Position numbers and translations under genes: made by a program
Part shown: positions 1 to 64,000 of the stretch, in pieces
Layout: every line of letters starts with the position of its first letter
How positions within the stretch are numbered: position 1 is the stretch's first letter
The notes under the pieces: generated by a model
What the model was told of the DNA's origin: nothing
The model's database searches: none
The model's input: the letters and a program-made list of their open reading frames with translations, nothing else
Assembly (NCBI GenBank): GCA_963827655.1
Contig: CAWHCF010000049.1
Span: 64,001 to 128,000, forward strand
Source: an uncultured Acidobacteriota bacterium
GTDB lineage: Bacteria > Acidobacteriota > UBA6911
DNA length: 64,000 nucleotides
Direction: 5' to 3'

Positions 1-163
1 AGGGACTTCGCCGCTAGGAAACGAGGGCGCTTGGAAACACGCCGCGCCCCGGCAACCAGCGCGAGCGGCCGACCGCACCAATGGGCACCCCTTGAAATTG
101 TCTGGTCAACAAAAGATGATGTTGCCAGGTTGTAATAGGAAGAGAGGCCTGTAATTCATAAAA

Positions 164-655
164 ATGCGAAATAGATATTACCTGCTGGCCCTGTCGGTCT
201 TCATCCTGGATCACTTCACCAAATGGCTGGTGCGATCGCGGATGGAACTTCACGAAGCCATTGAGTTAATCCCGGGGTACGCCCGAATCTCATACGTCAG
301 GAACTCCGGCGTCGCTTTCGGGCTGTTTGCCGATATTCAATCGGTCTGGAAGCCCTACATCCTTGCCAGCATGGCCGTGATCGCCGTGGTGGTCATCTTG
401 ATGTACAGCGCCCGGATGCCATCGAACCGGGTCCTTTTGCAGCTTGCGCTGGCCATTACCCTCGGCGGTATTCTGGGAAACTTCACCGATCGAATCATGC
501 ATGGATTTGTGGTGGACTTCATCGAGCTCCATATCAAAGAAGTTTTTCATTGGCCTACCTTCAACGTTGCCGACAGCGCGATCACGATCGGAATAGCTCT
601 GCTCCTGGTGGATACCGTGAAGCATCCCGAGGTAGAGGAGACAGAAACCGCTTGA
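164..655 (+). CDS. lspA: Lipoprotein signal peptidase II
   Basis: Motifs NSGVAFG, GNFTDR, VVDFI and WPTFNVAD; four TM segments. Confidence 0.95.
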   Translation: MRNRYYLLALSVFILDHFTKWLVRSRMELHEAIELIPGYARISYVRNSGVAFGLFADIQSVWKPYILASMAVIAVVVILMYSARMPSNRVLLQLALAITLGGILGNFTDRIMHGFVVDFIELHIKEVFHWPTFNVADSAITIGIALLLVDTVKHPEVEETETA

Positions 656-1320
656 CCCTCCCTGACGTTGTCCTTGCACTTATCCTGGGGGCGGTACCAG
701 GACCGCCGAGGCTGGATCAAGCTTCGGACCAGGGGGTCGCCGCCGCCGTGGGCGGACTGCAGCGGCGCTACCAGTCCGTGCGCACCATTTCAGGAAAGTT
801 TACCCAGATCTACCGCGCGCCTGGTGTCGAGCAGATTGAATCGGGGATTCTGTCAATGAAAAAACCCGGTTTGATGCGCTGGGAATACCGTGAGCCCGAG
901 GTCAAGTTGTTTGTCGCGGACGGCCGCAGCACTTATCTTTATACCCCCGAAGATCGCCAGGTACTGGTGCGTCCCCTCAGTGATGCCGACCTGCGCAGCA
1001 CCCCCCTGCAGTTTCTGCTCGGCCAGGGAGACGTTTCGAAAAGTTTTAGCGCTTCATGGGAGAAAGAGGTTACACCCAGGATCGAGGGGACGCTCGTTCT
1101 CCGTCTCACTCCCCAAACCACACAGCCGGACTATGCATTCCTGGTACTTGAGCTCGATCAGCTCACTTTTGAACTGAGACGACTTGTAATCCGTGAGCTT
1201 ACCGCCAATACTTCGGAGTTTATCCTGACCGATCTGGCGACTAACGTGAAACTGGAAGACGGTCAGTTCAAGTTCAAGATCCCGAAGGGTGTCGAAGTCG
1301 TCCATGTAGAAGATAAGTGA
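652..1320 (+). CDS. lolA: Outer-membrane lipoprotein carrier protein
   Basis: KKPGLMRWEY...LFVADG and FKFKIPKGV. Start taken as TTG 652, which overlaps the lspA stop and follows GAGGAG. Confidence 0.85.
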   Translation: MTLPDVVLALILGAVPGPPRLDQASDQGVAAAVGGLQRRYQSVRTISGKFTQIYRAPGVEQIESGILSMKKPGLMRWEYREPEVKLFVADGRSTYLYTPEDRQVLVRPLSDADLRSTPLQFLLGQGDVSKSFSASWEKEVTPRIEGTLVLRLTPQTTQPDYAFLVLELDQLTFELRRLVIRELTANTSEFILTDLATNVKLEDGQFKFKIPKGVEVVHVEDK

Positions 1321-1332
1321 GTCCGCCCCCTT

Positions 1333-1580
1333 AGGGTTCGCGCGGAAATAAGTTCGCATTCTGCCGCACGGCCCCCAAACTGCTGGTGAGGTGCGAGCGA
1401 CGATGTGTAGGCGGAGCGGTACGTGAGGATGTGATGTCGACAAAGGCCAGCGGGCCTGTCGAGGCCGCGCCCGAAGGGGCGCGATCCTCGAGCGTACTTA
1501 GCGAACAGAAACCGGATTCCAGCTGTATTGACCGCCGGGCTCTCGCGCCAGAATGTGAAGTTACTTTCTGCGCGAGCCTT
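1333..1580. mobile_element. Non-autonomous MITE-like element of about 250 bp
   Basis: Imperfect TIRs of about 31 bp (AGGGTTCGCGCGGAAATAAGTTCGCATTCTG vs revcomp AAGGCTCGCGCAGAAAGTAACTTCACATTCTG), internal GC hairpins, no credible ORF. Confidence 0.75.
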
Positions 1581-1653
1581 TCAGGCCTCGCGGTAATCGT
1601 CATTAACCGCGACAGACTCTAAAACTACGCAGAAGCGCCAAAGGCCGAAACCA

Positions 1654-2436
1654 ATGGACCGGATCGACGAGTTTGCAAGAATCGGCACCGAAGCTGCGCT
1701 GGAGGCAGGCCGGCTCTTGATGCGGCACTTCCGCACGAACTTCTCCATCGCTCACAAGGGTGACATCAATATCGTGACCGAGCTTGACGTGGCCGCCGAA
1801 AAGCTTATCGTCTCGCGGATCCTGGACGCTTTTCCGGCCCACAGCGTTCTGGCCGAAGAGAGCCATCCGAATGCGGCGCGAACTCCGTTTACCTGGATTA
1901 TCGATCCTCTGGACGGCACCACCAACTATGCTCACGGCTTGCCGTTTTTTTGCGTCTCGGTCGGGCTGGAGATTGACGGTGAAGTGGAGTGGGGAATTGT
2001 CTACAACCCCAACCTCGAGGAGATTTTTACCGCGCGCCGCGGTCAGGGGGCTTTCTTGAATCATGAGCGAATTCAAGTATCGAAAGTCGGCCCACTCGGG
2101 GTCAGTCTTCTTGCCACGGGATTCCCTTACGACATAAGAACCAGCGAGCGCAATAACCTTAACTACTTCCGCGAATTCGCGCTCAGAGCGCAAGCCGTGC
2201 GCCGGGTCGGTTCCGCGGCCCTGGACCTCTGCTACGTCGGATGCGGAAGATTCGATGGTTTCTGGGAATTGAAGCTCAACCCATGGGACTGCGCGGCGGG
2301 CTGTCTCGTGGTTCAGGAGGGGGGTGGCCGGGTGACAGATTTTCGCGGAGAGCCATGCTCGATATATGACGAAGAGTGTGTGGCCAGCAACGTCATCATT
2401 CACGACGAAATGATTGCTGTTCTTCGTTCCGTTTAG
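1654..2436 (+). CDS. suhB: Inositol monophosphatase family protein
   Basis: WIIDPLDGTTNY, GSAALDLC and WDCAAG motifs. Confidence 0.92.
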   Translation: MDRIDEFARIGTEAALEAGRLLMRHFRTNFSIAHKGDINIVTELDVAAEKLIVSRILDAFPAHSVLAEESHPNAARTPFTWIIDPLDGTTNYAHGLPFFCVSVGLEIDGEVEWGIVYNPNLEEIFTARRGQGAFLNHERIQVSKVGPLGVSLLATGFPYDIRTSERNNLNYFREFALRAQAVRRVGSAALDLCYVGCGRFDGFWELKLNPWDCAAGCLVVQEGGGRVTDFRGEPCSIYDEECVASNVIIHDEMIAVLRSV

Positions 2437-2468
2437 TGTTTCTTCGTGTCTTTGCGTCTTCGTGGTTA
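2433..2468. repeat. Nonamer-array repeat arm (revcomp of ACCACGAAGACGCAAAGACACGAAGAAACACTAA)
   Basis: Matches arms at 10798, 12314, 15588, 20398 and 33675; contains the suhB TAG stop. Confidence 0.8.
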
Positions 2469-2532
2469 ATGCGTCGAAATTCACTGCCTTGACAATATCA
2501 CTGTTGAATGATTGACTCATGAGTTCAGCCAC

Positions 2533-2991
2533 ATGAAACTACGCGACCGAATCAACCAGGACCTGACCGCGGCCATGAAAGCCAGGGAGGCAGAGCGATT
2601 GAGCGTTCTGCGCATGGTGAAGACCGCGATCAAGAACAAGGAAATTGAATCTCTGGGCGAGCTGGATGACCTTCAAGCAGCTCAGGTTCTTTCGACCTTG
2701 ATCAAACAGCGCAAAGACTCTATCGAGCAGTTCAACCGGGGCGGCCGAACTGAACTAGCCGAGAAGGAAGCCGCTGAAATCACGATTATTGAACAGTACC
2801 TGCCCGCGGCGGTTTCCGACGTCGAAATCGAGGCCGTGGTCGACGAAGTCGTGCGAGCGACGGGCGCTTCATCACCGAAGGACATCGGCTCGGTGATGAA
2901 GCAGTGCATGACCCGGTTCGCCGGCAAGCGCGTGGATGGGAAGAAGGTGAGCGACCTGGTAAAACGACGGCTCGAAGCTCCTCAGACGTAA
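2533..2991 (+). CDS. GatB/YqeY domain protein
   Basis: DLTAAMKAREAERLSVLRMVK, KQRKDSIEQF..GGR and QYLP motifs. Confidence 0.92.
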   Translation: MKLRDRINQDLTAAMKAREAERLSVLRMVKTAIKNKEIESLGELDDLQAAQVLSTLIKQRKDSIEQFNRGGRTELAEKEAAEITIIEQYLPAAVSDVEIEAVVDEVVRATGASSPKDIGSVMKQCMTRFAGKRVDGKKVSDLVKRRLEAPQT

Positions 2992-3027
2992 GGCATTCAC
3001 CAGCGAACAGTCCAAAGAGTTGACTCC

Positions 3028-5554
3028 ATGCTATCGATTGGTTCACGCATTCTCTCCGTATCTCTGGTTTTCGCACTCTTTCCGGCGGTAGTGGCTCAAG
3101 TCAGGCTGGCGCGAGTCTCCGGCGCACCGGGCCGATTGACTAATGCCGCCACCGTCGTGCTTCAGCCCAGCGGGAATATCGGGTATGTAACCAACCCGGG
3201 CTCGGGCCTGGTCGAGAAATTCAGAACTATAACAGGCGATACGGTGGGTTCGACCCCCCTGCCTCAGGGAATCGGTCCGGCCACTCTCAGCCCGGACTCA
3301 AGAACACTCGCCGTCCTGGGGGTCACGAGTCAGAGACTATTTCTTATCAATACCGCCACGATGACCCTTCGCAACGAAGGGGGCTACACGCGTTCGGGAT
3401 TTACCGAGAGAAGCAACATTCTGTTCAGCCAGGACGGAAGCCGGATATTCGTCGCCGATCCTTCCCGGGATCACGTCGCGGTGTTCAATGCCTCGGACGC
3501 GACCGTAGTTCGTTTTCTGGCGGTGGGAATCGCTCCCAACATAATGTCTTTTTTCCCGGATGGTAGATCGGCCGCGGTTCTGTGCAGCGGTCGGCAACCC
3601 GGTGACCCCGAGAGTGTCTACGTCATCGATACTCTCAATGTAGTGGTAAGCGACTTCGGGCTTTTCGCCGGCCAGAATGCTGAAGCCTTCAATAATGTCC
3701 AGTTCGCCCTCGAGCGGAACATTCTTTTCGTGCCGGGATACAACGATAACCGGATTACCGTGTTTGATCTGCGCAGCGGGAGCGTGGGAAGCCGATCAAG
3801 CTACGGCCGGGGTCCCAGCAAGATCTTGACTTCCCCCGATGGCAGGTGGCTGGCGGTCCTGAATGTTCTGAGCAAAACCGTCGTTGTGCTCAGCCTGCCG
3901 GAAGCTCTTCTGGCTCGAGAGATATCAATACCCGACCTGGACCTTACGGTCGATTCAACTCCGGCTTTCAGCTCCGACAGCAGGACGCTGTTCATTCCTT
4001 CAGTGGCCACGGGAGAACTGATCGTCTATGACATCGAAAACTCCAGCATCCGGCGGCGGGTCAGAGTAGGCGAGCGGCCGGTCTCGCTGGTCTCGAATCG
4101 GGAGAGCGCCACGGTGGCGTCGCTCGACGTCGGGAGCAATGAAGTAAGCATTGTGGCGCTTTCGCCCAACGCGTTTTACATCCCTCACCTGGTCCAGAGC
4201 CCGAATGAATTCAGCGGCATTGCCCTGGCCAACTTTGGCCCTGAGGTGGTCAACATAGCCCTGGTTGCGCGAAGCAACTCAGGTTCATTGTTGCCGGGAA
4301 CCACGAACCCCCGTCTTCTGACCCTTGCCGCGGGGAATCAGACGTCGCTTGTCGTGGGTCAGATATTTGGTTTCAACCCGGCGCAGACCCTGGATGGGTG
4401 GATTGAAGCCTATACCCTGGGGAACGCAGTCTCCGCCTTGTATCTTTTCGGCAACAATTCGCAGACTCAGCTCGATGGATTTGTCGCGGACGCAGCTACC
4501 AGCAGGGTACTGGGTTTTTCGCGCATAACGGAGTTGGCGCCGAGATTCGGCAGCCAGACCTCGACCGAGATCGTTGTAATCAATCCGAACGACGCGCCTG
4601 CAGAAGTGGTCTTCCGCTTGTACGGCGCGACGCCGCAGGGTCCCGGAAGCGTGATCGCCAGCGCCACGATCGTCCTGACTCCCCGAAGCCGGCTGAGCAA
4701 CCGGCTCTCTTCGCTTCTGCCCCTGGTTGTCTATCCGCTCGAGAAAGGGTATCTGGAAGTTACCTCGAATTTGCCGGTCCAGGGACTGGAAGTCGTCAAG
4801 ATCGGCGATTCGACGGCGATGATCGCCGCAAAAGTTCGAGGGATAACCGAAACCCAGTTTTACTCCGCTCAGTTTGCGACGGGCGGCAGCGGCGTTTTTG
4901 AATCGCCGATCTTCTCGAGCCTGAGTCTCTGCAATACGTCTCCGGCTCCGATCACGATTACGGTTCGGGTCGCCGGAGACGGCGGTCAAACTATTCCGGC
5001 CTGATTCCATGCCCATGGTAAGAACGCTCCAACCCTATGAAACTCTCGCCGGGGGCTCTGACGAAATTCTGGACTTTCCCAATCCGCTGTCGAGTCCGGC
5101 GCTTTTCGTGGGGAGCTTGACCGTAACGGCGGATGGTCCGGGCCTGATTGGCGATCTGCTCTTCGGTGACGCCCGCAACGGCAAGTACCTGACGGCTTAC
5201 TCGCTGCAGCAGCGTGCCGGTACGAGATCCTACTTCGCGCACTTCGCGGAGGGTCTGTTCGGGGATCCCCCCCGGGGCCTCTTTACCGGCCTCGCGTTCT
5301 ATAATAATACGCGAGATCAGGTCGCCGAGATTCTGGTCGAGGCCTATTCACCCCAGAACTTGCCCATCGGTCGTGCGGATTTCACGCTCGCCGCCGGTAG
5401 ACGTCTATCACGCACGCTGTCAGAACTGATCCCGTCAATCACTCAGCAGAACGGAGGCACCGTTCGCGTTACGAGCACCGTTCCACTTCTCGTCTTCCAG
5501 GTTTTTGGCAGTTCCGAATCCCTCGTCGCGGTACCCCCTTTGATCCTCCCATAG
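3028..5554 (+). CDS. Secreted YVTN/YncE-type beta-propeller protein with repeated C-terminal beta domains; split by a frameshift near 5004
   Basis: Signal peptide; repeated SPDGR/SQDG blades; ORF 5009-5554 continues the same repeat domain. Confidence 0.7.
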
Positions 5555-5670
5555 AAGCTTAAGACGCAATCAGCCTCGCTCCCCCGTCGGAACAAAACCA
5601 ACTACCAAGACGCGAAGAAACCCGGATCTTTATATATAATTACTGATTTACTGGCTGGTTGAGGATGATT

Positions 5671-7494
5671 GTGATCCCGGAGAACTTGAGAGCGAAACTG
5701 GAGAATCTTCCTTCATCTCCGGGCGTCTACCTCTACAAAGACGACAAGGGGAAGACAATCTACGTGGGAAAGGCGCGCTCGTTGCGTAGCCGCGTCCGTA
5801 CTTACTTCCAGGAATCTCGTCCGTTCGACGTAAAAACCGAGAAACTGGTTTCGGAGACCGCAGACCTCGAATGCATCGTTACAGATAACGAGGTCGAGGC
5901 GCTGATACTGGAATCCACTCTGGTCAAGAAGAACCAGCCTCGATACAACGTCAATCTGAAAGATGACAAAAGCTTCCCGTACTTGAAACTCACGGTTAAT
6001 GAACCCTACCCAAGAATTTTTATCACGCGCCGGATCAAGAAGGACGGCGCGCTTTACTTCGGCCCTTTTCTGCCGGCCAGCTATGCGCGCGAAACCATGA
6101 AGCTGGTAAACAAATACTTCAAGCTGCGCACTTGCAATCTTGAGATCGACGGCACTCTTCCTCGTCCTTGTCTCGATTACCAGATGAAACGCTGCCTGGG
6201 TCCTTGCGTGCGAGGTCTGTGCACCAGCGAGGAATACAGCCGCGCAGTGGGAGACGTAAAGCTGCTGCTCTCCGGAAAAACGGATGAGCTGATCCGGCAA
6301 CTGCAGCGGCGGATGAACGAGGCGGCCGACAACCTTTACTATGAGGCCGCAGCCATGTATCGCGACTGGATCGCGATGGTTCGTGAAATGTCCGAGCGGC
6401 AGAAGATGATTCTCGAGGGGCAGGACGACACGGATCTCTTTGGTTATTTTCAGGAAGGAAGCCGCCTGGCCCTGGAGGTATTCGCGATGCGGGGCGGCCG
6501 CGTCGTGGGCCGGCGCGAGTTCTACTGGGAGGATCTGCTGTCCTTCGATCCGAACGAGTTCTTTTCATCGGCGTTGAAGCAGTACTATCTGCAAGACACC
6601 TTCACCCCCAAGGAAATCTTTATCCCTGTAGATATCGAGGACGCGGAGGTGCTTGAAGCATGGCTGACCGAGAGGAAGGGGAGCCGCGTTCATGTGTGCT
6701 CTCCCAAGCGGGGCCTCAAGGCCGGTTTGCTCGATCTGGTCATGCGAAACGCCAGCATGTCCTTCGAAACGCGCTTCCGCATCCTGAAACCGAAGGGTGA
6801 GGAGGTCCTGAAGCCCTTGCAGGAGGCGCTGGGTCTCGATGCTCTTCCGCGGCGCGTTGAAACCTTCGACATTTCGCATGTTCAAGGAAGCGACACGGTC
6901 GCCAGCATGGTGGTTTGCGAGAACGGCCAGATGAGAAAGGCCGAATACCGCAAGTTCAAGATCGAAAGCGTGAAGGGACCCGACGATTTTGCCTCGATGC
7001 GGGAAGTGGTTCACCGCCGTTACGAAAGCCTCTTGGAGGAGGATGAGGGAAAGTTACCGGATCTGATTCTCATCGACGGTGGCAGGGGCCAGCTTTCTGC
7101 GGCGGTGGCGGCGTTGGATGATCTGGGCCTCGAAAATCAGGCCGTGGCCGCAATCGCCAAGAAAGAGGAAGTCCTGTTTGTGAAGGGGAGGGAAGATCAC
7201 CCGATCGAGCTACCGCGGGAATCGGCGGTGCTTCACCTGATCCAGACCATGCGCGATGAAGCCCACCGGTTCGCCGTCAGCTATCACCGCAGACGGCGCG
7301 AAATGCGTGATCTGACGTCCGAGCTGGATGAGATCCCTGGAATCGGCGAGGTGCGCAAGAAAGTGCTCCTGCGCGCATTTGGCAGCCTCGAGCGCGTCCG
7401 GCAGGCGAAGTACGAGGAACTGGCGCCCTACGTCGGACCGAGGGCTGCGGCTCAAATCCTGGAATATTTCAAAGCAGCAGGCAGCAGGCAGTAA
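5671..7494 (+). CDS. uvrC: Excinuclease ABC subunit C
   Basis: GIY-YIG (PGVY..IYVGKA), Cys cluster, FDISH, DGGRGQ and HhH (IPGIG). Confidence 0.96.
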   Translation: MIPENLRAKLENLPSSPGVYLYKDDKGKTIYVGKARSLRSRVRTYFQESRPFDVKTEKLVSETADLECIVTDNEVEALILESTLVKKNQPRYNVNLKDDKSFPYLKLTVNEPYPRIFITRRIKKDGALYFGPFLPASYARETMKLVNKYFKLRTCNLEIDGTLPRPCLDYQMKRCLGPCVRGLCTSEEYSRAVGDVKLLLSGKTDELIRQLQRRMNEAADNLYYEAAAMYRDWIAMVREMSERQKMILEGQDDTDLFGYFQEGSRLALEVFAMRGGRVVGRREFYWEDLLSFDPNEFFSSALKQYYLQDTFTPKEIFIPVDIEDAEVLEAWLTERKGSRVHVCSPKRGLKAGLLDLVMRNASMSFETRFRILKPKGEEVLKPLQEALGLDALPRRVETFDISHVQGSDTVASMVVCENGQMRKAEYRKFKIESVKGPDDFASMREVVHRRYESLLEEDEGKLPDLILIDGGRGQLSAAVAALDDLGLENQAVAAIAKKEEVLFVKGREDHPIELPRESAVLHLIQTMRDEAHRFAVSYHRRRREMRDLTSELDEIPGIGEVRKKVLLRAFGSLERVRQAKYEELAPYVGPRAAAQILEYFKAAGSRQ

Positions 7495-7629
7495 AGTAAG
7501 TAAAAAGTGCCAGTATAAGGGGCAGTGCGAACTTGCGTCTCCTAACTGAAGCCGTGCTGTTTTGGTCGTGATTTCAAACAGTAACAGTAAGCAGCCAAAA
7601 ATCTGCCTACTGCTTACTGCCTACTGCTA
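7474..7629. repeat. Inverted heptamer arrays (GCAGYAR / YTACTGC) between convergent genes
   Basis: GCAGCAG-GCAGCAG-GCAGTAA at 7474-7494 and CTGCCTACTGCTTACTGCCTACTGCTA at 7603-7629; the arrays contain both stop codons. Confidence 0.8.
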
Positions 7630-8667
7630 CACGACGCTGTAGTCCGTGACCGTCGTCTTGTCTCCTATGACGGTGCCGGGACGAAGGCGCGCTCCTTCGC
7701 CGATGTGGCATTGCCGGCCGACGATGGCGCGCTCGATCCGCGCGCCGCCGCGAATGCGCGTTCCGCTCCAGATCACCGAGTCGCGGATGAGGGTTCCTTC
7801 CTCCACGCGACAGTCTTCGCCCAGCACGGAATTCTCAATCACGACTCCTGCTTTTATCACGCACCCGCCGTCCAGGATCGAGAAGTTGTCGATCTGTACC
7901 TGGCTCTTGTCCCAGTGATTCGGCTGGCTGAATTTCAGAGGGTAGCCGGGGAATCTCATCCGGCCGGAAATCAGCCCGAAATGCGCCTCCAGATACTTCT
8001 GAGGACTTCCGATGTCCTGCCAGTAGCCGCGGGTCAGGTATGCATAAAAGCGGGCTCCCTCCTGGAGCAACTGCGGGAAAACATCGCGCTCAAAACTGCG
8101 CGGATCGTGATTCGGAATGCGCTCGAGGACTGACGGCTCGAGGATGTAAATTCCTGCGTTGATAGTATCCCCGATGATCTCATCTTCAGGCGGTTTCTCG
8201 GTGAACCGCAGAACGCGTCCTTCGGGTCCCGTCTCGACCAGTCCGTATCCGGTCGGGTTCATAACCCGGGTCATGACGATGGTGGCGTCAGCGCTTCGGT
8301 CTCGATGGTACTGGATTACGCTGCACAGGTCCGCGTCGGTCAGCACATCTCCGTTGAGCACAACGGTCGTGTCGTCGATCAGGTGTCCCGCGCCTCTGAG
8401 CGCTCCGGCAGTTCCCCGAGGGAGATCCTCGTGAGTGTAGCGCATTGTGACGCCATAGTTGAGACCGTCGCCGAAGAGGTCTTCGATCTTTCGGGGTTGG
8501 TAAGAAAGACTGAGAATGATCTCGGTGATCTTAGCCCGCTTTATGTGGTCAATCTGAAAAAAGAGAAAAGGAATGTTCGCCAGGGGAACAATAGGCTTTG
8601 GGGTGTGCAGCGTTAACGGGCGCAACCGCGCTCCTTTTCCGCCTGCGAGAATGAAAGCCTTGATCAT
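7627..8667 (-). CDS. NDP-sugar synthase (mannose-1-phosphate guanylyltransferase-like) with left-handed beta-helix C-terminus
   Basis: ILAGGKGARLRPLT..PKP, NGDV, EKP, INAGIY and WQDIG motifs; hexapeptide tail. Confidence 0.88.
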   Translation of the reverse strand: MIKAFILAGGKGARLRPLTLHTPKPIVPLANIPFLFFQIDHIKRAKITEIILSLSYQPRKIEDLFGDGLNYGVTMRYTHEDLPRGTAGALRGAGHLIDDTTVVLNGDVLTDADLCSVIQYHRDRSADATIVMTRVMNPTGYGLVETGPEGRVLRFTEKPPEDEIIGDTINAGIYILEPSVLERIPNHDPRSFERDVFPQLLQEGARFYAYLTRGYWQDIGSPQKYLEAHFGLISGRMRFPGYPLKFSQPNHWDKSQVQIDNFSILDGGCVIKAGVVIENSVLGEDCRVEEGTLIRDSVIWSGTRIRGGARIERAIVGRQCHIGEGARLRPGTVIGDKTTVTDYSVV

Positions 8668-8756
8668 GTTCCTGGGTCCGCCAAAAAAACACGAAATCTT
8701 ATCACATCCCAGTTTGGCAAGTGGTCAAAACTGCGGGCGTTCTGTATGATGTAGGC

Positions 8757-9890
8757 ATGCGTTTCCAAGGCCTCCACCTGGTTCGCGTTTGGGGCATCCA
8801 GATCGTCATCGACTACTCCTGGTTCCTGGTGTTTTTCCTGCTGAGCTACACAATGTCTCAAAGCTACTTCCCCCAGGTGCACAAGGAGTTCACGACTCCT
8901 CAATACTGGATGATGGGGATGATTACCGCTCTTCTTGTATTCCTTTCAGTTCTGGTCCACGAGTTGTCCCATTCATTCGTCGCTCTAAAACAGGGAATCC
9001 GAGTCAGCAGCATCCGGCTCTTCATTTTCGGCGGCGTGGCGCAGATTGAATCAGAACCCAGCTCGGGCCGCCACGAGTTCCTCATCGCCCTGGCCGGGCC
9101 GGCCACCAGCATGGCGCTGGCTTTTCTCTTTGGCGCGACTTACCTGGTCCTGAGCATCCGTGGAGGGTTGGCGCCGGCGGCGGCTGTTTCCTTGCACTTA
9201 TCCTACGCGAACCTCCTTCTGGTCTTGTTTAACCTGATCCCGGGATTCCCTCTCGACGGCGGGCGTATCCTGCGGGCAATTCTGTGGGATCGATGGAATG
9301 ATGCGGCGCGAGCGACCAGGGTAGTCAGCCAGATCGGGAGCGCCTTTGCGCTCTTTTTGATGATCCTGGGAGCGCTGCAGGCCTTCGTCGCTCAGAACTT
9401 GATTTCGGGAATCTGGCTGATCTTCATCGGGCTGTTCATGAAGCAAGCCGCAGTCGGCAGCTATCAGACGGTCGCGCTCAGGCAAGCGCTTGTTGGCGTA
9501 CGGGTCCAGGACGTCATGAGGAAAAACCTGGTTTCGGTGGAGTGGCTGACTTCGGTGGATCAACTGGTGCGGGACTATGTTTACAAGCATCAATTCACGA
9601 ATTTCCCGGTATTTGACCGGGACGAGTTTGTCGGGATGGTCTCGCTGGCAGAGGTAAAAGGCGTGCCCAAAGAACTCTGGGCTTTCAAACAAATAAGAGA
9701 CATCATGACACCCGCCGAACAGCTGGTAACCTTGAAGCCGACAGACGACGTGTCGGAAGCTCTGAGCCGCATGATCATGGCTGATACGGGGCGCCTGGCG
9801 GTGATTGAGGAGGGCCGTCTGGTCGGGATCGTTTCGCGCGGCGATATCATGAATCTCTTCAAGATTAAGTCGGATCTGGGAATGGCCTGA
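8757..9890 (+). CDS. Site-2 protease (M50) with CBS pair
   Basis: HELSH and FNLIPGFPLDGG motifs; two C-terminal CBS domains. Confidence 0.92.
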   Translation: MRFQGLHLVRVWGIQIVIDYSWFLVFFLLSYTMSQSYFPQVHKEFTTPQYWMMGMITALLVFLSVLVHELSHSFVALKQGIRVSSIRLFIFGGVAQIESEPSSGRHEFLIALAGPATSMALAFLFGATYLVLSIRGGLAPAAAVSLHLSYANLLLVLFNLIPGFPLDGGRILRAILWDRWNDAARATRVVSQIGSAFALFLMILGALQAFVAQNLISGIWLIFIGLFMKQAAVGSYQTVALRQALVGVRVQDVMRKNLVSVEWLTSVDQLVRDYVYKHQFTNFPVFDRDEFVGMVSLAEVKGVPKELWAFKQIRDIMTPAEQLVTLKPTDDVSEALSRMIMADTGRLAVIEEGRLVGIVSRGDIMNLFKIKSDLGMA

Positions 9891-9933
9891 GACGTCCCGC
9901 TTGTTGATCTCCTTGGCTGGTGGAGAGCGCTCG

Positions 9934-10773
9934 ATGGTCAAGTCTATCCTGCTTCCATTGCTCGAAGGATCAACCAGTGAGAGTGCGCGTGAGTACGCTT
10001 TCTGGCTGGCCCAAAAACAGGCGGGTCAAATACACGGCCTCGGCCTGATCGACGTCAAGTCGTTTGAAATCCCCGTCATGGGCACGCCCGATGGATTCAT
10101 GCCTGCCGTGGTAACCCCTCCCCTCCAGGAAAGCCAGAAACTTTTGAACGAGATGAGCGCTCAGGCCCGGGAACGCCTGGAGCAACTGGGCAAAGAGTGC
10201 GGGACCAAAGGAATTCCTTGCAGTACCGACCTCAGGATAGGCATTCCCGGTGAAATCGTCACGCGCGAGGCGGTGGCGCACGACATTGTAGTTCTGGCTC
10301 GCGCAACCTACGGCGGCCCTGAAAGGCGGCTGGATGCCCTGGTTCCAGGCGTGATTCGGGGCTCGATTCGGCCGGTCCTGGTAGCCGGCGGCTCGTTTCG
10401 AAACATTCGTCATATTCTGATTGCTTACGATGGCAGCGTCCATGCCGCGCGCGCTCTTTTGATTGCGGCGGAGCTTGGCGCGCTGGCTGAAATCCGAAGC
10501 ACGCTGGTAAACATTGCCGGTTCTGAAGAGGCCGGGCAGGAGACGCTGGCTCCGGCCGAGGCATACTTATCGCATCATGGGGTGAGCCCCCGGAAGAAAG
10601 TGCTCGCCGGCACGCGGCCGTCCGATCTCATCTGTGAAATTGTGACCAGTTCGGAAGCAGATCTCCTGGTCATGGGAGCCTACGGTCATAGCCCCATTCG
10701 AGAAATGCTATTCGGCAGTACCACTGAGAGGGTTTTGTCGCACTGCGGCTCCTCGGTGGTGCTTCAGTCCTGA
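9934..10773 (+). CDS. Universal stress protein (tandem USP)
   Basis: AYDGS and LLVMGAYGHS...FGSTTERVL motifs. Confidence 0.9.
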   Translation: MVKSILLPLLEGSTSESAREYAFWLAQKQAGQIHGLGLIDVKSFEIPVMGTPDGFMPAVVTPPLQESQKLLNEMSAQARERLEQLGKECGTKGIPCSTDLRIGIPGEIVTREAVAHDIVVLARATYGGPERRLDALVPGVIRGSIRPVLVAGGSFRNIRHILIAYDGSVHAARALLIAAELGALAEIRSTLVNIAGSEEAGQETLAPAEAYLSHHGVSPRKKVLAGTRPSDLICEIVTSSEADLLVMGAYGHSPIREMLFGSTTERVLSHCGSSVVLQS

Positions 10774-10776
10774 TTG

Positions 10777-10875
10777 CTTCGCGGTTGTCTAACAAATACC
10801 ACCAAGACTCAATGACACGAAGAAACACCAAGAATCTTGCCAAACCTAGTAATACGAAGACTCGAAGTGACACAA
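10777..10875. repeat. Nonamer-array repeat
   Basis: AACAAATACCACCAAGACTCAATGACACGAAGAAACACCAAG. Confidence 0.75.
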
Positions 10876-10936
10876 CGCGGTCTGTGGCCGCAGCCAGAGT
10901 TGGTGTTTAGAATTTGGTTGTGGTAAAAGAGAAGCG

Positions 10937-11635
10937 ATGAATCTGCCCAATGCAATAACCCTAGCCCGCATCTTTCTGGCGCCCCTCGTCGTGGCGGTTT
11001 TGCTCACGACTCGGATCAAGAATTGGGAATTCTGGGGTGTGGGCTTGTTCCTTGCCGCTGCCCTCACCGATATTCTTGACGGCTACCTGGCCAGGCGGCG
11101 CGGGCAGGTTACTACACTCGGGCGACTACTGGACCCCATTGCCGACAAGCTGCTGATCTCATCGGCTTTAATTGCGCTCGTACAGCTAGGCCTGGCGCCG
11201 GCGTGGATGGTCGTAATTATTGTAGGCCGGGAGTTCGCTGTGAGCGGGTTACGCAGCATTGCGGCGTCGGAGGGCTTTACCATTCATGCTTCGCCGCTGG
11301 GAAAAGGGAAAATGGCGGTGCAGGTTGCGGCTGTCGTTGGCCTGATTCTGGCCCGCGGCCGCGGAGGATGGATTCTAGAAACGGCAAACGCGCTTCTCTG
11401 GGTGGTGGTTTTTTTCGCCCTCCTTTCCATGACCCAGTATTTTCGAGAATTCTGGTCCAAGATCGATAGCAGCATTAAGTATCGCGAACGTCGTCGCATT
11501 CGCATTCTGGAGCGACGGCGCTTGATTATGGCCGAGCTGCGCGAGCTCCGGCGATTGCACAAGCTTCAAAGCCCCCGTCGTTCAAGACGGGGCTCGACTG
11601 CCCCTCCCGTAGGCTCCGTGCAGGATTCCGGCTAG
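10937..11635 (+). CDS. pgsA: CDP-diacylglycerol--glycerol-3-phosphate 3-phosphatidyltransferase
   Basis: MNLPNAITLAR and DILDGYLARR..GRLLDPIADK motifs. Confidence 0.92.
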   Translation: MNLPNAITLARIFLAPLVVAVLLTTRIKNWEFWGVGLFLAAALTDILDGYLARRRGQVTTLGRLLDPIADKLLISSALIALVQLGLAPAWMVVIIVGREFAVSGLRSIAASEGFTIHASPLGKGKMAVQVAAVVGLILARGRGGWILETANALLWVVVFFALLSMTQYFREFWSKIDSSIKYRERRRIRILERRRLIMAELRELRRLHKLQSPRRSRRGSTAPPVGSVQDSG

Positions 11636-11682
11636 CTTCCTCGGGCTTGCTTCCGCGTTTGCCTCACCAGCGTCGCACGCCT

Positions 11683-12240
11683 ATGAATTTGCCCCCTCCG
11701 GTCCTGGATGATTCTGCAAAGAATGAGCTCCTGGCGCTGGCGCGCCGTACGCTCGAGAGCTATCTGGCATGCGGTGAAATTCCCGGGTATTTTACCAGTC
11801 GTCTGGAACTGTGCGCGCGTTGCGGCGCGTTCGTTTCTCTTCACCGGGGAAAGGACTTGCGTGGGTGCATCGGCCTCCTGACACCGGACGAGGAGCTCTA
11901 TCGAACTGTTCAGCGCTGCGCTATTTCCTCGGCGGTCGAGGATTCGCGATTTCCGCCGGTCACCTACGAAGAGCTGCCGGAACTCACGATAGAGCTATCG
12001 GTGCTGGCGCCCCTCCAGACTATCAGGGATCCCGTGGAAGTCGAAGTCGGCAGGCACGGTCTCCTGATCTCGCGCGAGGGCCGGCGCGGTTTGTTGCTCC
12101 CGCAGGTCGCGACCGAGAATCGATGGGACCGGGAAACCTTCCTCAGTCAGACCTGTCGCAAAGCAGGCCTTCCTCTCGACGCCTGGCGCGATCCGGATAC
12201 GTCGATCGAGAGTTTCACCGCTCAAGTCTTCTCCGAATGA
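11683..12240 (+). CDS. AMMECR1-domain (AmmeMemoRadiSam system A) protein
   Basis: GAFVSL, LRGCIG, DSRF, GLLLPQVA and CRKAG motifs. Confidence 0.92.
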   Translation: MNLPPPVLDDSAKNELLALARRTLESYLACGEIPGYFTSRLELCARCGAFVSLHRGKDLRGCIGLLTPDEELYRTVQRCAISSAVEDSRFPPVTYEELPELTIELSVLAPLQTIRDPVEVEVGRHGLLISREGRRGLLLPQVATENRWDRETFLSQTCRKAGLPLDAWRDPDTSIESFTAQVFSE

Positions 12241-12267
12241 TCTGAACGTTCCTGGAGTGCGGTCCAA

Positions 12268-12343
12268 GATTCTTGATGTTTCTTCGCGTCTTCGCGGTTA
12301 GCTGCGGAACAAATACCGCCAAGACACGAAGAGACACCAGGAA
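12268..12343. repeat. Palindromic nonamer-array element with core GGTTAGCTGCGGAACAAATACC
   Basis: The two arms are reverse complements; the core is shared with 20377-20400. Confidence 0.8.
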
Positions 12344-12458
12344 CTGGCAGCGCACGGTCGCGCTTGTGCCGGCTCCGGCGATGATTTACATTGTCCGGGC
12401 CGGCATCCAGGTGGATGCGTCTTGCGCCGGCCGCGTTCAATCCAACGAGGAGTCGCAC

Positions 12459-13376
12459 GTGATCATTCCGATTGCTGTAGTCCCCGTCGCAGGGCTGGGA
12501 ACCAGGCTTCTTCCAGCCACCAAATCACAGCCCAAAGAAATGCTTCCGGTGGCTAAAAAGCCGGTGGTCCAGTACGTGGTCGAAGAACTGGAAGCCAATG
12601 ACATAAGGCAGATCCTTTTCATCACAGGCAAAAGCAAGACCTCGATTGAGAACCATTTCGACTTTGATCACGAACTGATGAGAAACCTTCGTGAAGGGGG
12701 AAAGGAAGAACTGCTGGCCGAGCTCGAATACGAAAGGATGCCGATCCAGTTCTTCTTTACACGCCAGCGCCGGCAAAAAGGCCTGGGCGATGCCGTTCTG
12801 TGCGGCCGCCCGTATACGCAGGATTCTCCGTTCGTCGTTGCGCTAGGCGACAGCATCATCGGCCTCAACGGCAGCTCGCAGATTTTAAGCCGAATGGCGC
12901 GGACATTCGAATCCACGGGAGCGGCATGCGTCATTGCGGTCGAATCAGTTCCGCTCGACAGCGTCTCCTCATACGGAATCGTCAAGCCCGGAGATTCGTT
13001 GAGTGAGTTGATAAGAGACTCCCGCGGCGCGAACGGCGACGTGTTTGTCATCGAGGATGTTACGGAAAAACCGTCACCCGAGTCTGCACCCAGCAACCTG
13101 GCCATCGCGGCGCGTTACATCTTTTCTCCTGAGATCTATCCCGCGCTCGAGAAAACTCCGCCGGGTAAAAACGGGGAGATTCAACTCACCGACGCGATTC
13201 AGATTCTTTTGCAGGCGGGAAGGAGAATTGTCGGCGTTCGATTGGCGCCGGAAGAACGGCGCTACGATATCGGCAATTTTGAAAGCTACTTCGAAGCATT
13301 CATCGAGTTCGCCATTGCCGACCCGCAGCTTGGGCCGACGCTTCGTAAGAACTTGCCCCGATTGCTGGCAAGGTGA
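12459..13376 (+). CDS. GalU-family UTP--sugar-1-phosphate uridylyltransferase
   Basis: VAGLGTRLLPATK.QPKEMLP, GLGDAV, EKP and GEIQLTDAI motifs; GTG start after GAGGAG. Confidence 0.9.
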   Translation: MIIPIAVVPVAGLGTRLLPATKSQPKEMLPVAKKPVVQYVVEELEANDIRQILFITGKSKTSIENHFDFDHELMRNLREGGKEELLAELEYERMPIQFFFTRQRRQKGLGDAVLCGRPYTQDSPFVVALGDSIIGLNGSSQILSRMARTFESTGAACVIAVESVPLDSVSSYGIVKPGDSLSELIRDSRGANGDVFVIEDVTEKPSPESAPSNLAIAARYIFSPEIYPALEKTPPGKNGEIQLTDAIQILLQAGRRIVGVRLAPEERRYDIGNFESYFEAFIEFAIADPQLGPTLRKNLPRLLAR

Positions 13377-13464
13377 TTCTCCCGATTAGGTGCCCCTATC
13401 ACGCGATGTCTGGTCCGGCGGTTAGTGCCTCAAAGCAAAACCAGCGTCAGGATGGAAGAATCGA

Positions 13465-14460
13465 ATGAAAATAATCAAGGCGGTCGCACACGCTCGAGCG
13501 GCTCTGATCGGGAATCCCTCGGACGGTTACTTTGGCCGGACCATCTCGCTCATCGCCCGAAACTTCGGCGCTCGGGTCGTGGTCTATGAATGGCCTGAAC
13601 TGGAGATCATCCTTAGCCGCCAGGACCGCTGCTGTTTTGACCGGCTGGGCGATCTGGTCCAGGATGTGAAACTGAATGGATACTATGGCGGCCTGCGCCT
13701 CATCAAGGCAGCCATCAAGAGTTTCGCAGAGTATTGCGAGAAAAAGGGAATCACGCTCCCGGCTCGAAATTTTGCGCTCCGCTACGAAACCGATATCCCG
13801 CGGCAGGTCGGCCTGGCGGGCTCGAGTGCGATCGTCACCTCGGTGTTCCGGGCGCTCATGGATTTCTATCAGGTTTCGATACCGAGGGAGGTCTTGCCCA
13901 ACTTGACTCTGGCGGTTGAAACCGGGGAGCTGAGTATCTCGGCAGGTCTGCAAGATCGCGTGACCCAGGTTTATGAAGGTCTCGTGTACATGGATTTTGA
14001 CCGCCGGTACATGGAGGAGCGAGGTCACGGCCAGTACGAACCGCTCGACCCGGCGTTGTTGCCCCCGGTATTTGTGGCCTACAGAACCGACTTGAGCGAA
14101 ATATCGGGCGTTTTTCACAACAACATACGCGCGCGCTGGGAAGCCGGAGAGCCTGCGGTTGTCGACGCGATGACCCACGTGGCTGACCTGGCCCTGGAGG
14201 GAAAGAAGTGCCTGCTTCAGAAAAACCATCGAAGACTGGGCGAGCTGATCAATGAAAACTTCGATACTCGGGCGAGCATCTACAAGTTGGATCCGCGCAA
14301 TGTCGAAATGGTGATGCAGGCGCGTCGTTTAGGTGCCCCGGCGCACTATGCCGGCTCGGGAGGATCCATCCTTGGTATTTACCAGGACGAAAGCATGCTG
14401 GCCGCGCTCCGCCGCGCTTTTGACTCGCTCGGCTGCCGCCTGTTTATTCCCAGCGTCTAG
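13465..14460 (+). CDS. GHMP kinase, plant glucuronokinase-like
   Basis: [50 protein letters not shown] and GSGG match plant glucuronokinase motifs as recalled. Confidence 0.85.
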
Positions 14461-14468
14461 TTTAAGCA

Positions 14469-14578
14469 GAAAGTAAAAAGTGCTGAGTGGAAAGCATTTA
14501 AAGTGTATACTCGGCACTGTTACCGGAATTGGTTGGACTGCTTCCGTTGTTGACTCAGCACTATTTTTACTCAGCACT
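14469..14578. repeat. Inverted AGTGCTGAGT / ACTCAGCACT arrays
   Basis: Same unit as at 39999-40055. Confidence 0.7.
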
Positions 14579-14597
14579 AGTTTACTGGAGTAGGTAG

Positions 14598-15626
14598 ATG
14601 AAGTACCTGGTTACGGGTGGAGCAGGCTTCATCGGGTCGCACTTGACCGAGAAGCTCTTGAGCCGGGGCGATGAGGTCTGCGTCATAGATGATCTTTCGA
14701 CGGGCAGCATGAGTAACGTTAAACACCTCGAAGCGCAGCCGGCCTTCAGGCACGTGCTGGATACCGTGTTGAACTGGCGCTTGATGGCGGAACTTGTCGA
14801 CGGGGCAGACGTCGTCTTCCATCTGGCCGCAGCGGTGGGGGTACGGCTGATCGTGGAAAGCCCGGTGAGGACTATCGAAACCAATATAAGGGGAACCGAG
14901 ATTGTCCTTTCGCTTGCGGCCAGGAAGAGAAAACCTGTGGTTATCTTTTCAACCTCGGAGGTTTATGGCAAATCCAGCCGGGCGAGTTTCTGTGAAACGG
15001 ATGATTTGATCCTTGGACCGACCTTGAAAGGAAGATGGAGTTATGCCGCTTCCAAGATCATCGACGAGTTTCTGGCGCTCGCGTATTTCAAGGAAAAGAA
15101 GCTGCCGGTAGTCATAATTCGCCTGTTCAATACGGTGGGGCCGCGCCAGACGGGGCGGTACGGGATGGTTGTTCCCAGCTTTGTGAGCCAGGCTTTAAAT
15201 GGCGAGCCTATTACGGTTTATGGCGATGGAAAGCAGACCCGTAGCTTCACCCACGTCAAAGATGCCGTCGGGGCGATTTTGAAACTGGTGGAGCATCCGG
15301 AGGCTGTCGGAGAGATTTTCAACATCGGTGGAGTTGATGAAATCACCATTGAGGGTCTGGCTCATACGGTCAAAGACCTCCTTCAAAGCCCCTCAACGAT
15401 CACATACATTCCTTACGATAAAGCCTACGAACAAGGATTCGAGGACATGAGAAAGCGCGCTCCGGACATCAGCAAGATCGAACGAATAATCGGGTATAAA
15501 CCCCGTTACGGTCTCGGCGACATCATCGCCGATGTGGCGGAATATCAGAAACTCCAGCGCGCGTCCGTAGCGCCGTTGACGCCTTCCCAAATACCATTAA
15601 GACGCGAAGACACGAAGAAACACTAA
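14598..15626 (+). CDS. Extended SDR NDP-sugar decarboxylase/epimerase (ArnA/UXS/UAXS-like)
   Basis: GGAGFIG, FSTSEVYG, RWSYAASK and RLFNTVGPRQ motifs. Confidence 0.85.
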   Translation: MKYLVTGGAGFIGSHLTEKLLSRGDEVCVIDDLSTGSMSNVKHLEAQPAFRHVLDTVLNWRLMAELVDGADVVFHLAAAVGVRLIVESPVRTIETNIRGTEIVLSLAARKRKPVVIFSTSEVYGKSSRASFCETDDLILGPTLKGRWSYAASKIIDEFLALAYFKEKKLPVVIIRLFNTVGPRQTGRYGMVVPSFVSQALNGEPITVYGDGKQTRSFTHVKDAVGAILKLVEHPEAVGEIFNIGGVDEITIEGLAHTVKDLLQSPSTITYIPYDKAYEQGFEDMRKRAPDISKIERIIGYKPRYGLGDIIADVAEYQKLQRASVAPLTPSQIPLRREDTKKH

Positions 15627-15627
15627 G
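15588..15627. repeat. Nonamer-array repeat encoding the SDR C-terminus and stop
   Basis: CAAATACCATTAAGACGCGAAGACACGAAGAAACACTAAG. Confidence 0.75.
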
Positions 15628-15629
15628 GA

Positions 15630-15718
15630 CTAAGGTTCGTTCGGGGACTTCGCCCCGAACGAAAGCCCCTTTTGAACGACAACATGTTTGGTTTGAACGT
15701 TTCACCAAGCGCCTAAGA
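15630..15718. repeat. Dispersed element of about 88 bp with a TTCG-loop hairpin (copy 1)
   Basis: Near-identical to 53250-53336; bounded by CTAAG. Confidence 0.85.
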
Positions 15719-15771
15719 CTGGCGGTCGAAGTCTTGATGTTCGAACGGGGGACCGATAATATCAAGGGACC

Positions 15772-17142
15772 ATGGATGATAAGTTAACTCAGGACTTGAA
15801 GTCGCTCAAGATCGATCGCGGTCAGAAGGCGAGCGGAGGCGGCAGTCGGAAAAAGCTGCTCGTCGTGGGCGGGCTTTTGTCGGTGGCCGTGCTCGTGGCG
15901 GCGGTTCTAAGTTTCGTGCCCGAAAAAGCCGGCTTGACGAGTCTTGGAGCCAAGCCTCGCGAAGTGCAGACAGTCATGGTTGTCCGGCAGTCGCCCTCGG
16001 CCGACACCGTGGTGCTCACAGCGGGAGGATACATTATTCCGCGCCACCGGATCGATATCGCATCAAAGCTGAGCGGGCAAGTCGAGGAAGTTCTCTTCGA
16101 GAAGGGCGACGTGGTGAAGGCAGGGCAGGTTCTGGCGCGGCTCGACGATCGTGAGATTCGCGCGCAGCTGGCACAGGCCCGGGCCAATCGCCAGGCGACC
16201 CAGGCGCGTCTGGACGAGGCTGTAACGGGCTCGCGGCCGCAGGAACTGCAACGCGCGCAGGCCACGCTGGAGCAGGCGGAAGCCAATCTTCGAACCAGCA
16301 AGCTGAACCTTGATCGCGCCCGGCAGCTCAACCAGACCGGCGTCTGGGCCAAGCAAGCGCTTGACGATGCCCAGAACAATTATGATGTCGCAGCCGCTCA
16401 AGCCAAGGTCGCCCGCGAGAACTACGAACTCACGCGCATCGGCCCGCGCAAGGAGCAAATCGAGCTGTCCCGGGCTCAAGTCGCTGAAGCGGATGCCACG
16501 ATTCGCTGGTGGGAAACGCAGCTCGAGAACGCCGTGATTCGGGCACCGGTCGACGGCACGATATCTGGACCGGGGAGTCGAGAAGGGTGAAATGCTGACT
16601 ACCGGGATTCTACGGCGGCGGACGGGGTCCCAAAGCCAGGCCTCGGGAGCCTGGCAGACCTGAAGGAACTCGAGGTCGAGCTCGACATCAACGAGGCTGA
16701 TATTTCTCGCGTCCATTCTGGCCAGGAATGCACGGTGTCACCGGACTCCTATCCGGATCGGAAATACAAGGCTCGAGTCCGCGAAATCGCGCCCGAGGCA
16801 AACCGCCAGAAGGCGACTATCCAGGTAAAAGTAGCCATCGAGTCGCCCGACAAATACCTCCGGCCGGAGACCAACGCGAAAGTGAATTTCCTGGAAGAGT
16901 CCAAGCCATCGGCCGGCGAAGATCGGATTCTGATTCCCAAATCGGCCGTCGCCGACTCTCAAGGCGCCTCGTCTGTCTACCTGATCAAAGATGGACGGGC
17001 CGCGCGCCAGAGTATCAAGACCAGCAAGGAACTCGGGGGACAGATCGAGGTAGTTTCCGGACTGGTCGGTGGAGAGCAGCTGATTGTGCGCGGCCTCGAG
17101 GGGATTACGGATGGAGAGAGGGTGACGGTGAAGCACAACTGA
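15772..17142 (+). CDS. MacA/HlyD-type periplasmic adaptor; frameshifted at about 16560-16650
   Basis: N-terminal [29 protein letters not shown]; C-terminal beta barrel in ORF 16735-17142. Confidence 0.85.
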
Positions 17143-17188
17143 CAAACGATTGAATGACGATGTGACCAAGGGCGCACATGGAGTATTC

Positions 17189-17887
17189 ATGCCTGATGCA
17201 CTGGTGAGAATCTCGAACCTGAGCAAAGTGTTCAAACGCGACAACGAAAAAGTGGTGGCGCTGGAGGAATGCTCGCTCGACATTTCGAAAGGCGAATTTC
17301 TGGCCCTGATGGGACCCTCGGGGTCCGGCAAGACTACGCTCCTGAACATCATCGCCGGTATCGATCGGCCGACCACCGGGGAAGTCGAGGTGGATGGTAT
17401 CAGGATCGCATCGATGTCCGATCGCGAGCTGGCCCACTGGCGCAACACCCACATCGGATTCGTTTTTCAATCCTTCAACCTGATTCCCGTGCTCACGGCT
17501 TTCGAAAACGTGGAGCTGCCGCTCCTGCTCACCCGGCTGAGCAAGCCGGAGAGGCACGATCACGTCAAGACGGCTTTGCGTCTGGTCGGCCTGGAGGACC
17601 GGATGAAGCATTATCCCCGCCAGCTCTCCGGAGGTCAGGAGCAGCGGGTTGCCATTGCGAGAGCCATTGTCACCGATCCGACACTCCTCCTCGCCGACGA
17701 GCCCACGGGAGACCTGGACGCTCACGCGGCTCAGGAGATCATGAATCTCCTCGAGCGGTTGAATAAGGAATTCGGAAAATCGGTCGTCATGGTTACCCAT
17801 GATGCCAGGGCGGCGCATCATGCGACGAGCAGACGATACCTGGATAAGGGAGTGTTGTTGAAAGACGGGCAGCTCCCGGGGGCTTGA
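17189..17887 (+). CDS. LolD/MacB-type ABC ATPase
   Basis: [23 protein letters not shown] and VTHD motifs. Confidence 0.93.
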
Positions 17888-17930
17888 TGGGTCGCGGACG
17901 CCCCGATAGTAGGCACTCCTCAGCAGGGGG

Positions 17931-19080
17931 ATGGTCATGAAGTACTTTCGCATCATATGGAAAAACTGCATGCGCAACAAACGGCGCACGATTCTCACCG
18001 TCCTCAGCGTCGGGTTCTCGCTCTTTCTGGTCACGTTCCTGCGTACTCTGATGGTCGAGTTCAGCCGGACCAACGAAACGCCGACTGCCGTCCGCCGCAT
18101 CGCGGTGCACCGATCCACTTCCCTGCAGGAGGATATGCCCGAGGCTTATCGGAAGAGAATCGAGACGGTCCAGGACGTCGACCGGGTCGTCGGTATGGAT
18201 TGGTTTGGAGGTATTTACAAGGAGCCCAAAAACTTCTTCGCTAACTTCGCGGTCGAGCACGAAGACTTCTTCGACGTTTTCCCCGAAGTTCGTCTGGACA
18301 CCGCCGCCAAGCAGGCGTTCTTCGCCCAGCGCACGGCTGCATTCTGCGGAGTGAAACTGGCCGAGCGATTCGGCTGGAAGGTGGGGGACAAGGTCACGCT
18401 TCTGGGAACGATCTACCCTGCGGATCTCGAATTCATCCTGGTAGGGTTCTACACCAGCGCCGTTGATGAACGGACCTTCTACTTCCGGCGTGATTACATG
18501 CAGGAAGCGCTCGGAAAACCGGGAAAGGTGGGGGTCTTCTTTGTGCTGGCGCGGTCGCTGGAGGCCACGCCCGCGGGTCATCGAGAGAATTGACAGCATG
18601 TTTCGCAACACCGACGCCGAAACACTGAGCGAGACCGAGCGCGCCTTCCAGGCCGGATTCCAGACCATGATGGGAAATGTCCAGGGCCTGGTTCTTTCAA
18701 TCATGAGCGTGGTCGTTTTCATGATACTGCTCGTGGTTGGAAATGCCATGGCGATGAGCATCCGCGAACGTTCGCACGAAATTGCCATCATGAAGTCGCT
18801 CGGATTCCAGAACGAGTCCCTGATCGGCATCCTTTTGAGCGAATCGCTCTTAATCTCGCTGATGGGCGGCATTGTTGGCTGTTTCGGGGCCATAGTCCTG
18901 TTTCGCGCCATCGACATGACGCGCCTGAGCCAGGGATTTCTGCAGCAATTCCAAGTCGAGCCTTTGACACTGGCGCTTGGTTTTGGTGTCGCTCTGGGAG
19001 TGGGCATCATCAGCGGCGGGCTACCCGCTGTTCATGTGGTGCGATTAACGGTCTCCGATGGCCTGCGGCGCGTCGGGTGA
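17931..19080 (+). CDS. MacB/FtsX-type ABC permease; frameshifted near 18575
   Basis: RNKRRTILT at the N-terminus; ER..EIAIMKSLGF in the second frame. Confidence 0.85.
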
Positions 19081-19081
19081 T

Positions 19082-19168
19082 ACGATTTACGATTGACGAT
19101 TGACGATTGACGATTGAAAAACGTCCTTCGACTCCAGATCGTCAATCGTCAATCGTCAATCGTAAATT
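19082..19168. repeat. Inverted heptamer arrays (GATTGAC)n / (GTCAATC)n
   Basis: Five units, a spacer of about 20 nt, then four inverted units. Confidence 0.9.
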
Positions 19169-19171
19169 GAG

Positions 19172-20335
19172 ATGGCGATACCACTGAAGTACAACATTCG
19201 AAATCTCTTCGTGCGGAAAGTGTCGACCGCTATGACCGTCTTCAGCATTTCGCTGGTCGTGGCCGTCTTCATGGCCCTGATGGCGCTGGCTACCGGAATG
19301 GATAAGACGTTCACTTCCTCGGGCGATCCGCGCAATGTTCTGGTCATCCGAAAGAGCGCCCAGGTCGAGACCAACAGTACAGTCAGGAAATCCGAGTACC
19401 AGATCATCCGGTATCTTCCTGGAATCGATACGGGGGCAAATGGTCAACCGCAGCTCTCTCCCGAGGTCATCGTGCTCCTGAATATTCCGCGGCGCGGCGA
19501 GCAGCTGGGCGCAAACGTGATCGTACGCGGCGTTGGCCCTGAGGGCTTCGAGCTGCGCCCGCAGCTGCGCATGGTCAAAGGCCGCCTCTTTCGACCCGGC
19601 TTGCGCGAGATGATTGTTTCCCTGAATATCGCGGGCCGGTTTCAAAACACCGACGTGGGAAACCAGATGAAGTTTGGCAAGGGAATGTGGACGGTCGTGG
19701 GCCATTTCGACGCCTCGCGCACCGCTTTTGATAGCGAGATGTGGGCGGACGTGGACGAGTTGGTTAACGAGTTCGGGCGCGAGGGCTATTCCTCGTTGCT
19801 CCTGCGCAGTCGTGACCCGAAGGCCCAGAAAGAACTGATCTCGCAGATCGACGGCGATCGACGGCTTTCGGTGGAAGCATTCTCGGAGCGCGAGTACTAC
19901 GACAAACAAACGATCGCGGCAATCGGTATCAAGACGCTGGCGACTCTCATGACGATCTTCATGGGGATCGGAGCGTGCTTTGCAGCCATGAACACAATGT
20001 ACGCGGCGGTTTCGAACCGTACGCGGGAGATTGGAACCATGCGCGCCATCGGCTTCTCACGCGCCAGCATCCTCCTCTCTTTCCTGATTGAGGCGGTGCT
20101 GCTGGCCCTGGTAGGCGGCGCCGTGGGGTGTCTCCTGGCCCTGCCTATCAACGGGATTACTACCGGGTCGGCCAACTTCAGCACTTTCAGCGAGGTCACC
20201 TACAACTTCAGAATCACTTTTCCCCTGATCGCCACTGCGCTGGCTCTGTCTGGATTCCTGGGTGTTATCGGGGGATTTCTGCCCGCGCGAACCGCCGCCA
20301 GGCAGCCCATCATCGAGGCGTTAAGAAGCATGTAG
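19172..20335 (+). CDS. MacB/FtsX-type ABC permease
   Basis: NTMYAAVSNRTREIGTMRAIGF and C-terminal PARTAAR. Confidence 0.9.
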   Translation: MAIPLKYNIRNLFVRKVSTAMTVFSISLVVAVFMALMALATGMDKTFTSSGDPRNVLVIRKSAQVETNSTVRKSEYQIIRYLPGIDTGANGQPQLSPEVIVLLNIPRRGEQLGANVIVRGVGPEGFELRPQLRMVKGRLFRPGLREMIVSLNIAGRFQNTDVGNQMKFGKGMWTVVGHFDASRTAFDSEMWADVDELVNEFGREGYSSLLLRSRDPKAQKELISQIDGDRRLSVEAFSEREYYDKQTIAAIGIKTLATLMTIFMGIGACFAAMNTMYAAVSNRTREIGTMRAIGFSRASILLSFLIEAVLLALVGGAVGCLLALPINGITTGSANFSTFSEVTYNFRITFPLIATALALSGFLGVIGGFLPARTAARQPIIEALRSM

Positions 20336-20350
20336 TTCACGCCGTAAGCA

Positions 20351-20490
20351 CGTGTCTCGTGTCTTCGCGTCGTTGTGGTTAGGGCTGCGGAACAAATACC
20401 ACTAAGACTCAAAGACACGAAGAAACACTAAGGATCTTTGCCCCAAACAAGGCCTTACTGAACGATAACACTGGGAACTTCGAAGGCCTA
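20351..20490. repeat. Palindromic nonamer-array element followed by a decayed copy of the 88-bp element
   Basis: Arms at 20351-20380 and 20398-20432; 20428-20490 aligns loosely to 15630 and 53250. Confidence 0.7.
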
Positions 20491-21139
20491 CGTTGGGTTT
20501 CTGCTTGCCTTGCTTCTCTCCCTTTCTTGCGCCGCGGGAGCCATATCCGTATTTCGCGAGCTCTTTGTGCAGTCTCTTGCGGCCGCGGTGGACCCGGTTC
20601 ACGATATTCTGATAGCGCTCCGGATGCAACGCTCCCGCAATCTCATTGATCGGGAGCCCGGAAACCAGGAGTTCCATAACGGCTCGCTCGCGAGTCGGAA
20701 ATTTTTCGAGAATAGCGTCGACCAGAGCTCGCAGTTCCCTGAAGTGCATGGTCGATTCTGCCGCGGGCGGAGACCGAGTGAGGTATAACATGACATCGCT
20801 CAGGAATTCACGCCGCAAGGCAGAGTAGCGCTGTTCCCGGCGATAGTAGTTTCCGACCTTCTTGCGGAGAATGCCCATGCCCCAGACCAGCAGTCCCTTC
20901 TCCAGTTCGATTTCGGGGCACTTCTCGGTCATAGTCAGGAGCGTTTCCTGGACCAGATCTTCGGCATCCTCCGGGTTGTCGATTCGTAGAGCGGTCAGTT
21001 TACGAAGTACCATGCGGATGCGAGCGAGCTCTTCGGCCGGCCACTCGCTTAACTCCGCAAGCGATGAGCGCGTGGAAAGCGGCACCTCCTGGAATTGAGT
21101 TGAGCATCGAGGGAGAGAAGGACTTGCGATTTTCGACAC
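20402..21139 (-). CDS. ECF-type sigma70 factor
   Basis: DAEDLVQETLL (region 2), EIAGAL..VNRVHRGRKRL (region 4); the tail runs into repeats. Confidence 0.8.
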   Translation of the reverse strand: MSKIASPSLPRCSTQFQEVPLSTRSSLAELSEWPAEELARIRMVLRKLTALRIDNPEDAEDLVQETLLTMTEKCPEIELEKGLLVWGMGILRKKVGNYYRREQRYSALRREFLSDVMLYLTRSPPAAESTMHFRELRALVDAILEKFPTRERAVMELLVSGLPINEIAGALHPERYQNIVNRVHRGRKRLHKELAKYGYGSRGARKGEKQGKQKPNVGLRSSQCYRSVRPCLGQRSLVFLRVFES

Positions 21140-21297
21140 ACCTCAGCCCTCCAATCGAAAATAGGATTGTCGAGCCGTGGATCAGAAAAGGGCTACGGGC
21201 GGGCGACAATGCCGTCCCGGAGCGGAGCCCACGGGCGCAGGTGCCGGAATCTGGCTCGAGACGATGTGAGTTCGAGGTAGTCTGAGGGAACGCAGCG

Positions 21298-21326
21298 AAG
21301 GTAAGACTGAGCGAAGTGAGAGTCAA
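21298..21326 (-). promoter_or_regulatory. Putative sigma70 promoter of the ECF sigma gene
   Basis: TTGACT-N17-TACCTT. Confidence 0.5.
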
Positions 21327-21455
21327 GAGTTTTTTCTGAGGGCTTTCGTTTTTTCGCGGTCTCGCGTCTCTAAATGAGGACCGTTCACCCCCGATGCGAG
21401 GACGCCGGGAAAGGCGAAGGCGTGATGGTAAGGAACAGTCAATCGGAGAGCCTGC

Positions 21456-22835
21456 ATGAACATCTCAGTGATTGGTACAGGGTACGCCGGTCTCGTCACA
21501 GGAGCCTGCTTTGCCGAGTTTGGTCTGAAGGTCACCGGGGTCGATAAGGACAGAAAGAAGATTGAAGATCTTGCCAAGGGAAAGATGCCTATCTTCGAGC
21601 CTGGTCTGGAAGAGATCGTACGTCGCAACATGGGCACCGGATTCCTGCGCTTCACGACCGAGGTTGATGAAGCGATCCAGAATTCTCTGGTTATCTTCAT
21701 TGCGGTCGGCACGCCGGCGCTGCCGACGGGTGGAGCGGACCTCTCGTACGTAGACGATGTGTCGCGAGCGATTGCGCGCAATCTAAACGGCTACAAGGTC
21801 ATCGTCACCAAGAGCACCGTACCGGTCGGAACCGGGGATCGGATCCGCGCCACGATGGAGAAGGAACTGCGAAAGCGCAATCAGGCTAAGAAACAGCGTG
21901 GCCGGGTGGTGAACGCCGCCGCCGCGGCCTCAGGCAATCTGCCGCGAAGCGGCACCCCTATGTTCGACATAGCTTCCAATCCGGAGTTTCTGAGAGAGGG
22001 AAGCGCCGTGGATGATTTTCTCCATCCGGACCGGATCGTCATAGGCGCCGACAGCGAGCAAGCGATCGCAATCGTCAGAGATCTGTATAGCCCGCTCTAT
22101 CTCGGCGGCAAGACTCGCTTCGTGATTACCGATGTTCGAACGGCGGAGTTGATCAAATACGCAACCAATGCCTTTCTTGCCACCAAGATCACCTTCATTA
22201 ACGAGATCGCCAATCTCTGTGATCGGGTCGGCTCCAATGTGGCGACCATAGCCACCGCTCTCGGAATGGACGGCCGCATCAGCCCGAAATTCCTCAACCC
22301 GGGGCCGGGATTCGGCGGCTCATGCTTTCCGAAGGACACGCGAGCGCTCTGCCGGATTGCGGACGACGCCGGATATTACTTCGGGGTCCTGGATGCCGTG
22401 GTTAAGATAAACCAGAGACAGCCTCGCTTGATGGTGGATAAGATTCGCAAAGCGGCTGGAGGCCTGCGCGGCAAGACGATCGGCTTGCTGGGCCTTAGCT
22501 TCAAACCGAACACCGACGATATCCGGGAGTCGCCGGCCATCCTGATCGCCCGGGCGCTGAAGCGCGGGGGAGCCCAGGTTCGCGCCTGCGACCCGGTCTC
22601 AGGGCTTGCGGCAAAGAAAGAGCTTCCAGGCATCAGCGTCCTCACTGATGTAGACGCGGTAGCCCGCGGCGCCGACGCGCTGGTGATTGTTACCGAATGG
22701 AACCAGTACCGTAACCTCGACCTGGCCCGGCTCAAGAAGCTGATGAAGCGGCCCCTTCTGATTGATCTGCGCAATGTCTATCTGCCGGAGCGGGTGCGCG
22801 AGGCCGGCGTCGAGTATGTAGGAATCGGCCAGTGA
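21456..22835 (+). CDS. ugd: UDP-glucose 6-dehydrogenase
   Basis: GTGYAG, KSTVPVG, NPEFLREG, GFGGSCFPKD and FKPNTDD.RES motifs. Confidence 0.93.
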   Translation: MNISVIGTGYAGLVTGACFAEFGLKVTGVDKDRKKIEDLAKGKMPIFEPGLEEIVRRNMGTGFLRFTTEVDEAIQNSLVIFIAVGTPALPTGGADLSYVDDVSRAIARNLNGYKVIVTKSTVPVGTGDRIRATMEKELRKRNQAKKQRGRVVNAAAAASGNLPRSGTPMFDIASNPEFLREGSAVDDFLHPDRIVIGADSEQAIAIVRDLYSPLYLGGKTRFVITDVRTAELIKYATNAFLATKITFINEIANLCDRVGSNVATIATALGMDGRISPKFLNPGPGFGGSCFPKDTRALCRIADDAGYYFGVLDAVVKINQRQPRLMVDKIRKAAGGLRGKTIGLLGLSFKPNTDDIRESPAILIARALKRGGAQVRACDPVSGLAAKKELPGISVLTDVDAVARGADALVIVTEWNQYRNLDLARLKKLMKRPLLIDLRNVYLPERVREAGVEYVGIGQ

Positions 22836-22842
22836 TCAATTC

Positions 22843-22950
22843 CGATTGCGGATTGCATGCGATTGCGGATTGCGGATTGCGGATTGAACTCAATTGAGAC
22901 TGCAAGGCTTTCAAGTTCGGATTTAAATCCGCAATCCGCAATCCGCAATC
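22843..22950. repeat. Inverted heptamer arrays (GATTGCG)n / (CGCAATC)n
   Basis: Directly visible between convergent genes. Confidence 0.9.
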
Positions 22951-22951
22951 G

Positions 22952-23962
22952 TTACTGGCGCTTTTGGGCGGAGGGAAGTTCGTTCGGGGCGAAATAGCCG
23001 GGGCGCGCCGCAACCACGGCGGTAGGATGGTTCACCTGCACCTGGATTCGACGGTAGCTGCCATCCTTGATCGTATTATTGGAGATGTAGGCGATCGTGT
23101 ACTGATTGCGTAGTTCCTCGCTTACTTCGGCGTAAACGTTGTCTAACTGACCAAAGTTATTGGGGTAAAGCACGCGCCCTCCGGTTTCGAAGGCGATCTT
23201 TCGCAGGGCAAGATCGGCCTGAACGAAGGCCTCGTGCGGAATGTTGTAGATCCGCTCTTTCGCCATTTCGAACATCAGCGAGTTGCGCACGGCTTCGGTC
23301 TTGCTGACGATGTAGATCATGGCTTCGGAACGAATGGCGGAATCGAGCATCTCGTTGTATGAAACCGTGCTGTTGGTGTCTAGACCGTCGCTCATCAGGA
23401 TCATGGCTTTTTTCTCGCGTATGTTCTTGAAGACGTCGTTAGACACAACCCAGATGGCGTCCCAGAGGTTCGTCCCCCCCTTGCAGTAGACGGATGTGAG
23501 CACAGGATCGAGGCGGTCCGCCTTGCTTCCCCAGTCCATCTTGAGCCGGGTTTCCTCGTTGAAAGTCACCAGCGAGAACTGGTCCTCCGGCTTCAGGTTC
23601 TCAATGAACTTCTTGGTGGCGTACTTGATCGAACCCCACTCCAGGCGCACGCTGCCGCTGATGTCCAGGACGAGCGCGATCCGCGTGGGAACGCCCTCCT
23701 GCGAAAACGCAAGGATTTCTTGCTCCTGGCCGTCTTCAAGAACGCGGAACGAGCTCTGAGGCAATGCCTTTATGAATCCCCCACCCGGATTTCGCACCGT
23801 GACCGGAACGGTGACCAGGTTCACCTCCACGCCGATCTTGAAGCCCTCCTGTCCCTTTTTCTCCGCCGGCACTTGTTTCTCCGGCGGCACTTGAGGCTTT
23901 TCCTGAGACCACAACCCCGATAGGGTGAGACCCGTAAGAATCAATAGAATTGAGGCTCGCAT
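22952..23962 (-). CDS. Secreted VWA-domain protein (Acidobacterial VWFA-related type)
   Basis: Signal peptide; VNLVTVPVTV, MIDAS DISGS, SDGLD, ETGG and ELRNQY motifs. Confidence 0.88.
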   Translation of the reverse strand: MRASILLILTGLTLSGLWSQEKPQVPPEKQVPAEKKGQEGFKIGVEVNLVTVPVTVRNPGGGFIKALPQSSFRVLEDGQEQEILAFSQEGVPTRIALVLDISGSVRLEWGSIKYATKKFIENLKPEDQFSLVTFNEETRLKMDWGSKADRLDPVLTSVYCKGGTNLWDAIWVVSNDVFKNIREKKAMILMSDGLDTNSTVSYNEMLDSAIRSEAMIYIVSKTEAVRNSLMFEMAKERIYNIPHEAFVQADLALRKIAFETGGRVLYPNNFGQLDNVYAEVSEELRNQYTIAYISNNTIKDGSYRRIQVQVNHPTAVVAARPGYFAPNELPSAQKRQ

Positions 23963-23966
23963 AGGT

Positions 23967-25397
23967 TTAGCACCCTGGCTGGTCGCGCTTCCCGAGGGCA
24001 TCCGGGAGTCTTTGGTAGATGCCACCAAAGCCTCCGTTGGACATTATGACAATGCAGTCACCGCTGCGCGCTTCGCGGCAAACGGTTTCTATTATACCCT
24101 CGACGTTTTCCAGATGCCAGGCAAGCCGGCCGAGCCGGCGCAGGTCGTCGATGACCTGCTGCGGATCCAGGCGCTCCGCAGCCGCTATTTTCTCCGCTTT
24201 GAAAAGTCCCGGGATCGCGACGCAATCGGCCAGGCTGAGAGCTTCGGTAATCTCCCGCTGAAAGAGCTTGCGCCGGCTGGTTGCCGAGCGGGGTTCGTAG
24301 ATTGCCCACAAACGCTCCGGATTGAAGCTGTGTCGCATCGCCTCCAACGTTTCCCGGACTGCAGTAGGATGGTGAGCGAAATCTTCGTAGATCCGAATGT
24401 TCCCCACCTCGGCCCGAAATTCCAGCCGGCGACGAACTCCTTGAAACGATTCTAACGCCTCACGGATTTCGTCTTCCGCCAGCCCCAGCTGATAGAGGAT
24501 AGCCGTTGCCGCCAGGGCATTCCGGATGTTGAAGGCTCCGATCATTCCCAGATTCATCCGGCGCAAAAGTTTTTTCTGGTACATCACGTCGAAACTGAGA
24601 CGGCTATTCTCGAGTTGCCAGTTCCGGGCGCTCCAGTCACTCTCAGGATTCAAGCCGAAGGTCTCTTTTATGCAATAGGCGTTGCCGCAGACTTCGAGCG
24701 CGAGCGGACTGTCGGCGCCCACGGCCAGATACCCGCGTTCCGGGATCAGGTTTACCAGGCGGGAAAACTGGAGGCGGATCGAATCCAGGTCCGGGTAGAT
24801 ATCGGCGTGATCAAACTCCACGTTGGCCACCACGGCCAGATCGGGAAGATAGTGAAGAAACTTCGGCGCTTTGTCGAAGAAGGCAGAATCGTATTCGTCG
24901 CCTTCGATTACAAACGGTTTTCCACCCTCGAGGCCGTAACTCGACTGAAAATTCTGAGCGATTCCACCAATGAGGAAATTGGGTCGGCGTCCGGCTGAAT
25001 GAAGAGCCCAGGCGATCATCGAGGTCGTGGTAGTTTTGCCATGAGTACCTGCGACCACGACGGAAGTCTTGTCGCGGAGAAAGAACTCCCGGATGGCTTC
25101 GGGAAGGGAAGCATACGGGATCTTGAAATTGAGAACGTACTCGATCTCCGGATTCCTCCGGGAAAGAGCGTTTCCGACGATCACCAGGTCCGGTTCCGGT
25201 TTCAGGTGAGCGAGATCGAAGCCCCGGGCCACGGGAATCTGTTTTTGCGCGAGAAAGTCGCTCATGGGAGGATAAATCCCTTCGTCGGATCCCGAGACCT
25301 GGTGCCCCCGTTCCTTCAGCATCGCCGCCAGGGTGGCCATGCCGGTTCCGCAAATCCCGATGAAATGAATGTGCTTGATCGTATCCTTTAACAACAT
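23967..25397 (-). CDS. mpl: UDP-MurNAc:L-Ala-gamma-D-Glu-meso-DAP ligase
   Basis: GICGTGM, YPPMS, AGTHGKTTT, EGDEYDSAFFDK, DFAHHPTA and MSNGGFGG motifs. Confidence 0.93.
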   Translation of the reverse strand: MLLKDTIKHIHFIGICGTGMATLAAMLKERGHQVSGSDEGIYPPMSDFLAQKQIPVARGFDLAHLKPEPDLVIVGNALSRRNPEIEYVLNFKIPYASLPEAIREFFLRDKTSVVVAGTHGKTTTTSMIAWALHSAGRRPNFLIGGIAQNFQSSYGLEGGKPFVIEGDEYDSAFFDKAPKFLHYLPDLAVVANVEFDHADIYPDLDSIRLQFSRLVNLIPERGYLAVGADSPLALEVCGNAYCIKETFGLNPESDWSARNWQLENSRLSFDVMYQKKLLRRMNLGMIGAFNIRNALAATAILYQLGLAEDEIREALESFQGVRRRLEFRAEVGNIRIYEDFAHHPTAVRETLEAMRHSFNPERLWAIYEPRSATSRRKLFQREITEALSLADCVAIPGLFKAEKIAAAERLDPQQVIDDLRRLGRLAWHLENVEGIIETVCREARSGDCIVIMSNGGFGGIYQRLPDALGKRDQPGC

Positions 25398-25490
25398 TGC
25401 GGCCGCCGGCCCATAGGTAACTTTGCTCTTCGCGATTGTTTGTGCACGATCCTAGATCCTAAATCCGTTTTGTTGTGATAAAAGAGAAGA

Positions 25491-25706
25491 ATGCACACTC
25501 TCCTCGAGATTTTCAACGAGCGCGGCGCGCGGGACGAGAGAAAAATCGAACAGATCTGCGAAAGCTTCGACATGGACTGCGTCGATCTCGACCATGAGGC
25601 CTGCTGGCGAGGCACGCCGGGAATCATGCCTTGCTGTGGTCTTGAAGTGGAGTTCGAGAAAGTGCGCGGCATCTGCCCGTTTCTTTGGTTAAGACAGAAA
25701 TCGTAA
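25491..25706 (+). CDS. Small Cys-rich hypothetical protein (71 aa, 6 Cys)
   Basis: Fills the intergenic gap, with host-like codon usage and an AT-rich upstream region. Confidence 0.6.
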   Translation: MHTLLEIFNERGARDERKIEQICESFDMDCVDLDHEACWRGTPGIMPCCGLEVEFEKVRGICPFLWLRQKS

Positions 25707-25788
25707 TCGTCCCGAACCTTTTGCTGCCGGGAAATATCTAAACCCATATCACGCAACCTATAGCCTCCACGTTTTTGGGGGAACATCG

Positions 25789-26661
25789 ATGAACTCATTG
25801 GCGGAGAAGATGATCGAGATCCTCACGCTGCTGGTACTGGGTTTGTCGATACCTGGTCAAGCCGACAGGAGGCACGCCGATGTGGAGAACATCGGAAGGC
25901 GGACGCTTTCGGGACTGGCGGGAAGCCTTCTTCCGGAATCAATGTCGCTGGAAAAGGAAATTGCGCTCGGCAAACAGGCTGCAGCCCAGCTCGAAAACAC
26001 CATCCGGCTGATCGAGGAGCCTCTGATCTCCGGGTATATCGACAGGCTTGGTCAAAATCTGGTGCAGCATTCTGATGCCAGGGTTCCGTTTCGGATCAAG
26101 GTCCTTGACAGCAAAGAAGTCGATGCTTGTGCCCTTCCGGGCGGCTATCTTTACGTGACCAGCGGGCTCGTCCTGGCCGCTGAAAACGAAGCGGAGCTGG
26201 CCGGCGCGATGGCCCACGGGATTTCCCACGTGGCGGCGCGGCACGCGGCGCAGGTGCTCGCTAAGGCGCGAGTGTTGCGGGTCACCGCCCTTCCCGCCCA
26301 TCTCATTCCGGGCCACTGGCCGGGGCCGACGGAACGCGATGCCACAGGTCCAGGGTCGGAAATGGAGCTAACGACCATGAAGCGTGAAGCTGAAAACGAA
26401 GCCGATCAACTCGGGATGCAGTACCTGTGGAATTCAGGCTATGACGCGGGTGCCTACATTGTCTTCCTCGAAAGGTTTCTCGAACTTGCAAAAGAACGGC
26501 CGGCTCCAGGTTTTGTTCGGGCTTTGCCGGATACCCGAGCTCGGATTGCGGCTTCGACGAATGAACTGCGCTACCTTCCCGTGAAAGACCGCTCCGTAGT
26601 CGATACCTCTGAATTTGAGCGGGTTCAGCAGAGACTGCGCGCCTTGAGCGCTCGAGACTGA
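25789..26661 (+). CDS. M48-family metalloprotease homolog with degenerate active site
   Basis: ALPGG..YVTSGL..ENEAELAGAMAHGISHV and ENEADQLG; HExxH reads HGISH. Confidence 0.85.
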   Translation: MNSLAEKMIEILTLLVLGLSIPGQADRRHADVENIGRRTLSGLAGSLLPESMSLEKEIALGKQAAAQLENTIRLIEEPLISGYIDRLGQNLVQHSDARVPFRIKVLDSKEVDACALPGGYLYVTSGLVLAAENEAELAGAMAHGISHVAARHAAQVLAKARVLRVTALPAHLIPGHWPGPTERDATGPGSEMELTTMKREAENEADQLGMQYLWNSGYDAGAYIVFLERFLELAKERPAPGFVRALPDTRARIAASTNELRYLPVKDRSVVDTSEFERVQQRLRALSARD

Positions 26662-26667
26662 AGCACG

Positions 26668-27336
26668 CTACCGCACTCCGACGGCTCGCAGGGGAGGCTT
26701 CTGCCGGAGGGCGGCTTCGAGTGTGTCGTGAATTTGCCTGGTCAGCGAGGCCGCGGCCTTTTCAAATTCGTCCTTGTTCCCGGCCCGGATCGACGGAGTG
26801 GATATCAGGCGCAGGTAGTTCACAACGACCTTGCGCGGGCGCGGGACGCGCATCTCCGCGCTCCAGACTTGCCCGCCTCCTTCGACCAGGACCGGGAGGA
26901 TGGGAGCGCCCGTTTTCAGAGCCAGCCGGGCGGCCCCTTCCTTGAAAGGCATCAGGTTGCCATCAGGCGACCGACCGCCTTCGGGGAATATCATCAGCGC
27001 TTCTTGCTTCTGCAAGATCGTCAGCGCTTTCTTGTACGCGCCAAACTCGGGAGCCTCCAGGTTAACCGGAAAAGCGCCGAGCCAGCGGAATATGGCGCCC
27101 GCGATCGGAAATCCGAAAATCTTATCCCAGGCCATGAAGCGAACCGCACGATAAATCCGGACGCTGACCCAGAAGGGATCGAAGTAAGTGACGTGGTTAG
27201 GCGTGATGATGAGTGGTCCGCGCTCCGGGATGTTTTCCATTCCATGGTGCTCAATGCGAAAAAGAATACGCATGGCGAGGAATAGCGAGCCGCGGAGAAG
27301 ATGAACTGAGAAACGATCCTGGCCCTGATCAAACAT
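26668..27336 (-). CDS. 1-acyl-sn-glycerol-3-phosphate acyltransferase (PlsC family)
   Basis: NHVTYFD and FPEGGRS motifs. Confidence 0.9.
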   Translation of the reverse strand: MFDQGQDRFSVHLLRGSLFLAMRILFRIEHHGMENIPERGPLIITPNHVTYFDPFWVSVRIYRAVRFMAWDKIFGFPIAGAIFRWLGAFPVNLEAPEFGAYKKALTILQKQEALMIFPEGGRSPDGNLMPFKEGAARLALKTGAPILPVLVEGGGQVWSAEMRVPRPRKVVVNYLRLISTPSIRAGNKDEFEKAAASLTRQIHDTLEAALRQKPPLRAVGVR

Positions 27337-27338
27337 TT

Positions 27339-27460
27339 CGATTTACGATTGACGATTTACGATTGACGATTTTTGGAAACAGCGACGCGAAAACCTATCT
27401 CAACCTGGCGCTCCCGTCGAGATTGATAAATCGTCAATCGTCAATCGTAAATCGTCAATT
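27339..27460. repeat. Inverted heptamer arrays (GATTKAC)n / (GTMAATC)n
   Basis: The right arm encodes the MFS C-terminus LTIYD and its stop. Confidence 0.88.
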
Positions 27461-28685
27461 CCGCCGTGGGTCCACCTGCCTTCACCCGGCTTAGCAACAC
27501 GCCGCCGATGACAAAAAAAACCATCACCGACAGAATGGCGACGCGCTGGTTTCCTCCGGTGGCCTCGGAGACGTGGCCGAATAGCAGAGGTCCCATGACA
27601 GCCGCCGATTTACCGCAAAGCGAATAGAAGCCGAAGAAATCTCCCTCCCTGCCTTTCGGAATCAAGCTTGACATGAACGCGCGAGAAGCCGCCTGGATGG
27701 CGCCCAGGCCGCTTCCGGCCAGTATGGCGATGAGAAAGAAGGCGGTTTTGCTGTGAGCCATGTAGGCGAACGTGACCGCTATCGACCATTGCACAAGCAT
27801 CGTCATCACCACCCGCTTCGGGCCGAGGGTGTCGGTCGGTTTAGCCCACAGGAATGCGCCGGCGAGCGCCGAGGCCTGTACCAGCGTGAAAAGGCCGAGC
27901 GCTTCCGTGGCGGTGAACCGCAGCGTCTGGACGGCAAAGCCCGCGGCAAAGAAGATCACGGTGTTGACACCATCCTCGAAGAAGAGGTACGCCAACAGGA
28001 AACGTCGCGTCTCGCGCAGCTTCAAAATGTCGCGAAAAGTCTGCCAGGTCTCTCTCGCCCCGGCCATGGCCGCTTTCATCAGGACCAACTTCGGAGCCAG
28101 ATCGGAGGGAAGCCAGAGGAAAGCGGGGAGCGAGAAGATCACGTAGGCGGCCGCGATTGCGATAAATGCCCCATTCAGGAACTTCCACTGAATGAAAGGG
28201 AGGGCGAGCACCAAGGCCAGGAGTGAGCCCGCATAACCGACGGCGAACCCCCACCCGGAAAGCCGTCCCTGAAACTGCCGTGGAGCGATCTCCGGCAGGT
28301 AGGCATTGTAAAAAACCAGGGCTCCTTCGAACCCGACATAGGAGATCACCGAAACCACGAATCCCCAGACAACCATCCCTGGTTCCACGGTGGTGAACAG
28401 GCAGACGGCGCCCGCCGAGACCAGCGTATACAGGATGAGAAGGCGTTTGCGAATGCCCGCGTGGTCGGCAACGGCACCCATGAAAGGCGAGCTTATCGCT
28501 ACTGACAACATGGAGATGGAGATCACCCGTCCCCACCATAGATCCCCGAGGCCGTGCTCGTTTCCGACGATGACGCCCTGATAGTAGGTTTGCCAGATGA
28601 CTGCCGGGAGCACCACGTAGAATGAATTGGCAAAATCGTAGAGGCACCAGCTGGCGACGATTTTGCGGTTCAGGCTCCGGGCCAT
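27441..28685 (-). CDS. MFS transporter, UMF1/Atg22-like
   Basis: WCLYDFANS, FYNAYLPEI and SGWGFAVGY motifs; about 12 TM segments. Confidence 0.9.
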   Translation of the reverse strand: MARSLNRKIVASWCLYDFANSFYVVLPAVIWQTYYQGVIVGNEHGLGDLWWGRVISISMLSVAISSPFMGAVADHAGIRKRLLILYTLVSAGAVCLFTTVEPGMVVWGFVVSVISYVGFEGALVFYNAYLPEIAPRQFQGRLSGWGFAVGYAGSLLALVLALPFIQWKFLNGAFIAIAAAYVIFSLPAFLWLPSDLAPKLVLMKAAMAGARETWQTFRDILKLRETRRFLLAYLFFEDGVNTVIFFAAGFAVQTLRFTATEALGLFTLVQASALAGAFLWAKPTDTLGPKRVVMTMLVQWSIAVTFAYMAHSKTAFFLIAILAGSGLGAIQAASRAFMSSLIPKGREGDFFGFYSLCGKSAAVMGPLLFGHVSEATGGNQRVAILSVMVFFVIGGVLLSRVKAGGPTAELTIYD

Positions 28686-28719
28686 GGCCGCACAGTATAC
28701 AGCACTCGATTGCGGTCAA

Positions 28720-28845
28720 GAGACCCGCAAGCTCGGCCCGTTGGGCCGACAATGCGTAGCCCCGGCCGTAGGGCCGGGGAAATCGGGTCTCTCAAACACG
28801 AGCGCCGGAGGTGCGACACAGTCGGAGTGCCGGTCCTTGGGACCT
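28720..28845. repeat. REP/BIME-like cluster of GC-rich hairpins
   Basis: GGCCCGTTGGGCC and GTAG-CCCCGGCCGTAGGGCCGGGG inside an outer GAGACCCG/CGGGTCTC stem. Confidence 0.55.
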
Positions 28846-28926
28846 CGGACGATATATTCTTGCTCCTGACTACTGACTTCTGGCTTCCAGCGTGAACAAA
28901 ATTCTCGTAAGCTCGCACCTAACGGT

Positions 28927-29805
28927 TCAAGTCAGAACAGAGAGGATAAAGGGCGTGATGGCTTCGATGCTGGAGATCCGCTCGGACGCCTCCCCGGCGC
29001 GATGTCCCCAGGTAAGCGTAGGGACTCGGTTGAGGGTGTGGGTCTTGCGGGAGAGATCTTCGATGTTACCGTGATCGCTGGTGAGAAGGACTAGCTGCTC
29101 GGCCGGGTCGATTTCTTCCAGGACCGAGCAGATGAATCTTTCCAGATTCTCGAGCACCTCGACTGCCAGAGCCATGTCGCAGGCATGTCCCACCAGATCG
29201 GTAATGAAATATTCGTACAGCGTGAAGCTGTAGCGGGAGGCAATCCGGGCCAGGTTTGCGCCTGATTGCTCCGGAGTGCGCAGCGGCAAGTCAAAGCCGA
29301 TTTGCCGCAAGTAACGATGCGTAAAATCCTGGTACACGGCGTCTCCGCTCGCAAGATCCTCGAGGGTCCGCAGAGGCACTCCCGCTGAGAGGCAAGCTGC
29401 GGTGGTCACCGAAACTGGTCTTTGCTTGCGGTTGAAGAAGCCAGGGGTATAACTGTTGGCGAAAGTCGCGCTGCGGCCGAGATCTCGAAGCTTCACGAAA
29501 ACCGACTCGCGAGCCAGCAATTGCTTGAGCGCTGTATTTGGAAAACCGCTCAGGTGGCTGCCCAGGAACTTTGAGGCGTTAACGCCGGTGAGGATGGTTG
29601 TCTGGCCGGTGGCGCTCTGCGGCAGCCCGGCGACTCCGAGAGTAGCGTCGGTTGGGGTCACAAAACCCGAGCCATGGATCTTCGCAGGGGGATCCGTGGC
29701 AAACTGCGCAAATATTGCGGGTTTAAAGCGGGCGAGAGGGTTGACGCCCGGGTCTCGCAGGCCGATCCCCACACCATCAACGAAGATCAGGAGTACGCGC
29801 GGCAT
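28927..29805 (-). CDS. Alkaline-phosphatase-superfamily metalloenzyme (phosphoglycerate mutase/phosphopentomutase-like)
   Basis: FVDGVGIG, PQSATGQT, TDLVGH, TSDHGN and HT.NRVP motifs. Confidence 0.85.
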   Translation of the reverse strand: MPRVLLIFVDGVGIGLRDPGVNPLARFKPAIFAQFATDPPAKIHGSGFVTPTDATLGVAGLPQSATGQTTILTGVNASKFLGSHLSGFPNTALKQLLARESVFVKLRDLGRSATFANSYTPGFFNRKQRPVSVTTAACLSAGVPLRTLEDLASGDAVYQDFTHRYLRQIGFDLPLRTPEQSGANLARIASRYSFTLYEYFITDLVGHACDMALAVEVLENLERFICSVLEEIDPAEQLVLLTSDHGNIEDLSRKTHTLNRVPTLTWGHRAGEASERISSIEAITPFILSVLT

Positions 29806-29809
29806 GATT

Positions 29810-29899
29810 CGATTGCGGATTGCAGATTGCGGATTGCAGATTGAGAATGTCGTTAGCCGACTCTGAACGGAATAATCCGCAATCCGAAATCCGAAATCG
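29810..29899. repeat. Inverted heptamer arrays (GATTGCR)n / (CCGMAAT)n
   Basis: Directly visible between co-oriented genes. Confidence 0.88.
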
Positions 29900-31348
29900 T
29901 CAGTCCGGTTTCCCGGATTTCAGATGGGGGACTACTTCCACGAGTTTCTTGATGTCCACTCCCGCCAGGCTTTCGACCAGCGGTGGAAGCTGGGCCATGA
30001 TGGTGGCCACGTCCTTGGTTATCTTGCTGGCCCCGGCGCCATCGCCTCCAGTGTTGACGATGGTAATCTTGTCGGTCTTGCTCAGCGGCTCGGCGATAGC
30101 CTTGGCAATTTCCGGCAGAGCCTGCAGAATGAGCTGGGTCACGGCGGCCTGGTTGTATTCCTTCCATGAGGCGGCTTTTCTTGCCATCGCGTCTGCCTCA
30201 GCGCTCCCCTTGGCCGCGATGATTTCCGCTTCCGCCGTGCCGGTTGCCTTGACCACATCGGCCTGCGCCAGGCCTTTCGCTTTCTGAGCTTCGGCCTGGC
30301 CGTGGGCTTCGGCTTCGAACCTGTAGCGGGTGGCGTCGGCCTCGGTTTGAACTTTGTAGCGCTCCGCGTCAGCCTGACGCTTTACTGTGGCCTCCAGCTC
30401 TTTTTCGCGGCGCAGGATCTCCTTTTCCTGCACCACAATCTGCTGTTCCTTTTCCACTACCGAGACCTGCACCTCTTCACGCTTCAGAGCTTGATTGGTT
30501 TTGTAGCGCTGCAAATCGTAGGCAAGGTCCGCATGGGCCTTGGCTTCGTTTGTGAGGGCGTCGTAGGACGCCTTCTGCAGCAGGAAGTTCCTCTGGGCTT
30601 CGGCAATCTGGGTGTCGGCTTGAAACTTGGCGATTTCCCCGGCCTGACGGGCCTGGGCCGATTTGATGGAAGCGTCTCGATCGGCCTCTGCCTGGGCGAT
30701 GATCGCGTCGCGTTTGACCTCTGCCGTCCGTGGTTTTCCCAGCGCCTCGAGGTAGCCGTGATTGTCCCTGATGTCTTTCATGGTGAATGAAACAATCGTA
30801 AGTCCCATATTGGCAAGGTCTGAGACTGCAACTTCCTGGACCGAGGCGGCAAACTGGTCTCGATTCTTGTAAATATCTTCGACCGACATAGTGCCGATTA
30901 TGGCTCGAAGATGACCCTCGACCGTCTGCAGGGCGATGTCCTTGATCTGATCCGGCGTTTTCCCCAGGAACTGTTCCGACGACGTCCGAATGGAGTGCTC
31001 GTCGCCGCCGACCTTCACCTGAGCCACACCGTCCACGATGATCGGTACACCCGGTTTGGTATAAACCTCCGGGGTAGTGACATCCAGGGTCATGATTTCA
31101 AGGCTCAACAGGTCAACTTTTTCCAATAACGGCATGATGAAGGCGCCACCGCCACGACGGATCCTGAATCCCACCTCATCGACGCGGCCGTCGGGAGTCT
31201 TGATCTTGTACTTTCTGCCGGAAATAACCATGACCTGATTCGGTCCCACCTTCTTATAGCGCCGTGCGACCGCATAAATCGCGAGGATGAAGGCGAGGGC
31301 CAGGCCCACAAACACCAATACAATGGTCAAGTCGCTGAACATATGCAC
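29900..31348 (-). CDS. Flotillin (SPFH domain plus coiled coil)
   Basis: N-terminal TM, EGHLRAIIGTM, MGLTIVSF and AEA-rich flotillin repeats. Confidence 0.93.
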   Translation of the reverse strand: MHMFSDLTIVLVFVGLALAFILAIYAVARRYKKVGPNQVMVISGRKYKIKTPDGRVDEVGFRIRRGGGAFIMPLLEKVDLLSLEIMTLDVTTPEVYTKPGVPIIVDGVAQVKVGGDEHSIRTSSEQFLGKTPDQIKDIALQTVEGHLRAIIGTMSVEDIYKNRDQFAASVQEVAVSDLANMGLTIVSFTMKDIRDNHGYLEALGKPRTAEVKRDAIIAQAEADRDASIKSAQARQAGEIAKFQADTQIAEAQRNFLLQKASYDALTNEAKAHADLAYDLQRYKTNQALKREEVQVSVVEKEQQIVVQEKEILRREKELEATVKRQADAERYKVQTEADATRYRFEAEAHGQAEAQKAKGLAQADVVKATGTAEAEIIAAKGSAEADAMARKAASWKEYNQAAVTQLILQALPEIAKAIAEPLSKTDKITIVNTGGDGAGASKITKDVATIMAQLPPLVESLAGVDIKKLVEVVPHLKSGKPD

Positions 31349-31356
31349 TCCACTCT

Positions 31357-31890
31357 CTACTGTGCGGCTCGCACGTAGAAGACGTTGCCGACGACCTGAA
31401 CGATCGTCACGGCTGTATTTCTGGGAACCGCTTTCCCATCGATTGAGCGTGCAGCCGAGTTGACCCGGGTTCCCTTGGCGATAAGCGCGATCTCCCCGGT
31501 TCCGTTTTCAGGGATGGGCGTCACAACCTGAACCACTCGCCCCACCATGTCCTGAAAGGTAAACTCACTGCCGGCCTGCGTGCTTCGGAAGAGCAAGGTC
31601 AACATAACGAAGGTGCCGCCGCTGAGAAGAGCGCCGGTCAGCAGCGCCACGGCGATTCCTTTCGCCAGGGAAAGCTGGAAGTAGGAATTGGCCAGGAGTC
31701 CCCCTCCGCCAAATCCGGTGAGGAAGGTGGAGATGATCGTTGGGCTCAGAGGGCTCATCGGTAGATCCGTCCCGGCCTCCATGGAAGCATCTCCGGCGTC
31801 ACCTCCAAAGAGATCTCCCGAGAGACCGACGAATATGGCGTAGCCGAGCCCGATCGCGAAACTCAAGAAGTAGATTACACCGACCGACAT
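31357..31890 (-). CDS. NfeD/YuaF-like flotillin partner
   Basis: Three TM segments plus a C-terminal OB fold; directly upstream of flotillin. Confidence 0.85.
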   Translation of the reverse strand: MSVGVIYFLSFAIGLGYAIFVGLSGDLFGGDAGDASMEAGTDLPMSPLSPTIISTFLTGFGGGGLLANSYFQLSLAKGIAVALLTGALLSGGTFVMLTLLFRSTQAGSEFTFQDMVGRVVQVVTPIPENGTGEIALIAKGTRVNSAARSIDGKAVPRNTAVTIVQVVGNVFYVRAAQ

Positions 31891-32127
31891 ACGGGATTTC
31901 CCAGGCGCATCTCCAGTAATTCAGTGGTCGGATCCGGGTTCCCTCATCTCGTCCCCAACGGATCACTGTGTCTGGATGCGTCGTATTTTAGTAGTCGGAG
32001 AGTGATTCTATTCGAATCTGTTTGACTTCAGGAAAGGAATTCAGCGTTTTGTGGCGGATCGTTTCCATCCCTGCCGTGGAATTCTCATTCCACGAGAGCA
32101 AGACAGATAATGCTCTTGGCGGCTGAT

Positions 32128-32156
32128 TTGACTCGCTTCGCGGTTTGGGCTAGTGT
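32128..32156 (+). promoter_or_regulatory. Putative sigma70 promoter giving a leaderless mRNA
   Basis: TTGACT-N17-TAGTGT, 7 nt before ATG 32164; no SD. Confidence 0.5.
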
Positions 32157-32163
32157 TTACGTC

Positions 32164-33645
32164 ATGGATCAACCCTCGCCCAAAACTCTTGGAGAGCTCC
32201 GGAATAGCCCTTACCACGCCATTCATTCCGGCGCCCGCAGCGTCAAGGATGAAATGCGAAGAAACCTGCAGGAGGCGCTGCGAAAAAAGGAAGCCCTTTT
32301 TCCCGGTATCGTAGGGTATGACGAGACGGTTCTTCCGCAGTTAATCAACGGTATTCTCAGCAAACACAACATGATTCTGCTCGGGCTTCGGGGTCAGGCG
32401 AAGAGCCGCATTCTTCGCTCCCTGGTGAGATTCCTGGACCAGTGGATTCCTGCGGTTGCCGGCTGCGAGATCCACGATACTCCGTATGCGCCTATCTGCC
32501 GTGAGTGCCGAATGCGTTTGAATCTCGCGGGTGACGAGCTGCCCATCCGTTTCCTGCACCGGGACGAACGGTACGTGGAGAAGCTGGCCACTCCTGACGT
32601 GACCATTGCCGACATTATTGGAGACGTCGACCCGATCCGGGCGGCCAAGGCGGGCCTTGACCTCTCCGATGAGCTGACCATTCACTACGGCTTGCTCCCG
32701 AGGGCAAATCGAGGGATCTTCGCCATCAATGAGCTTCCCGATATGGCGGGCAAGATCCAGGTGGGACTGTTCAATATCCTGCAGGAAGGGGACGTTCAGA
32801 TCAAAGGGTACCCGGTCAGACTGCCGCTGGACATCATGATGGTTTTTTCGGCGAACCCTGAGGATTACACCGCGCGAGGAAAGATTATCACGCCGCTCAA
32901 GGACCGGATCGGCTCCGAGATTCGCACGCACTATCCCGCCACGCTCGAGGATGGCATGGCTATTACCCGGCAGGAGGCCTGGCTGGGCCGCGGTAGCGAT
33001 GTGCCGACTAACATTCCCGTCTTTGTGGCCGAGGTCGTTGAAGCGGTCGCATTTGCGGCGCGCAAGGATGCGCGCGTCGACAAGCGCAGCGGGGTCAGCC
33101 AGCGCCTGGCGATCACTTGTCTCGAAAATACCATGTCCAACGCCGAACGACGCGCGTTGCTGCAGCGGGAGAAGACGATTGTTCCGAGAATCGGCGACAT
33201 CTACGCCGCCATCCCGTCCCTCACCGGCAAATTCGAGCTGGAGTACGAAGGCGAGCTGCGGGGGGCGGACAACGTCGCGCGCGACCTCATCCGCGTGGCT
33301 GTGGGAGAAGTCTTTCAAAGATACTGTGAGGGCGAAGATTGCCGGCGCATAGTGGACTGGTTCGACCTTGGGGGAAACCTGCGTATTCCGACCGAAGCCT
33401 CGACCAGCGACTGTATGGAACAATTTCGCGGAATCCAGGGGCTGCTGGAGAAAGCCGATGCGGTCCTGAGGGCGGGGAAGCACTCTCCCGAGCAGCGCGT
33501 TGCCGCGGCCGAGTTCGTCCTGGAAGGCTTGTATGCGCAGAAGAAGATCAACCGGAATGAAGAGCGCGTCTTTCAGGCGATAGAAAAGAAACAGCGGGAG
33601 ACTTATTTCGACGATCTCGGTGAAAGCCGGAAAAAATGGAACTGA
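32164..33645 (+). CDS. AAA+ ATPase, magnesium-chelatase-like (Rv0958-type)
   Basis: Walker A GLRGQAKS, EKLATPD, Walker B FAINELPD and NPEDYT.RG.IITPLKDR. Confidence 0.85.
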   Translation: MDQPSPKTLGELRNSPYHAIHSGARSVKDEMRRNLQEALRKKEALFPGIVGYDETVLPQLINGILSKHNMILLGLRGQAKSRILRSLVRFLDQWIPAVAGCEIHDTPYAPICRECRMRLNLAGDELPIRFLHRDERYVEKLATPDVTIADIIGDVDPIRAAKAGLDLSDELTIHYGLLPRANRGIFAINELPDMAGKIQVGLFNILQEGDVQIKGYPVRLPLDIMMVFSANPEDYTARGKIITPLKDRIGSEIRTHYPATLEDGMAITRQEAWLGRGSDVPTNIPVFVAEVVEAVAFAARKDARVDKRSGVSQRLAITCLENTMSNAERRALLQREKTIVPRIGDIYAAIPSLTGKFELEYEGELRGADNVARDLIRVAVGEVFQRYCEGEDCRRIVDWFDLGGNLRIPTEASTSDCMEQFRGIQGLLEKADAVLRAGKHSPEQRVAAAEFVLEGLYAQKKINRNEERVFQAIEKKQRETYFDDLGESRKKWN

Positions 33646-33715
33646 TTCAGACGATCGCCAGCGAGACGAAATACACGCCAGGACGCAAAGACACGAAGAA
33701 ACGCTAAGAAGCAAA

Positions 33716-34960
33716 ATGAAATCGATCAACTATTCCAAGTACACCGGCGAAGACTGGGACTCTCTCAGCATCGAGGAATTGTTGAACAAGCTGTCCGATT
33801 TTCTCCTTCAGTCCGGTTTCAATAACCCGTACTTCGATGACTTCCGGAATTCAGATCGAGACTTGCAGGCGTTGCACGACGCCATTCTCAATGCTCTCCT
33901 GCGAAATGGCATGCTCCCGGATGAGATGCTGTCTGAGATGAAGAATATGGACAATGGCGAGGAATTCGAGAATTCCGACATTTCGCGCCTGATCCAGTAC
34001 CTGATAAACCGGCTCACCCAGGAGGGATACATCCGGGTACAGAGGCAAAAGAAACCTACGACCGGGAAAGGCGGACGTGGCTCCGATCAGGGGCGAGTGC
34101 GTTTCGAGCTCACCGATAAGGCGCTCGATTTCCTGGGCTACAAAACGCTCAAGAATCTGCTGGGATCTCTGGGAAAATCCAACTTCGGGCGGCACGACAC
34201 ACGCGACATGGCCACCGGGGTTGAAACCAGCGGCATGACAAAGCTCTACGAATTCGGCGACACCCTGAATCTGGACGCCAGCGGGACTATTCTCAATTCA
34301 ATCCAGCGCGAGGGGCTGCAAATGCCGATCAATCTGGAGTACTCCGACCTCCAGGTTCACCAGTGCGAGTACCAGTCTTCCTGCGCGACGGTCCTGATGC
34401 TCGACTGCAGCCACAGCATGATTCTGTACGGCGAGGACCGCTTTACCCCGGCAAAAAAAGTGGCCCTCGCGCTGGCGCACCTGATTCGGACTCAGTATCC
34501 GGGGGATACGCTCCACGTGGTTCTGTTTCACGATTCGGCCGAAGAGATTCCGTTGAGCCGCCTGGCCCGTGTTCAAGTGGGGCCGTTTTACACCAACACC
34601 CGGGAGGGGCTGCGCCTGGCGCAGCGCATCCTTGCCCGGGAGAACAAAGATATGCGGCAGATTGTCATGATCACGGATGGCAAGCCTTCGGCGGTGACCG
34701 AGGAGGACGGGTCCATCTACCGGAACGCCTTTGGTCTGGATCCCTACGTGGTGGGGTTGACCTTCAAGGAAGTAAGCCAGTGCCGGCGCTCCAACATCCT
34801 CATCAATACTTTCATGCTCGCCCGCGACTACGACCTGGTCGCTTTTGTGCGCAAGGTCACGGAGATCTGCCGCGGAAAAGCCTACTTCACAACGCCCCGG
34901 TCGCTCGGCCAGTACATCCTCATGGACTACATGCGCAACAAAGTTCAAAAGGTCCACTGA
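33716..34960 (+). CDS. VWA-domain protein, partner of the AAA+ ATPase
   Basis: MIDAS DCSHS, YTNT and ITDGKPSA motifs. Confidence 0.88.
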
Positions 34961-35058
34961 GGATCAAAGATGCCACTGAGACGTCTAAGACATCGAAGAA
35001 CACTAAGAATTTTGACCGTACCACGCCAAGAAAGGAACCGACGAGTGACACGACGAGG

Positions 35059-35913
35059 TCAGGCGCCGGCTCCGGGCCCCAACTGTTCGAGCGCTCCATC
35101 CAGATCGAGGTTTTCGTGAATGAGGCCCCGCAGCACACGCATCATCCGGCGCGGATCGGGGGATTGGAAGACATTGCGCCCGATAAACATCCCTCTCGCG
35201 CCGGCCGATAACGCTCCCTTTACCATTTCCAGCGTCTGCCGCAGCGTCGTGGTCTTGGGGCCGCCGGCGATCAGGACTGGACGGAAAGACGCCTGGACGA
35301 CCTGGCTGAATGACTCCGCATCTCCACTGTAGTCGGTTTTGAGCACGTCGGCTCCAATTTCACATGCCATGCGCGCGCCCAGCGCAATGAAGTCCGCCCG
35401 GTACGGATTGTCTCCGACGCGCGCTCCCCGAGCCATCGGTTCGATAATGCAACCGATTCCCATCGCCTCGCAGGCTCGGGCGACACGAGCTACGTCTTCA
35501 ACCTGGCGGGCCTCGGCATCAGGATCATCGTAACCGATGAACATATAGACCAGCACGGCATCCGCGCCTAACCGGGCCGCATCTTCGACCGAAGCAATCA
35601 GCCGCCCGCGTCCCTCGTCGCTTCCCAGCGCGTCGGGAGCCCGCCAGCGGTTGGTCCAGTCCAGTCTCAGAATCAAGCCGGGTGCGCCTCGTCCTGCGAA
35701 TACGCTCGAGCACTCTCGAGCGATTCCGGGCCCTACCAGAAAGGCGTCGGCTCCCGCTTGGGCGAGATCGGCCAGAACACTCAAGGGTTTCAGAGTCCCT
35801 GGAATGACGCCGAGGTGCAGCCCGTGATCAAAGGCAACCACGGCCGCTCGCCCTCTTTCGGGGTCAAGAATTCGCGCAAGGCGTATCGTCTTACCTGTAT
35901 CAGGAAGGTTCAT
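35059..35913 (-). CDS. Class I aldolase (DhnA/FbaB/LsrF family)
   Basis: AFDHG, GADVLKT, IAGGPK and GRNVFQ motifs. Confidence 0.88.
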   Translation of the reverse strand: MNLPDTGKTIRLARILDPERGRAAVVAFDHGLHLGVIPGTLKPLSVLADLAQAGADAFLVGPGIARECSSVFAGRGAPGLILRLDWTNRWRAPDALGSDEGRGRLIASVEDAARLGADAVLVYMFIGYDDPDAEARQVEDVARVARACEAMGIGCIIEPMARGARVGDNPYRADFIALGARMACEIGADVLKTDYSGDAESFSQVVQASFRPVLIAGGPKTTTLRQTLEMVKGALSAGARGMFIGRNVFQSPDPRRMMRVLRGLIHENLDLDGALEQLGPGAGA

Positions 35914-35926
35914 GGAATTCTCTCAA

Positions 35927-38110
35927 TCAGAAGTGGCGAAAGTCCAGGATAGGAGCGTCGTTCTCGATCCAGGCCTTGATGATGCGGTCGCCGGCGGTCA
36001 TGCGTTCGACCACCGGCATTCCGCTGATCACCCGCCCGAAGCAGGTATAGCCGCCCTCCAGGTGAGGCTGAGGCGATAACGTGATGAAGAACTGGCTCCC
36101 GCCCGTGTCTTTTCCGGATAGGGCCATACCCACGCTGCCTCGCTCGTACGGAAGCATATTAATCTCGCAGCGGATGGTGTAGCCCGGGCCGCCTTCCATA
36201 TCGTTTCGCGGATCTCCTCCCTGAATGACGAAGTAAGGAACCACGCGCATAAAGCTCAGGCCGTGGTAAAAACTTCTTCTTGCCAGCGAGGCGAAGTTGT
36301 CAACCGTGATCGGCGCCTCGTGCGGATACAATTCTATCTCGATGCGGCCTCGGGTAGTTTCGAGCACCGCGACCATGCTATCCCGTCGCGAGGCGGCGAC
36401 GATCTCGTAAGAAGCAGTTGTCTTCAGTGTCTCGGACGGTCCGGGATCCTGAGGGATGTCGGTAGCGCCTGACCGGGAGAGCAAGCGGGCAGCCGCCAGC
36501 CGGACGTTTCGCTGTCGGTCCTTCAAGGCCAGGCGGCACGCAGCCTCGACTTCCGGCTCGCGCATCCAGGGTTCCAGCGCATTGAGGACTGCGATCTTCG
36601 CCTCCAGATCGGTCCCTGGCGCCATCAAACCATAGGCCTGGATCAAGGGTTCCCAATTACGACCCGTTCCTGGCCTGGGTTTGTAGGCAGCCACTGCCGC
36701 TCGAAGCACGACGCCATCGCGCGACGAGAGATAGGCGGGCAGGATTTCTGACAGGTCGGGGGCTTCCGCCCTGGCCAGTGCTTCAAGGACTGATGGAACC
36801 GCCAGCGCGTAAGAGGACGCGGCCTCCTGGTCCGCCGCGCCGATCAGGATTTGCTTCAGGTGCTCGATCGCCCGCGGACCTTTGAGTTCCCCAAGGGCCT
36901 GCGCCCACGACCGAATCTCGGCCGGAGTCGAGAACCTGCCTGGCTGTGCGAATTCGTAGAACCGATCACGATCGGATGATTCTCTGAGCAGTCTGGCCAG
37001 TGCGACTACAGCGCTGTTAGCCACCGGTCCTCTGACCTTCAACAAGGAGACGAGGGCGGGTTCGGCTGCCGGAGACCCTATCGATCCCAGCGCCGCGGCG
37101 GCCTGAACCGCGAAATTTACTTGATCAGGGTTAGCTTCAGTAATGGGAGCGGCCAGAAGCGCCGCCTCGATCGGACGAACCGACTCCGGGTTCTTGAGAT
37201 TGCCTAACGCCTGCACGGCGCAGACCCGGACCGAGAGCGGGAGGCGATTCCTTGTCACGGTTCAAACGGCGGGAGCAAGGGGTGAAGCCGGCGGGCAAGA
37301 TCGGGGTCCTCACAGATCCCGAGACCGCGGGCCGCATGAGCTCTTACATCAGGACTTGGACTTTCGAGCAGCCGCAAGAACGTCGCGCGCGCGCCCCGGG
37401 CGCGCATCCGAAACAGGGCGTTGGCTGCGCGCCACTGGATTTCCGGGTCGGTCTCGGTCGCGAATCTCTCGAGCAGAGGAACGGCGACCGGGTTCTGCAG
37501 CCGGCATTAACGCGGTGATAGCCAGCGCCAGGTAAGCTTGCTCATGGGGTGAGCCATCATAGAAGAATTTCTGCATCCGCCCGGCAATCTCTCCCGCATA
37601 CGCAGCGGGCGCTGCTTTCCCTATCGCCTCGACGGCCCGCATGCGCACTTGAACCGCCGGATCTTCCAGCAAGCCGGCAAGCTGCGGCACGGCGCGGCCG
37701 TCCGGCTGGCGAAATTGCTCCTTCAGCATCTCGCGATCTTCGATCTCACCCACCGCGAAGGCGGCAGCCGCTCTGACATCTTTGTAATTGGACCGGAAAG
37801 CAGCGTAGAGCCAGGGCAGGGCTCTCGGGTCTCCTATCCTTCCCAGCGCGATCGCGCACCATTGGCGAACTTCCGGATAGGGCGATCCTTCCAGATGGTT
37901 TTTCAGGAAGTCATCGGGTCCGAAGGAGCGTTGATCCTCGCGTTTCAGGATCTCGGCAAAAATCCGGTTGCGTTCGCGCTCCTGGAAACTGGGCTCCTGC
38001 CGCGCGCAGGATGCGAGAAAGCAGTAGGCAGTAAGAAGCAAGCCGTAAGCGGTCAGCCGGGCCGGGCAGGCAATCGAACAGTGCCGAAAGGATCGAGCCG
38101 TGGGTCCCAT
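35927..38110 (-). CDS. Lipoprotein with HEAT repeats and C-terminal cyclophilin PPIase; frameshifted at about 37250-37510
   Basis: Lipobox FLASC; HEAT repeats in both ORF pieces; RVVPYFVIQGGDP and DTGGSQFFI motifs. Confidence 0.85.
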
Positions 38111-38136
38111 ATCTGCTTACTGCCTGCCGCCTACTG
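38021..38136. repeat. Inverted GCAGTAR / YTACTGC heptamer arrays overlapping the signal-peptide coding region
   Basis: GCAGTAG-GCAGTAA..GCCGTAA at 38021-38048 and CTGCTTACTGCCTGCCGCCTACTG at 38113-38136. Confidence 0.7.
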
Positions 38137-38658
38137 GTATTTCAGTCCCGTGATTTCGACGACCAGCTCCTTGGGATTCCACAGCTGCTCTATCGGTTCG
38201 ATCCAGACGGTGAAGTCACGCTTTTCAAGGGGTTCCATGGGACGATTCAGCCCTACTCCAGGGCGCAATGGTGTTCTGGTCCGCTCGGCGGACAATTTCT
38301 GGTAAACATCAAAGAGCGCCAGGTGCATTTCGAGCGCCTCGAGTTTCCGGTCTCCTTCGTTGTTGATGATGCCTGAGATTATGGCAATCCGGCTCTTGGC
38401 GAAGTTGATCCCCAGCGTCGCCTTGACGTCGGAAAGGCGGATGTATTTCTTATAGTACTCGAACCCGGGGTCGCCGGCGCGCAGCATTCCAGGGACGGGC
38501 CCGAGCTGGCCTTCGATCGCTTTGGATCTCTTCTGGTGCTGAATGTAGAGGAAGAGCCCGCCGATTCCCAGGGCCAAGATGGCGATGGTATACAAGGGAA
38601 CGTAGGAGCGCGACGGCCTCGATTCGGAGCTGAACTCGATCATGGGATCAATTGCCAC
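38131..38658 (-). CDS. Membrane-anchored Ig-like hypothetical protein (DUF2393/FxLYD-like)
   Basis: Single TM; ISGIINNEGDR; W.P..L.VEITGL tail. Confidence 0.65.
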   Translation of the reverse strand: MAIDPMIEFSSESRPSRSYVPLYTIAILALGIGGLFLYIQHQKRSKAIEGQLGPVPGMLRAGDPGFEYYKKYIRLSDVKATLGINFAKSRIAIISGIINNEGDRKLEALEMHLALFDVYQKLSAERTRTPLRPGVGLNRPMEPLEKRDFTVWIEPIEQLWNPKELVVEITGLKYQ

Positions 38659-39991
38659 TGACGACCATTTTCCTTATCTTGAGCGAGGGGGCGAAGGTTT
38701 CAGACAGAATCTGAAGATCGTTCCCTACGGCCTCGATGCCTAACAACATATCCTTAAGATTCCCCGCAATGGTAATTTCTTCCACGGGGTACGCAAGTCT
38801 GCCGTTTTCAATCCAGATGCCTGCGGCGCCCTGGCTGTAATTGCCGCTCACGATGTTTACACCGAATCCGATCAGTTCGGTGACGAGGAGACCGCTCTTC
38901 ATCGAGGCGATCATGTCCTCGGGCGAAACTTTTCCTGGCTTGAGGTAGAAGTTCGAAGGCCCGGCTGCCGGCGCGCCGGAGACCTGGCGCGTCGAATTTC
39001 CGGTCGACTGCCGTCCCAGCCTGCGCGCCGCGTATGAATCGAGAAGGTAGTTTCTCAAAATACCTTCTTCGATAACGGGCGTGGCGCGCGAGGGAATTCC
39101 TTCCGAATCGAAGGGGCGGGACCCCAGCCCGCCGGGTAGCAGAGCGTCATCGATGATTGTCACTTCGGGCGACGCGACTCGGGCTTCCAGCCTGTCCAGC
39201 AGAAAGGAAGCTTTGCGGAGAAGGGCGGTTCCACTCACGGCGTCGGCGACATGGGAGAGCAGGCTTGCCGCGGCACGGGGGTCGAAGAGTACAGGCGCCT
39301 CGCAGGTAGGAACCTTGCGGGCACCAAGCCGCCGTAAGGTCCGCCGCGCGGCTTCCTCCCCGACGTCTTCGGGAGACTGCAGCTTCGATGCATCGAGACC
39401 CGTGGAAAGCCAATAGTCGCGCTGCTTGTTGCCATCAAGTTCTGCCAGCGGACAGGCGAGCAGCGTTGCCAGGCTTCTGGAGTAGGAATCGCAAATACCA
39501 ATCGAGTTCGCATACGTGATCTTTGTGACGGAATCCGAGAAACTGGCTCCTTCGGAATTGTTGATTCTGGGATCGAAACGCAGAGATGCGTCTTCGCAGC
39601 GCCTGGCGCGCGAGATTTTTTCATCCGGCGGGAGTTGTTGCGCTTCGGGAAAGCAGAGCGCGAGACGCGAGCTGCCATTTCGATGGTACAGCTCCTTTGA
39701 AGGAAGGCCTGCGTCCGCATCCTGGCCTGCGGCACGGGCCATGGAAAGCGCGTCCTGTATCAGGCTGCGAAGAGCCGAAGAAGAGAAGTCCGAGGTTGCC
39801 GAGACTGCGGTCTGGTTGCCGTGGAATACGCGAACTCCCAGCTGGCGAAAGTTGGCCTCGAAAAGCTTCTCAACCGAACCCATCCTTACCGACGTTGAGA
39901 ACTCGGCCCCTTCACGGACCATGACTTCGGCAGCGGTGGCTCCGGCGCGCATGGCGAGGTTGATGGTTTCTCGTGCAAGTTGCTGTCGCAT
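38648..39991 (-). CDS. pmbA: PmbA/TldE protein
   Basis: SRPFDSEG, GVNIVSGNYSQGA.G and EITIAGNL motifs. Confidence 0.9.
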   Translation of the reverse strand: MRQQLARETINLAMRAGATAAEVMVREGAEFSTSVRMGSVEKLFEANFRQLGVRVFHGNQTAVSATSDFSSSALRSLIQDALSMARAAGQDADAGLPSKELYHRNGSSRLALCFPEAQQLPPDEKISRARRCEDASLRFDPRINNSEGASFSDSVTKITYANSIGICDSYSRSLATLLACPLAELDGNKQRDYWLSTGLDASKLQSPEDVGEEAARRTLRRLGARKVPTCEAPVLFDPRAAASLLSHVADAVSGTALLRKASFLLDRLEARVASPEVTIIDDALLPGGLGSRPFDSEGIPSRATPVIEEGILRNYLLDSYAARRLGRQSTGNSTRQVSGAPAAGPSNFYLKPGKVSPEDMIASMKSGLLVTELIGFGVNIVSGNYSQGAAGIWIENGRLAYPVEEITIAGNLKDMLLGIEAVGNDLQILSETFAPSLKIRKMVVSGN

Positions 39992-39998
39992 AGAAATC

Positions 39999-40055
39999 AG
40001 TGCTGAGTAAAAAGTGCTGAGTCGGGCACTTCCACTCAGCACTCAGCGCACTTTC
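39999..40055. repeat. Inverted AGTGCTGAGT / ACTCAGCACT arrays
   Basis: Fills the tldD-pmbA gap. Confidence 0.85.
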
Positions 40056-41486
40056 TACTGTTTCTTGGTTCCTCCCACGGTCATCTCATCCACCTTGACC
40101 GTGGGCAGGCCGACACCGACGGGAATACTCTGCCCATCCTTCATACAGGTGCCGATGCCCTGGTCGAGCGAGAGATCATTTCCCACCATTGAAACCCTGG
40201 TAAGTACGTCAGGACCGTTGCCGATCAGTGTGGCTCCCTTGACCGGCGCCGTGACCTTCCCATCTTCGATCAGGTAAGCCTCGGACGCCGAAAAGACGAA
40301 CCTGCCGTTGGTAATATCAACCTGGCCGCCCGCGAAATTGACTGCATATAGACCTTTTTTTACCGACCGGATGATTTCCTGGCCGGTGCTGGATCCGGGG
40401 AGCATGAAGGTGTTGGTCATCCGCGGCATCGGCATGGAAGCATAACTCTCGCGTCGGCCGTTTCCCGTGATGGTAGACCTGGTAACACGAGCGCTCAACG
40501 CATCCTGCATGTATCCTCGAAGAATACCGTTCTCGATCAGGACCGTCCGTCCGGTCAGATGTCCTTCATCATCGACATTAAGAGAGCCCCTTCGGCCCTG
40601 GATTGTTCCATCATCCACGACGGTGCACAGCTCGGACGCGACCTTCTGGCCGATCCGTCCCGCGAATGCCGAGAGTCCTTTCCGGTTAAAGTCTGCTTCC
40701 AGACCATGTCCCACCGCTTCATGAAGAAGAATGCCCGGCCACCCCGGGCCCAGAACAACCGGCATTGGACCGGCGGGCGCCTCGCCTGGCCCCGAGCAGA
40801 ACGATGGCCTGGCGAGCCGCCTCGCGCGCAAAGAACGACGGGGAGCGCGACTCAAAGAATTCCAACCCGGCGCGACCTCCACCACCTGTTGTTCCGATCT
40901 GACGCTCGCCCTTTTCATGCGCGATGCAGGAAATTTGCAAGACCGTCAAGGGCCTGACATCACAGACCACGTCACCGGTCGAGCCATAGATCATGACCTG
41001 TTTCTTTTCATTGGCAAGAACGATCCGCACTTCGACGATCCTGGGGTCGTAGCTTCGGGCGGTCGTGTTCGCGTCTTGCAGCAGATCGAGCTTCCTGGTC
41101 AGCTCAATGTCCACCAACGGCTGGGCCACGCGATAGAGATCGTGTGTCGCTGCGGCCGATACCGGGGCAGGCGGGTCCGAGCCCGCGCGCGAACCGAGCG
41201 CAATGGCCGCCGCCGTGCGAGCCGCCCTCATCATGTCGTCCATCTCGAAGCCGTCAGAATAGGCGTACCCGGTCTTATCTCCTGCTATGACGCGGATTCC
41301 GACCCCCTGAGAAATGCTCTTGGAGGCATTCTTGAGAATGTTCTCCTCAAAAGTCAGGACATCGTTAGTGCGGGATTCGAAGTACAGATCCGCATAGTCG
41401 CCCCCGGTCGCGAGGCCGGTTGACAGCAGGGTTTCGAGATTCCTCTGGGTAATACCGAAGTTATCCGTGAAGAAGGATTGACTCAT
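40055..41486 (-). CDS. tldD: TldD metalloprotease; frameshifted near 40790
   Basis: [31 protein letters not shown] and C.KDGQ motifs. Confidence 0.9.
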
Positions 41487-41548
41487 CGAATCTTTGTTCT
41501 TGCTTGCGTCTGCGAGTTGCCGTGGTAATTCTGCTTCTTACGATTGGC

Positions 41549-42610
41549 TCAGTTCTTTGTTGCCGTGAGCTCCTGCAGCTTCTTCTTGTATTCCTCAACC
41601 TTATCTTTCTTGCCGGCTCTCCCGTAGACCTCCACGAGAAACCCGTAAGACTCCCGAAGCCCGTCGTTGTCGCCCGCTTTGCGATAAACTTGAACCGCCT
41701 GTTCGGCAAAAGTTGCCGCGCGGTTGAAGTCCATCGTGTATGCCGTATGGTCCGCCATCGCCATGAAACTCCGACCCTCATTGCGATGGTCTCCCAGGCC
41801 CTGGAACATTTTCTGAGCGTTGCTGAACAATTTGATCGGCTCCGGGCTGACGACGTTTATTGCGCTCAGGGCCCTCCCCTGCCAGAAGACGGCGCGCGCC
41901 TCGAGATTGGTCTGGGAGATGGCATGGCTTTGTTGGGCGGAGCGCCTGAACGCCTCGAGGGCGGGCTCGAACTTCTTCTGCTGGAACTGGGCCAGACCCA
42001 GATTGAAATTGTAGGAGCTGGCGCGCACATCATCCTTGAGGCTCTCCACCATCTCGCGCGCGGTCGTGAATTCTTTGACCGACTCTTCTCCCTTCCCGGT
42101 GGAAAGAAAAAGATAGCCCAGGTTGTTGTGGATGCCGGCTTCGAGAGACACATCTCCGGCTTGCTTGCTCAGGGCCAGGGCTTCTTGCAGAAGGGGCTCC
42201 GACTTGTCGAACTGTTTCTGATTGCTGAGCAGGATTGCCTGAAGTCTTAGCTGACGGCCTTTCAAGGCCTCCCTGGGAACCGGTTTCCGCTTTTCGACCC
42301 TGGTGTACTCGTTGAGGAACTTTTCAGCGACATCCAGTGTGGATCCTGCTTCTGCAGGCTCCAAATCTGTAATGTGCTGGTCCGCTTTCTCCAGGAGGCT
42401 CTTGAGCGTATCCGCAACACCCGTGGGAGACTTTCGAGCCAGGTTGACCGCTTGACGGATCTTCCCCTGTAGTGCCAGTTCTTGGGGCGACGATACCTTT
42501 AACACGGGCGCATTAGGATCGCGCGCCTTCGTTCCCGGCGCCTGTCCCCTCAGGAATGCAGCGGCGAGAAGTAAGGCGGCGGGCAGCGCGAGTCTCTTCA
42601 CCTTTGCCAT
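41549..42610 (-). CDS. Secreted TPR-repeat protein
   Basis: Signal peptide; TPR motifs (HNNLGYL, FNLGLA). Confidence 0.8.
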   Translation of the reverse strand: MAKVKRLALPAALLLAAAFLRGQAPGTKARDPNAPVLKVSSPQELALQGKIRQAVNLARKSPTGVADTLKSLLEKADQHITDLEPAEAGSTLDVAEKFLNEYTRVEKRKPVPREALKGRQLRLQAILLSNQKQFDKSEPLLQEALALSKQAGDVSLEAGIHNNLGYLFLSTGKGEESVKEFTTAREMVESLKDDVRASSYNFNLGLAQFQQKKFEPALEAFRRSAQQSHAISQTNLEARAVFWQGRALSAINVVSPEPIKLFSNAQKMFQGLGDHRNEGRSFMAMADHTAYTMDFNRAATFAEQAVQVYRKAGDNDGLRESYGFLVEVYGRAGKKDKVEEYKKKLQELTATKN

Positions 42611-42775
42611 TCTGATATCCCGGGAATTTTATCGACGATAAGCAACATCGAATCGAGGAGTATAGCAGTCGAAGGAAACAACCCCAAGCGGTTTGAACCC
42701 CGAGGTGGCGGGCGTCTTCGAACTGGCTGAAGGTTATTCTTGAGCTCTGACCACCAGGCCCGGAGCCGGAACCGC

Positions 42776-43246
42776 CTAACGTTTAAAGAGGATATTCAAA
42801 AAACTATTGCGAATGCCGTCGGCCCGCCCCAGCCAGGTTTCGATTTTTTCCTGCTCTTCCGGAGGAGCTTTGTGCTTGAGGTCCTGCAGATCCAAGAACG
42901 CCTTGCGCAGGTGGATTTCGAAACGGATGAGGGGTCTCGACATTTTCTTGCGGTTCACGTTCGCCTCAATGTCTTCCAGGGAGGCCGACAAGACCTTCAT
43001 CCAGGAATTGAGGTCCTCTTCAATAATCTCAAACTCTTGCTTCTGAACCGCGCTGCGCACGGACTTATGAAATCGCGCAGACGCAGTTTCATAAACCCGA
43101 ATCCTGCTGTCGACCTTTTCCTCTTTTTCTAACTTGCTTCGTTCGGTTGGCGTCAGTCCATCGGGGCCGGGCAACTGAACTGCTTGAATGTTCACGGGAC
43201 CCAGGAAGCGCCCCAGAATAACGAGGAAGAACACGAGCGAGTTCAT
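42776..43246 (-). CDS. Secreted all-helical hypothetical protein
   Basis: Signal-like N-terminus and amphipathic helices; upstream TTGCTT-N17-TAAGAT. Confidence 0.7.
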   Translation of the reverse strand: MNSLVFFLVILGRFLGPVNIQAVQLPGPDGLTPTERSKLEKEEKVDSRIRVYETASARFHKSVRSAVQKQEFEIIEEDLNSWMKVLSASLEDIEANVNRKKMSRPLIRFEIHLRKAFLDLQDLKHKAPPEEQEKIETWLGRADGIRNSFLNILFKR

Positions 43247-43324
43247 GACGAACTAATCTTAGGAAAAAGCCAATATCAAAGCAACTCTACAGGCCTGTTC
43301 ACCCTTTTCAATCACTCGATCCGC

Positions 43325-43472
43325 AGCAAGAAGTATGCCGAAACCCATCGGCCCCAGCCTGCCGGCCATTTCGTCTTTGAAACGCAATTGATATTGGTGG
43401 GTATCAACCTCCCAGGTTGAGCGGGCGAGTTCGGTCCGTTATCCGTACACTTGATGGACGAAAAACGGACAT
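43325..43472 (-). promoter_or_regulatory. Putative sigma54 promoter with tandem enhancer (site A)
   Basis: TCGGCATACTTCTTGCT (GG-N10-GC) at 43325-43341; tandem motif at 43434-43472. Confidence 0.6.
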
Positions 43473-43494
43473 CGGGAAAGATACCCCCTGGACT

Positions 43495-43842
43495 TCACGG
43501 CACTTGCGAGGGAGTGTCTTCTCCACGAACAAAGACTTCTGCGTCCTGCAGCGCCACCGCCCCTTCGTTCACCATCGAAAGAAGCTCAGGCAGCACGGCG
43601 CGGATTTTCTCCTCCGCATCGATGGCCATAATCATGATCGGCTTTTCGTCGGCCACGCCAAACAGGCCCCTGCGATGAATCCGCCCATGCGCGCCGTATC
43701 CCATGACTCCGCTCCAGACCGTGGCGCCGGCAACGTGATTCCGGTGAAGGAGGCGAACGATGGCCTCATACAGCGGTTGTCCTTCCCAAGTATCGGTGTC
43801 TTCGACGAAGACCAGGAGCGACTTGCACCTGGATCCGATCAT
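43495..43842 (-). CDS. DUF190 (PII-like) protein
   Basis: PLYEAIV..VAGATVWSGVMGYG motif. Confidence 0.88.
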   Translation of the reverse strand: MIGSRCKSLLVFVEDTDTWEGQPLYEAIVRLLHRNHVAGATVWSGVMGYGAHGRIHRRGLFGVADEKPIMIMAIDAEEKIRAVLPELLSMVNEGAVALQDAEVFVRGEDTPSQVP

Positions 43843-43939
43843 CGCGCTAACCTCCTTGCTGCCCTTCAACCTCCATCACGATGGTCCGTTTCATCGAGGG
43901 AAATCGACAGCAGCTCACTCGCCGGATGCGTACTGAATT

Positions 43940-46900
43940 TCAACGGACCTTGGTTTCGCGGCGCGCTGCGACATAGTACAAGCTGGGCAGAACTAACAGG
44001 GTCAGCAGCAGAGTGGATACCAACCCACCCACGATCACGGTTGCGAGAGGCCGTTGCACATCCGATCCGATGCCCGTGGCTGTAGCCGCTGGAATCATTC
44101 CCAACAATGCCACCAGGATCAGAAGGATTGCGGGTCGCACCTGCGACCTGGCCCCTTCGACGACCGCCTGTTCCAGCGACGACCCCAGTTCCACGCGCCG
44201 CCGGGTAATTTCTGAGATGTAAAGCAGTCCGCTCATGACGGCGACACCGAACAGGGTGACGAATCCGACGGCTGCAGAGACGCTAAAGTTAATGCCTCGC
44301 AAGTACAGCGCAATAATGCCTCCGACCAGCGAGAACGGGACATTGAGCAGAACCAGGCTGGCATCGCGCAAAGAGCCGAAGGCGGTGAAAAGAAGTCCGA
44401 AGATGATCGCAACCGTAATCGGAATGATCGCACTCAGCCGTTTGCGCGCTCGTTCCAGGTTTTCAAACTGTCCGCCCCACACCACTTGATAGCCCGCCGG
44501 CAAGGTTACTTCACTGGCGAACCTCGTCTGGGCTTCCTCGACAAAACCGGCTTGATCGCGACCACGAATGTTCGTTCGGACCGTCATCGACCGTTTGTTT
44601 TCTCGGCGCGCGATGATTGTCGCTCCATTTCGAACCTCTATCTCGGCGAGCTGAGAAAGAGGGATGCGACTCCCGCCGGCGGCAGGGACCAGGAGGTTGC
44701 CGATGGCAGGGGCGTCCGACCTCGCCTCAGGGATATACCGTGCCGTGATATCGAAGCGTCTCTCTCCTTCAAAAACCGTACCGATGGTCCGCCCGCCGAT
44801 CGCAAGCTCGATGATGTCTTCGATGTCGGTCATTTTGATTCCGTAACGCGCGGCTTCCTGCCGCTTGATGCGGATGCGAAGCTGTGGCTGGTCGGCCTCC
44901 TGTTCAATGGAAACGTCCGCGGCACCACGTATCTGCCGCACGATCTCGAGCGTCTGCGTCGCCAGCCGGCGCAGCTCGCTCAGGTCCTGGCCACTGATAA
45001 TCACGGCCAGATCGGCCGACGAACCGGTTGCGATCTCGGTGGAAGTATCAATGATAGGCTGCGTAAAGTTGAAGGTGCTGCCAGGAATTTCGGAGCGGAG
45101 CCTCCGCGCCAGTTCCTCCACTAAATCGGCCTTGCGCTTCCCCGGCGGCCAGGTATTGTACGGATGCATCTCGATCAGCAACTCGTTTCGATTCGGTCCG
45201 AAAGGGTCCGTTCCCGAATCGTTGCGCCCGGATTGGGACATGACCATTTTCACTTCCGAAGACTGCCTGATGATGGAGCGCATTGCCTCGGCGGTCTCGG
45301 CCGATTTCGCAAGCGATATGCCGGGCGCCAGGTTGGCGCGAATCCAAATCACGCCCTCGTCGAGCTGAGGCAGGAATTCCGTACCGACCAGCGATGCGAT
45401 CGAGAGGGCTCCCGCCACGATCGCGAGCCCTGCAAGCACAACGAACTTTGCCCGCGTGATGGTCCATCGAATCACCTCTTCATAACGTTTGAAGACCCAG
45501 GCTAGCAGAGGGTTTTCCCAGTGCTTTGCGCCGTGGCGGAACAAGTATGTGGCTACCGCGGGGATGAGCGTCAACGTCAACAGCATCGACCCGATTAACG
45601 CATAACAGACCGTGAACGCCATGGGGGTAAACAGCCGCCGCTCGACACGCTCAAGCGTGAAGAGTGGAATGTAAGCCGAGATGATGATCAGCAGCGAGAA
45701 AAAGATGGGCCGTTCGACTTCCAATGCGGCATCGCGAATAGTTTCGAATGGTCCTGCCGGCGAAGGATGGCTCTTCTCGCGCTCGGACAGCCTCCGGACA
45801 ATGTGCTCTACCATGACCAGCGTCCCGTCCACGATGATGCCGAAATCCAGAGCCCCGATGCTCAAAAGATTCGCCGGAATTCCCTGGAAGTACACACAGG
45901 TAAACGCGAACAGGAGCGAAAGCGGAATGGTCAGTGCGGTGAGCACCGCCGCCTTGGCGCTACCGAAGGCAAAAAACAGGAGCGTCACCACGATCACGAG
46001 CGCTTCGGTCAGAGTACGTCCCACGGTGTGGAGCGTGTTGTTCACCAGGTCCGTGCGGTCGTGAATTGCCACAATCTGCACGCCGCTGGGCAGCCGCGTC
46101 TGGTTGAGATCGGCGACGGCCTCTTTAATGCGCGAGAGTACCTGGCTCGGATTTTCCCACCGTCGCATCAGCACGATTCCCTCGGCCCCGCCCGAGGTCT
46201 CGTTGACCCCGAAAATACCGGTTTGAGGCGCAGCACCGATCGTCACGCGCCCGATATCGCGAATGAAAATTGGCACAATTCCGGAGGACTCCACTGGAAT
46301 GTTCCCCAGATCGTCGGCCGACTGGATCAGGCCCACACCGCGGACCACGAGCGCCTGCTGACGGTTGTCCAGCAGCGAGCCCCCCGCGTTGCGATTGTTG
46401 GCGTTCACCGCATCCGCGATTCGGGCAACTGAAAGCCTGTATTTTTCCAGTTTGTAGGGGTCGATCTCGATCTGATATTGCTTGACCAGCCCGCCAAAGG
46501 AAACGACGTCTGCAACTCCAGCCACCTGCAACAGCCGGGGCACCACCACCCAGTCCTGGATTTCCCTCAGCTCCATGGTATCGTAGCCTTGCCCTTCGAG
46601 CTTGTAGCGATAAAACTCGCTGATACCGCTCGAGAGCGGCCCGAGGGTTGGTGTCACACCTTCGGGAAGCTCGGCATCCCGAAGTCTTTCCAGGACCAAC
46701 TGCCGTGCGAAATAATCATCGGTTCCGTCGGCGAACGTCAGCTCCACCACCGCAAGCCCGAAGATGATGCGGGACCGGCGGGCGATGACGTTGGGCACAT
46801 TATTCAAGGCGCGCTCGATCGGAATCGCAACCTGTTGCTCGACTTCTTCGGCGGCATGGCCGGGGAAGAGCGTGATCACCACTACTCCAGTGTCGGAGAT

Positions 46901-47023
46901 GTCTGGATACGCCTCGATCTTCAAGTGGCGGAAGGACCAGATGCCCAGGAAGATCAAGGCTCCTGCCATCAAGAGTGTGATGAAACGCTGTCTTATCGCA
47001 AAGCGGAGAAGTCGCGCAATCAT
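43940..47023 (-). CDS. czcA: CusA/CzcA-family heavy-metal RND permease
   Basis: EAYPDI, GALDFGIIVDG, EFLPQLDEG and GSDVQRPLATV motifs. Confidence 0.92.
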   Translation of the reverse strand: MIARLLRFAIRQRFITLLMAGALIFLGIWSFRHLKIEAYPDISDTGVVVITLFPGHAAEEVEQQVAIPIERALNNVPNVIARRSRIIFGLAVVELTFADGTDDYFARQLVLERLRDAELPEGVTPTLGPLSSGISEFYRYKLEGQGYDTMELREIQDWVVVPRLLQVAGVADVVSFGGLVKQYQIEIDPYKLEKYRLSVARIADAVNANNRNAGGSLLDNRQQALVVRGVGLIQSADDLGNIPVESSGIVPIFIRDIGRVTIGAAPQTGIFGVNETSGGAEGIVLMRRWENPSQVLSRIKEAVADLNQTRLPSGVQIVAIHDRTDLVNNTLHTVGRTLTEALVIVVTLLFFAFGSAKAAVLTALTIPLSLLFAFTCVYFQGIPANLLSIGALDFGIIVDGTLVMVEHIVRRLSEREKSHPSPAGPFETIRDAALEVERPIFFSLLIIISAYIPLFTLERVERRLFTPMAFTVCYALIGSMLLTLTLIPAVATYLFRHGAKHWENPLLAWVFKRYEEVIRWTITRAKFVVLAGLAIVAGALSIASLVGTEFLPQLDEGVIWIRANLAPGISLAKSAETAEAMRSIIRQSSEVKMVMSQSGRNDSGTDPFGPNRNELLIEMHPYNTWPPGKRKADLVEELARRLRSEIPGSTFNFTQPIIDTSTEIATGSSADLAVIISGQDLSELRRLATQTLEIVRQIRGAADVSIEQEADQPQLRIRIKRQEAARYGIKMTDIEDIIELAIGGRTIGTVFEGERRFDITARYIPEARSDAPAIGNLLVPAAGGSRIPLSQLAEIEVRNGATIIARRENKRSMTVRTNIRGRDQAGFVEEAQTRFASEVTLPAGYQVVWGGQFENLERARKRLSAIIPITVAIIFGLLFTAFGSLRDASLVLLNVPFSLVGGIIALYLRGINFSVSAAVGFVTLFGVAVMSGLLYISEITRRRVELGSSLEQAVVEGARSQVRPAILLILVALLGMIPAATATGIGSDVQRPLATVIVGGLVSTLLLTLLVLPSLYYVAARRETKVR

Positions 47024-47073
47024 GAGCGTAGGGTTCTACTCAATGCGGCATTCCTGTCTGCGGCTGGCGGCGA

Positions 47074-48243
47074 TCAGAGCGCTGCCCCCTTGAGCAACAT
47101 GGCGCCGTCCACGACGACTCGGTCGCCCGGACTGATCCCGCTTGCAATACCGACGCGATCGGCTCCTTGCCAGCCAATCGTCACAGGCACTTCCTGGAAC
47201 TGCCCCCGCGCTCGTTCGACGTAGACCATGTTTCGACCTTCCTGCTGCAGCACGGCTGCCTTGGGCAGGATAGGAAGCTTACGAGTCCCTTGATCGAGGC
47301 GGATTTGGGCGAACATCTCGGGGCGGAACTGGCCTTCCGGATTGCTCAACTCGGCTCGCACCTTGATCGTCCGCGTCTGCGCGTCTACCACGTCGCTGAT
47401 GCGCTTGACGCGGCCGCGGAACGTCCGGCCCGGGAAGGCGGGCAGCGCGATCTCGACCGGCTCGCCCGAGCGGATCAGGCGGATCGCATTTTCCGGGATG
47501 TCGGCAGCGACCCAGACGGTGCTGAGATCGGCAACTGTCATCAGCGGAGCGCTGGCATCGTTTCGATACTCTCCAGGCGCGACGGCGATCTCCACCACCT
47601 TGCCGGGCAAGGGCGCGCGCACTACGATGTGCTGGTCCATGCTCCCGGGCTCCAGACCGAGAAGGCGTAGACGGCGTAGAGTCTCATCCCGGCTTGCGAG
47701 GCCCTGCTCCAGGCTCGCTTTGGCCTGGGCGACAACCGTTTCTGCAGCCAGGACCTCTTTCTGTGCAATGGCTCGATTCGCTAACAAGTCATTGGCACGC
47801 GCCAGGTCCGCCTCTGCCTTCGCCAGGGTCGCCCTGGCTTGCGCGATGTTGGCTTCTGACTGCCGAAGGCTGGAGGTTAGCGCCGAGAGTTCGGGGCTCT
47901 CGATCGTGAGGACCGGCTGTCTTTGACGCACTGCATCGCCCAGCCCTACCAACACCTCCCGAACCCTCCCGGTCGCCGGGAGGATGATGCGGGAGACCCG
48001 GTTGGGATTCATCTCAATCTTGCCCGGAGCGACCAGTTCGTCGACAGGCACTTCGGCGGCCTGCACCACGTCGACGCGAATGCGGGTTAGCTGCGGAGAA
48101 TCAGGGGGAAACTCGATGACGTTACCGGACCGGCGTGGCATCGCCGAAGCGCTGGCAGAGGTCTTCGACTCGGGTGCCGACTGCCAGCTACACCCCGTCA
48201 AACACAGAACCACAAGAAGTGCGATCGTAAGCGCCAGTCTCAT
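47074..48243 (-). CDS. czcB: CzcB-type membrane fusion protein (lipoprotein)
   Basis: Lipobox LTGC; VADLSTVWV, TRTIKVRA and RPEMF motifs. Confidence 0.9.
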   Translation of the reverse strand: MRLALTIALLVVLCLTGCSWQSAPESKTSASASAMPRRSGNVIEFPPDSPQLTRIRVDVVQAAEVPVDELVAPGKIEMNPNRVSRIILPATGRVREVLVGLGDAVRQRQPVLTIESPELSALTSSLRQSEANIAQARATLAKAEADLARANDLLANRAIAQKEVLAAETVVAQAKASLEQGLASRDETLRRLRLLGLEPGSMDQHIVVRAPLPGKVVEIAVAPGEYRNDASAPLMTVADLSTVWVAADIPENAIRLIRSGEPVEIALPAFPGRTFRGRVKRISDVVDAQTRTIKVRAELSNPEGQFRPEMFAQIRLDQGTRKLPILPKAAVLQQEGRNMVYVERARGQFQEVPVTIGWQGADRVGIASGISPGDRVVVDGAMLLKGAAL

Positions 48244-49547
48244 GGCCGCCTCTGATCGCTGACATTCACGCCGGTCGTCGAATCGATGTTGTAGAGACTC
48301 CGCGCAAACTCAGCCTGCGCTTCGTTGTGTGCCTGCACGGTCTCGTTGTAGGCTCGCTGTGCATCCAGTAATTCGAGAAAGGTCGCCTCTCCCCGCCGAT
48401 ACGCGTATTCCGTGACTTGGCGCACGTCCTTCGCTTTTGCGAGGAGGGATTCTTCGATGCGGCCGAGGCTCGTCCTCGCATTCTGGTACTTGAGATAGGC
48501 GATATCCACCTCGTTCTCGATCGTCGTTTCGAGGGCGCGGATCCTCGCTTCTACCTGCATCAGCTCTTGTCGGGCGCGGGCGATCTCGCCCTGGTTTTTG
48601 TTGTAGAGCGGCAACGGCATCGAGAAGGAGAAGCTCATCGCATTACCGGCATCCAGACCATTGACCCATTGGCGACTCGCAGCGGCTCCCACGGTGTAGT
48701 CGATCTTCCCTTGGGCCAGTTGAAGCCGCAACTCGGCCTGTGACCTGGCCGAGTCCCGCCGCTGAGCCGACAGGTCGGGCCGCTGCGCGAACGCCCGCTC
48801 GCGCAAGGCCTCCCGCAAGAGAGGCGTCTCGTCTCTTCGCATCTCCCCGATTGCGTCCACGAGCCGGTCGCCGCGCCGCCGCCCTACCAGCCCTTGCAGC
48901 CGAGCGCGTGCAGTCTGGAGCCGGAGTTCGGCTTGACGGACGGTATTCTCAAACTGCAGTTGAGCGACCTGCGAGCGAATCAATTCCACTTCCGCGACGT
49001 CGCCGCTCGTGAAGCGGCTGGTATTGACTCTCACGATCTCCTCAAAGGCTCCAAGGTTCTCCCGCGCAAGGGCCAGATCCGCCTTGGCCTGCAATACGTC
49101 GACGAAGGCACTTTGAACGTCAAGGATCAGCGTCCGGGTGGAATTGAGAAGCTGAAGCTGTGAGACGGCCTTGCTGTCCTCGGCAACTGCAATGCGCTCC
49201 TGGCGCTTTCCACCTCTTTCCAGAACGAAGTCAACGCGAGTTCCAAACTCACTAGGGCCGGCGGCGTTGGTGGCTGCGTTGAATCCTGTGCCGAGGATGT
49301 CGAGGTAGTTCCCCCAGAGGCTCAGAACCGGATTGGGCCGCAGTTTAGCGGTAACGATGCGCGCATCGGCTATCGGGAGGTTATACCGCTCGGCGATCAG
49401 GTCCAGATTCTTTTGGACCGCCTCGGCGACCGCCTGCTCGATTGTCAGGGCTTCAGACCCCTCTGTCTGGAGGGCTTGAGATTGTGCAAGGCCGAGCGCC
49501 ATCGAGAAGAACCAGATCAGCGCCGACAGCTCCGGGTGTTTGTTCAT
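48240..49547 (-). CDS. czcC: CzcC/TolC-type outer-membrane factor
   Basis: RPNP, RPDL, PLYNKNQGEI and YRRGEATFLELLDAQR motifs; start 49547 or 49562. Confidence 0.88.
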   Translation of the reverse strand: MNKHPELSALIWFFSMALGLAQSQALQTEGSEALTIEQAVAEAVQKNLDLIAERYNLPIADARIVTAKLRPNPVLSLWGNYLDILGTGFNAATNAAGPSEFGTRVDFVLERGGKRQERIAVAEDSKAVSQLQLLNSTRTLILDVQSAFVDVLQAKADLALARENLGAFEEIVRVNTSRFTSGDVAEVELIRSQVAQLQFENTVRQAELRLQTARARLQGLVGRRRGDRLVDAIGEMRRDETPLLREALRERAFAQRPDLSAQRRDSARSQAELRLQLAQGKIDYTVGAAASRQWVNGLDAGNAMSFSFSMPLPLYNKNQGEIARARQELMQVEARIRALETTIENEVDIAYLKYQNARTSLGRIEESLLAKAKDVRQVTEYAYRRGEATFLELLDAQRAYNETVQAHNEAQAEFARSLYNIDSTTGVNVSDQRRP

Positions 49548-49574
49548 TCTCAAGTGTTTCATGATCGGGCATCC

Positions 49575-49746
49575 AGCAAAAAGGGGGCCAAGCGGAAATT
49601 CACTCTGGATTAAGTCGAAGCCTCGTCGTCTGGCAAAAACCTGAGTCATTTTCGTACGCAGAACGCGCGGTTTTCGGACACTGGCCCACTTCTGATTGCC
49701 AGAGTTCGCTGAACCCGGAATTTGCCTCTCTGGAGAGCTGATTGCT
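49575..49746. promoter_or_regulatory. Bidirectional sigma54 cassette (site D)
   Basis: Minus strand TTGGCCCCCTTTTTGCT at 49575-49591; tandem motif at 49642-49681; plus strand CTGGAGAGCTGATTGCT at 49730-49746. Confidence 0.7.
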
Positions 49747-49833
49747 TTCCACTCATCGGGCAGTATCATCAGCCACAAAAGTGCAAATCCGACCGCACGA
49801 GCTTGCCCGTTCCCTGCTGCCTGAAGAAAGTCC

Positions 49834-51557
<1,724 letters not shown>

Positions 51558-51561
51558 CACT

Positions 51562-52845
51562 ATGACTACGGCAGTACGGAATGAAGGCAATGCGAGCCTC
51601 CTGTGTCTTGAGCACGTCGGTAAGACGTACGGTCACGGCCCGAATCCCTTCGTCGCCGTAGCCGACGTAAGCCTGACGGTTCGGGCCGGCGAGTTCGTTT
51701 GCCTGCTGGGACCCTCGGGCTGCGGGAAATCCACTCTCCTGAGGATGATTGCCGGACTGATTCCGTCGAGTACGGGAAGCGTGCTTTATGGCGGCACTCC
51801 GATCCGCGGCGTCAATCCCCATGCGGCAATCGTATTCCAGACGTTTGCTCTGTATCCCTGGCTGAGCGTGCTCGAGAACGTCGAGCTCGCGCTCAAGGCC
51901 CGCGGGGTCGGGCGCCAGCAGCGACGCCAGCGCGCACTTGAGTTGGTCGACATCGTCGGGCTGGACGGATTCGAATCGGCTTACCCGCGCGAGCTTTCCG
52001 GCGGGATGCGCCAGAAGGTCGGCTTCGCGCGGGCGATGGCGGTCGAGCCGGAGTTGCTCTGCCTGGACGAACCGTTCTCGGCCCTGGACGTGCTTGCGGC
52101 CGAGGCGCTGCGCGGTGAGCTGATGGAGCTCTGGCTTGCAAGATCGATCCCCACTCGTGCAATTCTCATGGTCACGCATAACATCGAGGAGGCAGTGTTG
52201 ATGGCGGACCGGATCGTCGTGATGGACAAGAACCCGGGTCGGGTTGTCGCGGAGCTGCCGGTCGACCTACGCCATCCGCGCGGCCGAAAGGACACGGCCT
52301 TCCAGGCAATCGTCGACAAAGTTTATGCATCCGTCACCGGGAAGATCGAGGTCAGGCCGCGCGCGGCGGCGCCGGGGAAGGTTTTGCTTCCGCGGGCTCG
52401 ACTGAACGCCCTTGCCGGCCTCCTGGAGAAAGTCGCGGCGGAAGGGGGACGCGTCGACCTGTTCCGTCTGAGCGCGGAGCTCGCGATGGATCTCGACGAC
52501 CTCCTTCCCGTAGTCGAGGCCGGAGAGATCCTTGGCTTCCTGCGGGTGCAGGAAGGCGATCTCCTCCTCGGCGAGCTCGGGCAGGGTTATGCGGAAGCGA
52601 GCATTCTCACCCGCAAGGAGCTTGTCGCCGGCCGCGTTCTGCGTCTGCCGCTCATCTCCTGGATTTTCGAGACCCTGCGCGAAGATGACAATCAGCGGGT
52701 CTCGAAGGACTACTTCCTGGACAGGCTCCGAGCAGACTTCGGCGACAAGGCCGAAGAGCAGCTTCAGATCGCGATCCAGTGGGGACGTCATGCGGAGCTG
52801 TTCGGCTTCGACGACGACACGGACGAGCTGTTCCTGGAAGGCTGA
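51562..52845 (+). CDS. NitT/TauT-type ABC ATPase with C-terminal AAA-associated domain
   Basis: GPSGCGKS, ELSGGMRQ and DEPFSALD motifs; C-terminal WGRHAELF. Confidence 0.92.
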   Translation: MTTAVRNEGNASLLCLEHVGKTYGHGPNPFVAVADVSLTVRAGEFVCLLGPSGCGKSTLLRMIAGLIPSSTGSVLYGGTPIRGVNPHAAIVFQTFALYPWLSVLENVELALKARGVGRQQRRQRALELVDIVGLDGFESAYPRELSGGMRQKVGFARAMAVEPELLCLDEPFSALDVLAAEALRGELMELWLARSIPTRAILMVTHNIEEAVLMADRIVVMDKNPGRVVAELPVDLRHPRGRKDTAFQAIVDKVYASVTGKIEVRPRAAAPGKVLLPRARLNALAGLLEKVAAEGGRVDLFRLSAELAMDLDDLLPVVEAGEILGFLRVQEGDLLLGELGQGYAEASILTRKELVAGRVLRLPLISWIFETLREDDNQRVSKDYFLDRLRADFGDKAEEQLQIAIQWGRHAELFGFDDDTDELFLEG

Positions 52846-53052
52846 GTCTCGCTGTCGCCGCCCCGTAAAACTGTAGGAATTGTGTGGGGCAAATGAACTC
52901 AAACAGTCGCCTTCGCAAACGTCTTCAGGTGGTGGTCTTGGAAGGCGTGATTACGGTCAGGGCGGTTCAGAGCGGAATTCAGGAGCAGGAGGCGGAGTCT
53001 CTAGAGAGGCCGCTCCATGTATTAGACCCGGCAGGGTGGGAGCGGGGTGGAA

Positions 53053-53149
53053 CCGTACGGAAAGCGCACGCTTGTGTACGGAATCGAAACGGCACGCAGG
53101 AGAATGCACGCAAAAAACCAGGGCTTCTCGAATCGGCAAAGCAATTGCA
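53053..53149 (+). promoter_or_regulatory. Putative sigma54 promoter with tandem enhancer (site B)
   Basis: CCGTACGGAAAGCGCACG-ctt-GTGTACGGAATCGAAAC, then TCGGCAAAGCAATTGCA. Confidence 0.6.
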
Positions 53150-53165
53150 TTCCCGCCCGACTGAA

Positions 53166-53336
53166 CTTAGGCCGAAATCGCGCGAGCGGAGGCATTATCC
53201 GGTCGTGATGACGTGTCGTATCGCGGGTTGCCGCGTCGGGACGAAGGGGCTAAGGTTCGTTCGGGACTTCGCCCCGAACGAAAGGCCCCTTCTGAACGAC
53301 AACATGTTGGTTTGAACGTTTCGCTAAGGCCTAAGA
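53166..53336. mobile_element. Possible MITE containing copy 2 of the 88-bp element
   Basis: CTTAGGCC...GGCCTAAG inverted ends; 53250-53336 matches 15630-15718. Confidence 0.55.
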
Positions 53337-53421
53337 AATGCCGGATCGCATGCAGAGACAGGCCTGTTTCCACGCGCTTGTCTCAGACTGGTATCGGGTG
53401 CTGCACCGGCTTAGAAAGCAT

Positions 53422-53844
53422 ATGAACAGGTTCGTTTGTTGCGTTTGCATCCTTGCGCCTCTACAAGGATTGAGTCCCGTTTCGGCTGCTGACGAGTCGA
53501 CGGATGCGGCAGCGCGCGCCGCTCAATCCTGGCTTGCGTTGGTGGATGCGGAAAAATATGTGGAAAGCTGGAATGAAGCCGCGCAGGTTCTCAAGAAGCA
53601 GGTAACAAGAGAAGAATGGGTAAAGAAATTGAATTCATTCAGATTGCCGCTGGGTAAAATGGCATCACGTACCCTGAAAAGCTCCGTTTCCTATATGAAA
53701 GTCGTGCCGGGGAACCCAGACGCCCAATATGTGATAATTCGGTACGATACGAAGTTTGAAGGCAATAAAGCTTCGGTTGAGACGGTCACTCCGACCAAAG
53801 AAAAAGATGGACAGTGGCGAATCTCTGGGTACTTCATCGAGTGA
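53422..53844 (+). CDS. DUF4019 periplasmic protein
   Basis: Signal peptide; WLALVD..Y..SW, RLPLG and ETVT..KEKDGQWRISGYFI motifs. Confidence 0.88.
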   Translation: MNRFVCCVCILAPLQGLSPVSAADESTDAAARAAQSWLALVDAEKYVESWNEAAQVLKKQVTREEWVKKLNSFRLPLGKMASRTLKSSVSYMKVVPGNPDAQYVIIRYDTKFEGNKASVETVTPTKEKDGQWRISGYFIE

Positions 53845-54157
53845 CCGCAACTGAAACAATGCCCCGAATGCCGCGGATTTTCCAGACATGTCAACAGAGC
53901 ACATCTATATCCGGTCCGAATACCGAAGCTGCAGATATAATCGTCTTGCTTCTATACCATCTGATATCCGACGCCGAGTTTCCGGGGGGCTGATATTCCA
54001 AATCGCCATCGAGACATAGTTCCGAGATGATCGGGGCGGAACCAGTAATCCATCGGTACTCGACTTGGTTGCGGCACATCGTTTCATCAGGCGGACGTTG
54101 ATTTCCTCAATGGCAGTTCCGAAGATCAATCTCGTAACGGATGACCGAGAGTAACTT

Positions 54158-54328
54158 CCTCCTCGGAATGCCAGACAGATTCATTCCTACCACCATCGCC
54201 GTCGAACGGAATGTCGCAATATCCGTGTAAAATGCGTACACTCGTCGTACGGTTTTCGGCCCTCACTTCGGTCCGGTTGTCGTATCTTGAGGAATCCAAT
54301 TTGGATTCATGTTGGATGGCCGATTGCT
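54158..54328. promoter_or_regulatory. Bidirectional sigma54 cassette (site C); left promoter lacks its -12 box
   Basis: Tandem motif at 54225-54262; plus strand TTGGATGGCCGATTGCT at 54312-54328; minus strand TGGCA at 54169-54173. Confidence 0.65.
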
Positions 54329-54349
54329 TTGCTGGGGTGAATGCAATCA

Positions 54350-55806
54350 ATGCGATTTCCAAGAGTCGTTGCGGCACAGAAACTGCAAACCTGGTTGCTG
54401 GTCACCGCACTGGTTGCCGTCTTCTTGACGGGCGTACTGGTAGTGGACCTGACGCGCAACCTGCGAACGGTGGTCATCAGCGAAGCAAACAAGGCACTCG
54501 CCAATGCGGTGAAGGAACTGGGGCAATCAGGGCGCGAGCTGGGAGAGCGTTCGCAAGTACCGTCCACTATCAAAAGAACTTGTTGACCGCGAACTGCGTC
54601 CAATCTCCTACGAGGTGCTGCGCTCTTATCTCGATGTCGAGGGGGGATTTCTTCTGAACGAAGATGTTGTCGGGCACAGCTTCCCGCCCTACACAGAACC
54701 CGGGAGCAGCCTGCTCCAGCCGCCGGTGGAGCATCGAGAGGTGTTGGCCGCTTTGGCCGAGAGCCGACGCACCGGCCACGTTGCCAACCGCGTGGTGCAG
54801 GATCAAAATGATCTGGTGCTGGTTGCGGTGCTGGCGAGTCCGACCAGTGAACTGTCGGCCTGGAGTCTGCGTCGCATCTTCAATTTCAGTGACTCCAGCG
54901 AACTGAACAAACGGCTGCTTCTGGTTGCCGCAATGGTTGTTTCGTTGATCGCCATCGGCGCCGTGCTGCGCTTGAGCTTCAGCCTTCAGCGAGGATTCGA
55001 AGTCATTCAGGCAGGACTGGAGCGAGCTTCGAACTGACCCCAAGTATCGGCTTCCGGACCAGGACCACGAACTGCGGACCATCGTTCAGGCAATCAATAC
55101 GATGGCGGAGAGTCGGCAGAAACTCGAGGCCGATCTACGGCGAGAGGATCGTCTCCGGGTCATGGGGAGAGTGGTAGCGGGCATCGCCCACGAAATCCGA
55201 AACCCCCTCAACAGCATTCGCCTGACAATCCGGGTGCTGGCCAGGCGTCTGAAGGGCCAGCCCTCGGCCGAGGAGCCAATCAATCTCATTACGAACGAGA
55301 TCGATCGCCTGGACTCTTTGCTGAAAAGCATGCTGGTTTTCCGCGCCGACGAGCCGGAGAAGGAACGCCGGCAACCGTTGAAGCCACTTCTCGAGCGAAC
55401 GCTGGCCCTCGTCAAGCCCCACGCCGAGGATAACAGGGTCACCTTCCGGGTCACGGCTCCGTCTGAGTGTGAAGCCCTTGTGGATGGCGACCATCTACAA
55501 CAGGCTCTCATGAACCTGCTTCTCAACGCGATCGACGCCTCGGGCAACAGTGGAGAGGTGGATGTCTCAATGCGGACCGTCGATGGCTATGTGGAAATCG
55601 ACGTCGAAGACAGCGGGCCCGGTCTCACGCCCGAGCAACAGGAAAGAATCTTCGAAGCCTTCTATACCACGAAAATGGGTGGCACCGGTCTCGGGCTGGC
55701 GGTGACAAAAGCATTGCTAGAGAAGATGGGCGCGAAAATCGAGTCCCGAAACGGTTCCCGAGGGGCCCGCTTCCGTGTTCAGCTGCCGGTGGGAAAGGAA
55801 GCATGA
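54350..55806 (+). CDS. Membrane sensor histidine kinase (ZraS/AtoS-like); frameshifts near 54580 and 55030
   Basis: Two TM segments across three ORF pieces; AHEIRNPL, NLLLNAIDA, DSGPG and GTGLGL motifs. Confidence 0.85.
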
Positions 55807-57152
55807 AAGCACGCGTGCTGATCGTAGAAGACGAAAAGACGGCTTGCCAGGCCCTCTCGCTACTGCTGTCCGACGAAGGCTACAAGGTCCTGAAAGCGGA
55901 AACGGGCGAAGCGGGATTGCGCGTCGCGCTCCAGGAAGAACCCGATTTGATCCTGCTGGACATTCGCCTGCCTGATGTCGACGGGCTCACGGTCCTGCAG
56001 CGGGTGCGCGCCGCGTATTGCGACGCCGCCGTAATCATCATGACCGCCAATACGACAAGCAGTAACGCGATCCGAGCGACGCAATACGGTGCTTTCGACT
56101 ATGTCTCAAAACCCATCAATGACGAGCATCTGATTCTGCTGATCCAGCGAGCCCTCGAGTACCGGAAACTCGAAAAGGAAGTCCGCAGCCTCCGGCAAGT
56201 GCCAGGCCAGGCGCCCAGTATTCCTGGGATGGTCGGGCACAGCCTGGCGATGCAGGAAGTTTATAAGATGATCGGCCGAGTCGCCAATTCCGACGCCACG
56301 GTGCTGATCATCGGAGAATCGGGCACCGGAAAAGAGCTGGTGGCGAACGCAATCCACGAGTTCAGCGCGCGTGCCCAGGGACCGCTGGTCAAGGTCAACT
56401 GCGCCGCCATTCCCGAAGACCTCCTGGAGGCGGAGTTGTTCGGCCATGAAAAGGGCGCGTTCACGAACGCCCTGTCGCGCAGAGTCGGGCGGTTCGAACA
56501 GGCACACGGGGGCACGTTGTTTCTCGACGAGGTCGCTGAACTGTCACCCAGCCTTCAAGCCAAACTCCTGCGTGCGACTCAGGAGCGGACGGTCGAGCGG
56601 CTTGGTAGCAATTCCCCCATCTCCGTTGACTTCCGGCTCATCACGGCGACGGCCCAGGATCTGAACGAGGCGGTTGCAACTGGCCGCTTTCGGGAAGATC
56701 TCTACTACCGATTGAACGTCGTGACGCTCCCTGTTCCTCCGCTGCGCGCGCGCCGTGAAGACATCCCACTTCTGGTCCAGCGGTTCCTCAGCCGCTCTGA
56801 GCGTCCGGTCACAATTCGTCAGGACGCCCTGGAGCGGATCATGGCTCACGACTGGCCGGGCAATGTTCGCGAACTCGAAAACGTGATTACCGGGGCGATC
56901 GTTCTGGCTCCCGGGGGCATCGTCACGTCGGAGTGCATTCAGTTCCCGCAGCGCACCGCCGGAGCTACTCCAAGCTGGCTCGATCTGGTTCCCTATCGCG
57001 ATGGCTATTGGAATGTGATCCGCAAGGTCGAAGCCCGGTTGCTGCGTGCCGCGGTGCAGGACGCAAAAGGGAACAAGGCAGAGGCCGCACGTATTCTCGG
57101 GATCCAAAGACGTCTGCTTTACGAGAAAATGGCGGAGTTTGGATTAAACTGA
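55803..57152 (+). CDS. Sigma54-dependent response regulator (NtrC/ZraR/AtoC family)
   Basis: REC domain, GESGTGKE, GAFTNA loop, WPGNVREL and Fis-type HTH. Confidence 0.95.
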   Translation: MKARVLIVEDEKTACQALSLLLSDEGYKVLKAETGEAGLRVALQEEPDLILLDIRLPDVDGLTVLQRVRAAYCDAAVIIMTANTTSSNAIRATQYGAFDYVSKPINDEHLILLIQRALEYRKLEKEVRSLRQVPGQAPSIPGMVGHSLAMQEVYKMIGRVANSDATVLIIGESGTGKELVANAIHEFSARAQGPLVKVNCAAIPEDLLEAELFGHEKGAFTNALSRRVGRFEQAHGGTLFLDEVAELSPSLQAKLLRATQERTVERLGSNSPISVDFRLITATAQDLNEAVATGRFREDLYYRLNVVTLPVPPLRARREDIPLLVQRFLSRSERPVTIRQDALERIMAHDWPGNVRELENVITGAIVLAPGGIVTSECIQFPQRTAGATPSWLDLVPYRDGYWNVIRKVEARLLRAAVQDAKGNKAEAARILGIQRRLLYEKMAEFGLN

Positions 57153-57186
57153 GGGGACTTCGCGTCCATGGCCAAAAACTTGACTG

Positions 57187-57456
57187 TCACCGTGTTGCCG
57201 GACCATATCCGAGCGAGATCAGCCAGGTAATAATTGTGATGAAGGCCACGACAAGGCCGACGATTACCCAGACCACGGTAGCCGGCCCTTCAGATGAGCC
57301 TCGTCTATGCTGGACGAGTTTGACCGGTTGGGCTGTCGGCCTGGAGGACGGAGCCGGTTGTTCTTCGGCTGCAGGAGAAGCGCCCGGAGCGACGGCATCC
57401 ACCTTGCCGCCACGCAGTCGCCGTCCTCTGCGGCTCCGTCCTGCTTTCTTCTTCAT
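57187..57456 (-). CDS. Small protein with basic N-terminus and C-terminal TM helix
   Basis: ATG overlaps the corA stop; clear hydrophobic helix. Confidence 0.55.
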
Positions 57457-58422
57457 AGCCATTTGATTTTGCGAAAGTAGTGATAAATGGAAAGCCCGAT
57501 TATCAGCATGCCCCCAAGCGTCGCGACGTAGGCATATTTCCATCTCAGCTCAGGCATGACGTCGAAGTTCATGCCGTAGATGCCGGCGATGAGCGTGACC
57601 GACATCAGGATCGTCGAGATCGATGTCAATCGTTTCATGACCATGTTCATGCGATTGCCCGAGATCGAAAGATAGGCGTCCATCGTCGAACCCAGCATGT
57701 CGCGCAGGGTATCGATAGTGTCAGCGACACGAATCAGATGATCGAACACATCCTGGAAATAGATGTGGGTCTCACGCGAGAAGATCGGTTGCTCCCGCCG
57801 CAGGAGCGTGTTAAACACATCGCGCAACGGAGTCACGGAACGGCGTAAAAAGAGTAATTCCTTCTTGATATGGAAGATCTCCTCGATGGCCTCGGCTCGA
57901 AATTCGACGAAGATCTGATCCTCGAGATCATCCATCCGGTCCGAAAGCTTGTCGAGCAGCGGCATGTAGTCATCTACGATCGCATCAATCAGCAGGTAGG
58001 AGAGTAACCCGGTGCCCCTATCCGCCAGGTCCGTCCACTCGCGCCAGAGCCGTTCAGCTGTCTCGAGTCGCGCGAATGGGCCGGCTGTGGACAGTAACCA
58101 GATAATTCTCCCCCAGAAAGATATTCAGCTCCCTCAAATCGAGGTCTCTTTCCTCGGTCAGCTCCGCCTCATAAAGGACGATGAAATAGTATCCCGGAAA
58201 CTCTTCGACCTTTGGCCGCTGATGTGGATGCCGGCAATCTTCTATCGAGAGTGGATGCAAACCAAACTCGGCAGCCAAATCCTCGAAATCCTGGCTGGTC
58301 GGATTGGCAACATCCACCCATAGAATCTTGTCTGGAGAGCCGCAAAGATCACTGATCTTCTCGGTGGGGCAGTCAGTCGTGAATGTCCTCGAGGTACGAT
58401 CAAGCACCAGTGTTTTGATCAT
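57453..58422 (-). CDS. corA: CorA Mg2+/Co2+ transporter; frameshifted near 58067
   Basis: [19 protein letters not shown] and MPEL motifs. Confidence 0.92.
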
Positions 58423-58599
58423 TTCGCCAACCTCACTTGGAAGTTAAGAAGCTCGGAACGAACCTGCTTCGGCGCGTTCAGCACCGATTCTTTGACAAGG
58501 CCTCGGGGTTTGTCAAACTGCGCTCGGAGGGGGCGGCCCCTCGTCTTGTCCCTGTCGTCACACCTCGCTTCGGACTGGCAGAACTCGCCCTCCTCACCC

Positions 58600-58615
58600 T
58601 GGCACTTGAATTGCT
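58600..58615 (+). promoter_or_regulatory. Near-consensus sigma54 promoter upstream of the M16 gene
   Basis: TGGCAC-TTGAA-TTGCT. Confidence 0.7.
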
Positions 58616-58764
58616 TTGGTACAGCCCGATAGATTCTGGAAGTCAGATTGCGCATCGAGCTGTCGGAGGCCGTCCGGATTGACCAATCGCGGGATCGGGG
58701 TCCGTTGAGTTTTGAAGTACCGTGTGATAGCCTTCCCGAGCCTTCGGGCCTTGTGAGCTGAATC

Positions 58765-60143
58765 ATGAGCTTGACACGCTTGCTGTGTATCGCCGCTGCT
58801 TTTTTGTGGATTCCTGGCCCCCGAATCGGGTTCCGCGCGCCTGGCCCTGTCCGCGGCCTCCTGGCAGAAGCCTGCGGTGTTGCCGGCAGTGTCCCATAAG
58901 CGCTTGCTGAACGACTTGCAGGTCGTAGTTGCGTCCACGCCTCACCTGGGGGATTCGATGACGATCGGCCTGGTGACGCGCTACGGTTCGATCTACGATC
59001 CCGCCGAGAAAGGAGGACTGGCTCATCTCGTTTCCCGAATGTTTATGACCGCGAGCCAGGAGAGGACAGCGAAGGACCTTCAGGATGACATCAACCTTCT
59101 GGGCGTCAGCATCGAGGTTCGCTGCGACTGGGACGGAGTCCGTTTTGTTCTGCGAGGTCAGAGTTCCAAGTTTGAACGCTCGCTGTTGCTGCTATACCAG
59201 GTGGTGGGCGAGGCGCTCTTCACGGAAGAGGCTTTCACCAGAGTGAAGCGCGAGATAATTCAGGAGATGGAAAAGCCCGAAGATCCGCGGCAGCGAATTC
59301 GTTCCCGCTTTGAAACGGCTCTCTTTCACGGGACCAGCTACGGGCGGCAGCTTCGAGGGACGAAAGCCTCGCTGGAAAACATCTCGATGGGAGATGTTCG
59401 CGTTTTCTACCGGCGTTACTTCTCGCCCCACGCATCCACGCTGGTAGTCGTGGGCTCGGCGCCGCCGGAACAGGTGCAGCAGAAAGCCACGCGGATCTGG
59501 GGTGTCTGGGTTCGTGGTGATGACGTGCCCTTTACCTTTCTGCCGCCGCGAAGTCCTTCGTCGAAAATGATCACGCTCGAAGATGAGCCTGCCTCTCCGG
59601 CGGCGCAATTCGTCCTCGGAAATCTCTGGCCGCGGCGGGAGGATCCCGCTTTCATGGTCGCGGGCCTGGCCGCCAGATCTCTTCAGGAACGGCTGACGCG
59701 GATCCTGCCCACGTCCCTGGTTACGGTAGGTTTCGAAGGACGTCGCATGCCGGGACCGTTTTACATTCAGGGACAGGCTGCGGCAGATCAGGCCGTCTCC
59801 GAAATCAAGAAAGTGCTCGAGGTGGTGGAAGAGTTTCGGAATGCAGGGATGTCGCCGGATGAGCTGGCAGGCGTCCAGAAACAGCTGGATCGAAGAGTTT
59901 CACAAAACACTCGAGTCAACCGAGACGCTTTGCAACGTGCTGCTGGATGCGGAGCTCTACCGTCTCGGAAACAACTACGCTTCAAACTTCGCCGAGGTCG
60001 TCAAGCGCAATAACCCGGACAAGGTGAAGGAAGCCGCCAAGGAGTGGATTTTTCCCGGGGGAGTCCTCATCTATGTTCGAGGTCCCGCCCTCACCTTGAG
60101 GTCTGATCTGGAATCGCTCGGTCCCGTGCGTCCTGCTTCGTAG
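58765..60143 (+). CDS. Secreted M16 (pitrilysin)-family protein, non-catalytic type; frameshifts near 58800 and 59885
   Basis: GSIYDP.EKGGLAHLVSRM lacks HxxEH; removing one T from the T6 run restores a signal peptide from ATG 58765. Confidence 0.8.
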
Positions 60144-60347
60144 ACAATGCGCGCTCCGGAGCCTTCGGGGTTTTGCTGATTGCATGAAAAACTCACACGA
60201 AGCCGCGAAGGCCCAATGCCTTGGGCGAGAATATAGAACGCGGTTCCGACCGGTACGTATAATGAGCTAGGGGCCACCCCTGGGCTCTCGCAATGGGACG
60301 CCGCGCTCTGGTATAATCGCTAACAATTTTGGGGGCGGTTTCCGGGG

Positions 60348-61181
60348 ATGTCTGAGTCGATGAGGCGGACAAGAACCAAGAAAGATCTGATCATCGTAGC
60401 TGTGACGGTTGGGGTCCTCGGATGGATTGGGATTCTGGTGGGCGCGGATGCAACTCCCAAGTTTCTCCGCAGGCCGACCAGGGACTCAGAGACCCAGCGC
60501 GTGGTTCCATTCCTGAGTAAAGAGCCGGAGTTTACCTTCGTTCGAGCTGTCTACAATGGCCTCGGGGGTTGGGGATACTACAAGAGCTGGGCGACAGACT
60601 GGCCGAAAGCCGACCGGCAGTTCATCCTCGGTGTGAAGCGTCTGACCAACATCAAGATTGCTGACGAAGAGAAGACGGTTCCACTGACCGACCTGGAGAT
60701 TTTTCGTTATCCTTTCCTTTATGCGGTTGAAGTCGGCCACATGGACCTGTCGGATGCGGAGGCGAGTTCGCTGAGAGAATATCTTCGACGAGGCGGTTTT
60801 CTCTTCTGCGATGATTTCTGGGGAAGCTGGGAGTGGGAGAATTTTCAACAGAACATCAACAAGGTGCTGCCGGGGAGCCAGATTGTTGAACTTCCCCTGA
60901 GCCATCCTATTTTCCACTGTTACTACGATATTCCTCAGATCTTGCAGGTCCCCAATGTTGGGAATGCCCTTTACCGTGACATCACCTACGAGCAGGATGG
61001 ATACGTCCCGCACTGCCGCGCCATTTTCAATGAAGCCGGCAGGCTCATGGTGGTTATCAATTGGAATACGGACATATGCGATGCCTTGGAATGGGCGGAT
61101 CTCCCGGGATATCCAGCCAAGTATTCCACGTATGCTTATCAGATGGTGATCAACTCGATTATTTATGCCATGAGCCACTAA
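60348..61181 (+). CDS. DUF4159 protein
   Basis: WATDWPKAD, YPFLYAVEVG, LREYL.RGGFL.CDDFWG and HPIFH motifs. Confidence 0.9.
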   Translation: MSESMRRTRTKKDLIIVAVTVGVLGWIGILVGADATPKFLRRPTRDSETQRVVPFLSKEPEFTFVRAVYNGLGGWGYYKSWATDWPKADRQFILGVKRLTNIKIADEEKTVPLTDLEIFRYPFLYAVEVGHMDLSDAEASSLREYLRRGGFLFCDDFWGSWEWENFQQNINKVLPGSQIVELPLSHPIFHCYYDIPQILQVPNVGNALYRDITYEQDGYVPHCRAIFNEAGRLMVVINWNTDICDALEWADLPGYPAKYSTYAYQMVINSIIYAMSH

Positions 61182-61286
61182 CGCACTCACACCCTTCCAC
61201 GCAGGGGCGAATTCAGACCGACAGCTCAACCCGCTTGCGATCAGTTGGAAGGGAGGAGCGGCGCCCCTCGAGATTTCGGCAGCGTA

Positions 61287-63588
61287 ATGAGCGCCATTTT
61301 TGAGTTCTTGTTCAAGTATCGTCCTGTCCTGTTCGAAAAAGGGACACTGGCGATTCATCCGCCCTGGCCCGCTTACGTCTCATGGATACTTGCGGGTCTT
61401 GCTGTGCTCGGCACCTATCTGATCTATCGGCGCGCGGCAGGGGCCCTCCCGGGTCAGTGGCGTTTTACTCTGGTTGCCCTGCGCGCGCTTGCGCTTCTGA
61501 TTCTGCTGGTAATCTTCCTCCAGCCGGTATTGGTCCTCCACTCCGTCATCCCTCAAAAGAGCTTCGTAGCGGTGGCTTATGATGTGAGCAAGAGCATGGA
61601 AATACGCGACGGCGAGGAAGGTCAGTCGCGCCTGGAAATCGAGAAGCATCTGCTGAAGCCGGCCGGGAATTCTTTTCTCAACGAACTCGAGAAGAAATTC
61701 AAGGTTCGATTTTTCCGCTTCTCCGGCTCGGCGGAGCGGGTTCAGGGCTTTGAAGATCTGCCCCGTCACGGAAACGTTACCAGTCTGGAGCGGACCTTGA
61801 ACCAGGTTGTGGCCGAGCTGGGGAATGCGCCTGTCTCGGGTGTGGTGCTGATTACCGATGGAGCCGACAACGCCTCGACGAATCTCAAGGCTGCGACCGC
61901 GCAGTTACGCTCGCGCAGCATCCCGGTCTATCCGGTAGGAATCGGCTCCCCGGATTTTTCGCGCGATACGGAGGTAACCCGGGTCAGCACGCCCAAGAAG
62001 GTTTTGAAGGACGCGATGATCGAAGCCGACGTGTCGGTCCGTTCGAAGGGTTACGCAGGTCGCCGCGCGAAATTGACGGTCAAGGAACGGGATCGTCTGG
62101 TTCAGAGCCAGGAGATCGCGCTCGGCAGTGACGGCGAGGTGAAAACCTACAAGGTCAATTTCAGCAGTGAGACTCCAGGGCCGAAGATATTCTCCTTCAG
62201 GGTCGAGCCCTTCCAGGATGAGGTCATTTCGGAAAACAACGATCAGAGTGTCCTGATCCGAGTGGCGGACGAGCAGCCCCAGATTCTTTACACCGAGGGG
62301 GAACCTCGCTGGGAATACGGTTTTCTGCGGCGCGCCGTGAAGGAGGATAAGAATCTGCGGCTTATTACGTTGCTGCGCCAGGCCGACGGAAAGTTCTATC
62401 GCCAGGGCCTTCCGCAGGAAAACCCTTTGATGCTGGAAAAAGGATTTCCCACCGAGAAATCCGAACTCTTCAATTACAAGGCGATTGTTTTTGGCAGTGT
62501 CGAGGCCAGCTTCTTCACCTTCGACCAGCTGCGGCTGGTCTCTGACTTCGTGAGCCAGCGCGGCGGCAGCTTCTTGATGCTGGGTGGGAAGAGTTCCTTC
62601 GGTCAGGGAGGGTACATCAACACCCCGCTTGAGGATCTACTTCCGATCAATCTGCGATTCGGTCAGGGAACTGCCGATGTTCCCGAGTATCAGGATCTCG
62701 AGTACAAACTCCAGCTCACCGGATACGGCTTTTTGCATCCGGTCACCCGTCTCTCTCTCAATGAGGCCGACAACCGCAAACGATGGGAATCCGTGCCCTC
62801 TCTAATCGGGCTCAACCCGACCACGGGAGCAAAGCCCGGGGCAACAATTCTGGCGCAGGGCTCGATTCCGGATACGCGCGGGCAGCGGCCGGTTGTGCTC
62901 GCATTCCAGCGTTTTGGCCGAGGCAAGGCGACGGCGCTGGCCACGGAATCGACCTGGCGCTGGAGAATGGAATTAGACCACAGCGACAACATGCATGAGC
63001 TCTTCTGGAAACAGATGTTGCGCTGGCTGGTCAGCGATGCGCCCGATCCGGTCAATCTGGAAACCGAGAAACACTCCTCCTCCCTGGAGGAAGCGGTGGT
63101 GGTTCGCGCCGAGGTGCACGACAGTGCGTTCCTGCATCTTAATAACGCGCAAGTCACTGCCCGGATCAAGGCGCCTTCGGGACAAGTTACCCAGGTACCT
63201 ATGAACTGGGAGGTGCGCCGCGAAGGCCACTACAGCGCTTCGTACAAACCGCAAGAAGAAGGGATCTACGAGATTTCAGCCGAGGCTCGTTCAAGGAACC
63301 AAGAGCCTGGGGGCGGCGAAGGCCAATTTCCGGATTGCCGAGTCGACAGAGGAGTTTCACAACGCAGCGTTGAATGTCGATCTGCTCAAGAGTCTGGCCT
63401 CGGATACCGGGGGACGCTACTACAGCCACCGCGAAGCGCAGGATCTGGCGGAAGACATCTCTTACGTCGAGAATGGAGCTTCCCGGGTTGAGGAAAAGGA
63501 CCTGTGGGATATGCCGATTCTTTTCCTGCTCCTGGTTGGATTCGTATCGACTGAATGGATGTTGCGCAAACGTAAAGGCATGGCATGA
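61287..63588 (+). CDS. Membrane-anchored VWA + Ig-like + glutamine-amidotransferase-like protein; frameshifted near 63295
   Basis: Two N-terminal TM segments, DVSKS/TDGAD, EG.PRWEY.FLRR, GGSFLMLGG, TWRWR and C-terminal EW.LRKRKG. Confidence 0.85.
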
Positions 63589-63630
63589 ACACCGGCAGAA
63601 TTAACCGCAGAGAGCGCCAGGACGCGAGGA

Positions 63631-64000
63631 ATGAGTGTGGCCTTCGTATCCTTGTGTCTTTGGTTCTTCGTGGTTGCTCCGGCTTCGGCAAGCGATGGGC
63701 CGCGCCATTGGGCGATCCTTGTTTCCGGTGTCTCAGGGGATCCGGAACTGCAAGAGCACTTCTTGAAGCTGACCAGAGATTTCCGGACGTCGCTCGAGGG
63801 GTCGCTGCAGTTTCCTCGCAATCAGATTGTTGTGCTGTTCGATGATCCTGCCAAGGATCCTGAACTGATTCAGCACCAGTCCAGCCGCGAAAATCTGGAA
63901 AAGGTTTGTCGCGACCTGGCGGGACGTGTTGGCAAAGACGACCTGGTGTTTGTCTTTATCATGGGTCATGGGAATTTTGACAGTAAGGGATACAAGCTGA
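63631..64000 (+). CDS. Secreted caspase/legumain-like (clan CD, C13-like) protein, truncated by the window end
   Basis: Manual translation: signal peptide, WAILVSG.SG and DDLVFVFIMGHG (clan CD His-Gly motif); open to the end of the window. Confidence 0.65.
   Translation, partial: MSVAFVSLCLWFFVVAPASASDGPRHWAILVSGVSGDPELQEHFLKLTRDFRTSLEGSLQFPRNQIVVLFDDPAKDPELIQHQSSRENLEKVCRDLAGRVGKDDLVFVFIMGHGNFDSKGYKL

Follow-up and report, generated by a model that had tools for sequence, protein, structure and literature searches.

A putative glucuronate-activating gene pair, a glucuronokinase-family kinase and a GalU-type uridylyltransferase, in an uncultured Acidobacteriota bacterium

Known routes to UDP-glucuronate and the locus compared with them

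In the textbook account, bacteria synthesize UDP-glucuronate (UDP-GlcA) via UDP-glucose and the dehydrogenase Ugd, and free glucuronate (GlcA) is a carbon source. A direct activation route has been described in plants. The Arabidopsis glucuronokinase GlcAK1 (At3g01640, EC 2.7.1.43) and a UDP-sugar pyrophosphorylase (USP) make up a salvage, or myo-inositol oxygenation, route to UDP-GlcA; the kinase was GlcA-specific when assayed, and bacterial homologues of it were listed as early as 2010 in Solibacter usitatus, Dyadobacter and Verrucomicrobium (PMC2823444). The zebrafish enzyme, in which the kinase is fused to a nucleotidyltransferase domain, was likewise GlcA-specific, and only very low pyrophosphorylase activity is reported for the nucleotidyltransferase domain of the animal fusion (PMC3938481). 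A bacterial route of a similar kind is that of Solitalea canadensis, where a galactokinase (GalK) plus a glucose-1-phosphate uridyltransferase salvage xylose to UDP-xylose through their promiscuity (PMC11267548, citing Green Chem 2022). Our literature search found no published assay of a bacterial member of the glucuronokinase family.

The locus lies in a 64,000-nucleotide stretch of the uncultured bacterium's genome, referred to here as the window. An initial annotation, made from the sequence alone, described three co-oriented genes (for a GalU-like protein, a glucuronokinase and an SDR) and an intact ugd nearby, all of which are present (Table 1). The motifs that it quoted are also found in the translations: the kinase contains [52 protein letters not shown] as well as HGQY, and the SDR contains FSTSEVYG and RWSYAASK. 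The GalU-like gene is taken to start at its GTG, which is preceded by a Shine-Dalgarno-like GAGGAG at 12447-12452; a longer reading frame from 12273 crosses a dispersed repeat. The ugd gene is identified by its Pfam domains and by an NCBIfam score well above the TIGR03026 cut-off of 189.8 bits, and it gives the source genome its de novo route to UDP-GlcA.

Table 1. Genes of the locus and its context, in window coordinates.
Feature	Position	Strand	Remarks
GalU-family sugar-1-phosphate uridylyltransferase, kinase-linked clade	12459..13376	+	305 aa from GTG 12459; PF00483
GHMP kinase, glucuronokinase family	13465..14460	+	331 aa; GHMP_kinases_N and C domains
Extended SDR, co-oriented neighbour, judged outside the module	14598..15626	+	342 aa
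UDP-glucose 6-dehydrogenase (Ugd), context, outside the pair	21456..22835	+	three UDPG_MGDP_dh domains; TIGR03026 446.9 bits

We propose, with a probability of about 0.7, that the first two genes form a module that converts GlcA to GlcA-1-phosphate and then to UDP-GlcA, and that the SDR is not a part of it. The observations behind this proposal are the family membership of the kinase, the conserved adjacency of the two genes, the clade-specific substitutions in the GalU-type protein and the distribution of the pair relative to Ugd and GalU; from these we infer what the two substrates are and in which direction the flux runs. The kinase would use ATP to phosphorylate free D-glucuronic acid at C1, and the adjacent GalU-type nucleotidyltransferase would join GlcA-1-phosphate and UTP into UDP-glucuronic acid. 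The product would feed glycosyltransferases and the UDP-xylose synthase (UXS), bypassing UDP-glucose and Ugd.

Such a module resembles the plant system in its kinase family and in the logic of a kinase followed by a pyrophosphorylase. The partner differs, however, as the plant USP is a member of the eukaryote-type UDPGP family and the enzyme here is a GalU-type PF00483 protein encoded beside the kinase. A second difference is that MIOX, which supplies GlcA in plants, was not found in the source genome. The animal fusion is alike in having a PF00483 nucleotidyltransferase joined to the kinase, fused there and adjacent here, and the initial annotation had mentioned the fish fusion. We have dropped an argument from the fish fusion to the GalU-like protein because the two nucleotidyltransferase domains are not counterparts: when the GalU-like protein is compared with the Danio fusion by BLASTP, nothing aligns beyond 61 residues around the G-loop (E 0.07), and a tblastn search of the 73 other loci with the fish N-terminal domain gave no match of 100 or more aligned residues at E <= 1e-5. 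The Solitalea route shares the sequence of a bacterial anomeric kinase and a uridylyltransferase, and bypasses both Ugd and UXS; unlike the pair described here, which combines a glucuronokinase-family member with a dedicated, co-inherited partner clade, it relies on a promiscuous galactokinase and an ordinary uridyltransferase.

A few other searches of the locus can be summarized briefly. A consensus scan for promoters and terminators over 10500-17500 gave counts close to the shuffled expectation and nothing usable, and an Rfam scan of 12000-16200 gave no match at E <= 0.1. Soil metatranscriptome contigs (four runs from three studies) include short, near-identical pieces that cover parts of all three genes. 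One of these (13403-13522) covers part of the spacer between the GalU-like gene and the kinase gene and continues into the latter, and no piece bridges two genes. The pieces establish neither transcription nor an operon, as DNA carry-over is possible, and the uncovered stretches carry no meaning.

The kinase and its conserved neighbour

The kinase translation matches PF00288 and PF08544 with E values of 1.9e-10 and 5.3e-05, above the Pfam cut-off in each case, and it has the GHMP motifs PxxxGLxSSA and GSGG, seen as [12 protein letters not shown] and as AGSGGS. The comparison proteins from plants and animals are related to the assayed enzymes without being those very sequences. Aligned over 98% of its length, the kinase shares 151 of 330 residues (46%) with the kinase part of a fusion protein from Danio, and it is also 46% identical (E 1.8e-71) to a plant protein that carries the NCBI name glucuronokinase 1. 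Among 120 longer proteins listed, nearly all of them animal PF00483 and GHMP fusions, most are 44-48% identical to the kinase over 95-100% of its length, with coverage of 91-92% in three rows; the animal matches bear the name 'glucuronokinase with putative uridyl pyrophosphorylase'. Among solved GHMP proteins HddA is the best match, at an E value of only 1.7e-07, and no solved member of the glucuronokinase family was found among the structure matches to the kinase.

The phylogeny agrees with these comparisons. The HddA-like and ThrB kinases of the same genome are separated from the kinase by over 5 substitutions per site, and it clusters with neither. The tree is effectively unrooted, and the eukaryotic glucuronokinases appear in it as one clade inside the bacterial diversity. 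A domain from the genome's own NT-fused GHMP protein of about 1000 aa was tried as an outgroup; its branch was saturated and its placement arbitrary, and so it was ignored. Thirty positions, including the motifs quoted in the initial annotation, are invariant across 22 bacterial and seven eukaryotic family members. The Bryobacterales-type kinases (P0124 and L061) have N-terminal extensions, which neither match a Pfam domain nor resemble the fish domain.

Judged by its similarity over the full length, and by being closer to these proteins than to other GHMP kinases, the kinase is a member of the glucuronokinase family. The earlier description of it as an Arabidopsis-type glucuronokinase is thus borne out by the identity to the plant and fish proteins, with which the tree and the shared motifs agree. 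We predict from the sequence that it catalyzes the reaction of D-glucuronate and ATP to alpha-D-GlcA-1-phosphate, with the proviso that 46% identity to eukaryotic relatives does not fix the substrate.

A GalU-type gene is a strongly conserved companion of the kinase. In 68 of the 73 loci surveyed such a gene adjoins the kinase in the same orientation, upstream in 54 and downstream in 14, and these loci span about a dozen phyla. Every other neighbour of the kinase occurs in at most eight of the 73. The kinase itself is infrequent, being present in eight of 121 sampled acidobacterial genomes and in one of 151 Bacteroidota genomes; GalU-type genes were found in only two of the latter, one of them adjoining the kinase. 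This pattern bears on the possibility that the neighbour is simply a housekeeping UDP-glucose pyrophosphorylase, next to the kinase through shared regulation or by chance, and that GlcA-1-phosphate is used elsewhere or not at all. That the two genes stay adjacent in either order, and across about a dozen phyla, argues against this, and so does the adjacency in a Bacteroidota sample where GalU-type genes were otherwise almost not found. In addition, the discussion in the zebrafish paper knows of no other use for GlcA-1-phosphate (PMC3938481).

Three loci have a context that suggests uronate metabolism. In two of them (L049 and L050) the pair is located alongside TRAP transporter genes, UxaC and UxaE, and in a third (L077) alongside UxaC. 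This context is as compatible with galacturonate as with glucuronate.

Specificity of the linked GalU-type protein and the place of the SDR

The GalU-like protein has the fold family, the length and the catalytic residues of bacterial GalU, and it scores about 200 bits against solved GalU structures (e.g., 5vct and 2e3d). It differs in scoring 283.6 bits with TIGR01099, below the curated cut-off of 326.8. A second, canonical galU at C31:144404-145195, on another contig of the source genome, reaches 387.2 bits, and so the label 'GalU paralog' in the initial annotation is correct for this genome. The upstream-type linked GalUs, including the window copy, fall into a single clade (20 of 20 rows, SH-aLRT 99) that is separate from the unlinked acidobacterial GalUs and that occurs, among the sampled rows, only together with the kinase, another point against a housekeeping role.

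Alignments to solved GalUs indicate that the catalytic and nucleotide-binding residues are kept: G12, R16, K26, E27, Q103, G108, D131, E203 and K204 of the window protein correspond to G17, R21, K31, E32, Q109, G114, D137, E201 and K202 of KpUGP, and the equivalent of KpUGP T20 is present as well (residue list for KpUGP and PaUGP from PMC11796359). The differences are on the sugar side. The position of PaUGP D131 (KpUGP V138), which follows the Mg-binding Asp, contributes to holding the glucose moiety (PMC11796359). It is Asp in 42 of 42 unlinked proteins, two of them from unpublished genomes (G048 and G023), Ser in 53 of 55 linked proteins of the upstream type and Thr in 13 of 13 of the downstream type. 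A second sugar-side position, the His of GLGHA, is His in all 42 unlinked proteins and Asp in 51 of 55 and 13 of 13 linked ones. The window protein has S132 and D111 at these positions, departing from the residues typical of unlinked GalUs in its phylum, and it also has small insertions. The change from Asp to Ser or Thr removes a negative charge from beside the sugar. Since E. coli-type GalU has Val there, loss of the Asp alone is not diagnostic, and one divergent unlinked protein (L143) also has Thr and Asp at the two positions.

We predict that the linked protein makes UDP-GlcA from GlcA-1-phosphate and UTP, and possibly also UDP-glucose. At least six genomes (G032, G084, G096, G121, G123 and G124) have no GalU-type gene besides the linked one, whose product must probably still make UDP-glucose there. 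The earlier suggestion of a GalU paralog re-specialised for GlcA-1-phosphate therefore stands in part: the linked proteins have substitutions of their own at a sugar-contacting position, but a gene that is often the sole GalU of its genome is not simply re-specialised. For comparison, the six UDP-glucose pyrophosphorylases (of eleven) that were tested for preference were specific for Glc-1-phosphate, and the cassava and potato enzymes had less than 10% activity on GlcA-1-phosphate (PMC12203929). The sole-GalU genomes and the wholly canonical catalytic residues are what would be expected of a housekeeping enzyme; weighed against the conserved adjacency and the separate clade, we consider that explanation improbable.

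The same genomes raise the question of whether the pair activates some other sugar (galacturonate, glucose, galactose or xylose), the GalU-type enzyme being a general UDP-sugar pyrophosphorylase. A sole GalU-type enzyme probably handles Glc-1-phosphate, the linked gene of Maribellus has a canonical GalU score (369 bits, above the cut-off), UxaE in the loci described above belongs to galacturonate breakdown, and the Solitalea route is an example of salvage by promiscuous enzymes (PMC11267548). However, both family members that have been assayed, those of plant and zebrafish, are GlcA-specific (PMC2823444; PMC3938481), the 30 invariant positions extend over bacterial and eukaryotic members alike, and the lost negative charge and the pattern of Ugd loss described below both speak for GlcA. 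Another sugar is accordingly an unlikely substrate, with a slightly better chance than the housekeeping explanation.

The initial annotation had also included the SDR as a third step, which would decarboxylate the UDP-GlcA of the pair to a UDP-pentose. The SDR gene is co-oriented and begins 137 bp downstream of the kinase gene, it has the TSE and YxxxK motifs, and its best solved relatives include UDP-GlcA decarboxylases (human UXS1 with 171 bits and ArnA with about 105-112 bits); a literature search on its second-best solved relative, PDB 8VR2, found nothing relevant to the SDR. No NCBIfam cut-off is reached, though (PRK11908, 144 bits against 294; ArnA, 117 against 777), and a UXS orthologue at C49:140133-141029 of the same genome is far better, with 335 bits to human UXS1. 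The SDR thus lacks both a family score and the best match in its genome that would mark a UDP-glucuronate decarboxylase. Furthermore, this SDR adjoins the pair in none of the 73 other loci, including relatives that have 71-76% identical kinases and shared upstream genes.

The distribution of the SDR is different from that of the kinase, with orthologues in 46 of 121 genomes versus eight of 121. In G016, G032, G084 and G096, where the pair is present as well, the orthologues are on other contigs or 228 kb away from it. They adjoin PF00953 initiating transferases in five of 13 loci, and further neighbours are GT1, GT2, Bac_transf or Wzy genes. Source databases name the SDR relatives 'UDP-glucose 4-epimerase' or 'GDP-mannose 4,6-dehydratase'. 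We judge the SDR to be a member of a widespread orthogroup that is usually found in polysaccharide loci, and a three-gene pathway seems very doubtful.

Ugd distribution and the meaning of the pair

The distribution of Ugd and UXS displays a pattern that bears on the product of the two-gene module. The Ugd family (TIGR03026) is present in 120 of the 121 sampled acidobacterial genomes, and the single genome without it carries the pair. Overall, TIGR03026 is absent from nine of 41 pair-bearing genomes and from none of 113 kinase-less genomes of the acidobacterial sample. The Ugd-less genomes are related, the four of their kinases that were compared being 86-92% identical, and so these nine are not independent events; they represent perhaps three lineages. 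A UXS orthologue is kept in all three of the nine Ugd-less genomes that were tested for it, and in 11 of 11 kinase-bearing genomes. Ugd loss confined to genomes that have the pair and keep UXS points to UDP-GlcA as the product of the pair.

In the source genome, where a canonical GalU and Ugd are also present, the pair would be a salvage side-route, as the initial annotation had suggested. This part of the earlier reading does not extend to all relatives, as some have no Ugd-family gene and many have the linked gene as their sole GalU. Such Ugd-less pair-bearing genomes are newly found here, and so are the many that have no GalU-type gene besides the linked one. In some other acidobacteria, the pair would apparently be the only recognisable route to UDP-GlcA.

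Sources and sinks of free GlcA were sought in the source genome, which is 90% complete. The search covered MIOX, GH67, GH115 and UxaC and found none of them, which counts against the proposal. The MIOX model had no match in any control genome, yet it found one in G016, which makes one of 11 kinase-bearing genomes with MIOX.

We tentatively extend the proposal further, while thinking this extension more likely to fail than to hold. In several acidobacterial lineages that have neither a Ugd-family gene nor another GalU-type gene, the pair may be the only route to UDP-GlcA and UDP-xylose, with a GalU-type enzyme of dual specificity having displaced both canonical GalU and Ugd. In these bacteria, scavenged glucuronate would then supply the synthesis of acidic and pentose-containing glycans, and the eukaryotic glucuronokinases could descend from the bacterial module.

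If the two-gene module is real, a widespread and horizontally shared pair of a kinase and a uridylyltransferase would add a direct route of glucuronate activation to those of bacteria, a compact, two-enzyme synthesis of UDP-GlcA that is NAD-free. It would also explain why some soil acidobacteria keep a UDP-xylose synthase without having any Ugd-family gene. Finally, the linked proteins would be a natural set of GalU variants for studying how a uridylyltransferase accommodates the carboxylate of a sugar.

The kinase and its surroundings

The initial annotation proposed three co-oriented genes, a GalU-type gene, a glucuronokinase-family kinase and an SDR gene, as a candidate pathway with an intact ugd nearby. 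All three ORFs were found, the quoted motifs are all present in their translations, and the ugd was confirmed by both Pfam and NCBIfam. The window corresponds to C49:64001-128000 of its genome, and the acidobacterial family models matched in it (TIGR03436, ADOP) indicate Acidobacteriota. For the GalU-type gene, the GTG at 12459 is a better start than 12273, because it is preceded by GAGGAG (12447-12452) and because the longer ORF crosses a dispersed repeat. The genes upstream of the pair (the GalU-type gene plus the kinase) encode an M50 protease, Usp, PgsA and AMMECR1; they are common to close relatives and say nothing about the function of the pair.

Features at the locus (window positions)
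Feature	Position	Strand	Basis or remark
Dispersed repeat	12270-12340		about 20 genome copies; upstream of the GalU-type gene, within the longer ORF
GalU-type nucleotidyltransferase	12273/12459-13376	+	PF00483; TIGR01099 283 bits, under the curated cut-off of 326.8
GHMP kinase	13465-14460	+	Pfam/NCBIfam; matches no curated equivalog
AT-rich spacer	14461-14597		kinase to SDR gene
Extended SDR	14598-15626	+	Pfam/NCBIfam
Dispersed repeat	15588-15627		SDR 3' end
Dispersed repeat	~15630-15720		spacer before 15772; 11-bp-stem hairpin immediately after the SDR stop codon
HlyD-family adaptor gene	15772-17133		in-frame stop at 16588-16590
ugd, intact	21456-22835	+	Pfam/NCBIfam

In the AT-rich spacer between the kinase and SDR genes, GTGCTGAGT occurs together with its reverse complement, ACTCAGCAC, the latter twice; this may represent an operator or resemble a terminator. 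The adaptor gene is 62% identical over 458 aa, end to end, to a 452-aa homologue at the fetched locus L008, and its in-frame stop may mark either a pseudogene or an error in the assembly.

Of 8000 candidates scored in a word-indexed search, 7995 proved to be kinase relatives; the top 120 of these are 61-98% identical to the window kinase, and many are named 'glucuronokinase' by JGI. The best matches among longer proteins are animal PF00483 plus GHMP kinase fusions ('glucuronokinase with putative uridyl pyrophosphorylase'), which are 44-48% identical, with a query coverage of 95-100% in most rows and 91-92% in three; pairwise alignment with a Danio protein gave 151/330 identities. An exhaustive profile-free search returned 533 cluster representatives at E <= 1e-30, including a plant protein, named glucuronokinase 1 by NCBI, that is 46% identical. 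Two reports describe the assayed zebrafish (PMC3938481) and Arabidopsis (PMC2823444) enzymes as glucuronate-specific; the proteins compared here are relatives of these two enzymes, not the very sequences that were assayed. Among solved GHMP proteins, the closest match is an HddA-type heptose kinase (E 1.7e-07). In a 32-row tree, made by a quick search with SH-aLRT support only, the window kinase groups with 21 other bacterial and seven eukaryotic family members, and the HddA-like and ThrB kinases of its own genome have branches of >5 substitutions per site. Across the 29 family rows, 30 of the 331 positions are invariant, the quoted motifs included. The tree placement, family identities and invariant positions therefore place the kinase in the glucuronokinase family and not with HddA or GalK.

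The same genome has two near-identical open frames of ~970-1010 aa, L082 (C15:8116-11337) and L083 (C11:40115-43211), with an N-terminal GlmU-like nucleotidyltransferase domain and a GHMP kinase domain but no curated family. These may represent another fused sugar-1-kinase/nucleotidyltransferase.

Linkage and distribution of the pair

Kinase relatives were fetched at 73 loci from one-genome-per-species contigs. In 68 of them the kinase has a co-oriented GalU-type gene as its immediate neighbour, with -2 to 147 nt between the aligned parts. The partner is upstream in 54 loci (Acidobacteriota, Planctomycetota, Verrucomicrobiota, Abditibacteriota, Balneolota and Actinomycetota) and downstream in 14 (Bacteroidota, Calditrichota, Spirochaetota, Sumerlaeota and KSB1). 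The other five loci have no adjoining GalU-type gene, one being cut by a contig end and one having its kinase 408 nt from a contig start. By crude ORF calling, no other neighbour family occurs in more than eight of the 73 loci. The 20 upstream-type partners included in a 62-row tree all fall into a single clade (SH-aLRT 99), separate from one (SH-aLRT 95) of 25 unlinked acidobacterial GalUs, among them the canonical copy of the window's genome. The sister pairs L053+L059 and L021+L043 recur in both the kinase and partner trees, as expected if kinase and partner move together. The linkage suggested initially is thus conserved, and the pair is a real, widely shared module.

Bryobacterales-type kinase members (loci L061 and L063; proteins P0124, P0329 and P0338; genomes G002, G054 and G090) lack an adjoining GalU-type gene, and no GalU-type match at E <= 1e-40 was found in their genomes. 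Several of these kinases have an N-terminal extension of up to ~250 aa without a Pfam domain.

Two sets were counted: a sample of 121 acidobacterial genomes and the genomes reached via the fetched loci. In the tallies of the kinase, GalU-type genes, SDR orthologues and TIGR03026, the 121 include two unpublished genomes, G048 and G023, which also supply 2 of 42 unlinked GalU rows and 1 of 13 SDR loci; no conclusion rests on them. The kinase is present in eight of the 121 genomes and a GalU-type gene in 100, 72 of these over the cut-off. In the window's genome a canonical copy exists besides the linked one, and there the original term 'GalU paralog' holds. In the four other sample genomes with an adjacent pair, no GalU-type gene scores over the cut-off, and three of the four have the linked gene only. 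Two further complete acidobacterial chromosomes and an Abditibacterium genome likewise have no GalU-type gene but the linked one. Among 151 Bacteroidota genomes the kinase is present in one and a GalU-type gene in two; of these two genes, the high-scoring one (369 bits) adjoins the kinase in Maribellus. Therefore, the partner is more than a spare paralog: it comes together with the kinase, and in many genomes any UDP-glucose synthesis that the cell needs must probably depend on it too.

Probable substrate and product of the pair

Residues were compared in 55 upstream-type, 13 downstream-type and 42 unlinked GalU-type proteins. Window position 132 is S in 53 of the 55, T in all 13 and D in all 42; position 111 is D in 51 of the 55 and in all 13, and H in all 42. 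Position 132 comes right after the Mg-binding Asp and is equivalent to V138 of KpUGP and D131 of PaUGP, two UDP-glucose pyrophosphorylases, a position that PMC11796359 says helps to coordinate the glucose moiety. Loss of a negative charge beside the sugar would suit a carboxylate substrate. We infer this guardedly, since Val occupies the position in E. coli-type GalU and an unlinked, divergent protein (L143) carries T at 132 and D at 111.

A dead GalF-like copy was ruled out as the identity of the partner, since the catalytic residues listed in PMC11796359 are all retained in the window's protein.

Some loci have hexuronate genes: the pair lies between TRAP transporter genes and uxaC/uxaE in L049 and L050, and uxaC adjoins it in L077. 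Six Prolixibacteraceae-type loci have a regulator, an aldose 1-epimerase and an AMP-binding enzyme before the pair (L069 is cut and has the last only). This context supports a hexuronate substrate and does not separate glucuronate from galacturonate. UxaC, GH67, GH115 and MIOX were not found in the window's own genome (8.18 Mb, 53 contigs, ~90% complete); MIOX is present in one of 11 kinase-bearing genomes tested (G016:C29:43878-44600, 376 bits), 23 kb from the pair of that genome.

TIGR03026, the nucleotide-sugar dehydrogenase family that includes Ugd, is present in 120 of the 121 sampled genomes, and the single genome without it (one contig, 99% complete) carries the pair. It was also not found in two more complete pair-bearing chromosomes or in six of 34 further pair-bearing genomes, so that it is absent from nine of 41 pair-bearing genomes, all labelled Acidobacteriota, as against none of the 113 kinase-less sample genomes. 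The nine are not independent (four of the kinases compared share 86-92% identity, a further one standing apart at 63-64%) and represent perhaps three lineages. Judged by record title, at least six are complete chromosomes (OZ220706.1 (G084), OZ246889.1, CP070717.1, OZ242374.1, OY764083.1, OZ241897.1 and OZ253580.1), completeness figures not being given for genomes reached via loci. An orthologue (53-66% identical) of the UXS-like gene of the window's genome is present in all 11 kinase-bearing genomes tested, three Ugd-less ones among them; that gene, the best UXS orthologue in the window's genome (C49:140133-141029, ~12 kb past the window end), scores 335 bits to human UXS1, a UDP-glucuronate decarboxylase. 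The presence of a UDP-GlcA consumer alongside the pair where Ugd is absent is, among the results here, the strongest indirect evidence for UDP-GlcA as the product of the pair.

The SDR gene and the overall reading

Among solved proteins, the SDR is likewise most similar to human UXS1 (171 bits) and then to 8vr2, an unnamed epimerase/dehydratase (163 bits). Its proposed role as the third step is not supported, since it falls under every NCBIfam cut-off, adjoins the pair in none of 73 other loci and has orthologues away from the pair (on other contigs or 228 kb distant in G016, G032, G084 and G096). Relatives with 71-76% identical kinases have downstream genes different from those in the window. 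SDR orthologues (52-65% identical) are present, one each, in 46 of the 121 genomes. A PF00953 polyprenyl-phosphate sugar-phosphate transferase is next to the orthologue in five of 13 loci, and GT1, GT2, Bac_transf, Wzy or flippase genes adjoin it in others; relatives are named 'UDP-glucose 4-epimerase' or 'GDP-mannose 4,6-dehydratase' by their sources. We read the SDR as a predicted nucleotide-sugar-modifying enzyme of polysaccharide synthesis, at this place by chance. The two repeats at its 3' end and in the following spacer fit local rearrangement. They give ~200-300 short BLAST hits genome-wide, and soil metatranscriptome contigs with many different flanks pile up at 15588-15720.

Pieslinger et al. 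(2010) noted glucuronokinase genes in 'a few bacteria', listing three (PMC2823444), and Gangl et al. (2014) described the bacterial relatives of the fish nucleotidyltransferase domain as stand-alone pyrophosphorylases only (PMC3938481). Full-text searches of the literature outside subscription journals brought up neither an assay of any bacterial family member nor an account of the conserved pair.

In conclusion, the function best supported for the kinase/GalU-type pair is to convert free glucuronate into UDP-glucuronate, with a probability of about 0.7, and this proposed function is directly testable.
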